From the NCBI GenBank assembly GCA_963835065.1, contig CAWIEK010000046.1:1-64000 (forward strand): a stretch of 64,000 bases of DNA. The letters are read 5' to 3'. Below are positions 1-64,000 of this stretch, piece by piece. The position numbers and the translations under genes are program-made. The DNA comes from an uncultured Chthonomonadaceae bacterium (GTDB lineage: Bacteria; Armatimonadota; Chthonomonadetes; Chthonomonadales; Chthonomonadaceae). The notes under the pieces were generated by a model that was given only the letters and a program-made list of their open reading frames with translations, was not told where the DNA came from and searched no databases. Each line of letters begins with the position of its first letter. Position 1 is the first letter of the stretch.

Positions 1-613
1 TGATAACGTCGAACTGCATATCGTCTCCAAATAACTCGGCGATGCGAGCCTTGATATTGTCGGTGTGGATGAACGCATAGGCGTGGCTTTCCAGCCCTTT
101 GCCGCGATCCATTGTTTCCTGGCTCGCGCCGCAGAAATTACACTTGCCACCCTTCCAGGTATGCTCCAGCCGCTCAAACCAGATGTTGCCCTGCTCGGTT
201 GTGAACGACTTGACAATGGAATGTTCGCTGTTGGCGAACTTGGAGCAGTAGACGCTGCGGCGGGCGAGCAGGCTGGTGAGTTGGGTAATGGCGATGCCAA
301 ACACCTGCCGGGTAAGAATGTGGTTGATGCGCTCCTGAAGGTCGGGAATTTCTGTTTCCAGTCCGGCCACGAGGCGGCTTGTGATCTCCCGGAGGAACAC
401 GCCGGACTTGGTGAACGGGTCGAGGAACTTCACGGAACTATCGGCCCAGAGGTTCGCGCCCTGTTTGTCTGCCGCCCACGCTTCGGCGAGGGTATCGAGC
501 ATCCGGTTGGCGAACTCCGGCGGGGTGAAAACCTCGTCGTTGGAAAGATTCGCGATGCACGTCAGCACGTCCGGGTTGCGGCCCCGAAGCGCGAAGGCTG
601 CCTTGCCGTTCAT
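1..613 (-). CDS. Eco57I-like Type II restriction-modification enzyme/methyltransferase, N-terminal part (runs off window start)
   Basis: Manual minus-strand translation gives [40 protein letters not shown]...[15 protein letters not shown]...MQFDVI, with an EVFTP motif and a SAM-binding motif I variant. ATGA overlap with the upstream gene at 610-613. Confidence 0.75.
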
Positions 614-1266
614 GCGGCCTCCCTCGGTGATTCTTCAAGCGCGACGGAAGCGAGTTCGGTAGCGGTCATTGGCGGGTAGGTACGGGTCGGCGTGAAGATT
701 TCGTGCCTGCCCATATCGGCAAAAAGTGAATCGTCCGCGCTGAAAGCCGACGAGCCGGTGAGAACGTCGAGACGAAAGTCACGCCGCTGGAACTTGCCCC
801 TGCCCAGGTATCCCCACTCGGCAAAGGTGATAGCCTCGCCCTCGTTTGTGAGCATTTTCAGAGCGTCGCCGTGAACGAGGTTTTGCGACAGCACATAGAA
901 CGCGGCGCGATACAGGTCGTCCGCCTCCTCCAGATTCAGATACGCGGCCAGAATTTCCAGCAGATTCGCCCGACACTCCGCGATGTTATCCGCCAGAAGT
1001 TCGATGCCGTAGATGCACATCAGCGCGTACAGCGCATACTGCTGCCGCTCAAAGTCGGACCGGCCAAACTTACGCTCCACAGCTCGAGCTTGCGCTGAAG
1101 AACCTGGACGAGAAAGTTGCCGCTCCCACACGCAGGCTCCAAAAAGCGCGAATCAATGCGCTCGGTTTCGTCCTTGACCAGATCGAGCATCGCCTCGACC
1201 ATCCACGGAGGGCGTGAATACCTCTCCGTGATCGGCGACGCGCTGTTTGGACTTGACCAGACTCAT
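610..1266 (-). CDS. Small N6-adenine DNA methyltransferase-like subunit, with two compensating frameshifts near 1205 and 1085
   Basis: Pieces in different frames join to [29 protein letters not shown]...[27 protein letters not shown]...[21 protein letters not shown] is methyltransferase motif I. Confidence 0.7.
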
Positions 1267-1562
1267 ATACTCGTGGCCTCCGTCACCCATCCCCGTAAGC
1301 GCTCCATCATCTGCACGATAGACACGTTCTCTTTACGGGCTAAATCGTAGATTGCATCCATGATACGGCGCTCATAATCCACAAAGTCGGGGCGCAGGGG
1401 AATGAGCATCTGTGCATCGTTTCCACTGTTTGGGCGCATGAGGGTAAAATGCGGTGATGGCGATGCGACTTCGCGCCACCCACTGGCAACAGCATAGCGA
1501 CGAAGCGCTTCATGCGATATTTCTTTGACATCTTCGGCAGATAGGGCATTCGGTGTAATCAT
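1263..1562 (-). CDS. Hypothetical protein; resembles the N-terminal part of the usual DUF4365 partner protein
   Basis: 99 aa ORF with overlapping stop/start codons on both sides (TGATG at 1560-1564, ATGA at 1263-1266). Confidence 0.55.
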   Translation of the reverse strand: MITPNALSAEDVKEISHEALRRYAVASGWREVASPSPHFTLMRPNSGNDAQMLIPLRPDFVDYERRIMDAIYDLARKENVSIVQMMERLRGWVTEATSI

Positions 1563-2074
1563 CAGAGTGGCTCCTGTCTCGCAACGCGCAGCAAGAGGTT
1601 CCGCAAAGCAGAGGGAGAAAAGACATTACTCACCGGAATCGCGATGCGCTGTGTCTTGCTGTTTGTTGAAGCGGGCAGTCCCGCAAGATTGTACCAATAG
1701 GCGCAACGCCGCAAAATCAACTCCTGCCTGCTCTGAACCGCCCACTGTTCGCGTTGTTCCGGCAGATGAAGCAGCACGAGGAGTGCAGGAATGTGCCGAT
1801 TCTCGATACGCAACTCATTGTAATTTTTGATCGGCAGATCGAAAAGAAGGGATTCATCGCGTATCTCGACCTTTGCCGAAGATTTCAATTGTACGTCCAA
1901 TACGGGCGACCACAAAACCCCCGGCTCTTCACTGAGCCATCCATATCCACGCAGGGACACATCCACGCTATCAATATCCACCTGCATCCGCTCCACCCCA
2001 AACCCGCTCAGGGACGCAATCGCCTGGATGTAGGCAAGGCTCAGATGCTCTTTGACAATATTGTCGGTCAGCAC
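1562..2074 (-). CDS. DUF4365 family PD-(D/E)XK nuclease-like protein
   Basis: KEHLSLAYIQAIA...DIDSVD...DVQLKS...KNYNELR...LLVLL...RRCAYWYNL pattern; GTG start after a GGAG RBS. Confidence 0.75.
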   Translation of the reverse strand: MLTDNIVKEHLSLAYIQAIASLSGFGVERMQVDIDSVDVSLRGYGWLSEEPGVLWSPVLDVQLKSSAKVEIRDESLLFDLPIKNYNELRIENRHIPALLVLLHLPEQREQWAVQSRQELILRRCAYWYNLAGLPASTNSKTQRIAIPVSNVFSPSALRNLLLRVARQEPL

Positions 2075-2330
2075 GTTTTACTCTCCGCCTCGGTGGATAC
2101 AGCATGGGTTCCGCGCCTAAAACCTGTAGCGGCGGACTGTTGCGCTCGCCTCTATTATACATCAGAACCGTCCGCGTATGCAGATAACCTCAGACGACAG
2201 AGCAAAGCCCAATTGCGTCTGTAAGCGCACTCATAACAGGGAGGCTGCATTCCGTCCTCCGAATGTCATCGTGAGGGGTACGCTCACGAAACGGGAAATA
2301 TGGCATTGCGTTCGATTGAATCCTTCGCTC

Positions 2331-2362
2331 TATTGACTCATTCCAGATTAAGCGTGTATAAT
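2331..2362 (+). promoter_or_regulatory. sigma70-type promoter of furA with overlapping FurA-type operator
   Basis: TTGACT (2333-2338), 18 nt spacer, TATAAT (2357-2362). TTGACTCATTCCAGATTAAG resembles the mycobacterial FurA box as I recall it. Confidence 0.65.
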
Positions 2363-2369
2363 GGTTATT

Positions 2370-2807
2370 ATGACGCCTGACAAATCCACACCTCACGAAT
2401 CCCTGCGCAGTGCCGGTTTGCGCGTGACCGCGCCCCGGCTCGCCGTACTCACGTCGGTTTTGGGTGAGGGACAGCACCGGGATGCGGAAGCCATTGCCAA
2501 CGCTGCCCGTAAGCGGATTGGCGCTCTCTCCACTCAGGCCGTGTACGACAATCTGCACATTCTGGAGGAGGCCGGACTGATCCGACGCATCCAGCCTTCA
2601 GGCCATCCGGCTCGCTATGAGGCGCGGGTGGGGGACAACCACCATCACCTTGTCTGTCGCAGTTGCGGCCTGACTGCCGATGTGGACTGCGCGGTTGGCG
2701 CGGCCCCCTGCCTGGAACCATCCGCCACGCATGGGTTCAGTGTTCAGGAGGCGGAAGTGATTTTTTGGGGGCTGTGTCCCCAATGTCAACAAGAGACTCA
2801 ACCCTGA
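2370..2807 (+). CDS. furA: Fur/PerR family transcriptional regulator (FurA type), probably leaderless
   Basis: [17 protein letters not shown] and CPQC motifs; directly upstream of katG; ATG lies 7 nt after the -10 box. Confidence 0.85.
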
Positions 2808-5115
<2,308 letters not shown>

Positions 5116-5145
5116 AACCAGGAAGTAGTCCTTTGATACTTCATA

Positions 5146-5180
5146 GAAAAGCGTCCGACAATCGCTGCCGGACGCTTTTC
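5146..5180. terminator. Intrinsic terminator-like hairpin after katG
   Basis: GAAAAGCGTCCG...CGGACGCTTTTC perfect inverted repeat. Confidence 0.6.
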
Positions 5181-5232
5181 AATTTCGCCGGTATGTTGTA
5201 TAATGAGAAGGTGGGAAGGAGGCGAGAACACA

Positions 5233-5538
5233 ATGAGCGACAACATCAAGATGACGCAAACCGAAGCGGCGAACCGCTGCTTTTTAGAGAGAGTACAGCA
5301 GATACCCAACATTACTGTTCACGTTACAGGCGGTGAAACACTTGTAGAACAATCCTTCCTTGTGGACGTGCCGACTTTGCGCAGTGAGGAAGCAGATCGC
5401 GTGTACGAATTGGAAGGCGATATTTACCGAGCCTATCCTAAAGCGCGAACCTATGTGCGCGTCCGTGGCAGGAAAGAATTGACCGGTATATCCAATGTTG
5501 CGTTCGATGTTACAGGCGAGGGAATGGGTAAGGAATGA
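5233..5538 (+). CDS. Hypothetical protein
   Basis: GGAGG RBS, upstream TATAAT, and ATGA overlap with the next gene. Confidence 0.55.
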   Translation: MSDNIKMTQTEAANRCFLERVQQIPNITVHVTGGETLVEQSFLVDVPTLRSEEADRVYELEGDIYRAYPKARTYVRVRGRKELTGISNVAFDVTGEGMGKE

Positions 5539-6143
5539 CACAGAGACTATTTGTTTGTGTTTTATTTGTTGCATTATCTATAGCAACGATGGCTGACAAG
5601 CCAGTTCCGCGCAGTCATAGCAAATCAACTCCTGCAATCAATTCTAAGTTTATGCCGACTGATGCGAAAACCGCGCAGGCGCGGCGGGAAGTGCAGGCGG
5701 CGTATGACAGGCAATCGGCGGCGCTGCTGCGCAAGGATGTGAACGGCTTTCTGGCTCTATGTACGCGGGATTATCAGGATACTAAAGTGGACGGCCATGT
5801 GTATACCGCCGATCATATCCGGCAGGTGCTGCCCGCGCAAATCGCCCACTATCCCAAGCAGTTCACGCTGAAAGCGGCCATTAAGACGTTCCGGCTTTCA
5901 GGCAGTCGGGCGGAAGTCACGGCGAACCGGCATCTGGAACTGATGCGGACGGACTCGCTGCGCCACACGCAAGTTCCGTGGAGCAGCGACACCGTTACCG
6001 AAGATGCTTGGGTGAAAAGCGGTTCGAGTTGGCTGCTGCAAAACAGCAAGGAAACGCGCTTCAACAAGAAAACCCCGCCTGCCCCGGTGAAATCAACCTT
6101 GAAACGGCCTACAGGAAAAACAGCAGTACCCCAAGCGCGATGA
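5535..6143 (+). CDS. Secreted NTF2-like (SnoaL/DUF4440) protein
   Basis: Signal peptide, a helix AYDRQSAALLRKDVNGFLAL, and a terminal DAWVKSGSSWLL strand. Confidence 0.6.
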   Translation: MTQRLFVCVLFVALSIATMADKPVPRSHSKSTPAINSKFMPTDAKTAQARREVQAAYDRQSAALLRKDVNGFLALCTRDYQDTKVDGHVYTADHIRQVLPAQIAHYPKQFTLKAAIKTFRLSGSRAEVTANRHLELMRTDSLRHTQVPWSSDTVTEDAWVKSGSSWLLQNSKETRFNKKTPPAPVKSTLKRPTGKTAVPQAR

Positions 6144-6798
6144 GCGCCGCTCCGACGATCAAGCCTTCGTTATGCTCCAGCCATTGCAGCCGGATGCGCC
6201 GCAATCCTAAAATTGTCAGCCACACCAGCAGCAGCATCAAGCCCAGGGTGGTGACAATCAGACACGCGCTGACTAATACTACGACGTGCCAGGGCATAGC
6301 CGACGCTGCAACGAATACGGACAGCAAATCCAGGCACGGCGACAGGGTCATGCCCAGCACGAGGGCGCCCATCACCGTCGGCTCCTGCCCCAATTTCCCC
6401 AAACTGTCGGCGCGGGTCGCCTCATGCGCCACTTCTTCCAGTTTCTCATCGTGGGCATGATGGTGGTGATGGTGCGGCCCGCCGCGCAGACAGGAAACCA
6501 CGAAGTAAATTCCAAGCGCGATGAGCAGGGCGGCGGTAGCGGCGTGTTCGATCTGCGGCGGAATCAGGCGCGTCAGCGCCTTGCCCGCAAACATTACGCC
6601 GATGCCAAGCGCAATCGTCAGCAGGATATGCCCGCTTCCCGCCAGAAACGTCACCAGCAGGGCGCGGCGCAGCGTCCATTGCCGCGCCCGCGCCACGACC
6701 GCAAACGCCAGCCAGTGTGAGGGAATCAGCGCATGGAGCGCGGATATAGAAACGGTTCCCAACAGCAGCGCCGCCAGGGAATGACCGGATGGGTTCAT
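6109..6798 (-). CDS. His-rich membrane protein, nickel/cobalt transporter-like
   Basis: LHALIPSHW, GH, a poly-His loop and LSPC; about 6 TM segments. Confidence 0.65.
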   Translation of the reverse strand: MNPSGHSLAALLLGTVSISALHALIPSHWLAFAVVARARQWTLRRALLVTFLAGSGHILLTIALGIGVMFAGKALTRLIPPQIEHAATAALLIALGIYFVVSCLRGGPHHHHHHAHDEKLEEVAHEATRADSLGKLGQEPTVMGALVLGMTLSPCLDLLSVFVAASAMPWHVVVLVSACLIVTTLGLMLLLVWLTILGLRRIRLQWLEHNEGLIVGAALIALGVLLFFL

Positions 6799-6806
6799 GT
6801 CTAATC

Positions 6807-7748
6807 TCACTCCGCCCGCAGGCTGAAACGGTCCAATTGGGAGCCGTCGGCGCGCAGGGCGGTGAACGCGACTAATTTGCCTGTGACTTCGCAGACGACG
6901 CAATGGTTCACGCTCTCGTATTTGTCGCCTGAAATCGCGCCTTTTTCCGGGTCGGCGGAATACAGCGGCGCCCCCCCGCCCCCGCTTACCATATACGTGA
7001 TGCCGTCGCGCTGTGTACGGTAGTACAAATGGTCATGTCCGTTGAAAACGGCGCGGACGCCGTATTTTTTGAAGACCGGATGCAGGGTTTTGCGCACGTC
7101 CAGATCGCTGCCATGCGAACCGATGGAAAACGGCGCGACGTGGAAGAACACGAAAATATGCGTCGGCTTCGTGGTCAGCGTCTTATCCAAATCCTGAATC
7201 AGCCACTTATACTGCGCGCTGTTTTCGTCATAAGGCGTTTTCTCGTCAATGGCAAGCCCGATGAAATGGCAGTTGGCTTTATCGAACGAATAGTAGAACT
7301 TGTTGCCGGACGTATACGGCGCGGTCACGCGGTCTTCAAAGCCTTTGCCGCCGAAGTCATGGTTGCCGCGCACGATGTAAAACGGCGCTTTCTGTCGCGC
7401 CTCACCTGTAATGGCGTCATACGTTTCCCATTGGCTTGCCACGCCCCCGTTATGCACCAGATCGCCCGTTTGCAGGATGAACTCCGGGTTTTGCTTCATC
7501 ATTACGGCGATCACTTTGCGGTGGGCGTCGTGTCCGTCCCGCGTATCCCCGTACAGGCAAAAACGGAGCGTATTAGGAGAATTTTTTGAGCCGGGTGATG
7601 GGAGCGCAGGAGAAGGCTTTTGGGCCGTAGTCTGCGCGCGCTTTTTGGCAAACGTAGTCACGGCAAGGACGGCGAAAAGCAGCATTATCAACAGCGTAAA
7701 CGCTCCGCTTACAGGCGCGCGCTTTCGCATCAATTCACGCAACGACAT
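6807..7748 (-). CDS. Calcineurin-like metallophosphoesterase (purple acid phosphatase-like), exported
   Basis: GD, TGDLV, RGNHD, H and GHDHLY motifs; N-terminal hydrophobic segment. Confidence 0.85.
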   Translation of the reverse strand: MSLRELMRKRAPVSGAFTLLIMLLFAVLAVTTFAKKRAQTTAQKPSPALPSPGSKNSPNTLRFCLYGDTRDGHDAHRKVIAVMMKQNPEFILQTGDLVHNGGVASQWETYDAITGEARQKAPFYIVRGNHDFGGKGFEDRVTAPYTSGNKFYYSFDKANCHFIGLAIDEKTPYDENSAQYKWLIQDLDKTLTTKPTHIFVFFHVAPFSIGSHGSDLDVRKTLHPVFKKYGVRAVFNGHDHLYYRTQRDGITYMVSGGGGAPLYSADPEKGAISGDKYESVNHCVVCEVTGKLVAFTALRADGSQLDRFSLRAE

Positions 7749-7983
7749 GGATGGTTCCTTTATATGTTAGAGGTTATTGTGGCACGGACGCAGTTTCTAC
7801 CGATACGAATTTCGCGCCATTTCTGAACTGTTAGCATACCTCATAAGATACCGCTAAAAACCCGCCGTTGTTCCTGTCTGCCGCTCCCGCCTGAACTTTA
7901 TCGTCGCCAACCCGGAGCGGACGAGCGCTGAAGTTCGTAGTTCCCGCCTCTCTATCAACCATCAACTATTAACTATCAACTCT

Positions 7984-8880
7984 TTAATTTCCCTGCCGCA
8001 TAGTGTTCACCTGAACCTGAGCGCCATCGGAGCGGCACTGGACGGCTCCGGTCTGGTCGGTGCGCAAAACTTGTGTTTGTCCTGTTCGCAGGCGTTCGAC
8101 AACAGCGGCGCTGGGATGCCCGTAAAGGTTGTGCGCGCCCAGGGAAAGAACAGCATAATGGGGATGGGCGCGGGACAGAAAGGGAAGGGTACTGGACGTG
8201 CTGCTGCCATGATGCCCGGCTTTGAGAACGTCACATTGCAGGTTCAGGCCGTCGCGCACCAGGTCGCTTTCCTCGTCGGCTTCGGCGTCGCCCGTCAGCA
8301 GAAAGGCTGTATGCCCGTAGCGCAGGCGCACTACGACGCTGGCATTGTTGGCCGAGCCGCGCGTTTCGAGGGGAGTGGGAGCCAGAATGTCGAGGATCGC
8401 GCCGTCGCCGCAGTCCAGGCTTTGCCCGCGCTGCGCCGCCTTGTGAGGTACGTGTTCCTGCTGCGCCGTTTGCAGAAGCTGCCGGTTCAGGGGCGAATCA
8501 TCGGGCTGTCCATTGTCCATCAACAGGCGCGTGTCGAAGCCGGTCAGCAGCGTGGCCGCGCCGCCGATGTGGTCGGCATGGGGATGCGTCAAAATCAGCG
8601 CGTCAATGCGTCCCACGCCCTCATGGTTCAGAAACGGCGCAACCACGCGCCGCCCCATGTCCTCCCCCGGCGAACTGCCGATGCCGCCCGTATCAATCAC
8701 AATCACTTTGCCGGAGGGGGTTTGTATCACTGCCGAGTCGCCCTGCCCAACGTCAAGAAAAGTGACATGCAAAAAACCGTCACCATGCCGATGTGCCAGA
8801 TTCCAGCCCAACAGCGCGACATTGGCGACAACAAACAGCAACAGCAGTTTCCAGGCGGAAGATAGTTTTTTCACGAACAT
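7984..8880 (-). CDS. ComEC/Rec2-type metallo-beta-lactamase fold hydrolase
   Basis: FLDVGQGDS, THPHADHIGG, TGDAE, GHHGS and YGHP motifs. Confidence 0.9.
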   Translation of the reverse strand: MFVKKLSSAWKLLLLFVVANVALLGWNLAHRHGDGFLHVTFLDVGQGDSAVIQTPSGKVIVIDTGGIGSSPGEDMGRRVVAPFLNHEGVGRIDALILTHPHADHIGGAATLLTGFDTRLLMDNGQPDDSPLNRQLLQTAQQEHVPHKAAQRGQSLDCGDGAILDILAPTPLETRGSANNASVVVRLRYGHTAFLLTGDAEADEESDLVRDGLNLQCDVLKAGHHGSSTSSTLPFLSRAHPHYAVLSLGAHNLYGHPSAAVVERLRTGQTQVLRTDQTGAVQCRSDGAQVQVNTMRQGN

Positions 8881-8919
8881 CGAAGTGAATTCTTGTTGTG
8901 GCGCTTTTTCAGCAGATAC

Positions 8920-9402
8920 TCACACCTTAGATAAAGTTGTTAAAACGTTGAAAAACTCGTTATTTGCCGGCAGGTGGGGTACTTCCTTGTTGCTGTTTGT
9001 GAAGCGAGCAGGAATGGAACGGCCTTCCATGACGGCGGCTTCCATCCAAACGTTTACCTCACGACGAATCAAGTTCCATGCCTCCTCGAAGGATGCCGCT
9101 TCTATTCTGCATCCGGGCAAATCCGGCGCATAAGCGACACACCCTTTTCCATTCGGCTTCGGCTCCAAAACAAGTTGATAACGATCTGCCGCCAGGCCAT
9201 CCACAAAGCGCCAGTACGTCATAGATTGTCCATCCTCCTGAATGAGAGTTTCCCGCATGGGAACTTCTCCACGCTGGTAAGCGGCGGTTGAGGCAAGAAG
9301 GTTCTGGCAGACGGTATCCATTTCCTGCTCGGTCATAGTTTCGTCTTCCGGTTCAAACTCGTCCGCTTCCAAAACCCAATGCGACATATCGGGAACAGTC
9401 AT
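8920..9402 (-). CDS. Putative antitoxin with a C-terminal HicB-like domain
   Basis: YQLVLEP...AYAPDLPGC...AASFEEAWNLIRREV...GRSIP matches the HicB RNase H-like signature. Coupled to the toxin by a TAATG overlap. Confidence 0.65.
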   Translation of the reverse strand: MTVPDMSHWVLEADEFEPEDETMTEQEMDTVCQNLLASTAAYQRGEVPMRETLIQEDGQSMTYWRFVDGLAADRYQLVLEPKPNGKGCVAYAPDLPGCRIEAASFEEAWNLIRREVNVWMEAAVMEGRSIPARFTNSNKEVPHLPANNEFFNVLTTLSKV

Positions 9403-9743
9403 TATGCTGTAATCTCCTTGCGGAACTCTTCTGCGAGAATACGAAAAGCGCGTTTTTGGTCAGGTGTCAAATCATTCGTATTCTTGTCATACACAAAAAT
9501 CAGCAGAATATACCTCGCTTCTTCTACGTATGAGTAGATCACCCGAATACCGCCTCGCTTTCCCTTCCCGCGTAAGGGATCGTTCCAGCGCACTTTTCGC
9601 GCTGCGCCTGCGCCGGGGATGACGGCTCCCGCGTTGGGCTGCTGCAACAGCGCGTTCTGAAAGCCCCGGTAGCCTTCATCACTGCCGAATAAAGTTTCGC
9701 GCACTTTGGAGAACTCGATGTGTTCCCGAAATGCGATGTTCAT
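9402..9743 (-). CDS. RelE/HigB-2 family toxin
   Basis: PNAGAVIPGAGAARKVRW...GKGKRGGIRVIY...LLIFVYDKN..DLT pattern. Confidence 0.85.
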   Translation of the reverse strand: MNIAFREHIEFSKVRETLFGSDEGYRGFQNALLQQPNAGAVIPGAGAARKVRWNDPLRGKGKRGGIRVIYSYVEEARYILLIFVYDKNTNDLTPDQKRAFRILAEEFRKEITA

Positions 9744-9801
9744 AGTTAGCTCTTATTAGAACGCTGTTGCAGCAACCCACCTGCGCAACGGTTGCGCGCG
9801 T

Positions 9802-10688
9802 TTATTTGCGGCGGAAGGCGTCGTAGATCAGTTCGGGGCGGAAGGGGCCACCGGTGTAGCCTTCGGCGGCGTACAGGTAGACGACTGCTGTGTAAATGCC
9901 GGACAGCGCGGCTTGTATCAGGCGACAGGGCCGTAATTCCAGCACGAACAGCGCGATGGAAGCAACAATCAGCGGCACGGATTCCATGCTGATGCCCGCA
10001 ATGAACAGTGGCAAGCAGCAGCAGGTCAGCAGGACCGCGAACATGCTGGAAACGGTAACTGATGCCGACATTGCCGACGATCTGCTCGCCCCACGTCTGC
10101 TTGAGCAGGGACGTGCTGCGTCGAACCGCGTCTATCGGGCCGACGTTTTCCATAATCAGAATGGGCGCGACCAGGTACGTCGCCACGTTCCACGCCAGGC
10201 CGAACAAGCCCAGGCCTAAGCCGTCCCAAAATGCCCGCGCGCTCGGCAATCGTCCGCATCACCATGCCGACGGTAGACGCCAGCAGCGCGTACCCGAAAA
10301 TCGCGCCAAAGTGGTTCATCGCCAGCCCGAACCCGTCCTGAAGGGTGGGTTTGCCGCCCCGCAGCCGAATGATCGCCGCTCCGACAAGCGCGGTATTGGC
10401 GAAGAATACGACAACGTACTGCGTCAGGTAGAACAGGAACATGATCGCATAACCAATTGGGCTGTGCAGTTGCGCGTCAATGTTGGCTCCACTCGCGGCG
10501 GAGTGCGACGAGACGTTAAACCAGTGGTGCGTCCAGGCGTACAATCCCGCCGGAATAAAGAACGTGGCTGTGATAATCAGCGACGCGAAGGCGGAAAAGA
10601 TAGGAAAGACAATCAGGTGCTTGTCCGAGCGCAGGACGGCGGCGCTGGCCTGAAACAGCGCCCAACTTTTGTTGAACTTTTCAAACAT
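9802..10688 (-). CDS. DUF6159-like membrane protein, with frameshifts near 10225 and 10055
   Basis: SWALFQASAAVLRSDKHLIVFP...FFANTALV.../AWNVATYLVAPILIMENVGPIDAVRRS...TWGEQ/...ALSGIYTAVVYLYA spread over three frames. Confidence 0.65.
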
Positions 10689-10712
10689 GGCATCTCCTTT
10701 TTCTTGTTGAAC

Positions 10713-11459
10713 TTATTTCTTGAAGCGGTTGATCTGCTCCGGTTCGCCGAACGCGCCCTTTTGCCCGAACGCGACAAAGCGTACTTTCAGGTCGTGCAGG
10801 CCGTCCATGCGGATCGTGCCGCCGTTTTGCCCACTCAGGCGCGACACGCCCATCAAGCCCGGATCGGCTTTGGCTTTCGGATGAATAGTTCCGACCAAGC
10901 GCCCGCCGTCCATGTGGCGCAGGCCGTTGGCAACGCGGAACAACACCCAATTCCACTTTTTGTTGTTGGCCTGTGGGGGAATTTCGCCGCCGTCTACGGC
11001 AATCGGTTCGGGCAGGGTTCCGGTCAGGAAATTGCAGTAGCGAGGCGAACCATCGGGATTGACAAGCGCCTCATCGCCGTAAACCTGCATCAGAATGTCA
11101 ATGACGTGTTCGTTTGCCCACAGCGCGTACTGATCGTCGGCGGTGTTGAACTTGATGCCCATCACGCGGACTCCCGTATGTCCGCCAACCGTAACGGGTT
11201 CGGTGACGTGATCCGCGCCCGTCAAAATTTGCAGGTTCGGCGTCCAGTTGGAGGAGGGCGGAGTCAAAGCCTTGTCTACGCTGACGTAATGTACTTTTTT
11301 CGCCGTATCAATGGTTAGCGGCCATGCTTCGGGAGAAAACGGGCCTTTGACGTTTCGCTGTCCGCTTTGCGCAGGCAGTATCACAACGAAGAACAGCATC
11401 AAAATGAGCAGGGCAGGACGCAATCGGGCAGTTTGCGGCAGGGAAATCATTGTTGGCAC
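10713..11459 (-). CDS. Hypothetical secreted protein
   Basis: 248 aa ORF with a signal peptide and typical codon usage. Confidence 0.6.
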   Translation of the reverse strand: MPTMISLPQTARLRPALLILMLFFVVILPAQSGQRNVKGPFSPEAWPLTIDTAKKVHYVSVDKALTPPSSNWTPNLQILTGADHVTEPVTVGGHTGVRVMGIKFNTADDQYALWANEHVIDILMQVYGDEALVNPDGSPRYCNFLTGTLPEPIAVDGGEIPPQANNKKWNWVLFRVANGLRHMDGGRLVGTIHPKAKADPGLMGVSRLSGQNGGTIRMDGLHDLKVRFVAFGQKGAFGEPEQINRFKK

Positions 11460-11708
11460 TCCGGCGGAATACAGTGGATATACAACAGGACGTAACCAGA
11501 ACGGCGCAGGCTACATATATTTTACGTATCGGATTATGTCGTTAAAAATGCGTTGTTTCAGGGACACAGGTATACTATGCAGCAAGCTGAAGAACACGCT
11601 TCGCGCCGAGTGTAGGGTACAGCCTGAACTTGACGCAAAGGGTATTTCTATAAACATTGTAGAACATCTTTGTGGCATAAATCAAGGTTAGTCGGAAGAA
11701 GTAAACTT

Positions 11709-12176
11709 ATGAAAAACTCTGAGGAACGCGAAACCCAACATCCGCCGCGCCAGCGTCTCGGCGAAGCCCGCGAACGCCGCGAACATCTCCGGGGCAGGCG
11801 ACGCCGAACCCGCTTGCTGGACGACCATCTTGGCAGCGTACTCACCGCCATCGTGTCACTGGCCGCGATTTTTATCTCGCTGACGCAGGTGTGGGTTGCC
11901 ACCAACGCCAAAGAAAACGAGCTGAAACTGCAAAAGATGCAGCAGGAGCAGGAGTGGAAGTACAAAGCCCTTGACTTCGTGACGCGCAATGCCGACGGTT
12001 TTTTCGGCAAGGACGCGCAGCGCCGCGAACACATGGCGAACGCGCTGGCAACCGTCTTTCCGCCCGAAGTGGCGGGCCAACTTTTGAGTAATCTGAAGCA
12101 AACGGCCACGTCAAAGGAAGCGCGTAAAACGTTTTCCGACACGGAAGATCGTATGCATGGCATGAAGCCGAAATAA
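11709..12176 (+). CDS. Hypothetical single-TM protein
   Basis: Basic N-terminus, one TM helix and a coiled-coil-like region. Confidence 0.55.
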   Translation: MKNSEERETQHPPRQRLGEARERREHLRGRRRRTRLLDDHLGSVLTAIVSLAAIFISLTQVWVATNAKENELKLQKMQQEQEWKYKALDFVTRNADGFFGKDAQRREHMANALATVFPPEVAGQLLSNLKQTATSKEARKTFSDTEDRMHGMKPK

Positions 12177-12255
12177 TCTGCTGCTGCGCCAACGTGGGTA
12201 TGTCATGCTCGAACGGTCTGTACAGCGTCGCCCGCTCCTATATCTAAGCCTGCAT

Positions 12256-12885
12256 CTAAGATTGTACGGGGGTAGTTGTGGGCATGTGGTTTCGCGTCAG
12301 ATGCAGCAGAATGCCCAGTATTTTGTCCAGATGTTCAATATAGTAATCATGCGCGTCTATCCGCGCGGTTGTGCCTTCCAACTCCATAAACTTCCACTTT
12401 TCGCCGATGGTCACGACGCCGTACATTTTCTCGGTAGGGCTGCTTTCCTGCGCGTTGAAGCGCTGCGCGGCGATCATTTCGGCTATGCACTGAGCGTAGC
12501 CCTTCTTCATATCCTCATTTTTCGCTTCCACCATCATCAGAATCGGCGCGCGGACAAAAATCAATTCGGGCGAGCGCGTAATAATGTAATCGCAAAAACC
12601 GTTTAATCCCTGTCCCTCATCCACATCAAATTCAACGCCGGATAACACGCCTATTCTCTGGTCATTGAGCAGCCACAACTCCGCAAGAATAGGGGCAATC
12701 AGAAACTCGGAGCGGGCTTTCTCCGTGGAAACCCGCAGCGCCAGCGGTCTAATACGGGTAAGATGCGCGTGGAAGTCGGGACGCAAAGAAGCGGCAGGCA
12801 CATCGGGAAAGAGGTCTGTGTTTTCCTCTATCGTAAGGCTGAACTGCCGCGTCAGCGCCGGCAGCGTGAAATTCGCATAGGCCAT
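12256..12885 (-). CDS. PD-(D/E)XK nuclease-like protein (HsdR N-terminal-like, standalone)
   Basis: EKARSEFLIAPIL, NGFCDY, VEAK, AQCIAEMIAAQRFN and YGVVTIGEKWKF motifs. Confidence 0.7.
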   Translation of the reverse strand: MAYANFTLPALTRQFSLTIEENTDLFPDVPAASLRPDFHAHLTRIRPLALRVSTEKARSEFLIAPILAELWLLNDQRIGVLSGVEFDVDEGQGLNGFCDYIITRSPELIFVRAPILMMVEAKNEDMKKGYAQCIAEMIAAQRFNAQESSPTEKMYGVVTIGEKWKFMELEGTTARIDAHDYYIEHLDKILGILLHLTRNHMPTTTPVQS

Positions 12886-13265
12886 CGGAACGCCCTTCTT
12901 TCTCGAAACAACTTGCAACAGAATGTTGCGCATCAAACTTCGTATGAACATTCCTACGCTTCAGCCATGCGTTTTGATGGGTTGAACGCTGACAATGAAA
13001 GCGGCTGCCGGAACGCAGCGAAAATAATTTGGCTCGGATTTGCCGCAAAAGGAGGAATTTCGGCGGCAACATCGTACTTGCAAATAACGTATAATAAGGA
13101 ACGCCGCTTTTGCAAGGCGGTGGGGCGGCAACTCCTGTTTTGCCCGCCTTGGTTTCGATTTCTGACAGACAACAATCTGGCCTGCATGTTGTTCGCTCCA
13201 ACGGCTGAAATCGCCGCGAACAGCGCAAAACACGCGGGCGCGTTTTCAAAGGCTTGACCCTTCTT

Positions 13266-15581
13266 ATGAAAATCAAACGCTATTCGTTTTTGCCCCTTGT
13301 TCCTGTCGCCCTGACGCTTGGGCTGGTCGGCTGCAAGGCGCGCGGCCCGCAGGAAGTGGACGTGTCCCTGCCCAAAGCCGCCCTGCGCGACCCCAAACTG
13401 AGTACCGTGTCGCTGAACTTGCCGGAAAACTTTACGGCTCCTCCCTCCCTGCCCGGCGCAGGCGGCAAAATGACGGAGTCAGCGGATCAGCGCAAAACCG
13501 CTCTTGTCGCCGCCAATCTCATGACGCGCAGCCACTATCTGCACCATCCCTTGGACGCGGAACTGTCGGGCAAAATTTTCACGGAGTACATAGACTCGCT
13601 CGACCCGCGCCATCTGTATTTTCTCGCTTCCGACATGCAGGAGTTTGAGACGTACCGCAACAGTTTGGGTGATCAACTGATGAAGGGCGATGTGACGCCC
13701 GCGTACAAAATCTACGCCCGCCTGATGCAGCGCATTGACCAGCAGAACGCCTACGTCACGCAGCAGTTGAAAACCGAAAAGTTTAGCTTTGACAGCAACG
13801 ATACGTTCCCGCTGGATCGCAAAACTGCGCCGCATCCCGCCAACATAGAGGAAGCCAAGCAGCAGTGGAACGAGTTCCTGCGCTATGAATACCTGCAGGA
13901 AAAGCTGAACAAGCAGAAGCCTGAAGAGATCGTCAAGACGCTCACGCGCCGCTATGCCCGCCAATCCAAAACCCTGCGCGACTACGACAGCGACGATGTG
14001 TTTGAAATCTATCTGAACGCCCTTGCCCATGCCTGCGACCCACACTCCGACTACCTGGGCAAATCCGCGCTCGACAATTTCAACATTCAAATGAAGCTGT
14101 CCGTTATCGGCATCGGCGCGACACTATCGCCCGAAGACGGCTATGCCAAAATCGTGGAGTTGGCGGCGGGCGGGCCGGCGTTCAAAAGCGGCAAGCTGAA
14201 AGTCGGAGACCGCATCACGGCGGTTGCGCAGGACGGCAAGGAAGTCGTTGACACAGTGGATATGAAGCTGGATAAAGTAGTCAGCATGATTCGCGGGCCG
14301 AAAGGCACGAAAGTCCGCCTGACCTATATTCCCGCCGACGCGCCCGACCCGTCTACGCGCAAAACCATCGAACTGACCCGCGACGAGGTGAAACTGGACG
14401 AGCAGGAAGCCAAAGCCAAGATCATTGATACCAATGTCAACGGCAAAGCCGTGCGGCTTGGCGTGATTGACTTGCCCTCGTTCTATGCCGATTTCAGCGC
14501 CCGCAACACCAACGGCAAAAGCACGACCGCGGACGTGGCCCGCCTGCTCAAAAAACTGGAAGCGGAAAAAGTCAGCGGGATTATTCTCGACCTGCGCCGC
14601 AATCCTGGCGGTTCGCTGCAGGAAGTTATCAATCTAACCGGATTGTTTATCAAGCCCGGCCCGGTCGTGCAGGTGAAAGACTCGGATGGCGACATTCAGG
14701 TAGACAAGTCGGACGCGGGTTCCATCACTTACGACGGCCCGATGATCGTGCTGACCAGCAAACTCAGCGCGTCGGCTTCGGAAATCATGGCGGGAGCCTT
14801 GCAGGATTATGGCCGCGCCCTGATTGTGGGCGACAGTTCCACGTTCGGCAAGGGCACGGTACAAACGGTTGCCGGCTTGAGCGACATTATGAAGCGCAGC
14901 GGCATGAGTTTCAGCGCCGATCCGGGCGCGTTGAAGCTGACGATTCAGAAGTTCTACCGCGCCAGTGGCGCGTCCACGCAACTGAAAGGCGTCGTGCCGG
15001 ACATTGAACTGCCGTCCCTGACCAATTACATTGACTATGGCGAAAAGACGCTGGACAACCCGCTCAAATACGATGTTATCAAAGCGGCGACCTTCCAGCC
15101 GGAAGACCGCTTTACAGACATTCTGCCCGAACTGAAAAAGCGCTCCAGCGCTCGCATTGCCACAGACAAGGATTTCCTGTATTTGAGCGAGGAGATAGAC
15201 CAGTTCAAAAAGCTGATGAAGGAAAAAACCGTCAGCCTGAACGAAGCGGTCCGCTTGAAGGAAAAGCAGGAAGCCGAAGAGCGCGTGAAAGCGCGGCGCA
15301 AGGAACTGTTGGTCCGTCCCGCGTCCAAAGACAAGGTGTACCTGGTCACGCTGGAAAATCTGAGCAAGCCGACCCTGACGCTTGCGCCGCCGCCCAAGTC
15401 TGCCGACAAAACGGCCAAGCCCAACAGCCAGAACCCCATTCCTACCGATGACGCGGCAGGCAATGACGCAACCGCGCCCGCCGTAGACACCACGCTGACC
15501 GAAAGCGAGCGTATTCTGGAAGATATTCTGGAACTGTCCGCCGGTAAAGCCGGGAAAACAGTCGCAAGGTCGGGACAGTAG
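13266..15581 (+). CDS. prc: Carboxy-terminal processing protease (tail-specific protease), lipoprotein
   Basis: Lipobox LVGC, DPHSDY, a PDZ domain (GIGA), DLRRNPGGSL, SASASEI, TFGKGTVQ and STQLKGVVPDI. Confidence 0.9.
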   Translation: MKIKRYSFLPLVPVALTLGLVGCKARGPQEVDVSLPKAALRDPKLSTVSLNLPENFTAPPSLPGAGGKMTESADQRKTALVAANLMTRSHYLHHPLDAELSGKIFTEYIDSLDPRHLYFLASDMQEFETYRNSLGDQLMKGDVTPAYKIYARLMQRIDQQNAYVTQQLKTEKFSFDSNDTFPLDRKTAPHPANIEEAKQQWNEFLRYEYLQEKLNKQKPEEIVKTLTRRYARQSKTLRDYDSDDVFEIYLNALAHACDPHSDYLGKSALDNFNIQMKLSVIGIGATLSPEDGYAKIVELAAGGPAFKSGKLKVGDRITAVAQDGKEVVDTVDMKLDKVVSMIRGPKGTKVRLTYIPADAPDPSTRKTIELTRDEVKLDEQEAKAKIIDTNVNGKAVRLGVIDLPSFYADFSARNTNGKSTTADVARLLKKLEAEKVSGIILDLRRNPGGSLQEVINLTGLFIKPGPVVQVKDSDGDIQVDKSDAGSITYDGPMIVLTSKLSASASEIMAGALQDYGRALIVGDSSTFGKGTVQTVAGLSDIMKRSGMSFSADPGALKLTIQKFYRASGASTQLKGVVPDIELPSLTNYIDYGEKTLDNPLKYDVIKAATFQPEDRFTDILPELKKRSSARIATDKDFLYLSEEIDQFKKLMKEKTVSLNEAVRLKEKQEAEERVKARRKELLVRPASKDKVYLVTLENLSKPTLTLAPPPKSADKTAKPNSQNPIPTDDAAGNDATAPAVDTTLTESERILEDILELSAGKAGKTVARSGQ

Positions 15582-15708
15582 GGGCGTTGGTGACTGGTGA
15601 CTGGTTCTTATCCAGTTCTGTATGCCCCTTCCGTATTGATGCCGGGAGGGGCTTTGTTTTTTAGATGCAATACCTTTCAAGTAAGGCGGTTGCCATAAAA
15701 CCATGTTC

Positions 15709-15814
15709 GTAGGGACACAACATGTTGTGTCCTCTTCCGATAAAAGCTGTCCTCTCCGGTAGAAAATCTGTTCCCACCAACAAAGAGCGCGGACACAACA
15801 TGTTGTGTCCCTAC
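15709..15814. repeat. GTAG-type REP doublet (REPIN-like)
   Basis: GTAGGGACACAACATGTTGTGTCC and its inverted copy GGACACAACATGTTGTGTCCCTAC; each unit is itself palindromic. Confidence 0.8.
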
Positions 15815-15894
15815 GCATGTTTATTTGTATGATGTTAGTTGTAAGTTGGTGCGCTCATCAAGCGAACTCTGCTCCTGAAATTAACGTGACGACG

Positions 15895-17214
15895 ATGTTG
15901 CTAAACCGCCGAACCCTCCTTTCTGCTTGCAGCGGCCTTGCCGCTTCCGCTCTGCTGCCGGGCTGTGGGCGCAGGGGCGGGAGTGCGCCGGTCACGGTGC
16001 GGTTTTGGAACGGGTTCACGGGGCCGGACGGCAGAACCATGCTGCGGATGGTAAAGCGGTTCAACGAAGCAAACCCGGATGTCAATGTGCTGATGCAGCG
16101 CGCGGATTGGGCGACGCTGTACAACAAGCTGTTCGTGGCCGGGTTGGGAGGCCGCGCGCCGGAACTGTTTGTCGTGCATACCAGCGCCCTTGTGCGTTTC
16201 GCGCAGGCAAAGTTCGTCGCGCCGATAGATGATCTGGTTGGCGGGGCGAACGGCCTGGATGTAAACGATATAGACGCGAATGTATGGCAGGGCGCGTCCG
16301 TAGATGGCAGGCATTACGCGCTTCCTCTGGACGTGCATCTGTTGGGCATGTACTACAATCGGCGCATGTTCCGCGAGGCCGGGGTTGTGGACGCCAAAGG
16401 GGAACCACGCCCGCCGACAAACCACGACGAATTTCTGGACGCCTGCGCCCGCCTGACTCGCCGCGCGCCGAATGGTTCCAATAGTGGTTCCCCCAACGTG
16501 GAGCAGTGGGGCTTTGTCTTCACCAATCTTGACAGCAATCTGTACACCCTGATGCGACAATGGGACGGGCCATTTTTCACGCCGGATGAATCGCGCTGCC
16601 TGCTCGATGATAAGCGCAATGTGGACGCGCTTGCTTTTGGCGTGGATTTGATCCGCAATCGCCGCGTCGCCCCGCCGCCCGAAAACTTTGATTCGTGGGT
16701 TGGCTTCCGGCAGGGCAAAGTGGGCATGGCGTTTGAAGGCATTTACATGCTTGCCGATCTGGAAAAGCAGACCGACCTTGAATTCGGCGGCGCTCCCATA
16801 CCGCAACTGGGCACGAACAAAATGGTATGGGCGAATTCGCACAACCTGTGTATGCGCGCGGGCTTGAACGACGCGCAGCGGCAGGCGACGTGGCGGTTTA
16901 TGCGCTTTTTGTCCGACAACAGTTTGGATTGGGCGGCGGGCGGGCAGGTTCCGGTTCGCAAAAGTCTCCGCGCCACGCCCCGTTTCGCGTCCATGCCCGT
17001 GCAGTCCGCATTTGCCACCCAAATCCCCATCGTCAACTACCTGCCGCGCCTGCCCTTTATCTTCGAGTTCCAGACTGAGTACGACACCGCGATGGAAAGC
17101 GCCCTGCGCGGCAGCGTTTCGCCCCAAGCCGCCCTGCAAACCGCCGCTTCCAATATCAACGCCATCATTACGCGGCGGCAACAGGCGTTGCGCGAGGGGA
17201 GAGGGCGGGCATGA
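15895..17214 (+). CDS. Carbohydrate ABC transporter substrate-binding lipoprotein
   Basis: Tat-like RRTLL plus lipobox LPGC; FWNGFTGPDG, YALPLD and MYYN motifs. Confidence 0.85.
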   Translation: MLLNRRTLLSACSGLAASALLPGCGRRGGSAPVTVRFWNGFTGPDGRTMLRMVKRFNEANPDVNVLMQRADWATLYNKLFVAGLGGRAPELFVVHTSALVRFAQAKFVAPIDDLVGGANGLDVNDIDANVWQGASVDGRHYALPLDVHLLGMYYNRRMFREAGVVDAKGEPRPPTNHDEFLDACARLTRRAPNGSNSGSPNVEQWGFVFTNLDSNLYTLMRQWDGPFFTPDESRCLLDDKRNVDALAFGVDLIRNRRVAPPPENFDSWVGFRQGKVGMAFEGIYMLADLEKQTDLEFGGAPIPQLGTNKMVWANSHNLCMRAGLNDAQRQATWRFMRFLSDNSLDWAAGGQVPVRKSLRATPRFASMPVQSAFATQIPIVNYLPRLPFIFEFQTEYDTAMESALRGSVSPQAALQTAASNINAIITRRQQALREGRGRA

Positions 17215-18146
17215 GAGACAAGGAGACAAGGAGACAAGGAGACAAGGAGACAGGTGCAGTTGCTATCAACTATCAGCTATCAACTATCAACCGCTTTTCC
17301 GGCTACGCCTTCGTCCTGCCCTATCTAATGCTGTTTGGCGGGTTTTTGCTGCTGCCGCTGTTGTATGGGCTGGCATTGAGTTTTTGCCGGTGGGAATTGC
17401 TGTCGCCCGCGCCGCCGCGCTTTATCGGGGTGGGAAATTATCAGGAAGCCCTGAGCAGTCCCTACTTTTGGAAGGCGTTGGGCGCGACGATTCGGTTTGT
17501 GGTGATGGCGGTTCCCCTTACGGTCACATCCGCGCTGCTGATTGCGGTTGGGATACAGGCGGTTCCGCGCCAACGGCAGGCGTTGTACCGCGCCCTGTAC
17601 TATCTGCCCGTGATGATTACCATCAGCGTGACCGGGCTGTTGTGGCGGTGGTTCTACAATGGCGAGTTCGGATTGTTTAACGCATTGCTGGCTCCGCTCG
17701 GCGTGAAAGCGCCCTGGATTACCAGTCAGGCATGGGCGATGAAGTCCATCGTGCTGATGACATTGTGGTGGACAGTGGGCGGGCCGATGGTGGTTTTGCT
17801 GGCCGGCTTGGAAAACATTCCCGACCAGTACCGCGAAGCGGCGGAATTGGACGGCGCGACCAACTGGCAGCGATTTCGCTTTGTCACGCTTCCCCTGTTA
17901 CGCCCGATTCTGCTGTTTGTCCTGACCATGAATTTAATCGGCGCGTTTCAGGTGTTCGGGCAAACGTTTATGATTACGCGGGGCGGCCCGGAGCAGTCCA
18001 CGCGCGTTCTGGTGCAGTACCTCTACGAAACCGCCTTCAACAACTACCGCATGGGCTACGCGGCGGCGATGAGCTGGCTGCTGTTCGTGTTCATCCTGGG
18101 CATTTCTCTCGGCCAACTCCGCCTGATGCGCGAACGAACGGTATAG
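17211..18146 (+). CDS. Carbohydrate ABC transporter permease
   Basis: EAA loop YREAAELDGATNWQRFRFVTLPLL; TRGGP; GYAAA. Confidence 0.9.
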   Translation: MRDKETRRQGDKETGAVAINYQLSTINRFSGYAFVLPYLMLFGGFLLLPLLYGLALSFCRWELLSPAPPRFIGVGNYQEALSSPYFWKALGATIRFVVMAVPLTVTSALLIAVGIQAVPRQRQALYRALYYLPVMITISVTGLLWRWFYNGEFGLFNALLAPLGVKAPWITSQAWAMKSIVLMTLWWTVGGPMVVLLAGLENIPDQYREAAELDGATNWQRFRFVTLPLLRPILLFVLTMNLIGAFQVFGQTFMITRGGPEQSTRVLVQYLYETAFNNYRMGYAAAMSWLLFVFILGISLGQLRLMRERTV

Positions 18147-18179
18147 TCCCGTCTTTCTTTGAAAATCTCAACCCGGAAC

Positions 18180-18228
18180 TTGACAAGAAGATTAAATCGC
18201 GGTATTATATCGTTAATTCCCGATATAA
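18180..18228 (+). promoter_or_regulatory. sigma70 promoter with palindromic ArsR-type operator
   Basis: TTGACA-17 nt-TATTAT; TTATATCG-N8-CGATATAA perfect inverted repeat at 18205-18228. Confidence 0.75.
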
Positions 18229-18232
18229 GGAT

Positions 18233-18679
18233 ATGAAAGTGAACGATCTTGTTCTGCTTGGCAAGGCATTGGCTGATCCCACGCGCATCCGTATTCTGGC
18301 GCTGCTGCGTCCTGCCGAATTGTGCGTTTGCGAGATTGCCGACGCGCTGGAAATGAGCCAGTCTACGCTTTCCACGCATCTGCAAACCATCCGGCAGGCG
18401 GGGCTTGTTTCCACGCGCAAGAACGCGAAGTGGAGCTATTACGGTCTTGAACCCGCCGCGCGTCCTATGCTGGAGGCGCTGTTCGCCCATTATGAGAACG
18501 CTCTGGAAACCGACCAGCGCCTGAAACGGGATCGTCAGCGCGTGGAACAGCGTCTGCAATTGCGCGTGAATGGCTGCTGCGTTATCGGCATCGCGTCTTT
18601 AGAAAATCGCACGGTAAGGGACATTTCTGACGGTAGTTCTGCCAGTCCTGTCGCGGATGCTTCTGCGCGCTGTTGTTGA
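18233..18679 (+). CDS. ArsR/SmtB family metalloregulator
   Basis: KALADPTRIRIL, ELCVCEI and SQSTLSTHL motifs, plus two extra CC pairs in the C-terminus. Confidence 0.9.
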   Translation: MKVNDLVLLGKALADPTRIRILALLRPAELCVCEIADALEMSQSTLSTHLQTIRQAGLVSTRKNAKWSYYGLEPAARPMLEALFAHYENALETDQRLKRDRQRVEQRLQLRVNGCCVIGIASLENRTVRDISDGSSASPVADASARCC

Positions 18680-18708
18680 GGATTTCAAACGAAAGGAGGT
18701 GAAGTGTC

Positions 18709-18822
18709 ATGACACATATCGAACTCACGCCCGTCTCAGAGATTACGGAAACGGAAAGCGACTGCTGCCCGCTCGGTTGCGAACCCGGCTGTACCTGCGG
18801 CCGCTGCCCGTGCTGCGAGTAG
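18709..18822 (+). CDS. 37 aa Cys-rich metallothionein-like peptide (not in ORF track)
   Basis: AAAGGAGGTG RBS, then MTHIELTPVSEITETESDCCPLGCEPGCTCGRCPCCE*, with 8 Cys in the last 19 aa. Confidence 0.7.
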   Translation: MTHIELTPVSEITETESDCCPLGCEPGCTCGRCPCCE

Positions 18823-18825
18823 TAC

Positions 18826-18929
18826 CTCACCCCAACCCCTCTCCTGGACGCTCGTTCCTCGCTAGGAGAGGGGCTATTTTGTTGCAATCCTCTCCCGTTT
18901 GCTCGTTCCTCGCCAGGAGAGGGGAGACT
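18826..18929. repeat. CCTCTCC...GGAGAGG palindromic repeat family, two tandem units; relatives at ~24065-24099, 40249-40319 and 53605-53649
   Basis: CCCCTCTCCTGG...CTAGGAGAGGGG stems with a shared GCTCGTTCCTCGC core. Confidence 0.65.
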
Positions 18930-18952
18930 ATTTACTGTTTGCTTGGCAGGGG

Positions 18953-21900
18953 CTAGGGAATCTGATTTACCGGTTCGCGTAAGCACAAGATTAACCGCAA
19001 CGTTTCCAAACTTACCGTAATAACCCTGCCGACGAGTCGAACGATGTACTGCGGATCATCGGCGCGGTTTGGATCATTGACAATTCCGCTTCGCCTGTCT
19101 GTCGTGGTTTGGTACTGGTCTAAAACCCATTCCAATGCGGAACGACTGCCCAACCGGTAGTCAAAGCAGGCTTCAGGGATGCCTGCCAGCGTCAGCGCCT
19201 CATTAACGACAATCTGCGTTCGGTCACGGCTCAATCTCATGCGCTCTACCTGGTATGATTCCGGCACGTCACGATTTTCAAGCCAATCCAGCCGATGCTC
19301 CGGCGCGGTTTCGTAATTCAAATGTAGGCGCATCAGTTCCGCTCCAATCTTTGCGTAGTGAAAGAATGGGGCGGTAAAGATTTCGCTGTCAACCGGGATG
19401 TGCGGCAGGTCGCGCTTCAAATTTTCCGCATACCGCGCCTTGTAGTCGGCATCGTGCAGCAAAGCATAAATGTAATGGAAAATGTCCCATTTCGTCACGC
19501 CTGCGCCATGCGCAGACTGAAACTGCTGCAGCGCCCAATCCGTGATATTTTCCTGCCGGTTGGAGCCATCTTCGGCGTAAACATAAAACGGGAAACACTG
19601 CGCTCCTGCCCCGGCTCCGGTCAAGTGTAAGTCCGTGATGAAGTTCGTTGCAAGCGCCATAAACGGTTTTTCGGAGCCGATAGCCGTTGTACAGATAATG
19701 ACATTTTCTTGTTCGGCTTCAGGCGTGGGAAAGTATCGCGGTGTTTTACCTTGTTCGTCAACGATTGTATCCGCAAAATAGATTAACTGCTTGACAAACG
19801 GACGGTACAAACTCTGGCGTATATTATTTTCATCGAATGTCACAAAACGTTCGTTTTGCAGATCGCGTTTAAGGTTGCGGCTCCATTTCACCCGCGCATA
19901 GTTGACGAAGCTATCTACGTTTTTCGGGCGTCCGGCGCGTGTCCATCGGCTGATTTCCGCGTTGTAATCCTCAATGAACTGCTGTACGCGAGGAATCAGC
20001 GCTTCGCGCTTGAAGTCGTAGACAATACTATCACGGTTGGTGGAAACGCCGAGCGAGTACGTTTTGAAAACAACCTCCGTCTCCACATTCGCCGCTTTGC
20101 CCTCCTTTGTGCCAAGCGGCGGGAACGCCTCGAATTCCGCTTCCAAGCCTTCCGTCAGCCACGTTTGCCTGTTATCCGGCGTGAGTTCGCGCCACGGAAT
20201 ATTGGCGATACTTTCCCATGCCTGCAATTGCGCAAGCCTGTCTTTTATTCGCGCGTTCGTGGGCTGCGCGTGATAGTGTAGGCGGGTTATGGCTCCCTCT
20301 GCTTTTCGTCGTATCAAAAACGTGATACCTACTCCAACCTGAATCCCGAATACGTTATGCGTCGTGCCGGAGAGTTTGGGATTCTTGCGCACGTTGCCGC
20401 CCATATCCAGATGGTAGATAGTCGTAAACTCGTCCGTCAGATGCTTTCTCATGCCGTCAAAAGCGATTTGATCTATGAAGGAGTTGTTGCTGACGAACGC
20501 AATAATTCCATCTCGGCCTTCCAATCTATCTGTCGCCCATCGGAAGAATCGGACGTAAGCATCATAAACTTTTGTATTGAGCGTGGCCTTAGAAGCGCGG
20601 GCATAGGTGTCTCGGATGCGCTTGTCTAATGTGGTGTAACGCCGATTTTTGTTATTGTCGTTTTCGTTTTGCTGCCCCACGTTGTAGGGCGGGTTGCCGA
20701 TGATTACGGTAATGGGCGCGGACTGTTCGCGTTCCACGCGCTCAAGGTTCGCCTCCTCAAACATGGTAATCTGCGTATCCTTCGCCAGCGCCAGCGTATC
20801 CGTAAAGCAAAGCCCCTCGAACGCTTTATACTCGCCCGTTTGAACGTAGTATTCATGTTCAATGTTCAGGCTGGCAATGTAATAAGGCAGCAACATAATC
20901 TCGTTGGCAAACAGATCGGCCTTGAACTTGTCGCGTAAATCACGCCGCGCAATCTGATGCTTGATCAGATGCACGAGAAAGTTGCCCGTCCCCACGCACG
21001 GGTCAAGGATCGTCACGCCGGGTTCAGATAGGGACGAGGCGAACTCCGTTTTCAGAAGATGTTCCACGCTCGCGCACATAAACGCGACGATTTCCTGCGG
21101 CGTGTAAACAATGCCGTGCGTGTCCGCCTGATTTTTTGAAAAGCCTTGAAAGAATCGTCCGTAAACCAGATTAAGAAAGTGCTGCTTCTCGTTCCACTCG
21201 GTAATGTTGCGCCCTTTGGTTTCGATAGCATCATAGAAGCGATCCAGAGAGCGCAGAAAGTCAGCGCGGTTGAAAGCGCGGCTTGTCAGCGCGTCAATGA
21301 CATTCTCTATTTCATGCGCAATGACATTACGGCGCGTAAAGTCGGGGTTTTCAAAGACGGTGCGGAACAGGCGCTCTGTCAGCAAGTGCTGTACCAGCAT
21401 CTCTTCTATAGCTGAGGAAGTGAGGGAAGGATCAAGAGTGTTTCGGCATAACTCATAAAATTGCGCGAACGCCTTTTGGAAATCGGAGTTTTGGTCCCGC
21501 TCCGTTTCAATGCGCTGCATTAAGCCCTGCGCAAGTTCCGGCAGACGGGCAGAAAATTCTCCTACGGCGCTGTAAAAGTCTTTGGTATCCGGCGCGGCGT
21601 AATTAATGAACTGCCGTACCATGTCCTGCAACTCGCGGCGGCTCGTTAGATCGTAATCAAAACGGTTGTTGCGCCCCTGAAAGAGAATGGCGCGGCGCGT
21701 GTCCTCAAACAGCATATTATCAAGCGGATAGCCGATGTTTATCTTATTGCGTATTTCCGCTTCGAGATCATCTTTGGTATCCTTCGCCTCCCAATAGCCA
21801 CGCGCCAGATTGAAGCCATCCCGAAATGTGCCATCGGGTCGTTTGCCATTGGACAAAGATTGTTCGGGAACAAGCGTCCAGCCGACTTCACGCCCCGCTT

Positions 21901-22003
21901 CGCTCAAGAGGTTTTGCATAGCGGTGCGAAGCGCGGTTTCGTGCGTCACATCAAGCCCGCCATACCGCTGCAAAGCCTCATAATACGCATCAATTGTTGT
22001 CAT
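18953..22003 (-). CDS. Single-chain R-M enzyme: N-terminal nuclease, N6-MTase and Type ISP-like specificity domain, no helicase
   Basis: PDGT...WEAK nuclease motif, GIVYTPQEIV, LDPCVGTGNF, IIGNPPY, YRPF and LKRDLPHIP. Confidence 0.85.
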   Translation of the reverse strand: MTTIDAYYEALQRYGGLDVTHETALRTAMQNLLSEAGREVGWTLVPEQSLSNGKRPDGTFRDGFNLARGYWEAKDTKDDLEAEIRNKINIGYPLDNMLFEDTRRAILFQGRNNRFDYDLTSRRELQDMVRQFINYAAPDTKDFYSAVGEFSARLPELAQGLMQRIETERDQNSDFQKAFAQFYELCRNTLDPSLTSSAIEEMLVQHLLTERLFRTVFENPDFTRRNVIAHEIENVIDALTSRAFNRADFLRSLDRFYDAIETKGRNITEWNEKQHFLNLVYGRFFQGFSKNQADTHGIVYTPQEIVAFMCASVEHLLKTEFASSLSEPGVTILDPCVGTGNFLVHLIKHQIARRDLRDKFKADLFANEIMLLPYYIASLNIEHEYYVQTGEYKAFEGLCFTDTLALAKDTQITMFEEANLERVEREQSAPITVIIGNPPYNVGQQNENDNNKNRRYTTLDKRIRDTYARASKATLNTKVYDAYVRFFRWATDRLEGRDGIIAFVSNNSFIDQIAFDGMRKHLTDEFTTIYHLDMGGNVRKNPKLSGTTHNVFGIQVGVGITFLIRRKAEGAITRLHYHAQPTNARIKDRLAQLQAWESIANIPWRELTPDNRQTWLTEGLEAEFEAFPPLGTKEGKAANVETEVVFKTYSLGVSTNRDSIVYDFKREALIPRVQQFIEDYNAEISRWTRAGRPKNVDSFVNYARVKWSRNLKRDLQNERFVTFDENNIRQSLYRPFVKQLIYFADTIVDEQGKTPRYFPTPEAEQENVIICTTAIGSEKPFMALATNFITDLHLTGAGAGAQCFPFYVYAEDGSNRQENITDWALQQFQSAHGAGVTKWDIFHYIYALLHDADYKARYAENLKRDLPHIPVDSEIFTAPFFHYAKIGAELMRLHLNYETAPEHRLDWLENRDVPESYQVERMRLSRDRTQIVVNEALTLAGIPEACFDYRLGSRSALEWVLDQYQTTTDRRSGIVNDPNRADDPQYIVRLVGRVITVSLETLRLILCLREPVNQIP

Positions 22004-22759
22004 GGGTTGTACCTGTATCTTCATCAGGGCAAAGAATTGACCGTTTGCCAAGTTTCTCGTCCAAAATTTCAATCATCCGCCTGAACGAAGGCAAATTGGC
22101 CCGCAACGTACAAGGATCAAGCTTTTCCAAGTGCTTGAAACGAACGTTTATTCTTTTCAAAGTTGTTGCTACAATGGGCGGTCGCTTGTTCTAGCTTATC
22201 ATGCACGTCATGTCTGATCATGCTCCTCAAGCCCATTTAGAGGCGGCAGATGTGCCTCGTTAATCACCTCCCCCTGCTTTGGGCGCTTCTGCTTTCCGTC
22301 CTGTTTCGGATGATAATGTTTTTGTAAATTTGCGCGATCAGCTACAATCCATGTTTCCATGCAGGTCGTCATCAAGAATACTTGTTGGTCACTCGCGTCA
22401 GAAGGACAATTACACTTATCCACTGTCCGAGCATTCAGATGAGCGCAAGGTTTTGTAATATCGGCCACAGGGTCTTCGCTGTCTACAAGCATGGCTACAA
22501 AAGCGAGTAGTCCCTTACCGCCAGATGCTCTAAATTGCTTGATGGCTTCATCATGAGCTTTTCTGAAATCTTTGGCAGTCTCATCACGACTCCCACATGC
22601 GATAATCTGAAAACTACGAGGATCGTATCCACACTTTTCAAGAAGTGCGTGAAACCCTCTGCGGCAGGGGGCTTGATCAGCATCAGATGGCCCCCCTCCC
22701 TCTACATAGATTAATGCCGTTTTTCTTCTGTTACTAGCCTGCGCTCTTGACCAGTTCAC
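21990..22759 (-). CDS. DUF4276 family (TOPRIM-like) protein, with frameshifts near 22215 and 22125
   Basis: IYVEGGG, ACGSR, LVDSE and CMETWIVAD motifs. The C-terminus HDKLEQATAHC...SFQALG/KLDP...PSF continues in shifted frames. Confidence 0.7.
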
Positions 22760-23985
22760 CAGCGTGTCCCTCCTAACTGGCCCCTGCGCCACAGCTTGCC
22801 GAGTGAGTAACCTTCCGAGTAATCTTCAAGCCAGACCGCAAGCTCGTCCTTGTCAAGACGTTTCATTTCTGTCTGTCCATCCCATTTTTCACAGACCACG
22901 ACTGTTTCAGGGTACTTCGTCAGCGCGTCTACAAGTATATCAGAGTGGGTAGTGACAATCAACTGCGTTTTTTGGGATGCATCTCGAAGTAGTCCCGCAA
23001 GAATGTGTATCAAATCAGGATGAAGCCCTATTTCCGGCTCTTCAATACAGATAAGCGATGGCGGATCAGGGTCGCATAAAATTGCCAGCAACGCCAGATA
23101 GTGCAATGTTCCGTCTGACAAACGCATTGCAGATATGGGAAAGTTCTTCTCATGTATGGTAAGCAGTGTGCCTTCTTCTGTGATCTCAACTTCAAAATCT
23201 TCTAATCCTCCATAAATATTTCGCAGGTGTTCTAGAAGTTGTTCTCCAACTCTTGTATCTTCTTTCAGCCTGTTCAGGAACACGCTAAGATTAGAGTAAT
23301 TCTCTTCAAGCCGGTCGTCCAGTGCATCTGCCTTTTGTGAGTTGCGGAGGACGTTGTCACGCCCAAATCGCCAGTCCCGATAGATGCTGATTTTGCCGTA
23401 CTGCTCGGCAAGATAAGTCAATTGCTTGTAACGTTCTGGGTCTCGAAATCGCGCCAGTAACGAAGCATTTTTGTCTGCAACTTCGCTGTCTATGATTTCT
23501 GTCTCTCCCTCAGCAGTAATTTCAAGACGCCCTTCTTCATTGACAGCGCGGAAGGGGTTTGTCCCTTCATCTTTCATGTCAACAGCGTCTTCGATTTCTT
23601 CATATGCCAGTTGAAAAGCAAAGTTGTTGGGCCGGAAACTGACGGTATGTTGTAGATAGGGTTCGTAAGCCGCATTATTGATGGCTGCGTAGATCGAAGC
23701 ATCGTTATCCGGCGCTCCTTTCCATATCCACTTTGCCACCCCCCCGCCCTGCCCCGTCACTTTTTGAAAGCCTGTTGGCGCGGCTCTCAGGAACGCAATG
23801 GCTTCTATAAGATTGGATTTACCGCTGCCGTTTGCTCCGATAAGGACATTGAGCGCCCTCAGTTCAATGGCTTCCGTATCCGGCCCGAACGAGAGAAAAT
23901 TTGTTGGCTTGATTTCGCTGATGAAGATTGGCTCCGGTTGGGTAGAGACAGTATCGAGTTCATCATCGGTTGCGAATTGGGTCAT
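22756..23985 (-). CDS. AAA_21/AAA_15 ABC-type ATPase
   Basis: Walker A GANGSGKS, signature LSDGT, Walker B IEEPEIGLHP and TTHS. Confidence 0.9.
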   Translation of the reverse strand: MTQFATDDELDTVSTQPEPIFISEIKPTNFLSFGPDTEAIELRALNVLIGANGSGKSNLIEAIAFLRAAPTGFQKVTGQGGGVAKWIWKGAPDNDASIYAAINNAAYEPYLQHTVSFRPNNFAFQLAYEEIEDAVDMKDEGTNPFRAVNEEGRLEITAEGETEIIDSEVADKNASLLARFRDPERYKQLTYLAEQYGKISIYRDWRFGRDNVLRNSQKADALDDRLEENYSNLSVFLNRLKEDTRVGEQLLEHLRNIYGGLEDFEVEITEEGTLLTIHEKNFPISAMRLSDGTLHYLALLAILCDPDPPSLICIEEPEIGLHPDLIHILAGLLRDASQKTQLIVTTHSDILVDALTKYPETVVVCEKWDGQTEMKRLDKDELAVWLEDYSEGYSLGKLWRRGQLGGTRW

Positions 23986-24242
23986 TGTTTTACCTTTCAG
24001 ATTGATGAAGAACACTGCTTAACTTACGACGATTGGGGCAAAGATTCCTTCTTCTTAACGTACAGCGCGAGGAACGAGCGGCCAGGAGAGGGGTGGGGTA
24101 TTTTCAGAATAGGTGGGTTATCTTCTTATTGTCTTCCCCGGCAAATTGGGATAGGCTTTTGGCCGCATTCACAAAAGTTCTGCGCCAGTCCAATTCGCCT
24201 TTTGTCAGGGCCAGAAAAAAGTCAGAAAAAGAACAAAAGGAT

Positions 24243-24270
24243 GAAACTTTCGCCGCACATACCATGTCTA
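24243..24270 (+). promoter_or_regulatory. Putative ECF-sigma promoter, copy 1
   Basis: GAAACT-N17-GTCTA preceded by an A-rich tract; same architecture as 49245-49273. Confidence 0.55.
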
Positions 24271-24344
24271 TATGTGCAGACATTAGTCTACCAATCAGCC
24301 AGGTGGAGGGATGCTGAGAGTTTAAAATTCCTTTCAACAATCTT

Positions 24345-24508
24345 ACCCGGAAGGGAGGTGCAAGAGTATGCCTGTACACTTCCCACGTTCGCCTTGACGC
24401 TTCGGAGGTCACGACGCCTCTACTTAAAAACTTGACACAAAGAGGCTGAGTGCTGAAAGCGCTGCATTGCCAATATTTCGACGACGCCTCTACATATTTC
24501 TCTTTTTT
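24345..24508 (+). ncRNA. Conserved micro-ORF + RNA element, copy 1 (peptide MPVHFPRSP at 24368-24397)
   Basis: Blockwise identity to 49374-49531; AAGGGAGG RBS; ends in a T-tract. Confidence 0.6.
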
Positions 24509-24606
24509 GCCGCTGCTCCGTGCAAAGAGGAAATTACAACCTTAATGCCGAAACTTACGCGCACAGATTTTCAACAAAATGCGACAAAGCGGGAGCAATA
24601 AGGATT

Positions 24607-26204
24607 GTGACGAACTCGAAAGTGTGTGTGATCGGGCTGGACTGCGCTGCGCCCGAACTGGTGTTTGACCTGTGGGCTGACCTGCTGCCCAATCTGCGCG
24701 GCCTGATGCAGTCCGGCATGTACGGCCCGCTGGAAAGCACGATTCCCCCCATTACCGTGCCCGCATGGATGTGCATGATGACCGGCAAAGACCCCGGTAC
24801 ATTGGGCATTTACGGCTTCCGCAATCGCCGCGACCATTCGTATGACGGGCTGGCGTTCGCGTCCAGCAAAATGGTGCAGGAGGCTGCGCTGTGGGACGTG
24901 CTGGCCGAACATGGCAAGCGTACTATCGCGCTCGGCGTCCCACTCACCTATCCCCCGCGCCCCATACACGGCCTGCTTGTCACCGATTTCCTTGCCCCCA
25001 ACGTGGAAAGCGATTACACCTACCCGCCGGAACTCAAAGCCGAAATCAAAGCGGTTGTGGGCGAGTACCTGTTCGATACCCGCGAGTTTCGTACCGAAGA
25101 CAAAGCGAAACTGCTGGACGACATTTATACCATGACTTCGCGCCGCTTCCAACTGGCGCAGCATCTGCTGACTACGAAACCCTGGGATTTGTTCATCATG
25201 GTGGAAATGGGGCCGGATCGCATCCATCACGCTTTTTGGAAGTATTTCGATCCCAAGCATCCCGAAATACGTTCCCGGCAACCCCTACGAACACGCCATC
25301 CGCGACTACTACATCGCCCTCGACGCGCAGATAGGCCAACTGCTTTCCCATCTCGACGAAGGCACACGCGATTTTGATTGTGTCCGATCACGGCGCAAAA
25401 CGCATGGACGGCGGCGTGTGCTTCAACGACTGGCTGATACAGGAAGGCTACCTTACCCTCAAAGCCACGCCACAACCCGGCACGAAGTTTGCCCCCGCGC
25501 TCGTAGATTGGACCCGAACCCGCGCCTGGGGCGACGGCGGCTATTACGGGCGCGTGTTCCTGAACGTGCAGGGGCGCGAACCGCAAGGCATCGTGCCACC
25601 CGAAGAAGCAGAAGCGCTCAAACTGGAACTAACCGCCAAATTAGAGGCTATGCCCGACGAACACGGCAGCCCCTTGAATAACCGCGTGTTCCGCCCCGAA
25701 ACCCTGTACGCCCACACCCGCAGCGTTCCGCCCGACCTGATTGTGTACTTCGGCGACCTGCACTGGCGCTCCGTCGGCAGCCTGGGCCATCCCAGCATTT
25801 GGACACACGACAACGACACCGGCCCCGACGACGCCAACCACGCGCAGCACGGCATTTTTATCATGGCAGAAGCCAAGGGAGAAGAGACGAAGAGAAGAAA
25901 AGAAGAAGAGAAGACAGGACAGGGAACAGAAGGAACTCAATCGGCAATCGGCAATCAACAATCGGCAATCGCTTCATCCTTCATCCTTCATCCTTCATCC
26001 TTGCCAAATTCCCTCAGCCCTCAACCGGGCTTATCCATCTACGACATTGCGCCGACGGTTCTGAACGCCCTGGGCATTGCGCCGCCGCCAGGTATGGGGC
26101 GCAATGCGATTGGTTCTGCGCCGACTCCGCGCCCCGACAGCGCGTATAGTGAAGAGGAAGAAGCGGAACTGGCGCGGCGGCTGGAAGATTTGGGGTATTT
26201 GTGA
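24607..26204 (+). CDS. Alkaline phosphatase superfamily / type I phosphodiesterase-nucleotide pyrophosphatase, with frameshifts near 25262 and 25367
   Basis: IGLDCA, STIPPITVPAW, DRIHH, VSDHG and NHAQHG motifs; C-terminal RLEDLGYL. Confidence 0.85.
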
Positions 26205-26307
26205 GGTTTCAGGTGTCAGGTTTCAGGTGTCAGGGAATGCCCGGCTCACGCTGCTTGCCTATTGTAGCAATATTGCCCTGACACCTGAAACCTGACACCT
26301 GAAACCT
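26204..26307. repeat. Inverted heptamer-repeat hairpin (TCAGGTK)n...(CCTGAMA)n
   Basis: Tandem TCAGGTT/TCAGGTG units and an inverted block downstream. Confidence 0.85.
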
Positions 26308-26319
26308 CTGGATGAGACT

Positions 26320-27159
26320 ATGTGGACAGAACAGCAATTAACAGAAGATTTGAAGCGGATCGGGCTGACGGAGGGCGCGAACGTGCTGGTACACACGTCG
26401 CTGCGGGCGGTCGGCAAAATCGAGGGCGGGGCGGAAACCTTGGTACGGGCGTTTCGGCAGGCATTGGGGTCGTCCGGTACGCTGCTGGTTCCCACGTTCT
26501 GCGAGGATCACCGCGACCCGGCGGAATGGGAAACGCCGCCGATTGAGGAAGACCTGGAACGGATGCGGGACATTGTGCCGCCTTATGTTCACGAAAAGCC
26601 CTCCACAACCCTGCGCTCGACAGGCGTGTTTCCTGAAATCGTTCGCCAGCAGCCGGACGCCCTGCGCAGCGAACATCCCGCGTTTTCGTTCGCCGCAATA
26701 GGAGCCAACGCCGCCTTTTTGACACAGAACGCGCCCCTGCACTATCCGCTTGGTTCCGGCAGCCCGCTGTCCCGCCTGCACCAGTTGGACGGCTATGTGT
26801 TATTAATCGGGGTGTCTCACGCGGTAAACAGTTCCGTGTATTTGGGCGAGATTTGGGCCAACATGCCCTACGTTCATCGCTCACGAACGCTCAAGACCAA
26901 CTCCGGCGAATGGACAAGCATGAAGGGCAGCCCGGAATGTAGTGAGGGCTTTGTGAAAATCGAACCCCTGCTGCGCAACTGCCGCGTTCTGCGCCACGAT
27001 TACATCGGCAACGCGCCCAGCCAATTGATGCGGCAGCAGGCCGTCGTTTCGATGGCGATTGCGCTGCTGCAAGGCAGCGCTTCCGCCCTGTTGTGCAGCA
27101 ATCCGCAGTGCGTAGAATGTAACCTCGCCCGCCGATTCACCGCGGAACAAACGCGGTAA
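26320..27159 (+). CDS. AAC(3)/YokD family N-acetyltransferase
   Basis: VLVHTSL, GTLLVPTF, RSEHPAFSFAAIG and VLLIGV motifs. Confidence 0.85.
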   Translation: MWTEQQLTEDLKRIGLTEGANVLVHTSLRAVGKIEGGAETLVRAFRQALGSSGTLLVPTFCEDHRDPAEWETPPIEEDLERMRDIVPPYVHEKPSTTLRSTGVFPEIVRQQPDALRSEHPAFSFAAIGANAAFLTQNAPLHYPLGSGSPLSRLHQLDGYVLLIGVSHAVNSSVYLGEIWANMPYVHRSRTLKTNSGEWTSMKGSPECSEGFVKIEPLLRNCRVLRHDYIGNAPSQLMRQQAVVSMAIALLQGSASALLCSNPQCVECNLARRFTAEQTR

Positions 27160-27161
27160 GA

Positions 27162-27260
27162 AGGTTTCAGGTTTCAGGTGTCAGAGAAATGCCGTTGCTG
27201 GCGCTACATTTCCGTTATAGCAGTATTTTCCTGAAACCTGAAACCTGAAACCTGAAACCT
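27162..27260. repeat. Inverted heptamer-repeat hairpin (TCAGGTK family)
   Basis: AGGTTTCAGGTTTCAGGTGTCAG...CCTGAAACCTGAAACCTGAAACCT. Confidence 0.85.
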
Positions 27261-27888
27261 ATGGATTTTCGGGTACATCGTCCGGTGGCCGACTGTCAAG
27301 GGGAGGACGCGGCAGTTCCGCAGGCTTGGCGGCGGGCGTGTTGGCATGGGCAGGCTTTTGTTTTTCCCCAACTGTGTTGGTTTGCGCTGTTGCCGGCTTC
27401 TCCTTGGTGGCATGGCGGTGGCGTCGGCGTCGGCGGGGCGTTGCAGAATCGTCAACGGGCAGGAGTTCAGGGCCAAGTGTGGTGTCAAAAAGTGGCGAAC
27501 GCCGCGCGCCCATCGTTTGCTTTGTCGTCAACGCGGCAGTTGAATTGGGCGGGCGAACAAGCGAGGGAACCGCGCGGCGCGGCAGTGCAGACGGGAGCGC
27601 GCCGGCGCGTGGTGAGCGGGTTGCCACAGGCTGAATTTCGGCTGTGCCACCAACAAAGGCGCTGCGCGTGGAAGTGTCGTTTGTGGCAGGCCTGGCGGTT
27701 TCCACGCCGTCGAATACTTCTCTCCATGCCGGCAGCACACGCCGCAGGGCTGCAATTCCCGTGCCTGCCAGCGTCAGTATCACACCCACTCCTAATAAGC
27801 GGTTACGCAGTACGCGCTTACGCTCGGTTTCGCGCAGGGAGCGGCGTGGTTTCGGCTCGGTATTCAACTCCTGTTCCAGCATTTTCAT
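27259..27888 (-). CDS. Hypothetical single-TM, low-complexity protein
   Basis: One TM helix followed by a Pro/Arg/Thr-rich tail; divergent from rnpB. Confidence 0.5.
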   Translation of the reverse strand: MKMLEQELNTEPKPRRSLRETERKRVLRNRLLGVGVILTLAGTGIAALRRVLPAWREVFDGVETARPATNDTSTRSAFVGGTAEIQPVATRSPRAGALPSALPRRAVPSLVRPPNSTAALTTKQTMGARRSPLFDTTLGPELLPVDDSATPRRRRRHRHATKEKPATAQTNTVGEKQKPAHANTPAAKPAELPRPPLDSRPPDDVPENP

Positions 27889-28062
27889 GGACCTTACGTG
27901 TTCTTTCGTTTCCCACTGAAATCTTCTCTCGTGTTCTCATTATACGCGCCGGGAACGCATTTGTAGCAAGGAGACGTTTTTGCAGGCCAAACCGGGCCGC
28001 GCGTTTCGCTAAATTGCGCGTTTGCATTGACGGGAGAGCGACACGCAATGGTAGAATCAAGG

Positions 28063-28506
28063 TTCAGGAGGTCGGGTGGTCGCTGCGACGAACGCTTGGG
28101 CGGGCTTGCTCGTGTTGGGCGCAGTCGGAGAGGAAAGTCCGGGCTTCACAGGGCGCGATGCCGGATAACGTCCGGGCGGGGCGACCCGACGGAAAGTGCC
28201 ACAGAAAATATACAGCCGGGGAAGGCATTAGATATTAGGCATTAGGCATTAGAAGAATTCGTTTTTCCTAATGCCTAATATCTAATGCCTAATGCCTTCC
28301 CCGGCAACGGTGAAATGGCGCATTAAGAGTGCACCGGCGGCGTGGAGACACGGCGGCCTGGTAAACCCCATCGGAAGCAAGGTCTGACAGCAGGGGATGA
28401 CGCGGCCCGCCGACCCTGCGGGTAGACCGCTGGAGGAGCCGAGAGTAATCGGCTTCGTAGAGAGATGACCACACAAAGACAAAACCCGGCTTACAGACCT
28501 CCTGAA
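28063..28506 (+). ncRNA. rnpB: RNase P RNA (type A) with an extended P12 hairpin
   Basis: GAGGAAAGTCCGGGC, AGTGCCACAGAAA, GGTAAACCCC and ACAAAACCCGGCTTA motifs. P1 pairing TTCAGGAGGTC/GACCTCCTGAA. Extended -10 TGGTAGAAT upstream. Confidence 0.95.
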
Positions 28507-28515
28507 CTAATCTGA

Positions 28516-28634
28516 AGGTTTCAGGTTTCAGGTTTCAGGTTTCAGGGAACTAATCTCCTACTTTTCCTACTCTGAGCAGAGTAAAGGAAAAGGTAGGCAT
28601 TTTCCTGACACCTGACACCTGACACCTGAAACCT
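28516..28634. repeat. Inverted heptamer-repeat hairpin between convergent rnpB and a CDS
   Basis: (TTTCAGG)n...(CCTGACA)n with an inner stem CCTACTTTTCCT/AGGAAAAGGTAGG. Confidence 0.85.
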
Positions 28635-29663
28635 TTAATTGCGGAACACGAACGGTTTGCCTGTCAGGGCAGACCACTGCGTTCGCTGGTCACTGGAAAG
28701 GCTGGTCAGCGCTTTGTCACCGAGGGATTTGCGCGTCTTTTCGAGTTCTTTTGCAGTTCTCTCCAGATGAGCCTGCATTTCGGCGGGCGTTGTGGGCGCG
28801 GGGGGTGGCGTCGGCGTCTGGCTGCGCGTGGCAGGCGTTCCCGCTTTGGTTAAATGCTCCGGGGAAGCGATTTTGAAGTTCATGCCCAGACGCTTGCTCA
28901 CTTCCTGATGGTACTGCTTGAGGAAATCTGCGACGACGGGACGTTGCTCCGTCGTGAGTTTGGCCTGCTCCGCCACATCCTTGACGCCCATTGCCAGCGG
29001 CCCGCGCCACTGCAAATCCAGTTCCCGCAAGCGCGCCCATTGGGCCGGGGTGAGAATGGCAGCCATTTTTTTGTAGCGGTCATTGGTCAGCGTCACTATT
29101 TCCTCGCCCATTTTGGCAGAGTTCTCCATAAAGTAGCTGCGCTGTTCTTCCTTGGACTTGCCGGAAATTTCCGATAAGGCGGACAGCACGCTTTGCTTTA
29201 CCTGCTGCTGCATGGCCTGCTGCTGATTCTTTTCCAGCGCATCCAGAGACTCGCGCTGGCGGGGCGACAGGTACAATTGCGCCTGCACGTCCTCGCGCTT
29301 GAGTAACGGCATCAGATAACTGCTACCCGGATCAATGACCTGAATGCCCCTCATGCCGAGGATGCCCTCGGCGGCGTTGAAGTTAAAGCCGCCCGCCCCT
29401 CCCATTCCCGGCTTGCCGTTGAGTGTGACCACTTTGCCATCCGGCCCGACCATAACCGCCATTGAGTGTAACCCGCCGAGCATATCCGGCAAGTCGTTGG
29501 GGTCAATGTCGAAAGCCTGTTCCCCGTCGGGGGTGCGAATGACAACGTGCGCCTGCTTTTTGGGCGGCGCGTCCTGCGCGCGAACCGGCAGCAGGGCCAG
29601 TAACCCCAGCGGAATTGCCATGCCGCAAAGGGCGAGTGTTACGAAAAAACGGCGCGTGTGCAT
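28635..29663 (-). CDS. Secreted hypothetical protein with Spy/CpxP-like LTxxQ helices
   Basis: Signal peptide; LSPRQ, LTPAQ, LTTEQ and LSSDQ repeats; lies downstream of the two-component system. Confidence 0.6.
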   Translation of the reverse strand: MHTRRFFVTLALCGMAIPLGLLALLPVRAQDAPPKKQAHVVIRTPDGEQAFDIDPNDLPDMLGGLHSMAVMVGPDGKVVTLNGKPGMGGAGGFNFNAAEGILGMRGIQVIDPGSSYLMPLLKREDVQAQLYLSPRQRESLDALEKNQQQAMQQQVKQSVLSALSEISGKSKEEQRSYFMENSAKMGEEIVTLTNDRYKKMAAILTPAQWARLRELDLQWRGPLAMGVKDVAEQAKLTTEQRPVVADFLKQYHQEVSKRLGMNFKIASPEHLTKAGTPATRSQTPTPPPAPTTPAEMQAHLERTAKELEKTRKSLGDKALTSLSSDQRTQWSALTGKPFVFRN

Positions 29664-29769
29664 TGTTCTGTCTCCTATTCCAAACGTTAGAGTGAGAACG
29701 CGGGCGGTTTGCGCCCGGTTCTGTTGTCCAGTATAGCAGGCAGTTCTGACGAAATCCTGAAAAGCGAAT

Positions 29770-31548
29770 TCAGGCGGAAAACAGGGGCAGGCGGACGGTA
29801 ACGGTTGTGCCTTTGCCGAGTTCGCTTTGGATAGACAGGGTTCCCCCATGCTGGGCGACGATGGCGCGGCAAATGGCGATGCCCAACCCCGCGCCGCCGT
29901 GCTTGCGGTTGCGGCCTGCGTCGGCACGATAAAAGCGTTCGCCCAAATGGGAAAGATGCTCTGCGCCAATGCCGCAGCCGGTATCACGGACGCAAACCAC
30001 GCCGCATTGCCCGTCGCGCTCTGTTATCACCGTAATTTGGCCTTCGGAGGGCGTGTAGCGGAGGGCGTTTTCCAGCAGATTGAGAAACAGGCGGTGCAGG
30101 TGGTCGGCGTTTCCGCAGACCGTTAGGTTCGGTTCGCTTGCCTGCAAGGTAATGGGAGTGCGCGGCCCGGAGGCAGGCGCGTTTGCCACGTCAACAGCCA
30201 CTTCCTGTAAAATGTCGTACAGCGACACGGCGCGCGCATCCGGCAGAATTTGACCCGCATCCGAGCGGGCCAACAGCAGCAGGTCGCGTACCAAAGCCGT
30301 CATGCGGTCTGTAGCCCGGTCTATCTGGCGCAGGGCGTGAAGATGCTCTTCAGACGGCTCGGTTTCCTTCAGGGCAATGCCCGTGTTGGCTTTGATGGTC
30401 GTCAGCGGAGTGCGCAGTTCGTGCGATGCATCGGCGGTAAACCGACGCAATTGCTCCATTGCCTGCTCGCGCTGTAAAAATGTTTGTTCCACACGGTCAA
30501 GCGCGCGGTTGAACGCGCCCGCCAGTTCGTCGAATTCATCGGCTCCCCGAATGGGCAGGCGCTGCGAAAGCTGTTCCGGGCGCAGGCGCGTGGCGGCATG
30601 GGCGAGAGATTTCACGGGCAACAGCGCGCGATGGGTCAGGAAAACGCCCGTGCCCGCCGCCGCCAGTAACGCTATCGGCAAAATCAGCAGCAGGGTGCGC
30701 GTCAGGCCGGCAATATCGCGCTGCACCTGTCCAAGCGGCGCGGCGATCTGCACCACGCCGATGATTTGCCGGGGCGCGGCATTGCCGGCGTTGTTATCCT
30801 CTTCTTTGTACAGGGGCTGCGATAAAACGCGCAGGGCGGCGTCTTTCCAAAGCACAGTGGACAAGCGTTCCTGCCCGTTCAGCGCGGCTTGAAAACTTGC
30901 CTTATCCCACAAACGGTAATCTTCCAGGGACTGCTTTGTCTCCTCTAAGGCAGAAACGGGAAGCGGCAGGAAATCGAACGGCAGTTTGAGGGCCAGCGGA
31001 GACAGCGGCTTGCCCTGAAGATCGAAGGTGCGATACAAGTATTGTCCTGACACGTCGGCTTCCTGCGAAGTTATATCTGCCGCCGCGCTTATATTTTGGA
31101 CAATGTTGTAGCGCGTTTCTGCCTGCTGTTTCTCGGCTCGCGCAGGCGGCGACGAGGGAACAAAGCCTGACAGCGCGTGTTTGTCTGTCGCTATCCTGAA
31201 CGATACCTGCGCGTTCTTCATCGCTGTTGCCGGAGGCATGTTGAGCGCGGACAAGTAGCGTGAAGGATCAAAGCCAGAGGATTGCAGCAGTTTGATTGGA
31301 TCCGGGGCGGACTTGCCGGAACTGCTGTTCGCAACGAAAACCATCTTGACCTGATGCTTTTCCTGAAAACGCTGCGCCTGCATCTTGATGTCGCGGTCCA
31401 GCGCGTTCAGCAGATAGTTTTTCGCCACAAAGCGGACGGCAACCCCAAGCGCCACGAGAACAAACGCTAACGTCAGCGTGTTCCACAGCGTGAGCCGAAC
31501 GCGAACAGAAGAACGGAGAACAGGCAAACGAGGGGCGCGAAGCGTCAT
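29770..31548 (-). CDS. HAMP-domain sensor histidine kinase
   Basis: FTADASHELRTPL, NLLENALRY, DTGCGI and GAGLGIAI motifs. Confidence 0.92.
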   Translation of the reverse strand: MTLRAPRLPVLRSSVRVRLTLWNTLTLAFVLVALGVAVRFVAKNYLLNALDRDIKMQAQRFQEKHQVKMVFVANSSSGKSAPDPIKLLQSSGFDPSRYLSALNMPPATAMKNAQVSFRIATDKHALSGFVPSSPPARAEKQQAETRYNIVQNISAAADITSQEADVSGQYLYRTFDLQGKPLSPLALKLPFDFLPLPVSALEETKQSLEDYRLWDKASFQAALNGQERLSTVLWKDAALRVLSQPLYKEEDNNAGNAAPRQIIGVVQIAAPLGQVQRDIAGLTRTLLLILPIALLAAAGTGVFLTHRALLPVKSLAHAATRLRPEQLSQRLPIRGADEFDELAGAFNRALDRVEQTFLQREQAMEQLRRFTADASHELRTPLTTIKANTGIALKETEPSEEHLHALRQIDRATDRMTALVRDLLLLARSDAGQILPDARAVSLYDILQEVAVDVANAPASGPRTPITLQASEPNLTVCGNADHLHRLFLNLLENALRYTPSEGQITVITERDGQCGVVCVRDTGCGIGAEHLSHLGERFYRADAGRNRKHGGAGLGIAICRAIVAQHGGTLSIQSELGKGTTVTVRLPLFSA

Positions 31549-32339
31549 GCGGGTTTCTCCCTGTCACGAATCGGGTTTGTAGGGGAATTGCCGGTTGGCT
31601 CGGCAATGGAGTTATCGGCGTCTTCGGGAACACGTTCGGAAAGGCGCGCGTTGGTTGTTTCGGACGGACTTGGTTCCGCTTCCAACCGGTAGCCGATGCC
31701 ATGCACCGTATGGATCAGTTTTGACCCGGTCTTGTGTTCCAGCTTGCGGCGCAGATGCCCGATGTACGCATCCACCGTATTCGGATACACGTCCTCATGA
31801 CCCCAGACAGTCTCCTGCAGCACGTCCCGCGTCAGTGTGCGCCCTTCCGCCATTGCCAGCGATTCCAGCAGGGCATATTCGCGCGGACTGAGCAGAATCG
31901 TAGCGCCCGCTCGCGTGACGCGCCGCGCAGACGTGTCAATGCGCAGGTCGCCGATTTCGACAAGCCGCGTCCGATGTACTTTGTCGCGCCGCAGCAGGGC
32001 GCGAACCCGCGCCAGCAGTTCATCAAAGGCAAATGGCTTGACCAGATAATCGTCGGCTCCGGCTTCCAGCCCGCGTACCCTGTCTGAAACGGCATCGCGC
32101 GCGGTCAGCATCAGGACGGGCAGAGGGTTACGCGCCCGCCGCAATTGCTCACAAAGCCGGCAGCCGTCCATATCCGGCAGCATTATATCGAGGATGAGCA
32201 GCGCGTAGCCGCCATTGGCAGCCAGTTCCAGCCCTTCCGCGCCAGTGCCAGCCGAATCTACGCGATACGCGGCTTTCTGCAATCCGCGCCGTATCGCCTC
32301 AGCAATGTCCTCTTCATCTTCAATCAGCAAGATTCGCAT
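31545..32339 (-). CDS. OmpR-family response regulator
   Basis: ILLIEDE, LDIMLP, LTARD, DDYLVKPF and TVHGIGY motifs. Confidence 0.92.
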   Translation of the reverse strand: MRILLIEDEEDIAEAIRRGLQKAAYRVDSAGTGAEGLELAANGGYALLILDIMLPDMDGCRLCEQLRRARNPLPVLMLTARDAVSDRVRGLEAGADDYLVKPFAFDELLARVRALLRRDKVHRTRLVEIGDLRIDTSARRVTRAGATILLSPREYALLESLAMAEGRTLTRDVLQETVWGHEDVYPNTVDAYIGHLRRKLEHKTGSKLIHTVHGIGYRLEAEPSPSETTNARLSERVPEDADNSIAEPTGNSPTNPIRDREKPA

Positions 32340-32493
32340 ACATCTATTATGAACGCGATTTCTGAAAAAATCCTGATAAGAGAGGAAGACGGAAGACGGA
32401 AGACGGAAGACGGAATATAGGAAGCCTGAACACCGAACACCGAAATCCTGAATCTGGGAAGGACTGTTCCGCCTGCATGTCGAATCAAGAGCT

Positions 32494-33402
32494 ATGAACA
32501 CGGAAATCGAACCTACCAATGATTTGCAGCAACTCCGCGCCCGGCATTTGATGGAAACGGACGAACTGGCCGCGCGCATGGGGCAGGACGCGAACCTGCG
32601 TATTGTGGATATGCGCGGCTTTGTGCATACCAAAACCGACGCGGACGGCAGCCAAACCGCCGATTACGTGGGCGCGGCGGAAGCCTATGCCCAATCCCAC
32701 ATTCCCGGCGCGATTTATCTGGACTGGACGCGCGACATTGTGGATTTGGACAATCCGGTTGCCGCGCAGCTTGCCCCGGCGGATAAAATCGCTGACGCGC
32801 TGGGTCAGGCAGGCATCGGCAGTGACAGCCTGATTGTAGCTTACGACGCGCACCCGGCCATGCAGTTCGCCACGCGCCTGTGGTGGGCTTTGCGCGTTTA
32901 TGGAAACACGAACGTCCGCGTTCTCAACGGCGGCTGGAACAAATGGACGCGCGAAAACCGCCCTGTAACGAGCGATGTTCCGCGCTACATTCCCGCCGTC
33001 TTTACGCCCGATCTTCAGCCCCCGTGGATTGCCACTGCGGAACGGGTCAACGACTGGATCGGCAATCCCGATGTAGTTCTGCTGGATGCCCGCGATGAGG
33101 GGCAGTTTACAGGCAAAATTCGGCGCGGCAAGCGGGGCGGCCATATTCCCGGCGCGCGCAATGTGCCGCGCGAAGCCCTGATTGCGCCCGATGGCACGTT
33201 CCAAACGGCTCCCGAACTGCTCAAAGTGCTGCACGGCGCGGGCGCGGCTCCCAACCGCCGCAATGTGGCGTACTGCAACGGCGGCGTGGCGGCAACATCG
33301 GTGCTGTTCGCGCTGTCCATGCTCGGCTACCCACGCCTGACCAACTACGATGGCTCCTGGAACGAATGGGCGGAGCGCGACGACTTGCCGGTAGAAAAGT
33401 AA
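32494..33402 (+). CDS. Tandem-domain rhodanese / sulfurtransferase
   Basis: HIPGA twice, YCNGGVAAT active loop and YDGSWNEW. Confidence 0.9.
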   Translation: MNTEIEPTNDLQQLRARHLMETDELAARMGQDANLRIVDMRGFVHTKTDADGSQTADYVGAAEAYAQSHIPGAIYLDWTRDIVDLDNPVAAQLAPADKIADALGQAGIGSDSLIVAYDAHPAMQFATRLWWALRVYGNTNVRVLNGGWNKWTRENRPVTSDVPRYIPAVFTPDLQPPWIATAERVNDWIGNPDVVLLDARDEGQFTGKIRRGKRGGHIPGARNVPREALIAPDGTFQTAPELLKVLHGAGAAPNRRNVAYCNGGVAATSVLFALSMLGYPRLTNYDGSWNEWAERDDLPVEK

Positions 33403-33465
33403 ACCACGGAGAACACGGAGGGGAGGAGACTGTTTTTCTCCGTGTCCTCCGTGTTCTCCGTGGTT
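33402..33465. repeat. Nonamer-repeat palindromic element
   Basis: AACCACGGAGAACACGGAG...CTCCGTGTTCTCCGTGGTT. Confidence 0.8.
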
Positions 33466-33487
33466 AATATTGGTTTTGGAGGTTGAT

Positions 33488-34372
33488 ATGGCGAATGGTG
33501 AAAAATTGCGTGGGTTGTTGACGGCGATATTGACGCCCTTAGATACGCGAGGCGAGTTGGCATTGGGGCATTTTGCCGCGCTGCTGGATTTTCAGCGCAA
33601 GGCGGGTGTGGATGGAGTGATTGTGTGCGGCACGAATGGGGAAGGCACGTCACTTTCCACAACGGAGCGGAAGCAGGCATTAGAAACCGCGCTGGAGCAT
33701 CGGGGCGGGCTGACGGTGGTGGCGGGGACGGGCGCGGCCAGCGTGACGGATGCGATAGAATTGACCCAACACGCGGCCAATGTGGGCGCGGACGCGGTTT
33801 TGGTACTGCCGCCGTTTTTCTTTAAGAACCCGGATGCGCGGGGCGTGGCGGAGTATTTCAAGCGCGTACTGGATGCCGCCGACATTCCCGTGCTGCTGTA
33901 CAACATTCCCCAACATTCCGCAGTCGTGATTACGGACGCGATTTTGGAACTGTTGATAGACCATCCCAATCTGGCGGGAATTAAAGACAGCGCGGGCAAT
34001 TGGGAGGATACGGAGCATTACATCACCACGTACCCGAACCTGCGCATTTTCGCGGGCAGTGACCGATTGGCGTATCAAAGTCATCTGCACGGCGCGGGCG
34101 GCATATCGGGCGGCGCGAACGCTTTTCCCGAAGTTTTGGCGGCAGTGCGCGACGCCTGTCAAAAGGGAGCCGCCGAAGGCGCGGAAGCGCAAACGCGCCT
34201 GAATACCCTGCTCGACATCACCACGCGCTACCCGTTCATTTCCACGAGCAAAAGCATTCTGGCGCATCGCGGCCTGCCCCGTCTTGGCGTCCGCCCGCCG
34301 CTCATGCCCTTGTCGGAAGAACAGGAACAAAATGTAATTGCAGAGTTGACAGCAGCAGGGTTCCTGCAATAA
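33488..34372 (+). CDS. Dihydrodipicolinate synthase family protein
   Basis: CGTNGE, LYNIP and GIKDS (Schiff-base Lys) motifs. Confidence 0.88.
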   Translation: MANGEKLRGLLTAILTPLDTRGELALGHFAALLDFQRKAGVDGVIVCGTNGEGTSLSTTERKQALETALEHRGGLTVVAGTGAASVTDAIELTQHAANVGADAVLVLPPFFFKNPDARGVAEYFKRVLDAADIPVLLYNIPQHSAVVITDAILELLIDHPNLAGIKDSAGNWEDTEHYITTYPNLRIFAGSDRLAYQSHLHGAGGISGGANAFPEVLAAVRDACQKGAAEGAEAQTRLNTLLDITTRYPFISTSKSILAHRGLPRLGVRPPLMPLSEEQEQNVIAELTAAGFLQ

Positions 34373-34467
34373 TTTGTTCTCATACACAGTAGCGTAAATC
34401 AGATCGAAGGAACCGGTATATAAAACGCTTGCAGTGAAATGGGAGGCCGGGTACCGACAAGAGCGTT

Positions 34468-34586
34468 CCGAGTGTTGAAAACACCTGGCAGGAAAGGGCA
34501 AGCGTCTTCCAGACGCAACTTCCAGAAAGCATAGGCGCGTCTGCAAGACGCTTGCTTTGTCCAGACAGGGGTTTTCAACCCCTGGC
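34468..34586. repeat. Imperfect ~50 bp inverted-repeat element, related to 40043-40190
   Basis: GGCAGGAAAGGGCAAGCGTCTTCCAGACGC...GCGTCTGCAAGACGCTTGCTTTGTCC. Confidence 0.65.
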
Positions 34587-34734
34587 GACCATGTTGCGCC
34601 TATTTCACAGCAAGCGTTTTATATACCGGGCCAGCGCACAGGGTCAAGGTTTGGTTGCTTTGTTCATAAGGAAAGGCTTGCAAGGTATTGGTAGTGTTAC
34701 TCGGGCGGTTAGTATTAGGCACATGGGGAGCGGC

Positions 34735-35964
34735 ATGAACGCGCCTGATCGGATCATTGTTCGTGGCGTGAAATGGCTTGGGGATGCCGTGATGACTATG
34801 CCTGCGTTGTGCCGCCTGCGTGAAGCGTTTCCTGACGCGCATCTTGCCGTCTTGTCGCCGCCAAAACTGGAAGAGTTGTACGCCTGCCAGCCTGTTGTAG
34901 ATGCTGTGCTGACGGCGGAAAAGAACGAGTCGGCGTGGGCACTTGCCGCCAAAATCCGCGCAGGCCGGTACGATACGGCGCTTATTTTCACCCACTCCGG
35001 GCGCACGGCGCTGCCGTTTCTGCTGGCGGGCGTTCCCCGGCGGATCGCGTATGGCGAACGAGGGCGGGCGTGGATGCTGACAGACGCGATGCAGCCCGAC
35101 TTTGCCATCAAAATACACCGTAGGCCAATCGCGGAAATCAAGCGTCTGACAGGTATGCCGAATGGAAGCGCAATAGGTACGGCACATACCGGAGCAGAAT
35201 TCCAGCCGAACTCCAACATGCCGAGTATGCCTGCCGCTGGTCGCCTGCGGTTGCCGTTTGCAAGACCTTACCGCCCGCACATCCATCACATTTACCACTA
35301 CCTGCGGCTGGCTGCCGTTGCGGGCGCGAACCCCGAACCTCTTGCGCCAACCCTCACTGTTTCGCAAGCGGACGCGCAAGCCGTTCGGCAGCGTTTTGGC
35401 CTGCCTTTGTCCGACATTCGCCGCCCGCTCATCGGCCTCAATCCCGGCGCGGAGTACGGACTGGCGAAACGCTGGCCTGAAGAGCGCTTTATTACAACGG
35501 CACGGCAGATGCAGGCGCATATTCCCTGCGATTGGGTCGTGCTGGGAGGCAAGGCGGATATGGAACTGGCCGCGCGGATTGCAAGCGCCATTCAGGACAA
35601 TGCCATGCCCACAAACGTATGGAATGTGGCCGGACGGACCAGCCTGCGCGAACTATGCGCCGTACTGTATACTTGCGATATGGTACTGAGCAACGACACC
35701 GGCCCGACGCATGTTGCCGCCGCCGTTGGTACGCCCGTCGTGGTTCCCTTCGGCAGCACATCTCCCGAAATTACCGGGCCGGGCCTGCCCAACGATCCGC
35801 GCCATCGCCTGCTGAAATCCGCTGCGCCCTGCGCCCCCTGCTTTCACCGCGTCTGCCCCATAGATTTCCGCTGCATGAACGGTATTACTGTCCCGCAAGT
35901 TGTGGACGCGCTGACAAGCCTGTATGCGCAGCAGAATTCAAGCAAGGTGGAGAGCCGAGTATGA
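34735..35964 (+). CDS. waaF: Lipopolysaccharide heptosyltransferase II (GT9)
   Basis: WLGDAVM, NPGAEYGLAKRWP, SNDTGPTHVAAA and CAPCFHRVCP motifs. Confidence 0.85.
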   Translation: MNAPDRIIVRGVKWLGDAVMTMPALCRLREAFPDAHLAVLSPPKLEELYACQPVVDAVLTAEKNESAWALAAKIRAGRYDTALIFTHSGRTALPFLLAGVPRRIAYGERGRAWMLTDAMQPDFAIKIHRRPIAEIKRLTGMPNGSAIGTAHTGAEFQPNSNMPSMPAAGRLRLPFARPYRPHIHHIYHYLRLAAVAGANPEPLAPTLTVSQADAQAVRQRFGLPLSDIRRPLIGLNPGAEYGLAKRWPEERFITTARQMQAHIPCDWVVLGGKADMELAARIASAIQDNAMPTNVWNVAGRTSLRELCAVLYTCDMVLSNDTGPTHVAAAVGTPVVVPFGSTSPEITGPGLPNDPRHRLLKSAAPCAPCFHRVCPIDFRCMNGITVPQVVDALTSLYAQQNSSKVESRV

Positions 35965-36986
35965 AGTTTTCTGTCTTCTGTCTTCTGTCTTCTTTTCTTC
36001 TATTAAGCGCAGGTTGTGGACGCAAGCAAGACCCGCCGGTGGAAATCACGGGCAAGGTCGCGCAGTTGTATCCAACCGGGTTGAACGCAAAGGGCGCGAT
36101 GGTCGGGAGCATCCGTTTCCCTGATTTGTACCCGTCCTTCCTTATCGTAAACGGGACGCAGCGCGAACTTGCCGTTCCTCCCGAAGCCGCATGGGTGTAT
36201 CCGCAGGGCATCAACGACTGCGGGCAAGTCGTTGGGTATGCAAGCCGCTCCGATAACCAATCGCGTCACGCCGTCACCTGGCAAAACGGGCGTCCGCTCT
36301 GGCTGGAAGATGGAAACGCTTTGAGCAGTGAGGCCACCGCCGTCAATAATCAGGGCGTTATTGTCGGCTTTCGCGTTACGGCTGACAGAATCACTCACGC
36401 CACGCAATGGCAAAACGGCAGGATGCAGGAAATCACAAGTACGCCGAATGTGCAATGGCGTCCTGTCGGCATCAACGCGCAGGGCGAAATCGTCGGCTGT
36501 GGAACGGACGCCGCAAACCGCCCGCATCTCTACCATTGGCGGCAAAACCACTTAACGGATTCAGGGAACGGCTATCACATCGCCCTGAACAATCGCAACC
36601 AAATCGCCGGGGATTACCTCACGCCCGACTTCCATCTCCACGCCTGCCTTTGGAACGGACAGCAGCGCAAAGAACTGCCCGTCCCGCCCGGAACCAATAA
36701 CAGCCGCGTGTTCGGCATCAACGACCGGGGGCAAATCGTAGGCAGCGCCAGTCTTCAGACTGCGCAACAGGACACCACCATCGGTACACCCCTTCCCCTA
36801 CTCTGGGACAAAGGCCACGCCCTCAACCTCAACTCCATTCGCCCTTCCAACGCCGAGTATACACTGGAAGAAGCCCTAGCCATCAACAACAACGGCCAAA
36901 TTGTCTGCACCGCAAGACAGGGCAAATGGGGCCGCGCGGCCCTCCTGACGCCAACTGCGAACGGGTGGCAAATTCAAGTCTACTGA
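35961..36986 (+). CDS. HAF-repeat-like extracellular lipoprotein
   Basis: Lipobox SAGC; repeated GINDxGQIVG...HAxxW units. Confidence 0.75.
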   Translation: MKFSVFCLLSSFLLLSAGCGRKQDPPVEITGKVAQLYPTGLNAKGAMVGSIRFPDLYPSFLIVNGTQRELAVPPEAAWVYPQGINDCGQVVGYASRSDNQSRHAVTWQNGRPLWLEDGNALSSEATAVNNQGVIVGFRVTADRITHATQWQNGRMQEITSTPNVQWRPVGINAQGEIVGCGTDAANRPHLYHWRQNHLTDSGNGYHIALNNRNQIAGDYLTPDFHLHACLWNGQQRKELPVPPGTNNSRVFGINDRGQIVGSASLQTAQQDTTIGTPLPLLWDKGHALNLNSIRPSNAEYTLEEALAINNNGQIVCTARQGKWGRAALLTPTANGWQIQVY

Positions 36987-37004
36987 CACCACAGGAACAG
37001 ATTG

Positions 37005-37224
37005 AACCACGGGGAACACGGGGAACACGGGGGAGAAGCGGGGGAGAAACAAACCGCTAAAAACGCGAAGCAAACGAAAAGAAGAACAAAATTTAAAACC
37101 TTAAATGCCCTTGCGTCTTTACTTCTTTGCCGTTCTATTTCGTATTTCTTTTTCGCTTATTTAGCGTATTTCGCGGTTTCTATATTCTTCCCCTCTCCTC
37201 CTGTTCCCCGTGTTCCCCGTGGTT
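37005..37224. repeat. Nested nonamer-repeat palindromic elements
   Basis: Outer AACCACGGGGAACACGGGG/CCCCGTGTTCCCCGTGGTT; inner AACCGCTAAAAACGCG/GCGTATTTCGCGGTT at 37052-37178. Confidence 0.75.
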
Positions 37225-37915
37225 TCACTTCGGGCGCGGGCAGTTCAAACAGGCTGTCGGCATGGGCGCGGGCGTACCAGTCGCCGCCCATGCGCCCGAT
37301 GTAGTCTGCTTTGGTAGCGTCTATTTGATTGTCTTGCAGGATGCTTTCGGCGACATGGAAGCAGACGATTTCACCAATCACGTAATTGGCGGACAGGGGG
37401 CCGGGGCCGTGCGGGATGATCTGAAACAACTTACATTCCATCGCAATCACACATTCCGCCACCCGCGCCGGTTTTACTTTCAGGGAAGGAACGGGCGTAA
37501 ATCCAGCCGGATCCCATTCGCTGACGCCATACGGATACGCGGCGGAAGTCTGGTTCATTTGTTCCCGAATGGCATAACTGACCACGTTGATGACGTATTC
37601 GCCTGTCGCTTCCACATTGCGCAGGGTGTCTTTGGGAACGTTGTCGCGGGTGTTGGTGGGAGAAAACGCGACGGAAGGCGGGTTTGCGCCGCCCGCCATG
37701 AAGTAGCTGAACGGCGCGAGATTGGGAACGCCATCCGGTGAAAGCGAGGACACAAACGCAATCGGGCGCGGAGCGACGCTGTTGACAAGCAGGCGGTACA
37801 CGTCCGGCGCGGGCAGTTCGGCGGGATCGAAACTGCGAAAAGTTGCGGGTTGATAGTTGATAGTTGATAGTTCGGTTGCTTCTGCGTTGTTCGCGTCCTC
37901 ATTCCGGTGAGGCAT
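37157..37915 (-). CDS. Flavin reductase family protein (DIM6/NTAB)
   Basis: VAPRPIAFVSS, NLAPFSYF, KDTLRN and GRMGGDWY motifs. Confidence 0.88.
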   Translation of the reverse strand: MPHRNEDANNAEATELSTINYQPATFRSFDPAELPAPDVYRLLVNSVAPRPIAFVSSLSPDGVPNLAPFSYFMAGGANPPSVAFSPTNTRDNVPKDTLRNVEATGEYVINVVSYAIREQMNQTSAAYPYGVSEWDPAGFTPVPSLKVKPARVAECVIAMECKLFQIIPHGPGPLSANYVIGEIVCFHVAESILQDNQIDATKADYIGRMGGDWYARAHADSLFELPAPEVKPRGTRGTGGEGKNIETAKYAK

Positions 37916-37999
37916 GATAGATTACTCCTTTAGCTTCGATGCAAATGTGTCCGACAGTCAGATGCAAGATCATCTCAACACGGCGCAGTGGCCTATCAA

Positions 38000-39166
38000 C
38001 TATCCACTATCAACTTTCTTCCAGCTTTCCGGGTAATGATTGTCGTCTAATTGGGCGGCTTGTTGGGTCATTTTTAGCGGGCGGAAGGTGTCGAGCATGA
38101 CGGCGAGTTCTTCGGTGCGGGTGTGGCCTAAACTGGCTTCCACTGCGCCAGGCTGCGGGCCGTGCGGCAGGCCGGACGGGTGCAGGGTCATGGAGCCTTT
38201 TTCAATGCCGCGCCGACTGGCGAAGTTGCCGTTGACGTAATACAGCAGTTCGTCGCTGTCCAGATTGCTGTGGTTGTAGGGAATGGCGACGGCCTGCGGG
38301 TGGTAGTCCAGCATCCGGGGCACGAACGAGCAAACGACAAAATTATGCGCTTCAAACGTCTGATGCACAGGCGGCGGCTGGTGCAGTCGGCCTGTAATCG
38401 GCTCGAAGTCTGCGATATTGAACGCCCAGGGATACAAAAAGCCATCCCAACCGATCACATCCAGCGGGTGAAAATCGTAGAAATAAGCCGTCAGTCTGCC
38501 CCGCGCTTTGATTCGCACTTCATAGCGTCCCGGCGCGTCATGCGTTTCCAATGTTTCGGGGACGCGAATGTCGCGCTCGCAATAGGGGCTGTGTTCCAGC
38601 AGTTGCCCGTACTCGTTGCGGTAGCGGCGCGGTATCTCAATGGCGCTTGCGGACTCGATGACCAGCAGGCGCGTGGCCTCGCTTTCGGTAACCATGCGGT
38701 AAATCACGCCGCGCGGAATGATGAGGTAATCGCCTTCGTGGTAGGGCAGGGTTCCAAACAGGGTTTCCAGTCGCCCCTGCCCCTCGTGAACAAACAGCAG
38801 GTCGTCGCCGTCCGCGTTTTTGTAGAAATAGGGCATCGGTTCGGTCGGGCAGCAGATTCCAAGCGCAACGTCATCGTTGACGAGCAGGGGCGTTCTGCCG
38901 GAAACAGGATCGCCGGCTGGCGGAAAGTTTTGCGTTTTCAGGTGGCGGTGGCGCAGAGGTTCGTCGGGCAAGATTTCGGGGCGCAGGTCATGGAGCAGTT
39001 TATAATCGGCTACCTGCGTCGGCGGGTGCGCGTGGTAGAGGATGGACGCGATGCCCGAAAAGCCTTTGGTTCCGAAGACCTGCTCGGCGTAGAGCGAGCC
39101 GTCGGGCTGCCGAAATTGCGTATGGCGCTTAGGCGGGATTTGCCCCAATCGTACATAGCGTGGCAT
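38000..39166 (-). CDS. hmgA: Homogentisate 1,2-dioxygenase
   Basis: Own RBS AGAGGAG before MPRYVRLGQIPPKRH; NADGD, HPLDVIGWDG, HQPPPVH, PYNHSN and HGPQPG. Confidence 0.88.
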   Translation of the reverse strand: MPRYVRLGQIPPKRHTQFRQPDGSLYAEQVFGTKGFSGIASILYHAHPPTQVADYKLLHDLRPEILPDEPLRHRHLKTQNFPPAGDPVSGRTPLLVNDDVALGICCPTEPMPYFYKNADGDDLLFVHEGQGRLETLFGTLPYHEGDYLIIPRGVIYRMVTESEATRLLVIESASAIEIPRRYRNEYGQLLEHSPYCERDIRVPETLETHDAPGRYEVRIKARGRLTAYFYDFHPLDVIGWDGFLYPWAFNIADFEPITGRLHQPPPVHQTFEAHNFVVCSFVPRMLDYHPQAVAIPYNHSNLDSDELLYYVNGNFASRRGIEKGSMTLHPSGLPHGPQPGAVEASLGHTRTEELAVMLDTFRPLKMTQQAAQLDDNHYPESWKKVDSG

Positions 39167-39997
39167 AAGTGTACTCCTCTTTACCAACAATGTGTTCATT
39201 TCATCGGGAAAGTGTTGGCACAGGAAGACGGCAAGCAGAACTGTCGGCAGGAACGAAAATAGAAGGACAGCGACCCATGCGCGGGTAACGTGCCATGAGC
39301 CGTCCCTGTCATAGCTTGCCCACGCGACCGTGTTCCATCCTCGCGTTGCCCCAATGGTGGTGTAGTAGGCTATCCCAATGAGACAGAAGCCCAACACAAA
39401 GGCCGTAAGAATGTGGGTGGCAAGGTTGGAAAGTTTGCTGTCCGCCATCTTGTCGGCAAAATCTGGGTCGTCTTCTCGCTTCGGCTTGATGTGTGCCTGC
39501 CGCGCGTCCATAAGCCGAAGCAACTCCTGCGCCGTATTATTCCCCGGTTCCCGCGCAAGAACCTGCTCCGCAAGGGTTCGCGCTCTGGCGTTGCGTCCAA
39601 GCGTGTAAAATCCATGCGCCTGCGTGAGCGGGGGAACATGCCGGTTGAGCCAACGGTCGGTTCTGTCAGCAACACGCAGTTTCGCGGCATACCTTTTCCG
39701 TAATTCGCCAAATTTGTCCAGAAGCCAGGCTAAAACAGACGCATTCAGCATTGCGCAGAGGGAAATGCCAATATATCCGGGTACGCGAACGGGGCCAATG
39801 CGCAAAATTGGTCCGTATGCGCCCTGCTTCCATCCCATGCGGCAGCAGTACACCGTCATCATTTCCAGCACAGCGACGGCGGCAACAATGGCGCGTTGCT
39901 GGTTCGGCGTTGCCCGCTCCCAACGTTCCCCAAGCCCTTCTGCAAGCCTGCGCAGCCATCTGCGGAACCGATTGTCTGTTGCTGTACTTGTTGCCAT
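39167..39997 (-). CDS. Hypothetical membrane protein with a TPR-like segment, read in frame into hmgA
   Basis: TM segments and LAEQVLAREPGNNTAQELL; no stop codon before hmgA in this sequence. Confidence 0.5.
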
Positions 39998-40042
39998 TTT
40001 AGGTCAGCCAAATATACTGATTACGTTTGCTGTGAAATACTG

Positions 40043-40190
40043 GCCGGATACTGAAAGTACCCGGCAGGAAAGTACAAGCGTCCTGCGGACGCGGGAGTTT
40101 TTATGAAGAATTGTATCCGTAGGAATTTTCCTACAGAGGTGCGTCCGCAGGACGCTTGTTTTGTCCTGCCGGGTACTTTCAGTACCCGGC
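40043..40190. repeat. MITE/REP-like element with ~50 bp terminal inverted repeats
   Basis: GCCGGATACTGAAAGTACCCGGCAGGA...CAAGCGTCCTGCGGACGC / GCGTCCGCAGGACGCTTG...TCCTGCCGGGTACTTTCAGTACCCGGC. Confidence 0.8.
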
Positions 40191-40318
40191 ACAAACAGAA
40201 GAAGCCATCTTCACAGCAGGCGTTGATGACACCATCTTATCTGTTTATAGCCTCCCCTCTCCTAGCGCGTTGCGCGGCCAGGAGAGGGGCCGTGTCCACA
40301 AGTGGACGCCCGGTGAGG

Positions 40319-41242
40319 TCACGCCTCCAAATACCCTATTTCTTCCTCCGTCAGCGTCACTCCAATAGCGGGCAGGCTTGATTCCAATTCCTCAACGGTG
40401 CGCGGACCGAACAGCGCGAATACGGGAAACGGCTGATGCAGCACATACGCAAGCGCGATGTTGTTGGCCGTAACGCCGTGTTTTGCGCCGATTTCCTGCG
40501 CCCGTTTGAGCCGTTCCCAATTCTGGTCGCTGTAAAAGATACGCTCCACGTCCGCGCTCGTATGCACATCCGGCGCATAGCGCCCCGTGAAAAAGCCGCT
40601 GGCCTGCGCCGACCAGGGAAACAGGGGAAATTGGTGTTCCTTGTGCCACGCTTTGCCCGCTTCATCCAGTGTCACGCAGCCCGCCCACATCGGCCCGGAG
40701 GGAACCGCCAAGCTCAGATGCGGACTGCTGGCGACAAACGGCTTCAGCCCGTACATTCCGGCGTAGTTGTTGGCTTCCTGTATCCGTTCGGTTGTCCAGT
40801 TGCTGCCGCCGAACGCCCGGATTTTGCCCAATCGGTACTGCTCGTTCAAACACTCCACAATCGGGCCGACGGGCATATTCGGATCGTCGCGGTGCAGCAG
40901 GTACAGGTCAATGGTTTCGATTTGCAGCCGGTCCAGGCTCTCGGTCAGGTCGGCTAAAATGGCTTCCGGGTTGACGCGCGGGCCGCTGCTGTCATGGTGC
41001 GCTCCCTTGCCCAATACCGCCATCTTGTCCCGATTATTTCCTATGCGCAGCCAGTTGCCTACCGCCCGCTCGCTCTTGCCCCCGCCATAAATATGCGCCG
41101 TATCCAGGCACGTTCCCCCCGCCGCGACAAACGCATCCAGCAGCGAGTTCGTCACGTCCTGATTGTCTGGCGAACACGCCATCGTGCCCAAAACCAGTTC
41201 CGAAATCGGCTGTTCCAGCCCGTCTATCCGTCCGTGCTTCAT
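40319..41242 (-). CDS. Aldo/keto reductase
   Basis: LDTAHIYG, DLYLLHRDD and GKIRAFGGSNW motifs. Confidence 0.9.
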   Translation of the reverse strand: MKHGRIDGLEQPISELVLGTMACSPDNQDVTNSLLDAFVAAGGTCLDTAHIYGGGKSERAVGNWLRIGNNRDKMAVLGKGAHHDSSGPRVNPEAILADLTESLDRLQIETIDLYLLHRDDPNMPVGPIVECLNEQYRLGKIRAFGGSNWTTERIQEANNYAGMYGLKPFVASSPHLSLAVPSGPMWAGCVTLDEAGKAWHKEHQFPLFPWSAQASGFFTGRYAPDVHTSADVERIFYSDQNWERLKRAQEIGAKHGVTANNIALAYVLHQPFPVFALFGPRTVEELESSLPAIGVTLTEEEIGYLEA

Positions 41243-41483
41243 ACGAACTCCTTAAACGTTTCATGTTCAAACTACGCGAATGTTAGGTTCTTCATTATGA
41301 CACGATTCCCGCCTGCAACGCAGCGCGACAGGAGGTATAGGAAAACTCTGATAGAAACCAAGGAGCCGTTGACAATCCGCTGGCTTTCTGCTCATAATAC
41401 AATACGTAAAAAGACAGTGCTTTCTACAGAGCGGCGTCTGGCAGAGTGTGTATTGTCGTGAGCGAATAAAAAGGGCGTGGACA

Positions 41484-42143
41484 ATGAGCGCACAAACTAT
41501 ATTTCAAACCCCTGTGATTCCATTAGCAGACGAAGATACCGGCGAGATTCTGCGGCTTTGGACGCGAGAGGAGTTTCACCAGGCCGTAGACCTTGGCTGG
41601 TTCAACAATGAGAAGGTCGAACTTATACACGGAAAGGTTTACACAAAACGGCCCATGAAACCACTGCATACAATGGGTATTCGCGCCTGTGCCGAAACGC
41701 TGGCAGCCTTGTTTGGCACAGGTTTTGATGTACGGCAGCAGATGCCCGTTGTGTTGACGACGGATGGAGAACCGTTGCCGGATATACTGGTCGTTCCCGG
41801 TTCCTGGCGTGATTACGTTCAGCATCCCACACAGGCCGACGTTCTGCTAATTGTCGAAGTTTCCGATACAACCTTGTACATGGACCGCAACGAGAAGGCG
41901 GCGCTGTATGCCGAGGCAGGCATCCCCGATTATTGGCTGATGAACATGCAAAACCGCACTCTGGAAGTCCGCCGCGAACCTTCTGCCCTGCCCGGCGCCC
42001 CCTACGGCTTTGGCTACCGCGTCCTGACCGTTCATTCCGAGCAGGAGAAAGTGACGCCCCTTTCCCTCCCCAATGTTGAAATCCGCATATCCGACCTGCT
42101 GCCGCCTCCCTCCACATCTGCCCCAACACCCGCCGCGCCCTGA
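41484..42143 (+). CDS. Uma2 family (DUF820) endonuclease-like protein
   Basis: VELIHG, PDILVV, IVEVSDTT and KAALYAEAGIPDYW motifs; TTGACA-18-CATAAT promoter at 41369-41398. Confidence 0.88.
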   Translation: MSAQTIFQTPVIPLADEDTGEILRLWTREEFHQAVDLGWFNNEKVELIHGKVYTKRPMKPLHTMGIRACAETLAALFGTGFDVRQQMPVVLTTDGEPLPDILVVPGSWRDYVQHPTQADVLLIVEVSDTTLYMDRNEKAALYAEAGIPDYWLMNMQNRTLEVRREPSALPGAPYGFGYRVLTVHSEQEKVTPLSLPNVEIRISDLLPPPSTSAPTPAAP

Positions 42144-42167
42144 ACTCAGCAACGTTCAAAGAAGAGG

Positions 42168-42292
42168 CCGTAGGGGCGCAATTTATTGCGCCCTCTCTCG
42201 TTATTGCGCCCTCTCTCGTTATTGCGCCCTCTCTCGTTATTGCGCCCTCTCTGAAGTAGGAACTGCGGGCGCGATAAATCGCTCCCCTACGG
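42168..42292. repeat. GTAG-type REP doublet with four tandem 18 bp internal units
   Basis: CCGTAGGGGCGCAAT...(TTATTGCGCCCTCTCTCG)x4...CCCCTACGG. Confidence 0.8.
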
Positions 42293-42523
42293 TCTCTTAT
42301 TATTGTATTGGTCTTAGATCCGGTACGCGCCAACCTGCAAACATGGTTAAGAACATAGCGAAACCATTCCGCAAACGAACAGGTAATATTTTCAGGAGAC
42401 AGGCATCAGGCGGGGTACGAATTGTCGTTTACACCGAAGTTTTGGGCGAAGCCAGAGCTGTGCCACATTGTATGCTTGCGCTTATCGTCAGGGCGAAATG
42501 TTCTCTCGTTGAAGGAAAAACTC

Positions 42524-43366
42524 ATGTCAGAGGAAGAACTTAAGTCGCAGGAGATAAATAAGGAAAAGCTCATGTCGCCGGTTGAACATCAGGACTGGGA
42601 AAAAGCGTTTAGAATGATTGAGCTAGAGAACAATCTGGCAAATCACCGATTTACGGCGTTGCTCACTGTACAAGGGTTGTTGTTCGCCGCATTTGTTGGG
42701 GGAGTGAAGGTCTTACTTGACCTTGTAAATGCTTCCAGTCCTAAGTCACCTCTAAATCACATTTCTGTGATACTATGTGTGCTTGTCATCGTGTGCTTGG
42801 TAGGAATTGCCTCTGCATATCATGTATTTTTTGGATTAGAGGCAGCCTACCGACAGGTTCAGACAAGCGCTAAGTGGCTTGCGAACATTCAAAAATGTGA
42901 AGACGGCTACAAAAAGAATTGCCCATATCTGCCGATTACTGGCAAGGCGCGAACGGAAGAATACGATGTTAAATACAAATTCGACGAAGAACCTTATATT
43001 AATTCCTTAGAAGTTGGTATGATCCAAGTGCCGTTTCTTCTTAGATCGGTTTGGGTGGTTTTTCTGTTGCTTGTGGATTTTTGGGGCGTTGTGATTCTTT
43101 GCAATTATGGGGGGCTATCCGTAGCTACTTGGGCAATTGTCGCCTGCGCCATTGTGTGCTATCTCATATATTATGCGGTAAAGGAAACGTCACATCCTCG
43201 CGGCGTACTAAAAGCGGCAAGAGAGATTGTTGCCAACTTACCCTGTGATAAGTGTGCGATGTTCAGTTTATATACGGGATTGATAAATCAATTGCCTAGC
43301 AAATATAAACTTATTCACCCAAAAAAAATCCTATTCACTGCCTCTCACAACCCTTACTGCGCCTGA
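42524..43366 (+). CDS. AT-rich multi-TM hypothetical protein, possibly RipA/8xMP-like
   Basis: ENNLANHRFTALLTVQGLLFAAF followed by about 4 TM helices; visibly lower GC than its neighbours. Confidence 0.5.
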   Translation: MSEEELKSQEINKEKLMSPVEHQDWEKAFRMIELENNLANHRFTALLTVQGLLFAAFVGGVKVLLDLVNASSPKSPLNHISVILCVLVIVCLVGIASAYHVFFGLEAAYRQVQTSAKWLANIQKCEDGYKKNCPYLPITGKARTEEYDVKYKFDEEPYINSLEVGMIQVPFLLRSVWVVFLLLVDFWGVVILCNYGGLSVATWAIVACAIVCYLIYYAVKETSHPRGVLKAAREIVANLPCDKCAMFSLYTGLINQLPSKYKLIHPKKILFTASHNPYCA

Positions 43367-43532
43367 ACTACAGCATTTTATTATTGATAACTGTGTTTTA
43401 TTATCCAATCCTCAGAACTGCCTACTAATAAGCCTCGACGAGACCGGAAACGTCCATATTGAATTCATTAAGATCCATGTAACTGGAATTAAAGTTACGC
43501 CTTCATACTTCTGGAAGCGCGCATGTCTGCGC

Positions 43533-44000
43533 TTGAAGGAGGTACGCATCGTGAAAACAACACAAGTAACCCCGGACATGAAGATTCTTGACATCTTGCC
43601 CGGTGAAGCGCCTGCTGTCCTGCTTGGTAAAGAAATCGCTTTCAACGGCGGCAAACGCCTGTTTACGCAAAAAGTAGCCGTAACGGACACTGTCTTATTT
43701 CAACGGCTGTGTAAAGAAGTACATGTTGGCGACACGAAACAGAAGTGTGAGAAAGCACATGTTGGCGACATGATAAAAGCGACGGTTGTCACCGACTGGC
43801 GCAGCGATCACTACACCACGCGCTTAGAGACTTTCGAGAAAATCAGTGTTCCGGTCTCAGTTCCACCGACCCCAAGCGGGGGCACGGACGTTGCACAGCA
43901 TAGCGATACGAGCAGTACTGAGAACCCTCAACCCTCAACTCTCAACCCTCAACCAGAAACACCGGCCTGCACCACGCGCCCGAATGTCCCTTCAAATTGA
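43533..44000 (+). CDS. Hypothetical protein
   Basis: 155 aa ORF with uncertain start and a repeat-derived tail (NPQPSTLNPQP). Confidence 0.4.
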   Translation: MKEVRIVKTTQVTPDMKILDILPGEAPAVLLGKEIAFNGGKRLFTQKVAVTDTVLFQRLCKEVHVGDTKQKCEKAHVGDMIKATVVTDWRSDHYTTRLETFEKISVPVSVPPTPSGGTDVAQHSDTSSTENPQPSTLNPQPETPACTTRPNVPSN

Positions 44001-44601
44001 TGGGCAACGCCATGAACGTTTGCGGCAGGGGCAGGGCGTAGGCTTCGGGCGGAAAGCGCAGTTCTTCCACAATCCAGATACCCTGTCCGAGCAGAATCGT
44101 GTGTACAATTGCATCGTTCTCCTTGTCCCAGCCGCCGATGCCCCAATGGTCAACCCCCAATCCGCGTATCTTGCGTTCGGCCAGCCAATGCGCGGCTTCG
44201 GGCGTCAGTTTGGCCGATTGGTACAGCCATGTATCGGTTCGCTCGCGTATGTCGCCCCATCCCGTCGCCATGAGAACGATGCTGTCGGGCGGAAGCGGGT
44301 CAGGCAAGGCGGCGGACAGGCGTTCGGGCGTAATCCGCGCGAACGGTTCTAAGGGGCGCAGGTCAGCAATAAAGGCCGCGCCGACGAAACTTTCCAGCGG
44401 CAGCATGTCTATGGACGCGCCTCCCGCGATTTTGTGCAGGGGCGCGTCCAAATGGCTGCCCGTGTGGCTGGCAAGCGTCAGGGTTTCCCAATGCCATTCG
44501 GCCCGTTCGTGATCGGAAGAAACTTCCGAACGTACCGGCGGATGGGCAGGACAATTCGGTCCCGCGTCGAAAATAGGCTGTGATAAATCTATAAAGCGCA
44601 T
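43942..44601 (-). CDS. Cyclase family protein (kynurenine formamidase-like)
   Basis: FIDLSQP, SHTGSHLDAPLH, GVD, H and IVE motifs. Confidence 0.88.
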   Translation of the reverse strand: MRFIDLSQPIFDAGPNCPAHPPVRSEVSSDHERAEWHWETLTLASHTGSHLDAPLHKIAGGASIDMLPLESFVGAAFIADLRPLEPFARITPERLSAALPDPLPPDSIVLMATGWGDIRERTDTWLYQSAKLTPEAAHWLAERKIRGLGVDHWGIGGWDKENDAIVHTILLGQGIWIVEELRFPPEAYALPLPQTFMALPINLKGHSGAWCRPVFLVEG

Positions 44602-44630
44602 GGCAGTGGATTCCAATCTCACTTCATCTT

Positions 44631-45194
44631 ATGTCTTCAAAATACACCTTCCACTTCAACGACAACAGCAAAATCGTGCAGGAGCGGCGCGGTGGCGAAT
44701 CGGAACGGCACATCGTTCTCAAATTGCTCGGATACCTGTTATACTATGGGCACGGCGAACAGCGTCCGCAAATCGAAGTGCGCGTTACGAACGACAAGCG
44801 GGATTATCGCCCGGATGTGGTCGCGTTTGACGCTGAAGGTGCGATTACGCTATGGATAGACTGCGGCCAGATCACGCTCCAAAAAGTGGATGATCTAACC
44901 CGGCGCTTGCCACACGCCGCCCTTGTGGTAATCAAAACCACGTGCCGCGAAATGGAAGGCTACGCTTTGCAGGCCGCGAAAAAGGTGAAGCGCAGCGCAA
45001 ACGTTGTGTTTTTGGGCTTCGACCCTGAGTTTGTGCCGGCCCTGATTGGCGGTTTGGGACACAACAACCAATTGCAATGGCAGCGGGATGGCGAACGGTT
45101 GCGCGTAACCCTGAACGGAACCGAGTACGCGACAACCCTATGGCGTTGGGACAGCGAACAAAGCCGCGCCATGCCGGATGTTTCGACTTCGTGA
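44631..45194 (+). CDS. YaeQ family protein
   Basis: ESERHIVLKLLGY, RPD and LWIDCG motifs. Confidence 0.7.
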   Translation: MSSKYTFHFNDNSKIVQERRGGESERHIVLKLLGYLLYYGHGEQRPQIEVRVTNDKRDYRPDVVAFDAEGAITLWIDCGQITLQKVDDLTRRLPHAALVVIKTTCREMEGYALQAAKKVKRSANVVFLGFDPEFVPALIGGLGHNNQLQWQRDGERLRVTLNGTEYATTLWRWDSEQSRAMPDVSTS

Positions 45195-45235
45195 GGCTTC
45201 ATTCCTCTTATTTGGATGTGATTAAGGAACCCTGC

Positions 45236-47506
45236 GTGAACTGGAAAAGCATACGCCTGATTTTGTCAGGAAGCCTTGCATTGAGCATGACGGGCGCGCG
45301 GATTGGCGCGAGTGAAACGGAACGCGCCGCGCTGCTTCAGGACGTGAGCAAACTGATCGCGCCGGGGTGTATTCCCGGTGATTTTGCCGTGTTTGGCGAC
45401 AATGCGTTTGTCGTGCTGACCGGCAGGCAGGGCAAAACGCGCCTGCCCATGCTTGCCGCCACGCGCTACGGAATCGGACGGGCTGCTGCCGTTGGACACG
45501 AAGGTTTTTTCAGCGCGGATGCTCTTGAAAACCCGGACAACGCGCATCTGGCGCGTAATCTGGCGCTGTGGGCGGGGCAAAAGCCGCTTGCCGGATTGCG
45601 CATTGGCCTGCATGATCAAAGCGACGGCCTGCGAAACGCGCTGTCCGCGTTGGGCTGCAAGGTTACGGTGCTTCAAGCCGAAAACCTGCCCGCGAAATTG
45701 AACGCGCTTGACGTGCTGTGGCTCAATCAAACCAGTCTGGAAGGAACGGGTGGACAGGGGAAGGCGGACACCGGGCAGGCAAAAATTAACGCGGTGCGGC
45801 AGTGGGTTCGCGGGGGCGGGGGATTGATTGTGGACGGGCCGGCGTGGGGCTGGCAAATGACGCATCCCGGACTGTTGCTGCCCCGCGACCACAGTGCCAA
45901 CACATTGCTTGCGCCGATGGGGATTGTGTTCGCGCCCGCCATGCTGGACGCCAACAACTCGCAAAACTTCACGCCCGATCCCAACAGCAGTGAACTGACG
46001 CAGGTAAACCGCGCCCTGACCGCGTTGGAACAGGTAGGCGAACGCCGCCGAACCCTGACCGGCCCGGAATTGGAGCAGGTCACGACAACCTTGAGCGAAG
46101 CCGTCAGCGCCCTGCCCGAAACCCAACAGGCGTTGGTGCAGCGCATTGAAACCCTGTGCAGGGACAAAGCCGACAACGCCACTCCCACGCGGGAAACGCC
46201 GATTACCACATCCCTGCCGTTCGCCCGCTTGCAGGCCGTGCTGGACGCGCAAACCTTCCGTCGCCTGCCGCCCGAAAAGGTTACGGCGCATCCGTCCTCG
46301 GCCTCGTTTCCCGGCGCGGTTCCTGCAAATGCCAAACGCGAAACCCGTACCGTCACCCTTGATATGCGGCAGACGGGATGGCATGGCACAGGCCTGTACG
46401 CCGCGCCCGGAGAAGTGATTACCCTGCGAATACCGCAAAACGCCGTGAAGCGCGGCCTGTCCGTGCAGATTGGCGAACATACGGACACACTCTGGAACCT
46501 CCCGAAATGGGAGCGTTTTCCCGAAGTAACGATGCAGCGCCCACTCAATGCCGAAGAAGTTCGGGTTGCCAGTCCGTTCGGCGGCACGATTTTCATAGCC
46601 GCGCCGTTTCGTCCCGCATCCGGCGAAATTGCCGTGACGGTTGCCAACGCCGTTGCCGCGCCCCGCTTTGTGCGTGGCGTGACGAGTTTGACGGAATGGA
46701 AGAACAGCCTGCGCAACGCCCCCGGCCCATGGGCGGAACTTGTCGGCAAACTGGTGGTTCTGTCTGTGCCGTCTTCTGCCGTGCGCGATCTAGACGATCC
46801 CGAAGCATTAATGGCCTATTGGGATGAGATGATGGAGCGCTGCTATGCGTTTTACGCCGCGCCCAAGCGCAACCGCCCCGAACGCTACTGCGTGGACAGG
46901 CAAATCAGCGCGGGCTACATGCACTCCGGCTATCCGATTATGACGGGCGATGATGTGGCGCGTACCTTTTGCGATCTCACTCTCCTGCGCGGCAATGAGG
47001 GTATCAAGTGCTGGGGCTTTTACCATGAAATGGGGCACAATTTCCAGCAGCCGGAATGGACGTGGAGCGCGTTCGGGGAAGTGACCAACAACCTGTTTTC
47101 GCTGTACGGCGCGGAAACGCTTAACGGCGTTAAAATCGGCGCACACCCCGCCATGACGCAGGCCGCAATAGACAAGCGCATACAGGCCGTTGCCACCGAT
47201 CCCGGCAAGGCAAAGTATTACGAGCGCGACCCGTGGTATCCGCTCACGATGTTCTGGCTGCTGCGGCAGGAATTCGGCTGGGAACCGTTCACCAAGCTGT
47301 TCGCGGAGTTTCGCGCTCTGCCGCGCAGCGAACGCCCGCGTACCGAACAGGAAAAGCACGACCAGTTTCTCATCCGCTTTTCCAGCCTGACCGGGCGCAA
47401 TCTAAGCGAGTATCTGGCCGCATGGGGCGTAGAACTATCCCCCAACGCCCGCCAATCCGTCGCCAATTTGCCCACATGGATGCCGCCCGCCATGACCACG
47501 CGCTAA
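45236..47506 (+). CDS. M60 family (enhancin-like) metallopeptidase, exported
   Basis: TGLYAAPGE, PWAEL, MHSGYP, WGFYHEMGHNFQ and GEVTNN motifs. Confidence 0.88.
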   Translation: MNWKSIRLILSGSLALSMTGARIGASETERAALLQDVSKLIAPGCIPGDFAVFGDNAFVVLTGRQGKTRLPMLAATRYGIGRAAAVGHEGFFSADALENPDNAHLARNLALWAGQKPLAGLRIGLHDQSDGLRNALSALGCKVTVLQAENLPAKLNALDVLWLNQTSLEGTGGQGKADTGQAKINAVRQWVRGGGGLIVDGPAWGWQMTHPGLLLPRDHSANTLLAPMGIVFAPAMLDANNSQNFTPDPNSSELTQVNRALTALEQVGERRRTLTGPELEQVTTTLSEAVSALPETQQALVQRIETLCRDKADNATPTRETPITTSLPFARLQAVLDAQTFRRLPPEKVTAHPSSASFPGAVPANAKRETRTVTLDMRQTGWHGTGLYAAPGEVITLRIPQNAVKRGLSVQIGEHTDTLWNLPKWERFPEVTMQRPLNAEEVRVASPFGGTIFIAAPFRPASGEIAVTVANAVAAPRFVRGVTSLTEWKNSLRNAPGPWAELVGKLVVLSVPSSAVRDLDDPEALMAYWDEMMERCYAFYAAPKRNRPERYCVDRQISAGYMHSGYPIMTGDDVARTFCDLTLLRGNEGIKCWGFYHEMGHNFQQPEWTWSAFGEVTNNLFSLYGAETLNGVKIGAHPAMTQAAIDKRIQAVATDPGKAKYYERDPWYPLTMFWLLRQEFGWEPFTKLFAEFRALPRSERPRTEQEKHDQFLIRFSSLTGRNLSEYLAAWGVELSPNARQSVANLPTWMPPAMTTR

Positions 47507-47519
47507 AATTACAGTAACT

Positions 47520-47673
47520 TTTCACCACCAAGACGCCAAGAACACCAAGATAATACAGGCCATTCAAAAGGCTTAGACATGGAAGACAGGTTCGTTCTCT
47601 CCTGCAATTTCACAACGTCTTTCCTCTCGTTCTTCTCGTTCTTCTTGGTGGTCTTGGTGTCTTGGTGGTGAAA
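47520..47673. repeat. Nonamer/octamer-repeat palindromic element
   Basis: TTCACCACCAAGACGCCAAGAACACCAAGA...TCTTGGTGGTCTTGGTGTCTTGGTGGTGAA. Confidence 0.8.
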
Positions 47674-47708
47674 AACTACAAATTACATTACGAAGGGCAG
47701 TACGTATC

Positions 47709-48722
47709 ATGCGTTTAGTTCAAATACAACACGCTGCACAGGGACGACGGATTGCGCAAGTAGAAGACAATCAACTGCGCCTGCTCAATGACTATGCTTC
47801 CCTGTACGCCTGCGCCCTGGCCGCGCTAAGTCAGAAGGAACGGCTTGTCACTGTTATCGAGCGCGTCGTTACCGGGGAAGCCGTTAATTACGACGCGGTT
47901 TACGCCGGACAATCGGAATGGAAACTGCTGCCCGCGTTCGATCACCCCGAAGAACCCGCCCGCTGCCTCGTCAGCGGCACAGGACTGACGCACCGCAAAA
48001 GCGCCGACAACCGCAACCGGATGCACCAATCGGAAACCGCGCAGGCCGCGCCCGTCACCGACAGTATGCGGATATACGAATGGGGATTGCAGGGCGGGCG
48101 TCCCGCGCCAGGTGAAATCGGCGCGCAGCCCGAATGGTTTTACAAAGGCAACGGCGCAATTTTGCGGGCGCATGGCGAACCATTGGACGTGCCCCCGTTT
48201 GCCGATGATGGCGGCGAGGAAGCCGAAATTGCCGGGTTGTACATTGTGGACGCGCAAGAAACGCCCCGGCGCATCGGCTTTGCGCAGGGCAACGAGTTTT
48301 CCGATCACGAAATGGAATCCAAAAACTACCTGTACCTCGCGCCCTCCAAACTGCGAACCTGCGCGCTCGGCCCGGAAGCCGTGATTGGGGAAGCATTTGA
48401 CGATGCGCGCGGTACGGCAAGCCTGCTCCGCGATAAAGAAACCTTGTGGTCCCAAAACATTGCCAGCGGCGACGCCAACATGGTGCATACCCTCGCCAAC
48501 CTGGAGCATCACCATTTCAAATACGACGCGCACCGCCGCCCCGGCGACGCGCACGTTCACTTTTTCGGCACGGGCGGCTTCAGTTTCGGCAGCGGCATCC
48601 GGCTGGAAAATGGCGATGACATGGTGGTAACGTTTGAAGGCTATGGCCGCCCCCTCCGCAACCCAATTCACATTGCTTCCAAACCGGCAACATTGCTTTC
48701 CATTCAATCAACTATAACCTGA
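47709..48722 (+). CDS. AraD1/GguC-like fumarylacetoacetate hydrolase family protein
   Basis: SGTGLTH, QPEWFYKGNG, GNEFSDH, NYLYLAPSKLR and LEHHHFKY motifs. Confidence 0.8.
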   Translation: MRLVQIQHAAQGRRIAQVEDNQLRLLNDYASLYACALAALSQKERLVTVIERVVTGEAVNYDAVYAGQSEWKLLPAFDHPEEPARCLVSGTGLTHRKSADNRNRMHQSETAQAAPVTDSMRIYEWGLQGGRPAPGEIGAQPEWFYKGNGAILRAHGEPLDVPPFADDGGEEAEIAGLYIVDAQETPRRIGFAQGNEFSDHEMESKNYLYLAPSKLRTCALGPEAVIGEAFDDARGTASLLRDKETLWSQNIASGDANMVHTLANLEHHHFKYDAHRRPGDAHVHFFGTGGFSFGSGIRLENGDDMVVTFEGYGRPLRNPIHIASKPATLLSIQSTIT

Positions 48723-48732
48723 ATTACAAACC

Positions 48733-48933
48733 TCACCGCCCACTGCCAATATTTTGCCATCGCTTGTTCCACATCCTGTGCCATGCAGGTTCGGCAAAAC
48801 GGTACGCGCCAATCAGGTAAAGCAGGAAGATCAGCCCTGCGATTGCGGCCACAATCCAAAACGCGCGCTCACCATTCATAACGCGGCTGCTTACAACGTT
48901 CGGCGGCTCCTGTTCCTGCGATTCCGGCTTCAT
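48733..48933 (-). CDS. Small single-TM hypothetical protein
   Basis: MKPESQEQ...FWIVAAIAGLIFLLYLIG with a purine-rich RBS. Confidence 0.45.
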   Translation of the reverse strand: MKPESQEQEPPNVVSSRVMNGERAFWIVAAIAGLIFLLYLIGAYRFAEPAWHRMWNKRWQNIGSGR

Positions 48934-48965
48934 TTGCTTGGGGTTCCCTTCCTGCCTTCCGACTA

Positions 48966-49175
48966 TCAAATCTTGCGCAGAAACAGGTAGTAAGCGCCCG
49001 CGCATACCAGCAGCAAGCCCGTCAATAGGCCTGCGGATTGCCCTTGTTGATAGGTTTGCGTGGCTGCAGGCAGGCTGTTTCCAAACACACTGCGCAGCAG
49101 CAGCAAACTGCCCCATATCAGCGCGGCCCAAGCCATTATACGCCGACTCTTCGATCCTTTGGGTTCGTCCATCAT
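48966..49175 (-). CDS. Small two-TM hypothetical protein
   Basis: GAAGGAG RBS and two hydrophobic helices. Confidence 0.5.
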   Translation of the reverse strand: MMDEPKGSKSRRIMAWAALIWGSLLLLRSVFGNSLPAATQTYQQGQSAGLLTGLLLVCAGAYYLFLRKI

Positions 49176-49244
49176 TCGTCTCCTTCCATCTTACTTCCTA
49201 CAGAAAAATAAACAAAAATAAAACGTCAGCCAACGCAAAAAAGC

Positions 49245-49273
49245 GAACCTTTTGCCCCACACATCCTGTCTAA
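49245..49273 (+). promoter_or_regulatory. Putative ECF-sigma promoter, copy 2
   Basis: GAACCT-N17-GTCTAA preceded by an A-rich tract. Confidence 0.55.
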
Positions 49274-49373
49274 TAGTAGTATAATGTCTGCTATACAGAC
49301 AAGAAGGCTGAACGTTGGCAGTTCCTCTCAACTCTCAACCTAACAACTAACAACCTAAAACCCTAAAACCCTA

Positions 49374-49531
49374 ACCCAGAAGGGAGGCGCAAGAAGATGC
49401 CTGTCCACACCCGCCCGCCCTGACGCTGCTGAGGTCACGACGCCTCTCTCCTACAACTTGACACAACGAGACATCGGGCTGGAAGCGCTGCATTGCCAAG
49501 ATTTCGACGATGCCTCTACATACTCTTTTTT
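49374..49531 (+). ncRNA. Conserved micro-ORF + RNA element, copy 2 (peptide MPVHTRPP at 49397-49423)
   Basis: Paralog of 24345-24508. Standalone, because the flanking genes are on the opposite strand. Confidence 0.6.
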
Positions 49532-49578
49532 CTACCTAACCGTTTCCCAACGTTTGCAGGACTTTCCACTGCCAGAGG

Positions 49579-51636
49579 TCAGGCTTCTTGCGGTTGAGAC
49601 GGCGCGCTGTTTTGAATCGCGGACAGCATCACTTCGGCTACGTCAAGAACGGGCGGAGCAGACTCGCCTGCTACTTGCGCAAGACTGTCGCCTACCATCA
49701 CTTTGCAGAACGGGCAGCCTACCGCAACCGTTTTCGCGCCCGTCGCTACAATCTCTTCCGCGCGGTTTTTGCCGGGGCGTTGATTGGCCGGTTCTTCCAT
49801 CCACATCCGCCCGCCGCCCGCGCCGCAGCAGAAGGTTTTGCTTTCCCGCCGTTCCAATTCTACAAGCGGGATTACGGACGCGCCATTGAGAAGTTTGCGC
49901 GGCGCGGCAGTTTCGCCGTTCACGCGCGCCAGAAAGCACGGATCGTGGTATGTTACCGTATCCTCATAGGCTGCGGGCAGTTTCAATTTCCCGGCTTCAA
50001 CCAACGCCTGCAAATACTGCGTGTGGTGCATCACATCGTAATTGCCGCCGAACTGCGGGTACTCGTTTTTAAGTGTGTGGAAGCAATGCGGGCAGGAAGT
50101 GACCACCTGTTTTGCCCCAATGCCGTCTAGCGTGGCGATGTTAGCTTCGGCAAGCTGCTGAAACAAGAACTCGTCGCCCGTCCGCCGCGCCGGGTCGCCG
50201 GTACAGCGCTCTTTCGGGCCAAGTATCGTAAATTTGACGCCCGCCTGCTGCAACAATTGTGCCAAAGCGCGTATTGTTTTCTGCGCCCGCGCATCAAACG
50301 CGCCCGCGCAGCCCACCCACAACAACACTTCGCGCTCGTCCGCAGCCGACGCCGTTTGCACATCAAGATTTTTCGCCCAATCCAAACGCTGCGACGCGGG
50401 CAATCCCCACGGGTTTTCCCTGCTGCCCAACTGCCGCAGCATGGTTGCCGCGCTGCCGGACAAGCGCCCTTCCGCCACCCGGAACCGCCGGATGCCGTCC
50501 AGAATATCCACGTGCCGAATCAGCGCGGGACATTCGCGGACACAGGCGTGGCAATTGGTACAGGCCCACAAGGATTCATCGGAGATTATGTCCGTAGACG
50601 GGCTATTGACAACCGAAACGCCCTCCGCCTGCGCCTGCGCGTCGGCTTCCAGCGCTTGCGGCGACTTTTCGCCCATCATGCGGCGCAAATCCAGCACCAC
50701 TTGCTTCGGATTGAGTTCCTTGCCGACGGCGTTTGCGGGGCATACATCGGTACACCGCCCGCACTCCATGCAGGCATCCAAACTCATCAATTGCCATCTG
50801 TCCATATCGGCAATCGCGCCCAAGCCGATACGCCCGGTTTCCTCCACCTGCGCCATTGCTACGGGTTCCAGTACGCCCATCGGACGCTCCGGCTGAAACG
50901 CGATGCTCAGGGGCGCGACAAACAGATGCAGCCAGCGTCCATACGGCAGCGCGGCAATCACGCCCAAAACAAGCGGCGCGTGAAGCCACCACAGCAGGGC
51001 ATAGTTCGTCGGCGACAACCAATGCAGCGCGTGGTAAGAACGGGCAAACACAGCGCCGACAGGAGAAAAGGCCATATAGGGAGCGCGAGTCGGGTCGGCT
51101 TCCAGTCCCGCGCCTTCCAGCATAAAACCGCTGACAGTTGCGGCCAGCAGCAAGGCCAGAAAAGCGTCGTCCTTCCAAGAGTGGTTCAGGTTGGGAGAAT
51201 GCGGACTGTGCCGCCGAACCAATGCCATCACGGTTCCCACAATCAGCCCCAACCCGAAAACATCCATACTCAACTTGCACAGCAGATAAAACCAGCCCCG
51301 GTACAGCCAGTGTTCGCCAAAAACAAATGCGCCATAGTGTTCAAGGCTGACGATATTCGTGCCGATGAACAATACCAACATGCCAAAAAAGATCAGGGCG
51401 TGAAACCAGCCCGCCACCTTGCGCCGCCGCGTCCGCCGGTGCGCAACCGCTTGGTCAAACAAGGTTCGCAGGCGTCCGGGCCAGTCCTGCATTTTGGGAA
51501 CCGGCTGTCCCTGCCGCCACAAAATCACCCGCCGCAAAACGCCCCACGCGCAAACCGCCAGCGCAATCACCGCCAGCGCGTAAAACGCGATTTGCTGCGC
51601 CCCCGAAATATGAAAAAAGATCGTTCGTGTTGCCAT
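49579..51636 (-). CDS. Membrane Fe-S oxidoreductase (FadF/HdrD-GlpC type)
   Basis: TM domain, two CxxCxxCxxxCP motifs, and CCG domains (YHDPC, CCGAGGG). Confidence 0.9.
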   Translation of the reverse strand: MATRTIFFHISGAQQIAFYALAVIALAVCAWGVLRRVILWRQGQPVPKMQDWPGRLRTLFDQAVAHRRTRRRKVAGWFHALIFFGMLVLFIGTNIVSLEHYGAFVFGEHWLYRGWFYLLCKLSMDVFGLGLIVGTVMALVRRHSPHSPNLNHSWKDDAFLALLLAATVSGFMLEGAGLEADPTRAPYMAFSPVGAVFARSYHALHWLSPTNYALLWWLHAPLVLGVIAALPYGRWLHLFVAPLSIAFQPERPMGVLEPVAMAQVEETGRIGLGAIADMDRWQLMSLDACMECGRCTDVCPANAVGKELNPKQVVLDLRRMMGEKSPQALEADAQAQAEGVSVVNSPSTDIISDESLWACTNCHACVRECPALIRHVDILDGIRRFRVAEGRLSGSAATMLRQLGSRENPWGLPASQRLDWAKNLDVQTASAADEREVLLWVGCAGAFDARAQKTIRALAQLLQQAGVKFTILGPKERCTGDPARRTGDEFLFQQLAEANIATLDGIGAKQVVTSCPHCFHTLKNEYPQFGGNYDVMHHTQYLQALVEAGKLKLPAAYEDTVTYHDPCFLARVNGETAAPRKLLNGASVIPLVELERRESKTFCCGAGGGRMWMEEPANQRPGKNRAEEIVATGAKTVAVGCPFCKVMVGDSLAQVAGESAPPVLDVAEVMLSAIQNSAPSQPQEA

Positions 51637-51645
51637 AGCAGATGT

Positions 51646-51720
51646 AGGTGTCAGGTATCAGGTATCAGGTATCAGATTGGTAGCTTGTGGCTGACACCTG
51701 ACACCTGACACCTGAAACCT
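51646..51720. repeat. Inverted heptamer-repeat hairpin inside the etf operon
   Basis: (TCAGGTA)n...(CTGACAC)n. Confidence 0.8.
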
Positions 51721-51725
51721 GCATT

Positions 51726-52799
51726 TCAAAGTTTTGCAATCAGTTCGGGAATCGCCGTATGCAGGTCGGCTACCAGGCCATAGTCCGCGCTCTCGAAAAT
51801 GGGCGCGTCCGGGTTGGTGTTGATGGCGACGATGGTGGTGGAATCTTTCATACCGGCGAGATGCTGAACGCTGCCGGAAATGCCCGCCGCGATATACAGC
51901 GCGGGCGCGACTACCTTGCCCGTTTGCCCCACCTGCAATTCGTTGGGCGCGAGTCCGCCGTCTACGGCAGCCCGCGTTGCCCCCACCGCGCCGCCCAATT
52001 TGTCCGCCAATCCGCCCACAAGCCGCTCAAAGGTCGCCGCGTCGCGCAGGGGCAGTCCACCCGATACGACCACAGAAGCCGCCGTCAATTCGGGCCGCTT
52101 CGTATCCCCGGCTTCCAAACCGATCCACGTCGTACCCTGTGGCAGCGAAGCCGCGTCAATGGCGAGGCTCTGTACCTCGCTCAGGCTTTCCACCTGTTCC
52201 GGCTTCCCAAACGCCGTGCCCCGCGCGCTGAAAACCGCTTTCTCCCCGTCAACCTGTACGGTTGCCACGATATGCCCCGCGTACATGGGACGCTGAAAAG
52301 CGAGTTGGGATAGGGTGTTGGGTGTTGGGTGTTGGGTGTTGGGTAAGGATGAATTCATTGCCGATTGCGGGTTGCCGATTGTGGATTGGGCTTCTGTCCT
52401 GTTCCCTGTTTCCTGTTCCCTGTTCCCTACTTGAATCACATCCGAAAGCATCGGCAGGTCAAGCAGGGCGGCGACGCGGGGCAGTACGTCGCGCCCGAAC
52501 GAGGACGAAACGCCGGTTAGAACATCCGCGCTTGTCTGCCGCATGGCTGTAACGCATACTGCCGCCACTCGGTCTGCTGTTGGATGTGCCAACTCCGGCA
52601 GGGCTGTTACCAATACCCGCGCGGCTCCGAACCCGCGCCATTGTTCCGCTTCCGCGCGAATGTCCGCGCCGCCCACAATCAGCAGATCGAAACTGCCATT
52701 TGTCCAGTCTGCCACTTGCTGCGCGAACGTGATTGCCGCCAATGTGCCGGGCAGTACGCGCGCCCCATCCGTTTCCGCCAAAACCAATATATGTGTCAT
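51726..52799 (-). CDS. etfA: Electron transfer flavoprotein alpha subunit
   Basis: VGATRAAVD, QVGQTGKVVAP and GISGSVQHLAGM motifs. Confidence 0.92.
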   Translation of the reverse strand: MTHILVLAETDGARVLPGTLAAITFAQQVADWTNGSFDLLIVGGADIRAEAEQWRGFGAARVLVTALPELAHPTADRVAAVCVTAMRQTSADVLTGVSSSFGRDVLPRVAALLDLPMLSDVIQVGNREQETGNRTEAQSTIGNPQSAMNSSLPNTQHPTPNTLSQLAFQRPMYAGHIVATVQVDGEKAVFSARGTAFGKPEQVESLSEVQSLAIDAASLPQGTTWIGLEAGDTKRPELTAASVVVSGGLPLRDAATFERLVGGLADKLGGAVGATRAAVDGGLAPNELQVGQTGKVVAPALYIAAGISGSVQHLAGMKDSTTIVAINTNPDAPIFESADYGLVADLHTAIPELIAKL

Positions 52800-52819
52800 T
52801 GCTTCCCGCTTTCTATGAG

Positions 52820-53578
52820 TTAAAGAACTTTCGCTTCGTCGCGGAGGGCGGCGATGAGTTCGTCCACGCTGCCGACTTTGCGCCCCGGCTTACGGGGTGG
52901 GGGCGTTGTCAGCGTCACTATGCGCAGGCGTGACGAGGGCAGGGAAGCGAGTTCACCGAGGGGAAGGCGCTGCAAGGGCTTGCTGCGGGCTTTGATGATG
53001 GCGGGCAGGGCGACGTAGCGCGGCTGATTCAAGCGAAGGTCTACAGTAATCACGGCGGGCAGGGTGACTTCCAGCGTTTCGCGTCCCGTGTCCACTTCGC
53101 GGCTAACGCGGGCAGTGCTGCCGGACAGCGTGACGGCAGACGCAAAGGTTGCTTGCGGAATGTTGAGCAGAGCGGCAAGCCGCTGCCCGGTCTGGTTGAA
53201 ATCGTCGTCAATGGCCTGCTTGCCCATCAAAATTAAATCGGGGTTTTCGCGGCGGCACACGGCGGCAAGCAGATGGCTGATGACATTGGGATCAGACGGC
53301 GCCGCTTCCACATCGTCTGCAACAATCAGCAGAGCGCGGTCCGCTCCCATTGCCAGCGCGGCGCGCAACTGCTCCTCGCAAACCGCCGTACCGATGCTGA
53401 CGGCAACAATCTCAACAGAATTGCCCGCTTCGCGCAGGCGAACCGCTTCTTCCAAAGCGATCTCATCGAACGGGTTGATGACCCACGACAGGCTGCTTGT
53501 ATCAAGTTGGCCGTCGGGGGTGAGTTTCACGCGCCCATACGGGTCGGGGACGCGCTTAACCGGTACAAGAATCTTCAT
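52820..53578 (-). CDS. etfB: Electron transfer flavoprotein beta subunit
   Basis: MKILVPVKRVPD, NPFDEIALEEA, GKQAIDDD and NQPRY motifs. Confidence 0.93.
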   Translation of the reverse strand: MKILVPVKRVPDPYGRVKLTPDGQLDTSSLSWVINPFDEIALEEAVRLREAGNSVEIVAVSIGTAVCEEQLRAALAMGADRALLIVADDVEAAPSDPNVISHLLAAVCRRENPDLILMGKQAIDDDFNQTGQRLAALLNIPQATFASAVTLSGSTARVSREVDTGRETLEVTLPAVITVDLRLNQPRYVALPAIIKARSKPLQRLPLGELASLPSSRLRIVTLTTPPPRKPGRKVGSVDELIAALRDEAKVL

Positions 53579-53791
53579 TGATTATCCTTGAGTATCCTGA
53601 ATGACTCCCCTCCTCCCAAATTTGGGAGAAGGGGTTGGGGGATGAGGGCTACTGTAAACATAAGTATTGCCAGATTGTGCCTTCCCACTATTCGACAAAG
53701 CAGGCCGTTTTCCCTACATCCTCTACATTTAACTACGCAAATGGCGGGGCATTTGAACCCTTCGCCTCGAATACGCTACAATAACAATAAC

Positions 53792-55272
53792 ATGACAAAC
53801 GATTTTGCCCCATCTGAAACGAACCAGAGCCAATCCCCTGCCTCGGAAGAAGCGCCTGCTTCCTTATCCGGCTTGCTGCGGCGGTTGCCATCCGTCAATC
53901 ATCTGCTGTCCTCGCCTGCGGTTCTCGCGCTTGACGGCGAGGTTCCTGCCGGATTGCTGACGGACGCGGCGCGTTCTATATTGGAGCAAACGCGGCAGGA
54001 ATTGCGGGATGCGAACGGTACAGGCAAAGCAGAACCGCCTTCCAGCGAACGGATTGCGGCCCGTGTCGCTGCGGAAGCCTTGCGCCGTCACGCGCCCACG
54101 CTGCAAAGCGCCATTAACGCAACCGGCATTGTGCTGCATACGGGATTGGGCAGGGCGCGGCTGGCAATCGAAGCGCAGCAAGCCATTGCCGATGTCGCTT
54201 CCAATCACAGCATGGTGGAAATTGACCGGGAAACGGGACGGCGCGGGTCACGCCGGGATCATGTGCGCGGTTTATTGTGCGAGTTGACTGGCGCGGAAGA
54301 TGCTACGGTCGTTAATAATTGCGCCGGGGCGGTATTTCTGGCGGTTACGGCGCTTGCGCAGGCAAAGAAGTGGTTATTTCGCGGGGTGAATTGGTGGAAA
54401 TCGGCGGCGCGTTTCGGATGCCCGACATTGTGCGGGCAAGCGGCGCGACGCTCCGGGAAGTGGGCACAACCAACCGCACCCGCCTGTCGGATTACGAGGC
54501 TGCGATTACGGACGCGACCGGCTTGATTTTGCGCTGCCAGCCTTCCAATTTCGCCCTTGTCGGCTTTACGGAAGAAACGCCAACTTCAGAACTGGCCGCG
54601 TTAGGGCGTCGGCGCAACATTCCCGTTCTGGACGATCAGGGCAGTGGCGGACTGCTGCACACGGACGGCTTGGAACTGCCTGCCCTGTCCGGCAGCAAGG
54701 GAACCCTGCGCGACAGCGTACAGGCGGGCAGTGATGTGATCATGGCAAGCGGGGATAAACTGCTTGGCGGGCCGCAGGCAGGATTGATTCTGGGGCGCAA
54801 AGAATACATAGAGCGGATTGTGAAACATCCCTTAGCCCGCGCCCTGCGCGTGGACAAATTCACGCTGGCGGCATTGGAAGCGACCCTGCGCCTGTACCGC
54901 GACCCGGCAAAAGCGCGGCAAGCCATTCCTACCCTGCGCTACCTGAGCCGAACCGAGCCGGAACTGCGGCGCATGGCGCAGCAACTGCACCGACGCCTGC
55001 GCGCGGTTCTTCCTCCCGACCGTTTCGCGCTCGATCTGGTTTCGGACGTATCGCAGGTGGGTGGCGGTTCGCTGCCCGGAGAAAACCTGCCCACTGTCTG
55101 CGTCCGCCTGCGCGCCCTGAACGACACGCCCAATGCCGACGAAATTGCCCGCCGCCTGCGTCTGCACACGCCCGCCGTCTTCGCGCGCATCAAATCCAAC
55201 GCCATTTGGTTCGATCCGCGCACTCTCGACCCGCCCGAACTCGTCATTATCGCCGAAGCCATGCGTTGGTAG
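53792..55272 (+). CDS. selA: L-seryl-tRNA(Sec) selenium transferase, with a frameshift near 54360
   Basis: INATGIVLHTGLGRA, VVNNCA/EVVISRGELVEIGGAFRMP, EVGTTNRT and SGDKLLGGPQAG. Confidence 0.92.
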
Positions 55273-55382
55273 GCATTAGGCATCAGGTATTAGATATAAG
55301 GCAGAAGAGAAGAAGACAGAAGACAGAAGCCGCATCCACAATCGTCAATCGTCAATCGGCAATCGAAAATCCTAACACCGCC

Positions 55383-56414
55383 ATGAACCAACAGCAACTG
55401 CAAACTGAAGAAAGTTCGACGCAAACCCGCGCAGACTCGTTTTCTATCCTGCCGCTTTTGGAGCCAACAGTTCCAGATATGGCGGCTGAGAACGCGCCCA
55501 TTGAGTATACGGAACAGGCAGTGGAGATGGAAACGCCGCCGGAGTTGGAGCAGACCGCCCTTGGAACCACGCCTGCCGATTCCTATCTGCTGCCTCTCCT
55601 GCAAGCGGAAGCGCGGCAACGCCAGCGTGATACCCGTAACATTCTCCTAACGCAATTGGGATTTACGGGCGCGCTGCTGTGGGTCGCGCGAACCGCGATG
55701 GTGTACGACGACGAAAAAATGCTGTATAAGGTGTTGGTCATTGCCCTGATGTGCCTGTTGATGGCTGCCATGTTCGCGCAGTTGTGCTACCGCTCGTACC
55801 GCCGTAAGCGCGCGCTTGCCGCAGAACTGGCAAAGCCGCAGGCGCTGGAAAGTATCGGCGCGCTGATCGAAGCAACCCGCGTGGAAAATAAGCAGGCGCG
55901 TATTCTGTCTCGCCGCGCTTTAACCGATTTACTGCCGCAATTGAAGGCCAGCGATACCGGCTTGCTCACCGATGCGCAGCGCAATCGCCTGCTGCACCTG
56001 CTGACCATTTCGCCCAACGACAAGGGCTACCGCGACCTGACGGAACTGTTTTCCCGGTCTGCTTACCGGCGCGAAGTGGAGGTGCGGGTAGCGATTTTAA
56101 AAGCGTATGAGCAGATCGGCGGGCCGAAAGAATTGGCGCAGGTGGCGCGGCTGGCAAAGGGGCAAATGACCTGGCAAAGCGCGGCCAAAGTGCCCATAGA
56201 AATACGGCAGGCCGCGCAGGAGTGTTTGCCCGCCCTGCAAGCCCGTGCCGGGGAACAGCGCGCCAGCGAACAATTGCTGCGCCCCTCCAGCGGCAGCGCG
56301 GTTCCCGCCGACGTTCTGCTCCGCGCCTCCGAGCATCGTCCCGACGTTGCCCCTGAAGAACTGCTCCGCGCCGGCGAACGCCGCATCCAGATAAACACCA
56401 GCGCCGGGAAGTGA
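55383..56414 (+). CDS. Two-TM protein with a HEAT-like helical domain and an LLRA-repeat tail
   Basis: Two TM helices; the C-terminal domain is paralogous to the next ORF. Confidence 0.6.
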   Translation: MNQQQLQTEESSTQTRADSFSILPLLEPTVPDMAAENAPIEYTEQAVEMETPPELEQTALGTTPADSYLLPLLQAEARQRQRDTRNILLTQLGFTGALLWVARTAMVYDDEKMLYKVLVIALMCLLMAAMFAQLCYRSYRRKRALAAELAKPQALESIGALIEATRVENKQARILSRRALTDLLPQLKASDTGLLTDAQRNRLLHLLTISPNDKGYRDLTELFSRSAYRREVEVRVAILKAYEQIGGPKELAQVARLAKGQMTWQSAAKVPIEIRQAAQECLPALQARAGEQRASEQLLRPSSGSAVPADVLLRASEHRPDVAPEELLRAGERRIQINTSAGK

Positions 56415-56998
56415 ACGTTGTAACTCCTTGTATGCAGGCAGGATTTTCCTTTACAGGCTCCCTTGTCTTGAACCATGATTTATGTGATATTGAGGAAAAA
56501 TCTGTACGCGCCGATGTGGAAGAAGCGTTGATTCGCCTGCTGCCACGCCTGCAAGCTAGTGACGCCGGTTTGCTCAATGTGGAGCAGCGCGCATGTTTGA
56601 ACAAGGCTTTGAACTGTGGTAACGAAACGCTGATTGTCGCCATTCTCCGGGCGTATGAACAGGTAGGCGATGCCGCCGCGCTGCCTTATGTCGAGAGTCG
56701 GGCGCGCGAAGTACCGCCTGTTGCTCCTGCTCCGCAGACTGTCGGAACATCGGAGCGGATTATACAGGGATTATTGGGCACTAAGATAAAAGCGTCGCCT
56801 TCCGCGCAAATCACGCAGGCGGCGCAGGCGTGTCTTCCCTATCTGCACGAACGGGTCGAATCGCAGCGCGCCAGCCAAACCCTCCTGCGCGGTGCAAGCG
56901 CAAACGAGGTTGCCCCGGACACCTTGCTCCGCGCCACGCAAGCCCATACCGACAATGCGCCCGAACAACTGCTCCGCGCCGTAAAGGATGAGGGATAG
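56411..56998 (+). CDS. Paralogous HEAT-like/LLRA-repeat domain protein, possibly 5'-truncated
   Basis: LLPRLQASDAGLL, VAILRAYEQVG and QAAQACLP, all shared with the preceding ORF. Confidence 0.55.
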   Translation: MNVVTPCMQAGFSFTGSLVLNHDLCDIEEKSVRADVEEALIRLLPRLQASDAGLLNVEQRACLNKALNCGNETLIVAILRAYEQVGDAAALPYVESRAREVPPVAPAPQTVGTSERIIQGLLGTKIKASPSAQITQAAQACLPYLHERVESQRASQTLLRGASANEVAPDTLLRATQAHTDNAPEQLLRAVKDEG

Positions 56999-57105
56999 GG
57001 GAAGAAAAGAAGATATAAGCCTAATACCCGAACACCTGAATACCTGAATACCAACTTCTTCTGCATAGGATTGAGGGCCACTTTACCCGAAAGGAGGTGA
57101 CAACC

Positions 57106-58206
57106 GTGACGAACGTGACAACGAACAGCAACGCGACTGAACTTGTGGATCAGCGCCCGCGCCTGACGCATCTGGCGCGCGGCGCCGGTTGAGCCGGCAA
57201 GATTGGGCCGTCCCAACTCGCGCAGGTCCTGCGCGATCTTAAAATTTCCACCAACCCCGATTTGCTTGTCGGCCTGATTACCGGCGACGATGCGGGCGTG
57301 TACCGTCTGACCGACGAACTCGCGCTTGTGCAGACGCTGGACTTTTTCACGCCTATTGTGGATGACCCGTACCTGTTCGGGCAGATCGCGGCGGCAAACT
57401 CGCTGTCAGACGTGTACGCGATGGGCGGCAAGCCCGTGACGGTGATGAACATTTTGTGCTTTCCGATACGCGAGCGCGACCCGCAGGAATTGGCGCGGAT
57501 TTTGCAGGGCGGGGCGGACAAGGTTGCCGAATCGGGAGCCGCGCTGGTGGGCGGGCATAGCGTGGAAGACCCGGAACCCAAGTTCGGCCTGTCCGTGACG
57601 GGCTTGATTGACCCGCGCCACATCACTACCAACGCGGGCGCACAACCCGGCGACGTAATCGTGCTGACCAAACCGCTCGGCACGGGCATTGTCACCACTG
57701 CGGCCAAGTTCGACGAGGCCGGCCCGGAAACCCTGAGCGCGGCGATTGGCAGCATGGCGACCTTAAACGCGGGCGCGGCAAACGCCATGCGGCAAATCGG
57801 CATCGGGCCGGAACACGCCATCCATGCCGCAACCGACATTACAGGTTTCGGCCTGCTTGGACACCTGTACCAACTGGCGAAAGCAAGCGGCGTCGGCCTG
57901 GAACTCGACAGCAATTCCCTGCCCATGCTGCCCGACATCGAAGCCCTGATTGCGGCCAAAAACGTCACGCGGGGCGACCATGAAAACCGCGCATATTTGG
58001 GCGAACATCTCGTCATTACGGATAACGTTCTGCCCTGGCGTCTCAGCCTGATGCTTGACCCGCAAACGTCGGGCGGCCTGGCAATCTGCGTCCGCGAAGA
58101 CGCTCTGCCTGCGCTGCTGGACGCCCTTGCCGAACAGCAAACGCTTGCGCAAGCCGTTATCGGGCGCGTTGTCGCGTCACCAAAACCAACCGTCCGCGTG
58201 ATTTAA
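57106..58206 (+). CDS. selD: Selenophosphate synthetase, selenoprotein (Sec at codon 29, TGA 57190-57192)
   Basis: AAGGAGGTG RBS plus GTG start; RLTHLARGAG-TGA-AGK in frame with DDAGVY, QTLDFFTP, NSLSDVYAMGG, TDITGFGLLGH and DPQTSGGL. Confidence 0.92.
57218..57236 (+). promoter_or_regulatory. Putative bacterial SECIS hairpin
   Basis: TCGCGCAG-GTC-CTGCGCGA stem-loop with a G-led apical loop about 34 nt after the TGA. Confidence 0.6.
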
Positions 58207-58240
58207 TGGTTTGCAGCAGGGACGCAACAAAAAGTCTTGT

Positions 58241-58327
58241 TGTAGGGGCGCTTGCTTGCTGCGCCCGTTCCACTTGCTGCGCCCATTCCGCTTGCGCCGC
58301 CCTGTCGTATGCTGCGCCCGTTCCGCC
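58241..58327. repeat. GTAG-type REP with degenerate tandem TGCTGCGCCC units
   Basis: GTAGGGGCGCTTGCTTGCTGCGCCC followed by ~18 nt degenerate repeats. Confidence 0.55.
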
Positions 58328-58387
58328 TAACGTCCGCCTGCGCGGATATAAACGTTTTTGTACACGCAATTCGTTCAGAAAGGCACG

Positions 58388-59550
58388 ATGAACCTACGCC
58401 GACTACAATGGAAGCGCACAGGGAAAGGCCGACGCGGTTTGCTTGTGGCGGCGCTGCTGCTTCGCAGGCTGCACCGTCTTTGTTCTGGCGCGTCGCGCAA
58501 TGATGAACACACTGCTGCGCCACGCCACGCGCTATGCCGATGTGGGCTTAGGCAGCAAAGTGTTTCTGCTGTCGGACCATGAAGCGCTTGTTTTATCAAC
58601 AAACTGCCAGGCATTCCGACTGGACATCGAACGCGGCAGCAAGGAACCCATTGCCCCACTCAGTTCCCTATTCCGCAAAGTGCCTGTAGGAAATCTGACG
58701 CTGTTAAGCCCGGATACAAAATGGCTTTGGGGTGGGATGGCTTGCCCCATCCCTTAATAACATCTTCCAACCCACTTCAGGAAATAATAACACTGGATGG
58801 TTCCAGAACAATGGCAGTGGGGCATAGACTGGTGGCCTCTTCAGAGTTCAAAGCCATTTTGGATCTCCTGACAGTAGTTCCCTAATGTATGTTGAGCGAG
58901 AGGAAGACCATTTTACACTCACTTGCAAGCCCCGGAATTCGGCGAAAGAGCAGCGTACAACCATAAAAATTCCGCCCGGTTCGCCACTCGCATTGCGGCA
59001 GCAGGACAAGCGTTTTGGCAGCTCTGCTTCGGATGTGGAACCGATTGCCTGGACGAACGCGCATCAACTGCTGATAGCTTCCTGGACATGGCCTTCCTCC
59101 ATAGCCCTTACCTTTTATGAATTGGACACGGACAAGCCGGCAAAGCCTGTGCGCTGGTGGAATGTGAAGACGCCACAAAACAGATATGCCGGAAAAATTA
59201 TACTTTCTCCGAAAGGAGATCGTCTGGCATGGCAGGCTGCAAGTGATTGGGAAAATGCAGGCAACAATCCTGCTTCAGCCGACTTGCAGACCGGTGGCCG
59301 ATGCTGCGGCGTTACTCAATGTTCAATCCACAACCACACTGGAAGCTCTCGCTGTATACAAGCCGCCTGGATGGCAGCGATAGGCGCGATTTGGGCAGCA
59401 TTGAGCAGCATGGCGATCCTATGAGTTGTCAGCATGCACCACATCGCCGAAGGAGCGTTGGAAAATCTTGCAATGGACGCCCGATGGAAAGCAACTGCTG
59501 TTTGTCTACTGCGGCACGATTTACACCGTTCCCGCGCAGTAACCTTTTCG
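58388..59550 (+). pseudogene. Fragmented exported beta-propeller/TolB-like protein (pseudogene or indel errors)
   Basis: Fragments LSPDTKWL, LSPKGDRLAW, SRLDGSDRR and a final W-x-PDGKQL segment lie in different frames. Confidence 0.4.
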
Positions 59551-59668
59551 TTTCCGGCAGGAATGAACGGGAACGGCGCGGAACTTTGACAGTATCTCTC
59601 ATAAGAGTTTTCGAGCATCTTGATAAGTTTGCGCAATGTTTTTTCGCATTGGATTCAGGGGGTAAGAT

Positions 59669-60998
59669 ATGCAGCCACGATTGAGGACGCCATTTTCCAT
59701 CGCGTGGGCAGGGGGGATGCAGGGGCGGCTGTTGCTGTGCCTGTTATTTGACGTTTGCGCCTGGCCTGCCGCTTTTACTTGCCGCGCCACCCGCGCAGGC
59801 GCAGGGGCGGTTCATCACCGAGTACACGCTGGACAGTTCCATCGTGGAAGCGCCGTTCGAGTACAAGAACCATCAGATTTTCGTGCATGGCACACTGGAC
59901 GGCCACAAGGATTTGACGTTTCTGTTCGATACGGGAGCCAGCGCGCCCGTGATTGACCGCGCCCTCAACATTTCCGGCTACGGGTTGGGCAGCACGACCA
60001 TTCAGGAAGCGGAAGGAGTTACGTCCGCCGATCAACTGTGGGTCAGAGACCTGTCCCTGGGCAGTGAAAAAGCGCAGGCGCGGGTGCATAACATCGCCGT
60101 GCTTGTCACCGATTTGTCGCAGGTATCCCGCGTGTTGGGGCAGAAAGTGGACGGCATCATCGGCATCCCGTTTTGCGCCGGATTCGTCACCGAAATAGAC
60201 TATGAGAAACACCTGCTGCGCTTTTACAATCCCCGCACCTACAGCATCGCCTCCCGCGTGGGGGATGACCAGCGGACGTTTGTTTTTGACGTGACGCCCA
60301 TGAACCTGAAGCGGGCGGCGTCCAGCGTCCTGATTTCCGGGCAACTGCATCCCAAGTACGATTACGATTTTTTGGTGGACACGGGCTTTGGAGGCTATCT
60401 CAGCGTGGCGCACTCCGCCGCGCAGGAGTCGGGACTGTTCAAAACGGATACGCCCCATGTGTCCGCCACTTCCTACGGAGTCACGCGCAGTTTCCGCAGC
60501 GACAAAATCCGCGCCGGGTTTTTAATGCTCGGTCCCATCAATCTGTCGGGGCGCGTGGTTGCCGTAGATTACCGCAACAACGATGTGATCGGGCAAACGG
60601 GCATCGTGGGAAACCGCCTGCTGCAAAACTACCGCGTCACGCTGGATTATCCCCGCCACAAACTGCTGCTGGAGCGCGTCACGACCAAAGAAGAGGCCGA
60701 TGACGCGGAAATCCCCAGTTTCGGCCTTGTCATCCGCACGGACGGCAAAACGGTTCTGGTAGACGCCACTAAAAAGAACTCGCCCGCGCAGCGCGCCGGG
60801 CTTCACGCGGGGGACGAAATCGTTTCCATCAACGACCATGCCGTGCGCGACATGAGCAGCGTGGAAGTGACCGGCCTCCTCAGCGCGGGAACGGGCACTG
60901 CCACCCTGTCCGTCACTCCCGCCGCCGACCCCAACTTAGGCACGCGCGCCAAACCCTACACTGTCACGCTTGCCCCCCGCTCGCCGCTGGATTGGTGA
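59669..60998 (+). CDS. Double retropepsin-like aspartyl protease with a PDZ domain; signal peptide frameshifted near 59750
   Basis: FLFDTGAS and FLVDTGFG, DGIIG/GIVGN, and PDZ SPAQRAGLHAGDEIVSIN. Confidence 0.8.
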
Positions 60999-61003
60999 GG
61001 AAA

Positions 61004-61118
61004 AGGTTTCAGGTTTCAGGTTTCAGGGCAGAATACCTGCTGCTCCACCATACTTTGCGCAGAATACAAATAAAGCGAGAAGCATCTCCTGACACCTGAA
61101 ACCTGAAACCTGAAACCT
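61004..61118. repeat. Inverted heptamer-repeat hairpin (TCAGGTT family)
   Basis: (GTTTCAG)n...(CCTGAAA)n. Confidence 0.85.
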
Positions 61119-61132
61119 TTTTCTTCCCGCCG

Positions 61133-61160
61133 GGAACTTGCAGCGCGGAAACGTCCGTAA
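61133..61160 (+). promoter_or_regulatory. Putative autoregulatory ECF promoter
   Basis: GGAACT-N17-CGTAA, 25 nt before the sigma start codon. Confidence 0.6.
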
Positions 61161-61185
61161 CCTCTGGATAGGAGGTAGGGAGGGT

Positions 61186-61755
61186 ATGGACCTGGCTAGG
61201 CTGTTTACGGGCGTCCTGCGCAACGACCGCAAGGAATTCGATGGGCTGGTGAATCGGTGTCACCGGCAGGCGTATAACGTCGCCTACCGCATGACCGGCA
61301 ATCACGCCGAAGCCGAAGACCTGACTCAAGAGACTTTTTTGCGCGCGTACCGCTTTTTCGACCGCTACAACCGCGATATGCCGTTTGAAAACTGGCTCTA
61401 CCGGATTATGTCCCGCGTGTTCATTGACGAACTGCGCAAAAAGCCAAAGTTTAAGACCCAGTCTCTCGACCAACCCCTCAATTCCAGTGACAGCGGCAAC
61501 TCCGAAGTGCTGCTGGAAATCCCGGACTTTGAATCCAATCCCGAACACATGCTTCTCACCGACGCGCTGGAAGAACACCTTCAGAACGCGCTCAACACCC
61601 TGCCGCAAGAGTTCCGCATGGCGGTCGTGCTGGCCGATGTGGAGGGATTGTCGTATGAAGAGATTGCGGAAACCATGAATTGTTCGCTTGGAACGGTGCG
61701 TTCGCGGCTGCATCGTGGCCGCAAATTATTGAGGAAACTGGTGGCGGGTAGTTAG
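61186..61755 (+). CDS. ECF RNA polymerase sigma factor (SigE-like)
   Basis: AEDLTQETFLRAYR, FENWLYRI and GLSYEEIAETMNCSLGTVRSRLHRGR. Confidence 0.92.
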   Translation: MDLARLFTGVLRNDRKEFDGLVNRCHRQAYNVAYRMTGNHAEAEDLTQETFLRAYRFFDRYNRDMPFENWLYRIMSRVFIDELRKKPKFKTQSLDQPLNSSDSGNSEVLLEIPDFESNPEHMLLTDALEEHLQNALNTLPQEFRMAVVLADVEGLSYEEIAETMNCSLGTVRSRLHRGRKLLRKLVAGS

Positions 61756-61768
61756 TGGCTAGTTTTTA

Positions 61769-62398
61769 ATGTCGAGGAGTGTAAGCGTGAACTGTCGTAA
61801 AGTATCGCATCTATTGTCGGCGTATATTGACGGCGAATTGCCGGGCGTGGAGCATCGCCAGATACATGAGCATCTGGCCGGATGCGCGGAGTGCGCGCAG
61901 GAGCATCGGGGGCTGGTGCAGATGAAGCGGATGCTGGCAAGCCTGCGCCTGCGCGAACCGTCCGCCGACCTGCCGCAGCGCATTTTGTCGCAGGTGTCGG
62001 CGCAGCCCACATTGCGCGCGCCCTGGCTCGATCAAATCAACCGATGGGTGCAGGTGCAGGGCTTGAAGCCGCAGTCGCTCGCCCTGGCCGCCACTTTCGC
62101 GCTCGGCGGAATCGTGTTCGCCTCCTATACCATTGACCGCATAGATACCAGCGACAAAACGGCTTCCCTTCAAAACTTGCCCCCGGCGCAAATGGCGTGG
62201 CAACAAACCTCGCCCCTGATGCAGCCGACGACCATCATAGATTCCGAAGTCTTGCCCGGAGGCTCCATGCCTAATGGCGGATATTCTAACCTGCCGAGCA
62301 TGAATCAGAGATACGACTCTATTCTTGTGCCCCCGCGCCGTTCACCGACGCAGAACTCTCTTTTTTACGCGCCGCCCATTTACCGCCGCCAGCCGTAA
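61769..62398 (+). CDS. Zinc-finger (ZAS, zf-HC2) anti-sigma factor
   Basis: LLSAYIDGEL...HLAGCAEC, followed by a TM helix. Confidence 0.85.
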   Translation: MSRSVSVNCRKVSHLLSAYIDGELPGVEHRQIHEHLAGCAECAQEHRGLVQMKRMLASLRLREPSADLPQRILSQVSAQPTLRAPWLDQINRWVQVQGLKPQSLALAATFALGGIVFASYTIDRIDTSDKTASLQNLPPAQMAWQQTSPLMQPTTIIDSEVLPGGSMPNGGYSNLPSMNQRYDSILVPPRRSPTQNSLFYAPPIYRRQP

Positions 62399-62478
62399 GT
62401 CCGTTCGTGAGTGATGGGTATCGGGTGTTAGATTTACCTCCGTCAGCCGTCAATCCGTTCGTTGGCGCGTTTCCTGTA

Positions 62479-62537
62479 TAGCCCTTTTCCTGTGTTCCTT
62501 TGCGCAAGCGCATAAGCAGGAAAGGGGCTATGCTTTT
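62479..62537 (+). terminator. Terminator-like hairpin
   Basis: TAGCCCTTTTCCTG...CAGGAAAGGGGCTA followed by a T-tract. Confidence 0.5.
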
Positions 62538-62743
62538 TCGGCAAGTTTCCATTGCAGTATTTTGGGCAAAATCTTACGCGCCGTAGGAAGTGGGCTGTAG
62601 ACTGGCGAATAGAACCTGTGTGGATAGAAATGTTTAGCGTTGTGCTTGAACCTTGCAGAACGGATGATGCTGTTCAAGCGTCAATACACGTGACAGTAAC
62701 GTTTAGCCCCTTGTGTTCATGTTCATTAGGAGGATCGTTAGCA

Positions 62744-64000
62744 ATGCCCTCTTTCCGGTCACAGGCGGGACACGCCGCGTATCGCGTGTCATCAATCATG
62801 CCGTTTTCTGCGCGGATGCGCGTTCGCTCTCGTTGGCGACCCGGCGTTCCTGTGGCGCTGGGATGCCTGCTGGCGCTGGGACAGGTTTCACAGGCGCAGG
62901 CGCAAACTGCTGCGGCTTCAAAACCGACTCTGCCGCCCGCCACGTCCCGAACCGTTTTGAACGGCTTGCAGGACGCTTTTGCCGACCTTGCCGACAAAGT
63001 GGAGCCGGCGGTTGTCACGCTGTACAGCGTCAAGACGTTTCACGGTTCCGCCGACCGGGAAGCGCGAACGGGCGATAAGGGCAACGATTTTCGGATGCCG
63101 CGTCGCATTACCGGAACCGGGTCCGGCGTGATTATCAGCCCGGACGGGTGGGTACTGACCAATGACCATGTGGTTGGCGGCGCGGATAAAGTGACCGTCA
63201 AACTGCACGATGGGCGCGAGTTTACGGGCGAAGTGCGCCGGGACCGCCGCAGCGATCTCGCATTGGTGAAAATCACTTCGCCCTCGCCGTTTCCCGTCGC
63301 CGCGTTGGGCAATTCCGACAAAACCCGCATTGGGCACTGGGCAATTGCCATCGGCAGCCCGTACCGCTACGAAGGCTCGTTTTCCGTCGGCGTTATCAGC
63401 AGCCTGTCCCGCCGACAGCAAATTGCCGACAGTGGCGTTGCCGATGGCGTCCGCGTTTACAGCAATATGATCCAAACGGACGCGGCTATCAATCCCGGCA
63501 ATTCCGGCGGGCCGCTGTGCAACATTGACGGCGAAGTGATCGGCATCAACACGGCCATTGAAAGCGAAAGCGGCGGCAGCGTGGGCATCGGCTTCGCCAT
63601 TCCCATCAACATTGCGCGCCACATTGCCGACCAACTGCGCGAAAAAGGGCATGTGGATTACGGCTATTTGGGCGTTGGTCTGGTGTCGGTCACGCCGCGT
63701 CAAGGCTCCGCCCTGCATGTGCCATACGGCGCGTTGCTGGACAGAGACCCGGAGCCTGCCTCTCCGGCGGCGAAAACGGGACTCCGCGCCGGGGATGTCA
63801 TCACGGCCATGAACGGCAAAGCCATGCGAACGGAAAGCGACCTGCGCCTCGCCATCGGGCAAACGCCGCCCGGAACTCTGGTGGAACTGAGCGTGGTGCG
63901 CGACGGGCAGCCGCAAACGCTCAAAGCCACGCTAGACCGCGCCCCGGAAGTTTCCGAAGATACGCCCCACGCGCCCGCCAAGTCCAAATTAGGCATCGAA
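62744..64000 (+). CDS. HtrA/DegP-family serine protease with PDZ (runs off window end)
   Basis: Manual translation from the ATG after AGGAGG gives GTGSGVII, TNDHVV, SDLALVK, IQTDAAINPGNSGGPL, GIGFAIP and a PDZ domain. Confidence 0.9.
   Translation, partial: MPSFRSQAGHAAYRVSSIMPFSARMRVRSRWRPGVPVALGCLLALGQVSQAQAQTAAASKPTLPPATSRTVLNGLQDAFADLADKVEPAVVTLYSVKTFHGSADREARTGDKGNDFRMPRRITGTGSGVIISPDGWVLTNDHVVGGADKVTVKLHDGREFTGEVRRDRRSDLALVKITSPSPFPVAALGNSDKTRIGHWAIAIGSPYRYEGSFSVGVISSLSRRQQIADSGVADGVRVYSNMIQTDAAINPGNSGGPLCNIDGEVIGINTAIESESGGSVGIGFAIPINIARHIADQLREKGHVDYGYLGVGLVSVTPRQGSALHVPYGALLDRDPEPASPAAKTGLRAGDVITAMNGKAMRTESDLRLAIGQTPPGTLVELSVVRDGQPQTLKATLDRAPEVSEDTPHAPAKSKLGIE

Follow-up and report, generated by a model that had tools for sequence, protein, structure and literature searches.

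The CreT 'proline-codon toxin' of P. aeruginosa combines a Shine-Dalgarno (SD) sequence, a mini-ORF ending in Pro-Pro-stop and a hairpin; the preprint describes it as bacteriostatic and as an inhibitor of in vitro translation (bioRxiv 10.64898/2026.06.02.729485). The same preprint reports that both prolines are needed, that the hairpin distance is dispensable and that the hairpin merely protects the RNA, and it leaves open whether proline-stop RNA toxins exist outside CRISPR loci (bioRxiv 10.64898/2026.06.02.729485). The haloarchaeal CreT is presented as a tRNA-sequestering RNA (PMC8501985). Arrest at RAPP peptides is stated to require an A site occupied by Pro-tRNA (PMC10951233), while Hayes 2002, as cited in PMC7246954, found the strongest termination stalling in E. 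coli at DP-stop and PP-stop; a lack of RF3 is suggested there as a possible condition for Pro-stop stalling (PMC7246954). As regards mobility, prokaryotic MITEs with promoters or sRNAs are represented by Correia and QMITE1 in a review (PMC10969869), and Ssr9 is described as moved by ISPpu9 (PMC12288879).

P. aeruginosa CreT is the closest working analogue of an RNA family of which two copies lie in the window, that is, the whole 64,000-nucleotide stretch analysed here. The features of the two copies are the following.

24214..24239, +: copy 1, A-rich tract 5' of the -35 box, from the sequence and an A-rich profile over 150 copies; presumably UP-element-like
24243..24270, +: copy 1, promoter-like site GAAACT-N17-GTCTA (GAAACT 24243-48, GTCTA 24266-70)
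24286..24290, +: copy 1, second GTCTA, 20 nt 3' of the -10 box
24353..24358, +: copy 1, SD GGGAGG, from the sequence
24368..24397, +: copy 1, mini-ORF MPVHFPRSP-TGA of 9 codons, from the sequence
24398..24404, +: copy 1, 7-nt spacer from stop to P1, fixed in length and variable in sequence
24405..24420, +: copy 1, hairpin P1 (GAGGT, 6-nt loop, GCCTC), from pairing in a 43-sequence alignment
24442..24496, +: copy 1, P2 domain, outer stem GAGGC 24442-46 with GCCTC 24486-90
24458-72, +: copy 1, near-invariant 15-mer AGCGCTGCATTGCCA inside the P2 outer stem, from invariant alignment columns
24497..24508, +: copy 1, T-rich tail, from the copy profile; not a canonical intrinsic terminator
from ~49203, +: copy 2, A-rich tract 5' of the promoter-like site, from the sequence
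49245..49272, +: copy 2, promoter-like site GAACCT-N17-GTCTA (GAACCT 49245-50, GTCTA 49268-72)
49382-87, +: copy 2, SD GGGAGG, from the sequence
49397-49423, +: copy 2, mini-ORF MPVHTRPP-TGA of 8 codons, from the sequence
49431..49522, +: copy 2, RNA domain (P1 49431-46, P2 stem 49468-72 with 49512-16, core 49484-98)
49532..49587, +: copy 2, tail remnant, compared by eye with the tails of other copies

The first-pass annotation had listed a series of blocks shared by these two loci, and every one of them was found in the sequence. In an alignment of 167 nt the copies are 79.6% identical (blastn search of the 8.0-Mb genome, E 3e-35), a similarity well outside chance, and both carry ~100 conserved bases after the ORF, ending in CTACATA and a T-tract; the whole unit measures ~260 nt. 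No terminator-like site was found in the window between 24100 and 24700. The tail remnant of copy 2 corresponds to a segment that elsewhere leads to an ISAzo13-type right inverted repeat; in copy 2 it ends early, overlapping the stop codon of a convergent gene (49579-51636).

The loci had been taken for a paralogous pair. Both copies are real; rather than forming a pair, they are two of 162 copies in the 8.0-Mb source genome (G000), where nhmmer with a profile of the two window cores returned 169 matches, of which the 162 with E<1e-5 were kept and a clean gap precedes the remaining seven. A covariance model was built from 43 sequences (13 from G001, 25 from G002 and 5 from G000) and gave 122.8 bits for copy 2. 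It matched 47 sites in G002 and 13 in G001, two genomes of the same genus; one G002 match is weak (34 bits), leaving 46 loci for analysis. The completeness of the assemblies is 92% for G000, 97% for G001 and 80% for G002. The same model found no match in the 65 other genomes of the order (67 searched including G001 and G002), and 58 of 60 relatives were without a blastn match. The 150 genomes of the phylum gave merely four weak matches in three genomes (E 0.02-0.04, ~21 bits), two sequence patterns found nothing in JGI metagenome contigs, and among viral 15-mer matches, 80 of 120 of which were scored with the covariance model, the best reached 18 bits, compared with 77-131 for true copies. The family is thus genus-restricted. 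Rfam 15 (T-box, tmRNA, SRP, 6S and tRNA included) contains no family that matches either copy with a gathering score, and neither the two copies nor six loci of relatives gave anything credible even with a relaxed E-value, in line with the earlier statement that no Rfam family could be recognised. Literature searches found no paper on the family; further CreT variants could stand in bioRxiv supplements. The family is real and undescribed, and the self-contained unit proposed earlier, with promoter, SD, micro-ORF and conserved RNA, has all of its parts across the copies.

Nearly all G000 copies (158 of 162) sit between predicted genes, as called with a codon model. In 100 of 161 copies the downstream neighbour gene has the opposite orientation, and therefore the unit is not a cis leader. 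Among the 26 ORFs flanking the G001 copies there was no common neighbour family, no cas gene and no recombinase or nuclease gene of the kind that accompanies an IS110 bridge RNA or a TnpB-IscB omega RNA, and the core has no variable guide. Relatives of the copies, covering the SD-to-3' region, occur on soil RNA-library contigs in seven of seven RNA runs examined (8 contigs, 151-400 nt); these runs were picked for holding the sequence, the contigs give neither strand nor ends, several extend at least 90 nt beyond the core, and DNA of a multicopy element may have been carried over. Eleven runs with small shares (0.00-0.18) were available, of which eight were examined, seven recorded as RNA and one of unspecified kind.

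Like P. aeruginosa CreT, the family has an SD, a mini-ORF with Pro before the stop and a downstream hairpin, and the 13 G001 copies all end Pro-Pro-stop. Unlike CreT, which is present once, it comprises 13-162 dispersed copies; most G000 and G002 copies end Arg-Ser-Pro-stop; and the hairpin distance is fixed at 7 nt and followed by an extra domain of ~60 nt with an invariant 15-mer. A search for cas1 gave nothing in G001 and G002, assemblies that are 97% and 80% complete, and 48 candidate spacers of G000 (four arrays from a simple finder) had no match above 15 nt among those listed. Since neither cas1 nor a CreA link was found, the family is not a CreTA member. With the haloarchaeal CreT, which acts as an RNA (PMC8501985), it shares a strong initiation signal, a mini-ORF and a stem-loop; it differs in having no conserved rare-codon pair, in using any of four codons for the last Pro and in having no CRISPR linkage. 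As in RAPP/RxPP peptides of the ApdA, ApdP and SecM type, R/H-x-P stands where the P site would be, whereas here R-x-P is followed by a stop instead of Pro (or Gly), the peptide is 8-16 aa long and cis regulation of a downstream gene is absent. In type I toxin-antitoxin systems, a hydrophobic peptide of ~18 aa or more goes together with a conserved antisense RNA; the peptides of this family are short and mostly polar, and the downstream profile contains no conserved opposite-strand promoter. By analogy, the family would work like the CreT-type mini-ORF RNAs; it travels like a MITE, and as a whole it belongs to neither group.

The initiation signal of the mini-ORF is predicted to be exceptionally strong, with a median SD duplex of -12.9 kcal/mol in 159 copies versus -3.9 in 3010 genes, of which 0.1% match that strength. 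The SD is mostly paired by prediction (median 0.97, 159 copies), with an inconsistent partner: its own ORF region in 72 copies, the P1 arm in 42 and the P2 arm in 26, of 159. Such predicted pairing could lower ribosome loading, which would count against the ribosome trapping proposed below. A first scoring of the ORF covered 157 of the 162 G000 copies (four lacked the anchor and one the SD) and found an x-Pro-stop ending with 8-11 codons in 152; an in-frame start is present in 155 of the 162. The wider scoring took in 217 copies: the 162 of G000, the 13 of G001 and 42 of the 46 G002 loci, four being missed by the hairpin pattern. The RBS-ATG-stop frame, which homologs had been expected to preserve, is indeed widely kept, with an in-frame start in 209 of the 217 and Pro before the stop in 215. 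G001 and G002 copies also start with GTG, TTG or CTG, and their peptides reach 16 aa; across the family the peptides have 8-16 aa and are mostly polar. Codon use extends to each of the four Pro codons, each of the four CGN Arg codons and the three stops TGA, TAA and TAG, and in the last Pro codon positions 1-2 are fixed while the third varies. Selenocysteine read-through was ruled out by this variation of the stop; a selenocysteine tRNA predicted at G000:C1:196596-196693 is unrelated to it.

The G000 peptides end in RSP, RPP, RAP, HPP or LPP, with Ser-Pro-stop in 119 and Pro-Pro-stop in 38 of the 162 copies; Pro-Pro-stop also closes 8 of 42 G002 copies, most others being SP-stop. In the G001 copy L099, an in-frame TGA after codon 3 would give Met-Pro-Pro-stop, a minimal CreT-like frame. 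Ordinary genes of the genome avoid the five endings of the G000 copies: they occur in none of 4286 predicted genes against 8.3 expected, PP-stop occurs in 4 against 17.6 (p 2e-4), and internal RxPP in 155 against 362. SP-stop alone is not depleted in these genes (20 vs 23.9 expected), nor is RxP-stop as a class (23 vs 27.5). A ribosome stall at R/H/L-x-P-stop is plausible from these sequence patterns. The peptide end had been compared to RAPP-type arrest, which in the strict sense does not apply, the stop codon and not Pro occupying the A-site position; because RAPP needs an A-site Pro-tRNA, the motif of the family is of the termination type. No RF3 was found above the cut-off in four of four genomes. 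It is missing as well in G005, a genome that does not have the element, which counts against the trapping proposal.

Downstream of the ORF, the distance from stop to P1 equals 7 nt in 144 of 157 scored G000 copies, while the sequence of this spacer varies (positional entropy up to 1.8 bits in G002). By ribosome geometry, a ribosome whose A site holds the stop would have P1, at 7 nt, at its mRNA entrance. In the 43 sequences, 98.6% of P1 cells are paired, with a change from A-U to U-A in five, and two-sided changes affect four of the eight P2 pairs. Both stems together are 90.9% paired with 26 two-sided changes, a number reached by none of 500 shuffles, and slid-register controls give 40-59% paired, although kinship among the copies inflates these tests; pairs with a two-sided change number 5 versus 3.4 in shuffles (40/500), subject to the same inflation. 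Of the assumed pairs, the one at columns 70-106 does not form in 32 of the 43 sequences; the folds of single copies are no more stable than those of shuffled sequences (z 0.12 and 0.89); and a mutual-information scan of 195 sequences was left unused as subfamily structure dominated it. The GCCTC(T) motifs, which the first-pass annotation read as conserved anti-SD seeds, are the 3' arms of the P1 and P2 stems; G001 reads GCCAC/GCCGA and TTCTC in their place, with matching changes in the partner strands, and the anti-SD argument is thereby removed.

Inside P2 lies the 15-mer AGCGCTGYATTGCCA, with 14 columns invariant in all 43 sequences, and the core contains the palindrome AGCGCT. No antisense match of the 15-mer to the rRNA operon or RNase P RNA was found, and complementary 8-mers are not enriched at start codons (104 vs 94-116 of 5013). 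Thirteen of its 15 positions are the same in tRNA-Gly(GCC), from D-stem to anticodon loop; this profile match was equalled by 2 of 150 shuffled tRNA sets and 22 of 2000 random 15-mers. The likeness is a lead, not a result, being post hoc with p about 0.01. Pairwise alignment of whole copies gives p 0.02-0.43 with differing best matches, and no anticodon stem forms in the core of the 43-sequence alignment. A resemblance to tmRNA pk1 was not significant (p 0.05-0.35), and a coding core was ruled out by in-frame TGA variants in the sole frame where the C/T change is silent.

Upstream, 153 of the 162 G000 copies carry two boxes, GAACCT, GAACCC or GAAACC with YGTCTAA at a spacing of 16-18. We take AAC...GTC boxes to mark ECF sigma promoters, and label the promoter-like site of the copies ECF-type on this assumption. 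The boxes are near-invariant, with a spacer ~70% identical between them. Of 181 strict matches genome-wide, 140 fall within copies and 24 more are intergenic elsewhere, some before ordinary genes. A second GTCTA follows 16-20 nt 3' in 140 of 153 G000 and 8 of 8 G001 copies with the ECF-like promoter. In 12 of 46 G002 loci, 5 of 13 G001 copies and no G000 copy, the same ORF-RNA module follows another two-box motif (CTTCTAAA...GTTAATA or CAACATATAG), and at the syntenic locus L062 that motif is found in G002 where G000 has the ECF-like one. With these two promoter types on one module, the module keeps a promoter-like signal and not one particular signal. No cognate sigma factor emerged from the 57 sigma genes, the best upstream site scoring 14.4 bits against a median of 22.9 in the copies. 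The window itself holds a sigma-70 region 2 gene, after which a zf-HC2 protein is encoded (61186-62398, +), likely an ECF/anti-sigma pair; this sigma gene is absent from the best-scoring promoters. One copy (G000:C46 107818-107961) has on one side a gene labelled rpoD-like on the basis of sequence and position, and on the other a convergent gene for a 208-aa sigma factor (G000:C46:106443-108691).

Two unrelated MITE shells have carried the unit. The insertion sequences that share their inverted repeats are the following.

C41:162051-163415, G000: ISAzo13-family IS, shared 30-bp inverted repeats
C53:451922-453286, G000: ISAzo13-family IS, shared 30-bp inverted repeats
L262:610-1880, G002: ISAs1-family IS, inverted repeats equal to those of shell B, flanking 10 bases differing
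L263:1382-2624, G002: ISAs1-family IS, inverted repeats equal to those of shell B, flanking 10 bases differing

Shell A is defined by the 30-bp inverted repeats common to the two ISAzo13-family elements (1365 bp each) and to ~28 MITEs (82-112 bp), small elements found genome-wide and mostly flanked by TAA or TTA duplications. In G000 its right end lies just 3' of 37 of 162 copies, its left end 5' of 11, and both ends at 6, two of which show a 3-bp TAA/TAA duplication. Shell B has 22-bp inverted repeats, and all 11 such pairs in G000 enclose a copy (453-476 bp, with one of 653 bp); the 10-bp target duplications are perfect in five, 9/10 in two and 2-7/10 in the other four. The repeat also bounds the ISAs1-family (PF13808) elements of G002. 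No ISAs1-family transposase was found in G000 (92% complete), and G001, where the copy number is lowest at 13, yielded neither an ISAs1 nor an ISAzo13 transposase. Some shell end can be recognised at 70 of the 162 G000 copies; in G002, 12 of 46 loci show shell B, and the 13 G001 copies show no shell; 92 of the G000 copies have no end at all and are still intact. TIRs shared with an autonomous IS together with a target-site duplication, as expected of a MITE, are found at a subset of copies only. The leader of copy 1 is of the shell B type and the tail of copy 2 of the shell A type, and neither keeps a TIR pair. An IS end had been named as what would overturn the earlier reading: at least 70 of 162 copies are MITE cargo, and the unit itself is not an IS end. 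Like Correia, QMITE1 and Ssr9, the element is non-autonomous, has TIRs and target duplications, is moved by an IS transposase and has a transcription unit aboard. Unlike them, one cargo was captured by two unrelated IS families, it is shell-less in G001, its ORF is codon-selected, and it is better conserved than its TIRs.

When G002 loci are compared with G000, shared and empty sites both occur, and shared syntenic copies resemble the type of their own genome, which points to conversion or replacement. Most copies at L053-L098 of G002 stand at gene-order breaks relative to G000, with both flanks co-linear within 6 kb at 14 of 46. At the clearest empty sites (G002 L083 and L066 against G000; the G000 paralog C49:644870-644955) the intergenic DNA has been replaced, and a duplication is absent. 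Non-conserved DNA lies on the upstream side more often than on the downstream side (20 vs 3 discordant loci among 46; p 5e-4, hand count), an excess that fits one-ended capture with upstream cargo. An idea of circular permutation or minicircles was dropped, as the MITE ends account for the flank overlap, and retro-mobility is unlikely given that the upstream promoter travels with the unit and that each genome has only 1-2 RT genes.

The vehicle decays faster than the cargo. Among 35 copies with an ISAzo13-type end, pairwise identity is 0.68 for the TIR, 0.75 for the tail and 0.70 for the promoter spacer, compared with 0.92 for P1 and 0.97 for P2; in 10 copies with the ISAs1 shell the TIRs reach 0.83-0.87 and P1/P2 0.95-0.96. 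Furthermore, shell-less copies have promoter boxes and frame intact. The earlier suggestion of selection is borne out in that the boxes are kept while their spacer drifts and the Pro-stop frame survives synonymous change, while gene conversion explains part of the uniformity of the core.

The copies of G000 are also spaced more evenly than random placement allows: the gaps have a CV of 0.74 versus 0.95, and only 4 are below 10 kb against 22 expected, neither value being reached in 500 placements. Close pairs are depleted in both orientations (direct 4 vs 16, inverted 6 vs 16), and a control repeat is clustered. In G002 the CV is ordinary (0.95 vs 0.92) with the shortest gaps missing (0 vs 3.4, p 0.02, at a threshold chosen afterwards). 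Behind this avoidance within 10-15 kb there may be a positional role or else selection against recombination at short range. No replication-strand bias was seen among 66 informative copies (35 vs 31).

We propose, with a probability of roughly 0.45, that the unit is a stress-induced, dose-dependent ribosome-trapping RNA, its transcription, stalling and toxicity being putative. An alternative sigma factor would transcribe all copies under stress, and the very strong SD would recruit ribosomes; these would pause at the point where peptidyl-tRNA-Pro fills the P site and the A site faces the stop codon. The 7-nt spacer would set P1 at the mRNA entry channel of the paused ribosome, and the 3' domain would stabilise the complex or recruit a factor. 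The RNA would act by titration, so that every added copy would raise the dose, and this effect would be the reason why intact copies persist after the transposon ends have decayed. Its action would resemble that of the CreT proline-codon RNA toxin, with sigma-factor control in place of CRISPR-CreA. Frame and codon selection, the avoided endings, the lack of an RF3 above the cut-off, the strong SD, the fixed spacer, neighbour genes that speak against a cis leader, a core outlasting its vehicle, a second promoter type on the same module and, by analogy, the CreT precedent all argue for trapping. Against it, CreT requires both prolines, while 119 of 162 G000 copies end Ser-Pro-stop, and a simple ribosome sink needs neither an invariant 15-mer nor a fixed 7-nt spacer. 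The undepleted SP-stop and RxP-stop endings, the ordinary folding of single copies, the failure to find a cognate sigma gene and the share of gene conversion in the core's uniformity also count against it. A bolder version is possible but doubtful: a sigma-induced RNA from up to 160 evenly spread copies would park the ribosome at proline-stop and dock a tRNA-Gly-like domain at a fixed distance, producing hibernation or dormancy by gene dosage, amplified via two unrelated transposons. If the proposed action is true, hosts can employ proline-stop RNA toxins as regulated stress tools away from CRISPR loci, and a bacterium can, through transposon capture, multiply a functional RNA gene beyond 100 copies and thereby raise its dose. 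The 217 natural variants already indicate the important bases.

The main rival to the ribosome trap, which we regard as rather unlikely, places the effect in the 3' domain. The stalled ribosome would only shield or position it by blocking 5'-3' decay by RNase J, an enzyme found in four of four genomes, and a stable ~100-nt RNA would bind a protein or RNA through its 15-mer, possibly as a partial mimic of tRNA-Gly(GCC). That P2 is the most conserved part (0.97), that the leader tolerates large length differences and inserted DNA, and that 13 of 15 positions match the tRNA are all consistent with this, whereas the post hoc tRNA likeness (p about 0.01), the missing anticodon stem and the whole-copy alignments (p 0.02-0.43) weaken it, as does the lack of antisense matches to the rRNA operon or RNase P RNA and of 8-mer enrichment at start codons. 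The dual-function sRNA of the first-pass annotation, in which GCCTCT motifs pair with the SD of their own or other mRNAs, draws on the predicted pairing of the G000 SD, where a stem arm is the best partner in 68 of 159 copies. Since the motifs covary with stem partners in cis, lie within stems and not in exposed loops, and lose their anti-SD character in G001, we regard it as very improbable; the first-pass interpretation as a whole, which includes the self-contained unit under selection, is partly supported.

Two further readings concern the spread of the copies. The unit could be selfish cargo, a passenger or addiction-like MITE module whose uniformity stems from recent transposition and gene conversion with little benefit to the host. 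This agrees with the 11 of 11 ISAs1-type TIR pairs that enclose a copy in G000 (five duplications perfect, two at 9/10), with the match of these TIRs to ISAs1-family ends in G002, with ISAzo13-type right ends 3' of 37 of 162 copies, with syntenic copies resembling their own genome's type, and with the fewest copies, 13, in G001, where neither transposase was found. We consider it improbable, however, in view of the fastest decay at the transposon ends, the 92 of 162 copies that are end-less yet intact, the 13 G001 copies with no detectable shell and the lack of a visible antitoxin; conversion, moreover, cannot account for drifting spacers and third codon positions next to boxes and first and second positions that are held. 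A positional role, as a regularly spaced DNA site or a transcription-ribosome anchor organising the chromosome, would account for the over-dispersion of the G000 copies (gap CV and short gaps as given above), the depletion of close pairs in both orientations beside a clustered control repeat, and the palindrome AGCGCT. With 13 to 162 copies within one genus, an ordinary spacing CV in G002 and no strand bias, such a role appears highly unlikely, and selection against recombination between near repeats yields the same pattern.

Several minor observations concern the copies and their surroundings. Many leaders are filled with heptamer tandem repeats; the leader of the copy at G000:C19:86582 has ~200 bp of inserted DNA, another repeat included, and at G000:C54:109077 promoter and leader are present with ORF and core lost. 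A separate REP-like repeat (the GACGCTTG.ACTTTCCTGCCGGG hairpin family, 106 matches in G000) is often near copies and is clustered, not evenly spread. In the window, Rfam 15 gave a gathering score for RNase P alone, a bacterial class A RNA at 28064-28509 (+, 275 bits). Directly 5' of copy 1, the segment 18953-24015 (-) encodes a type ISP restriction-modification gene, a DUF4276 gene and an AAA_21 ATPase, a defence-island-like block in line with accessory DNA 5' of copies. Finally, the phosphodiesterase (PF01663) gene 3' of copy 1 (24607-26204, +) consists of two overlapping frames split at ~25374, either by a frameshift or by an assembly error.
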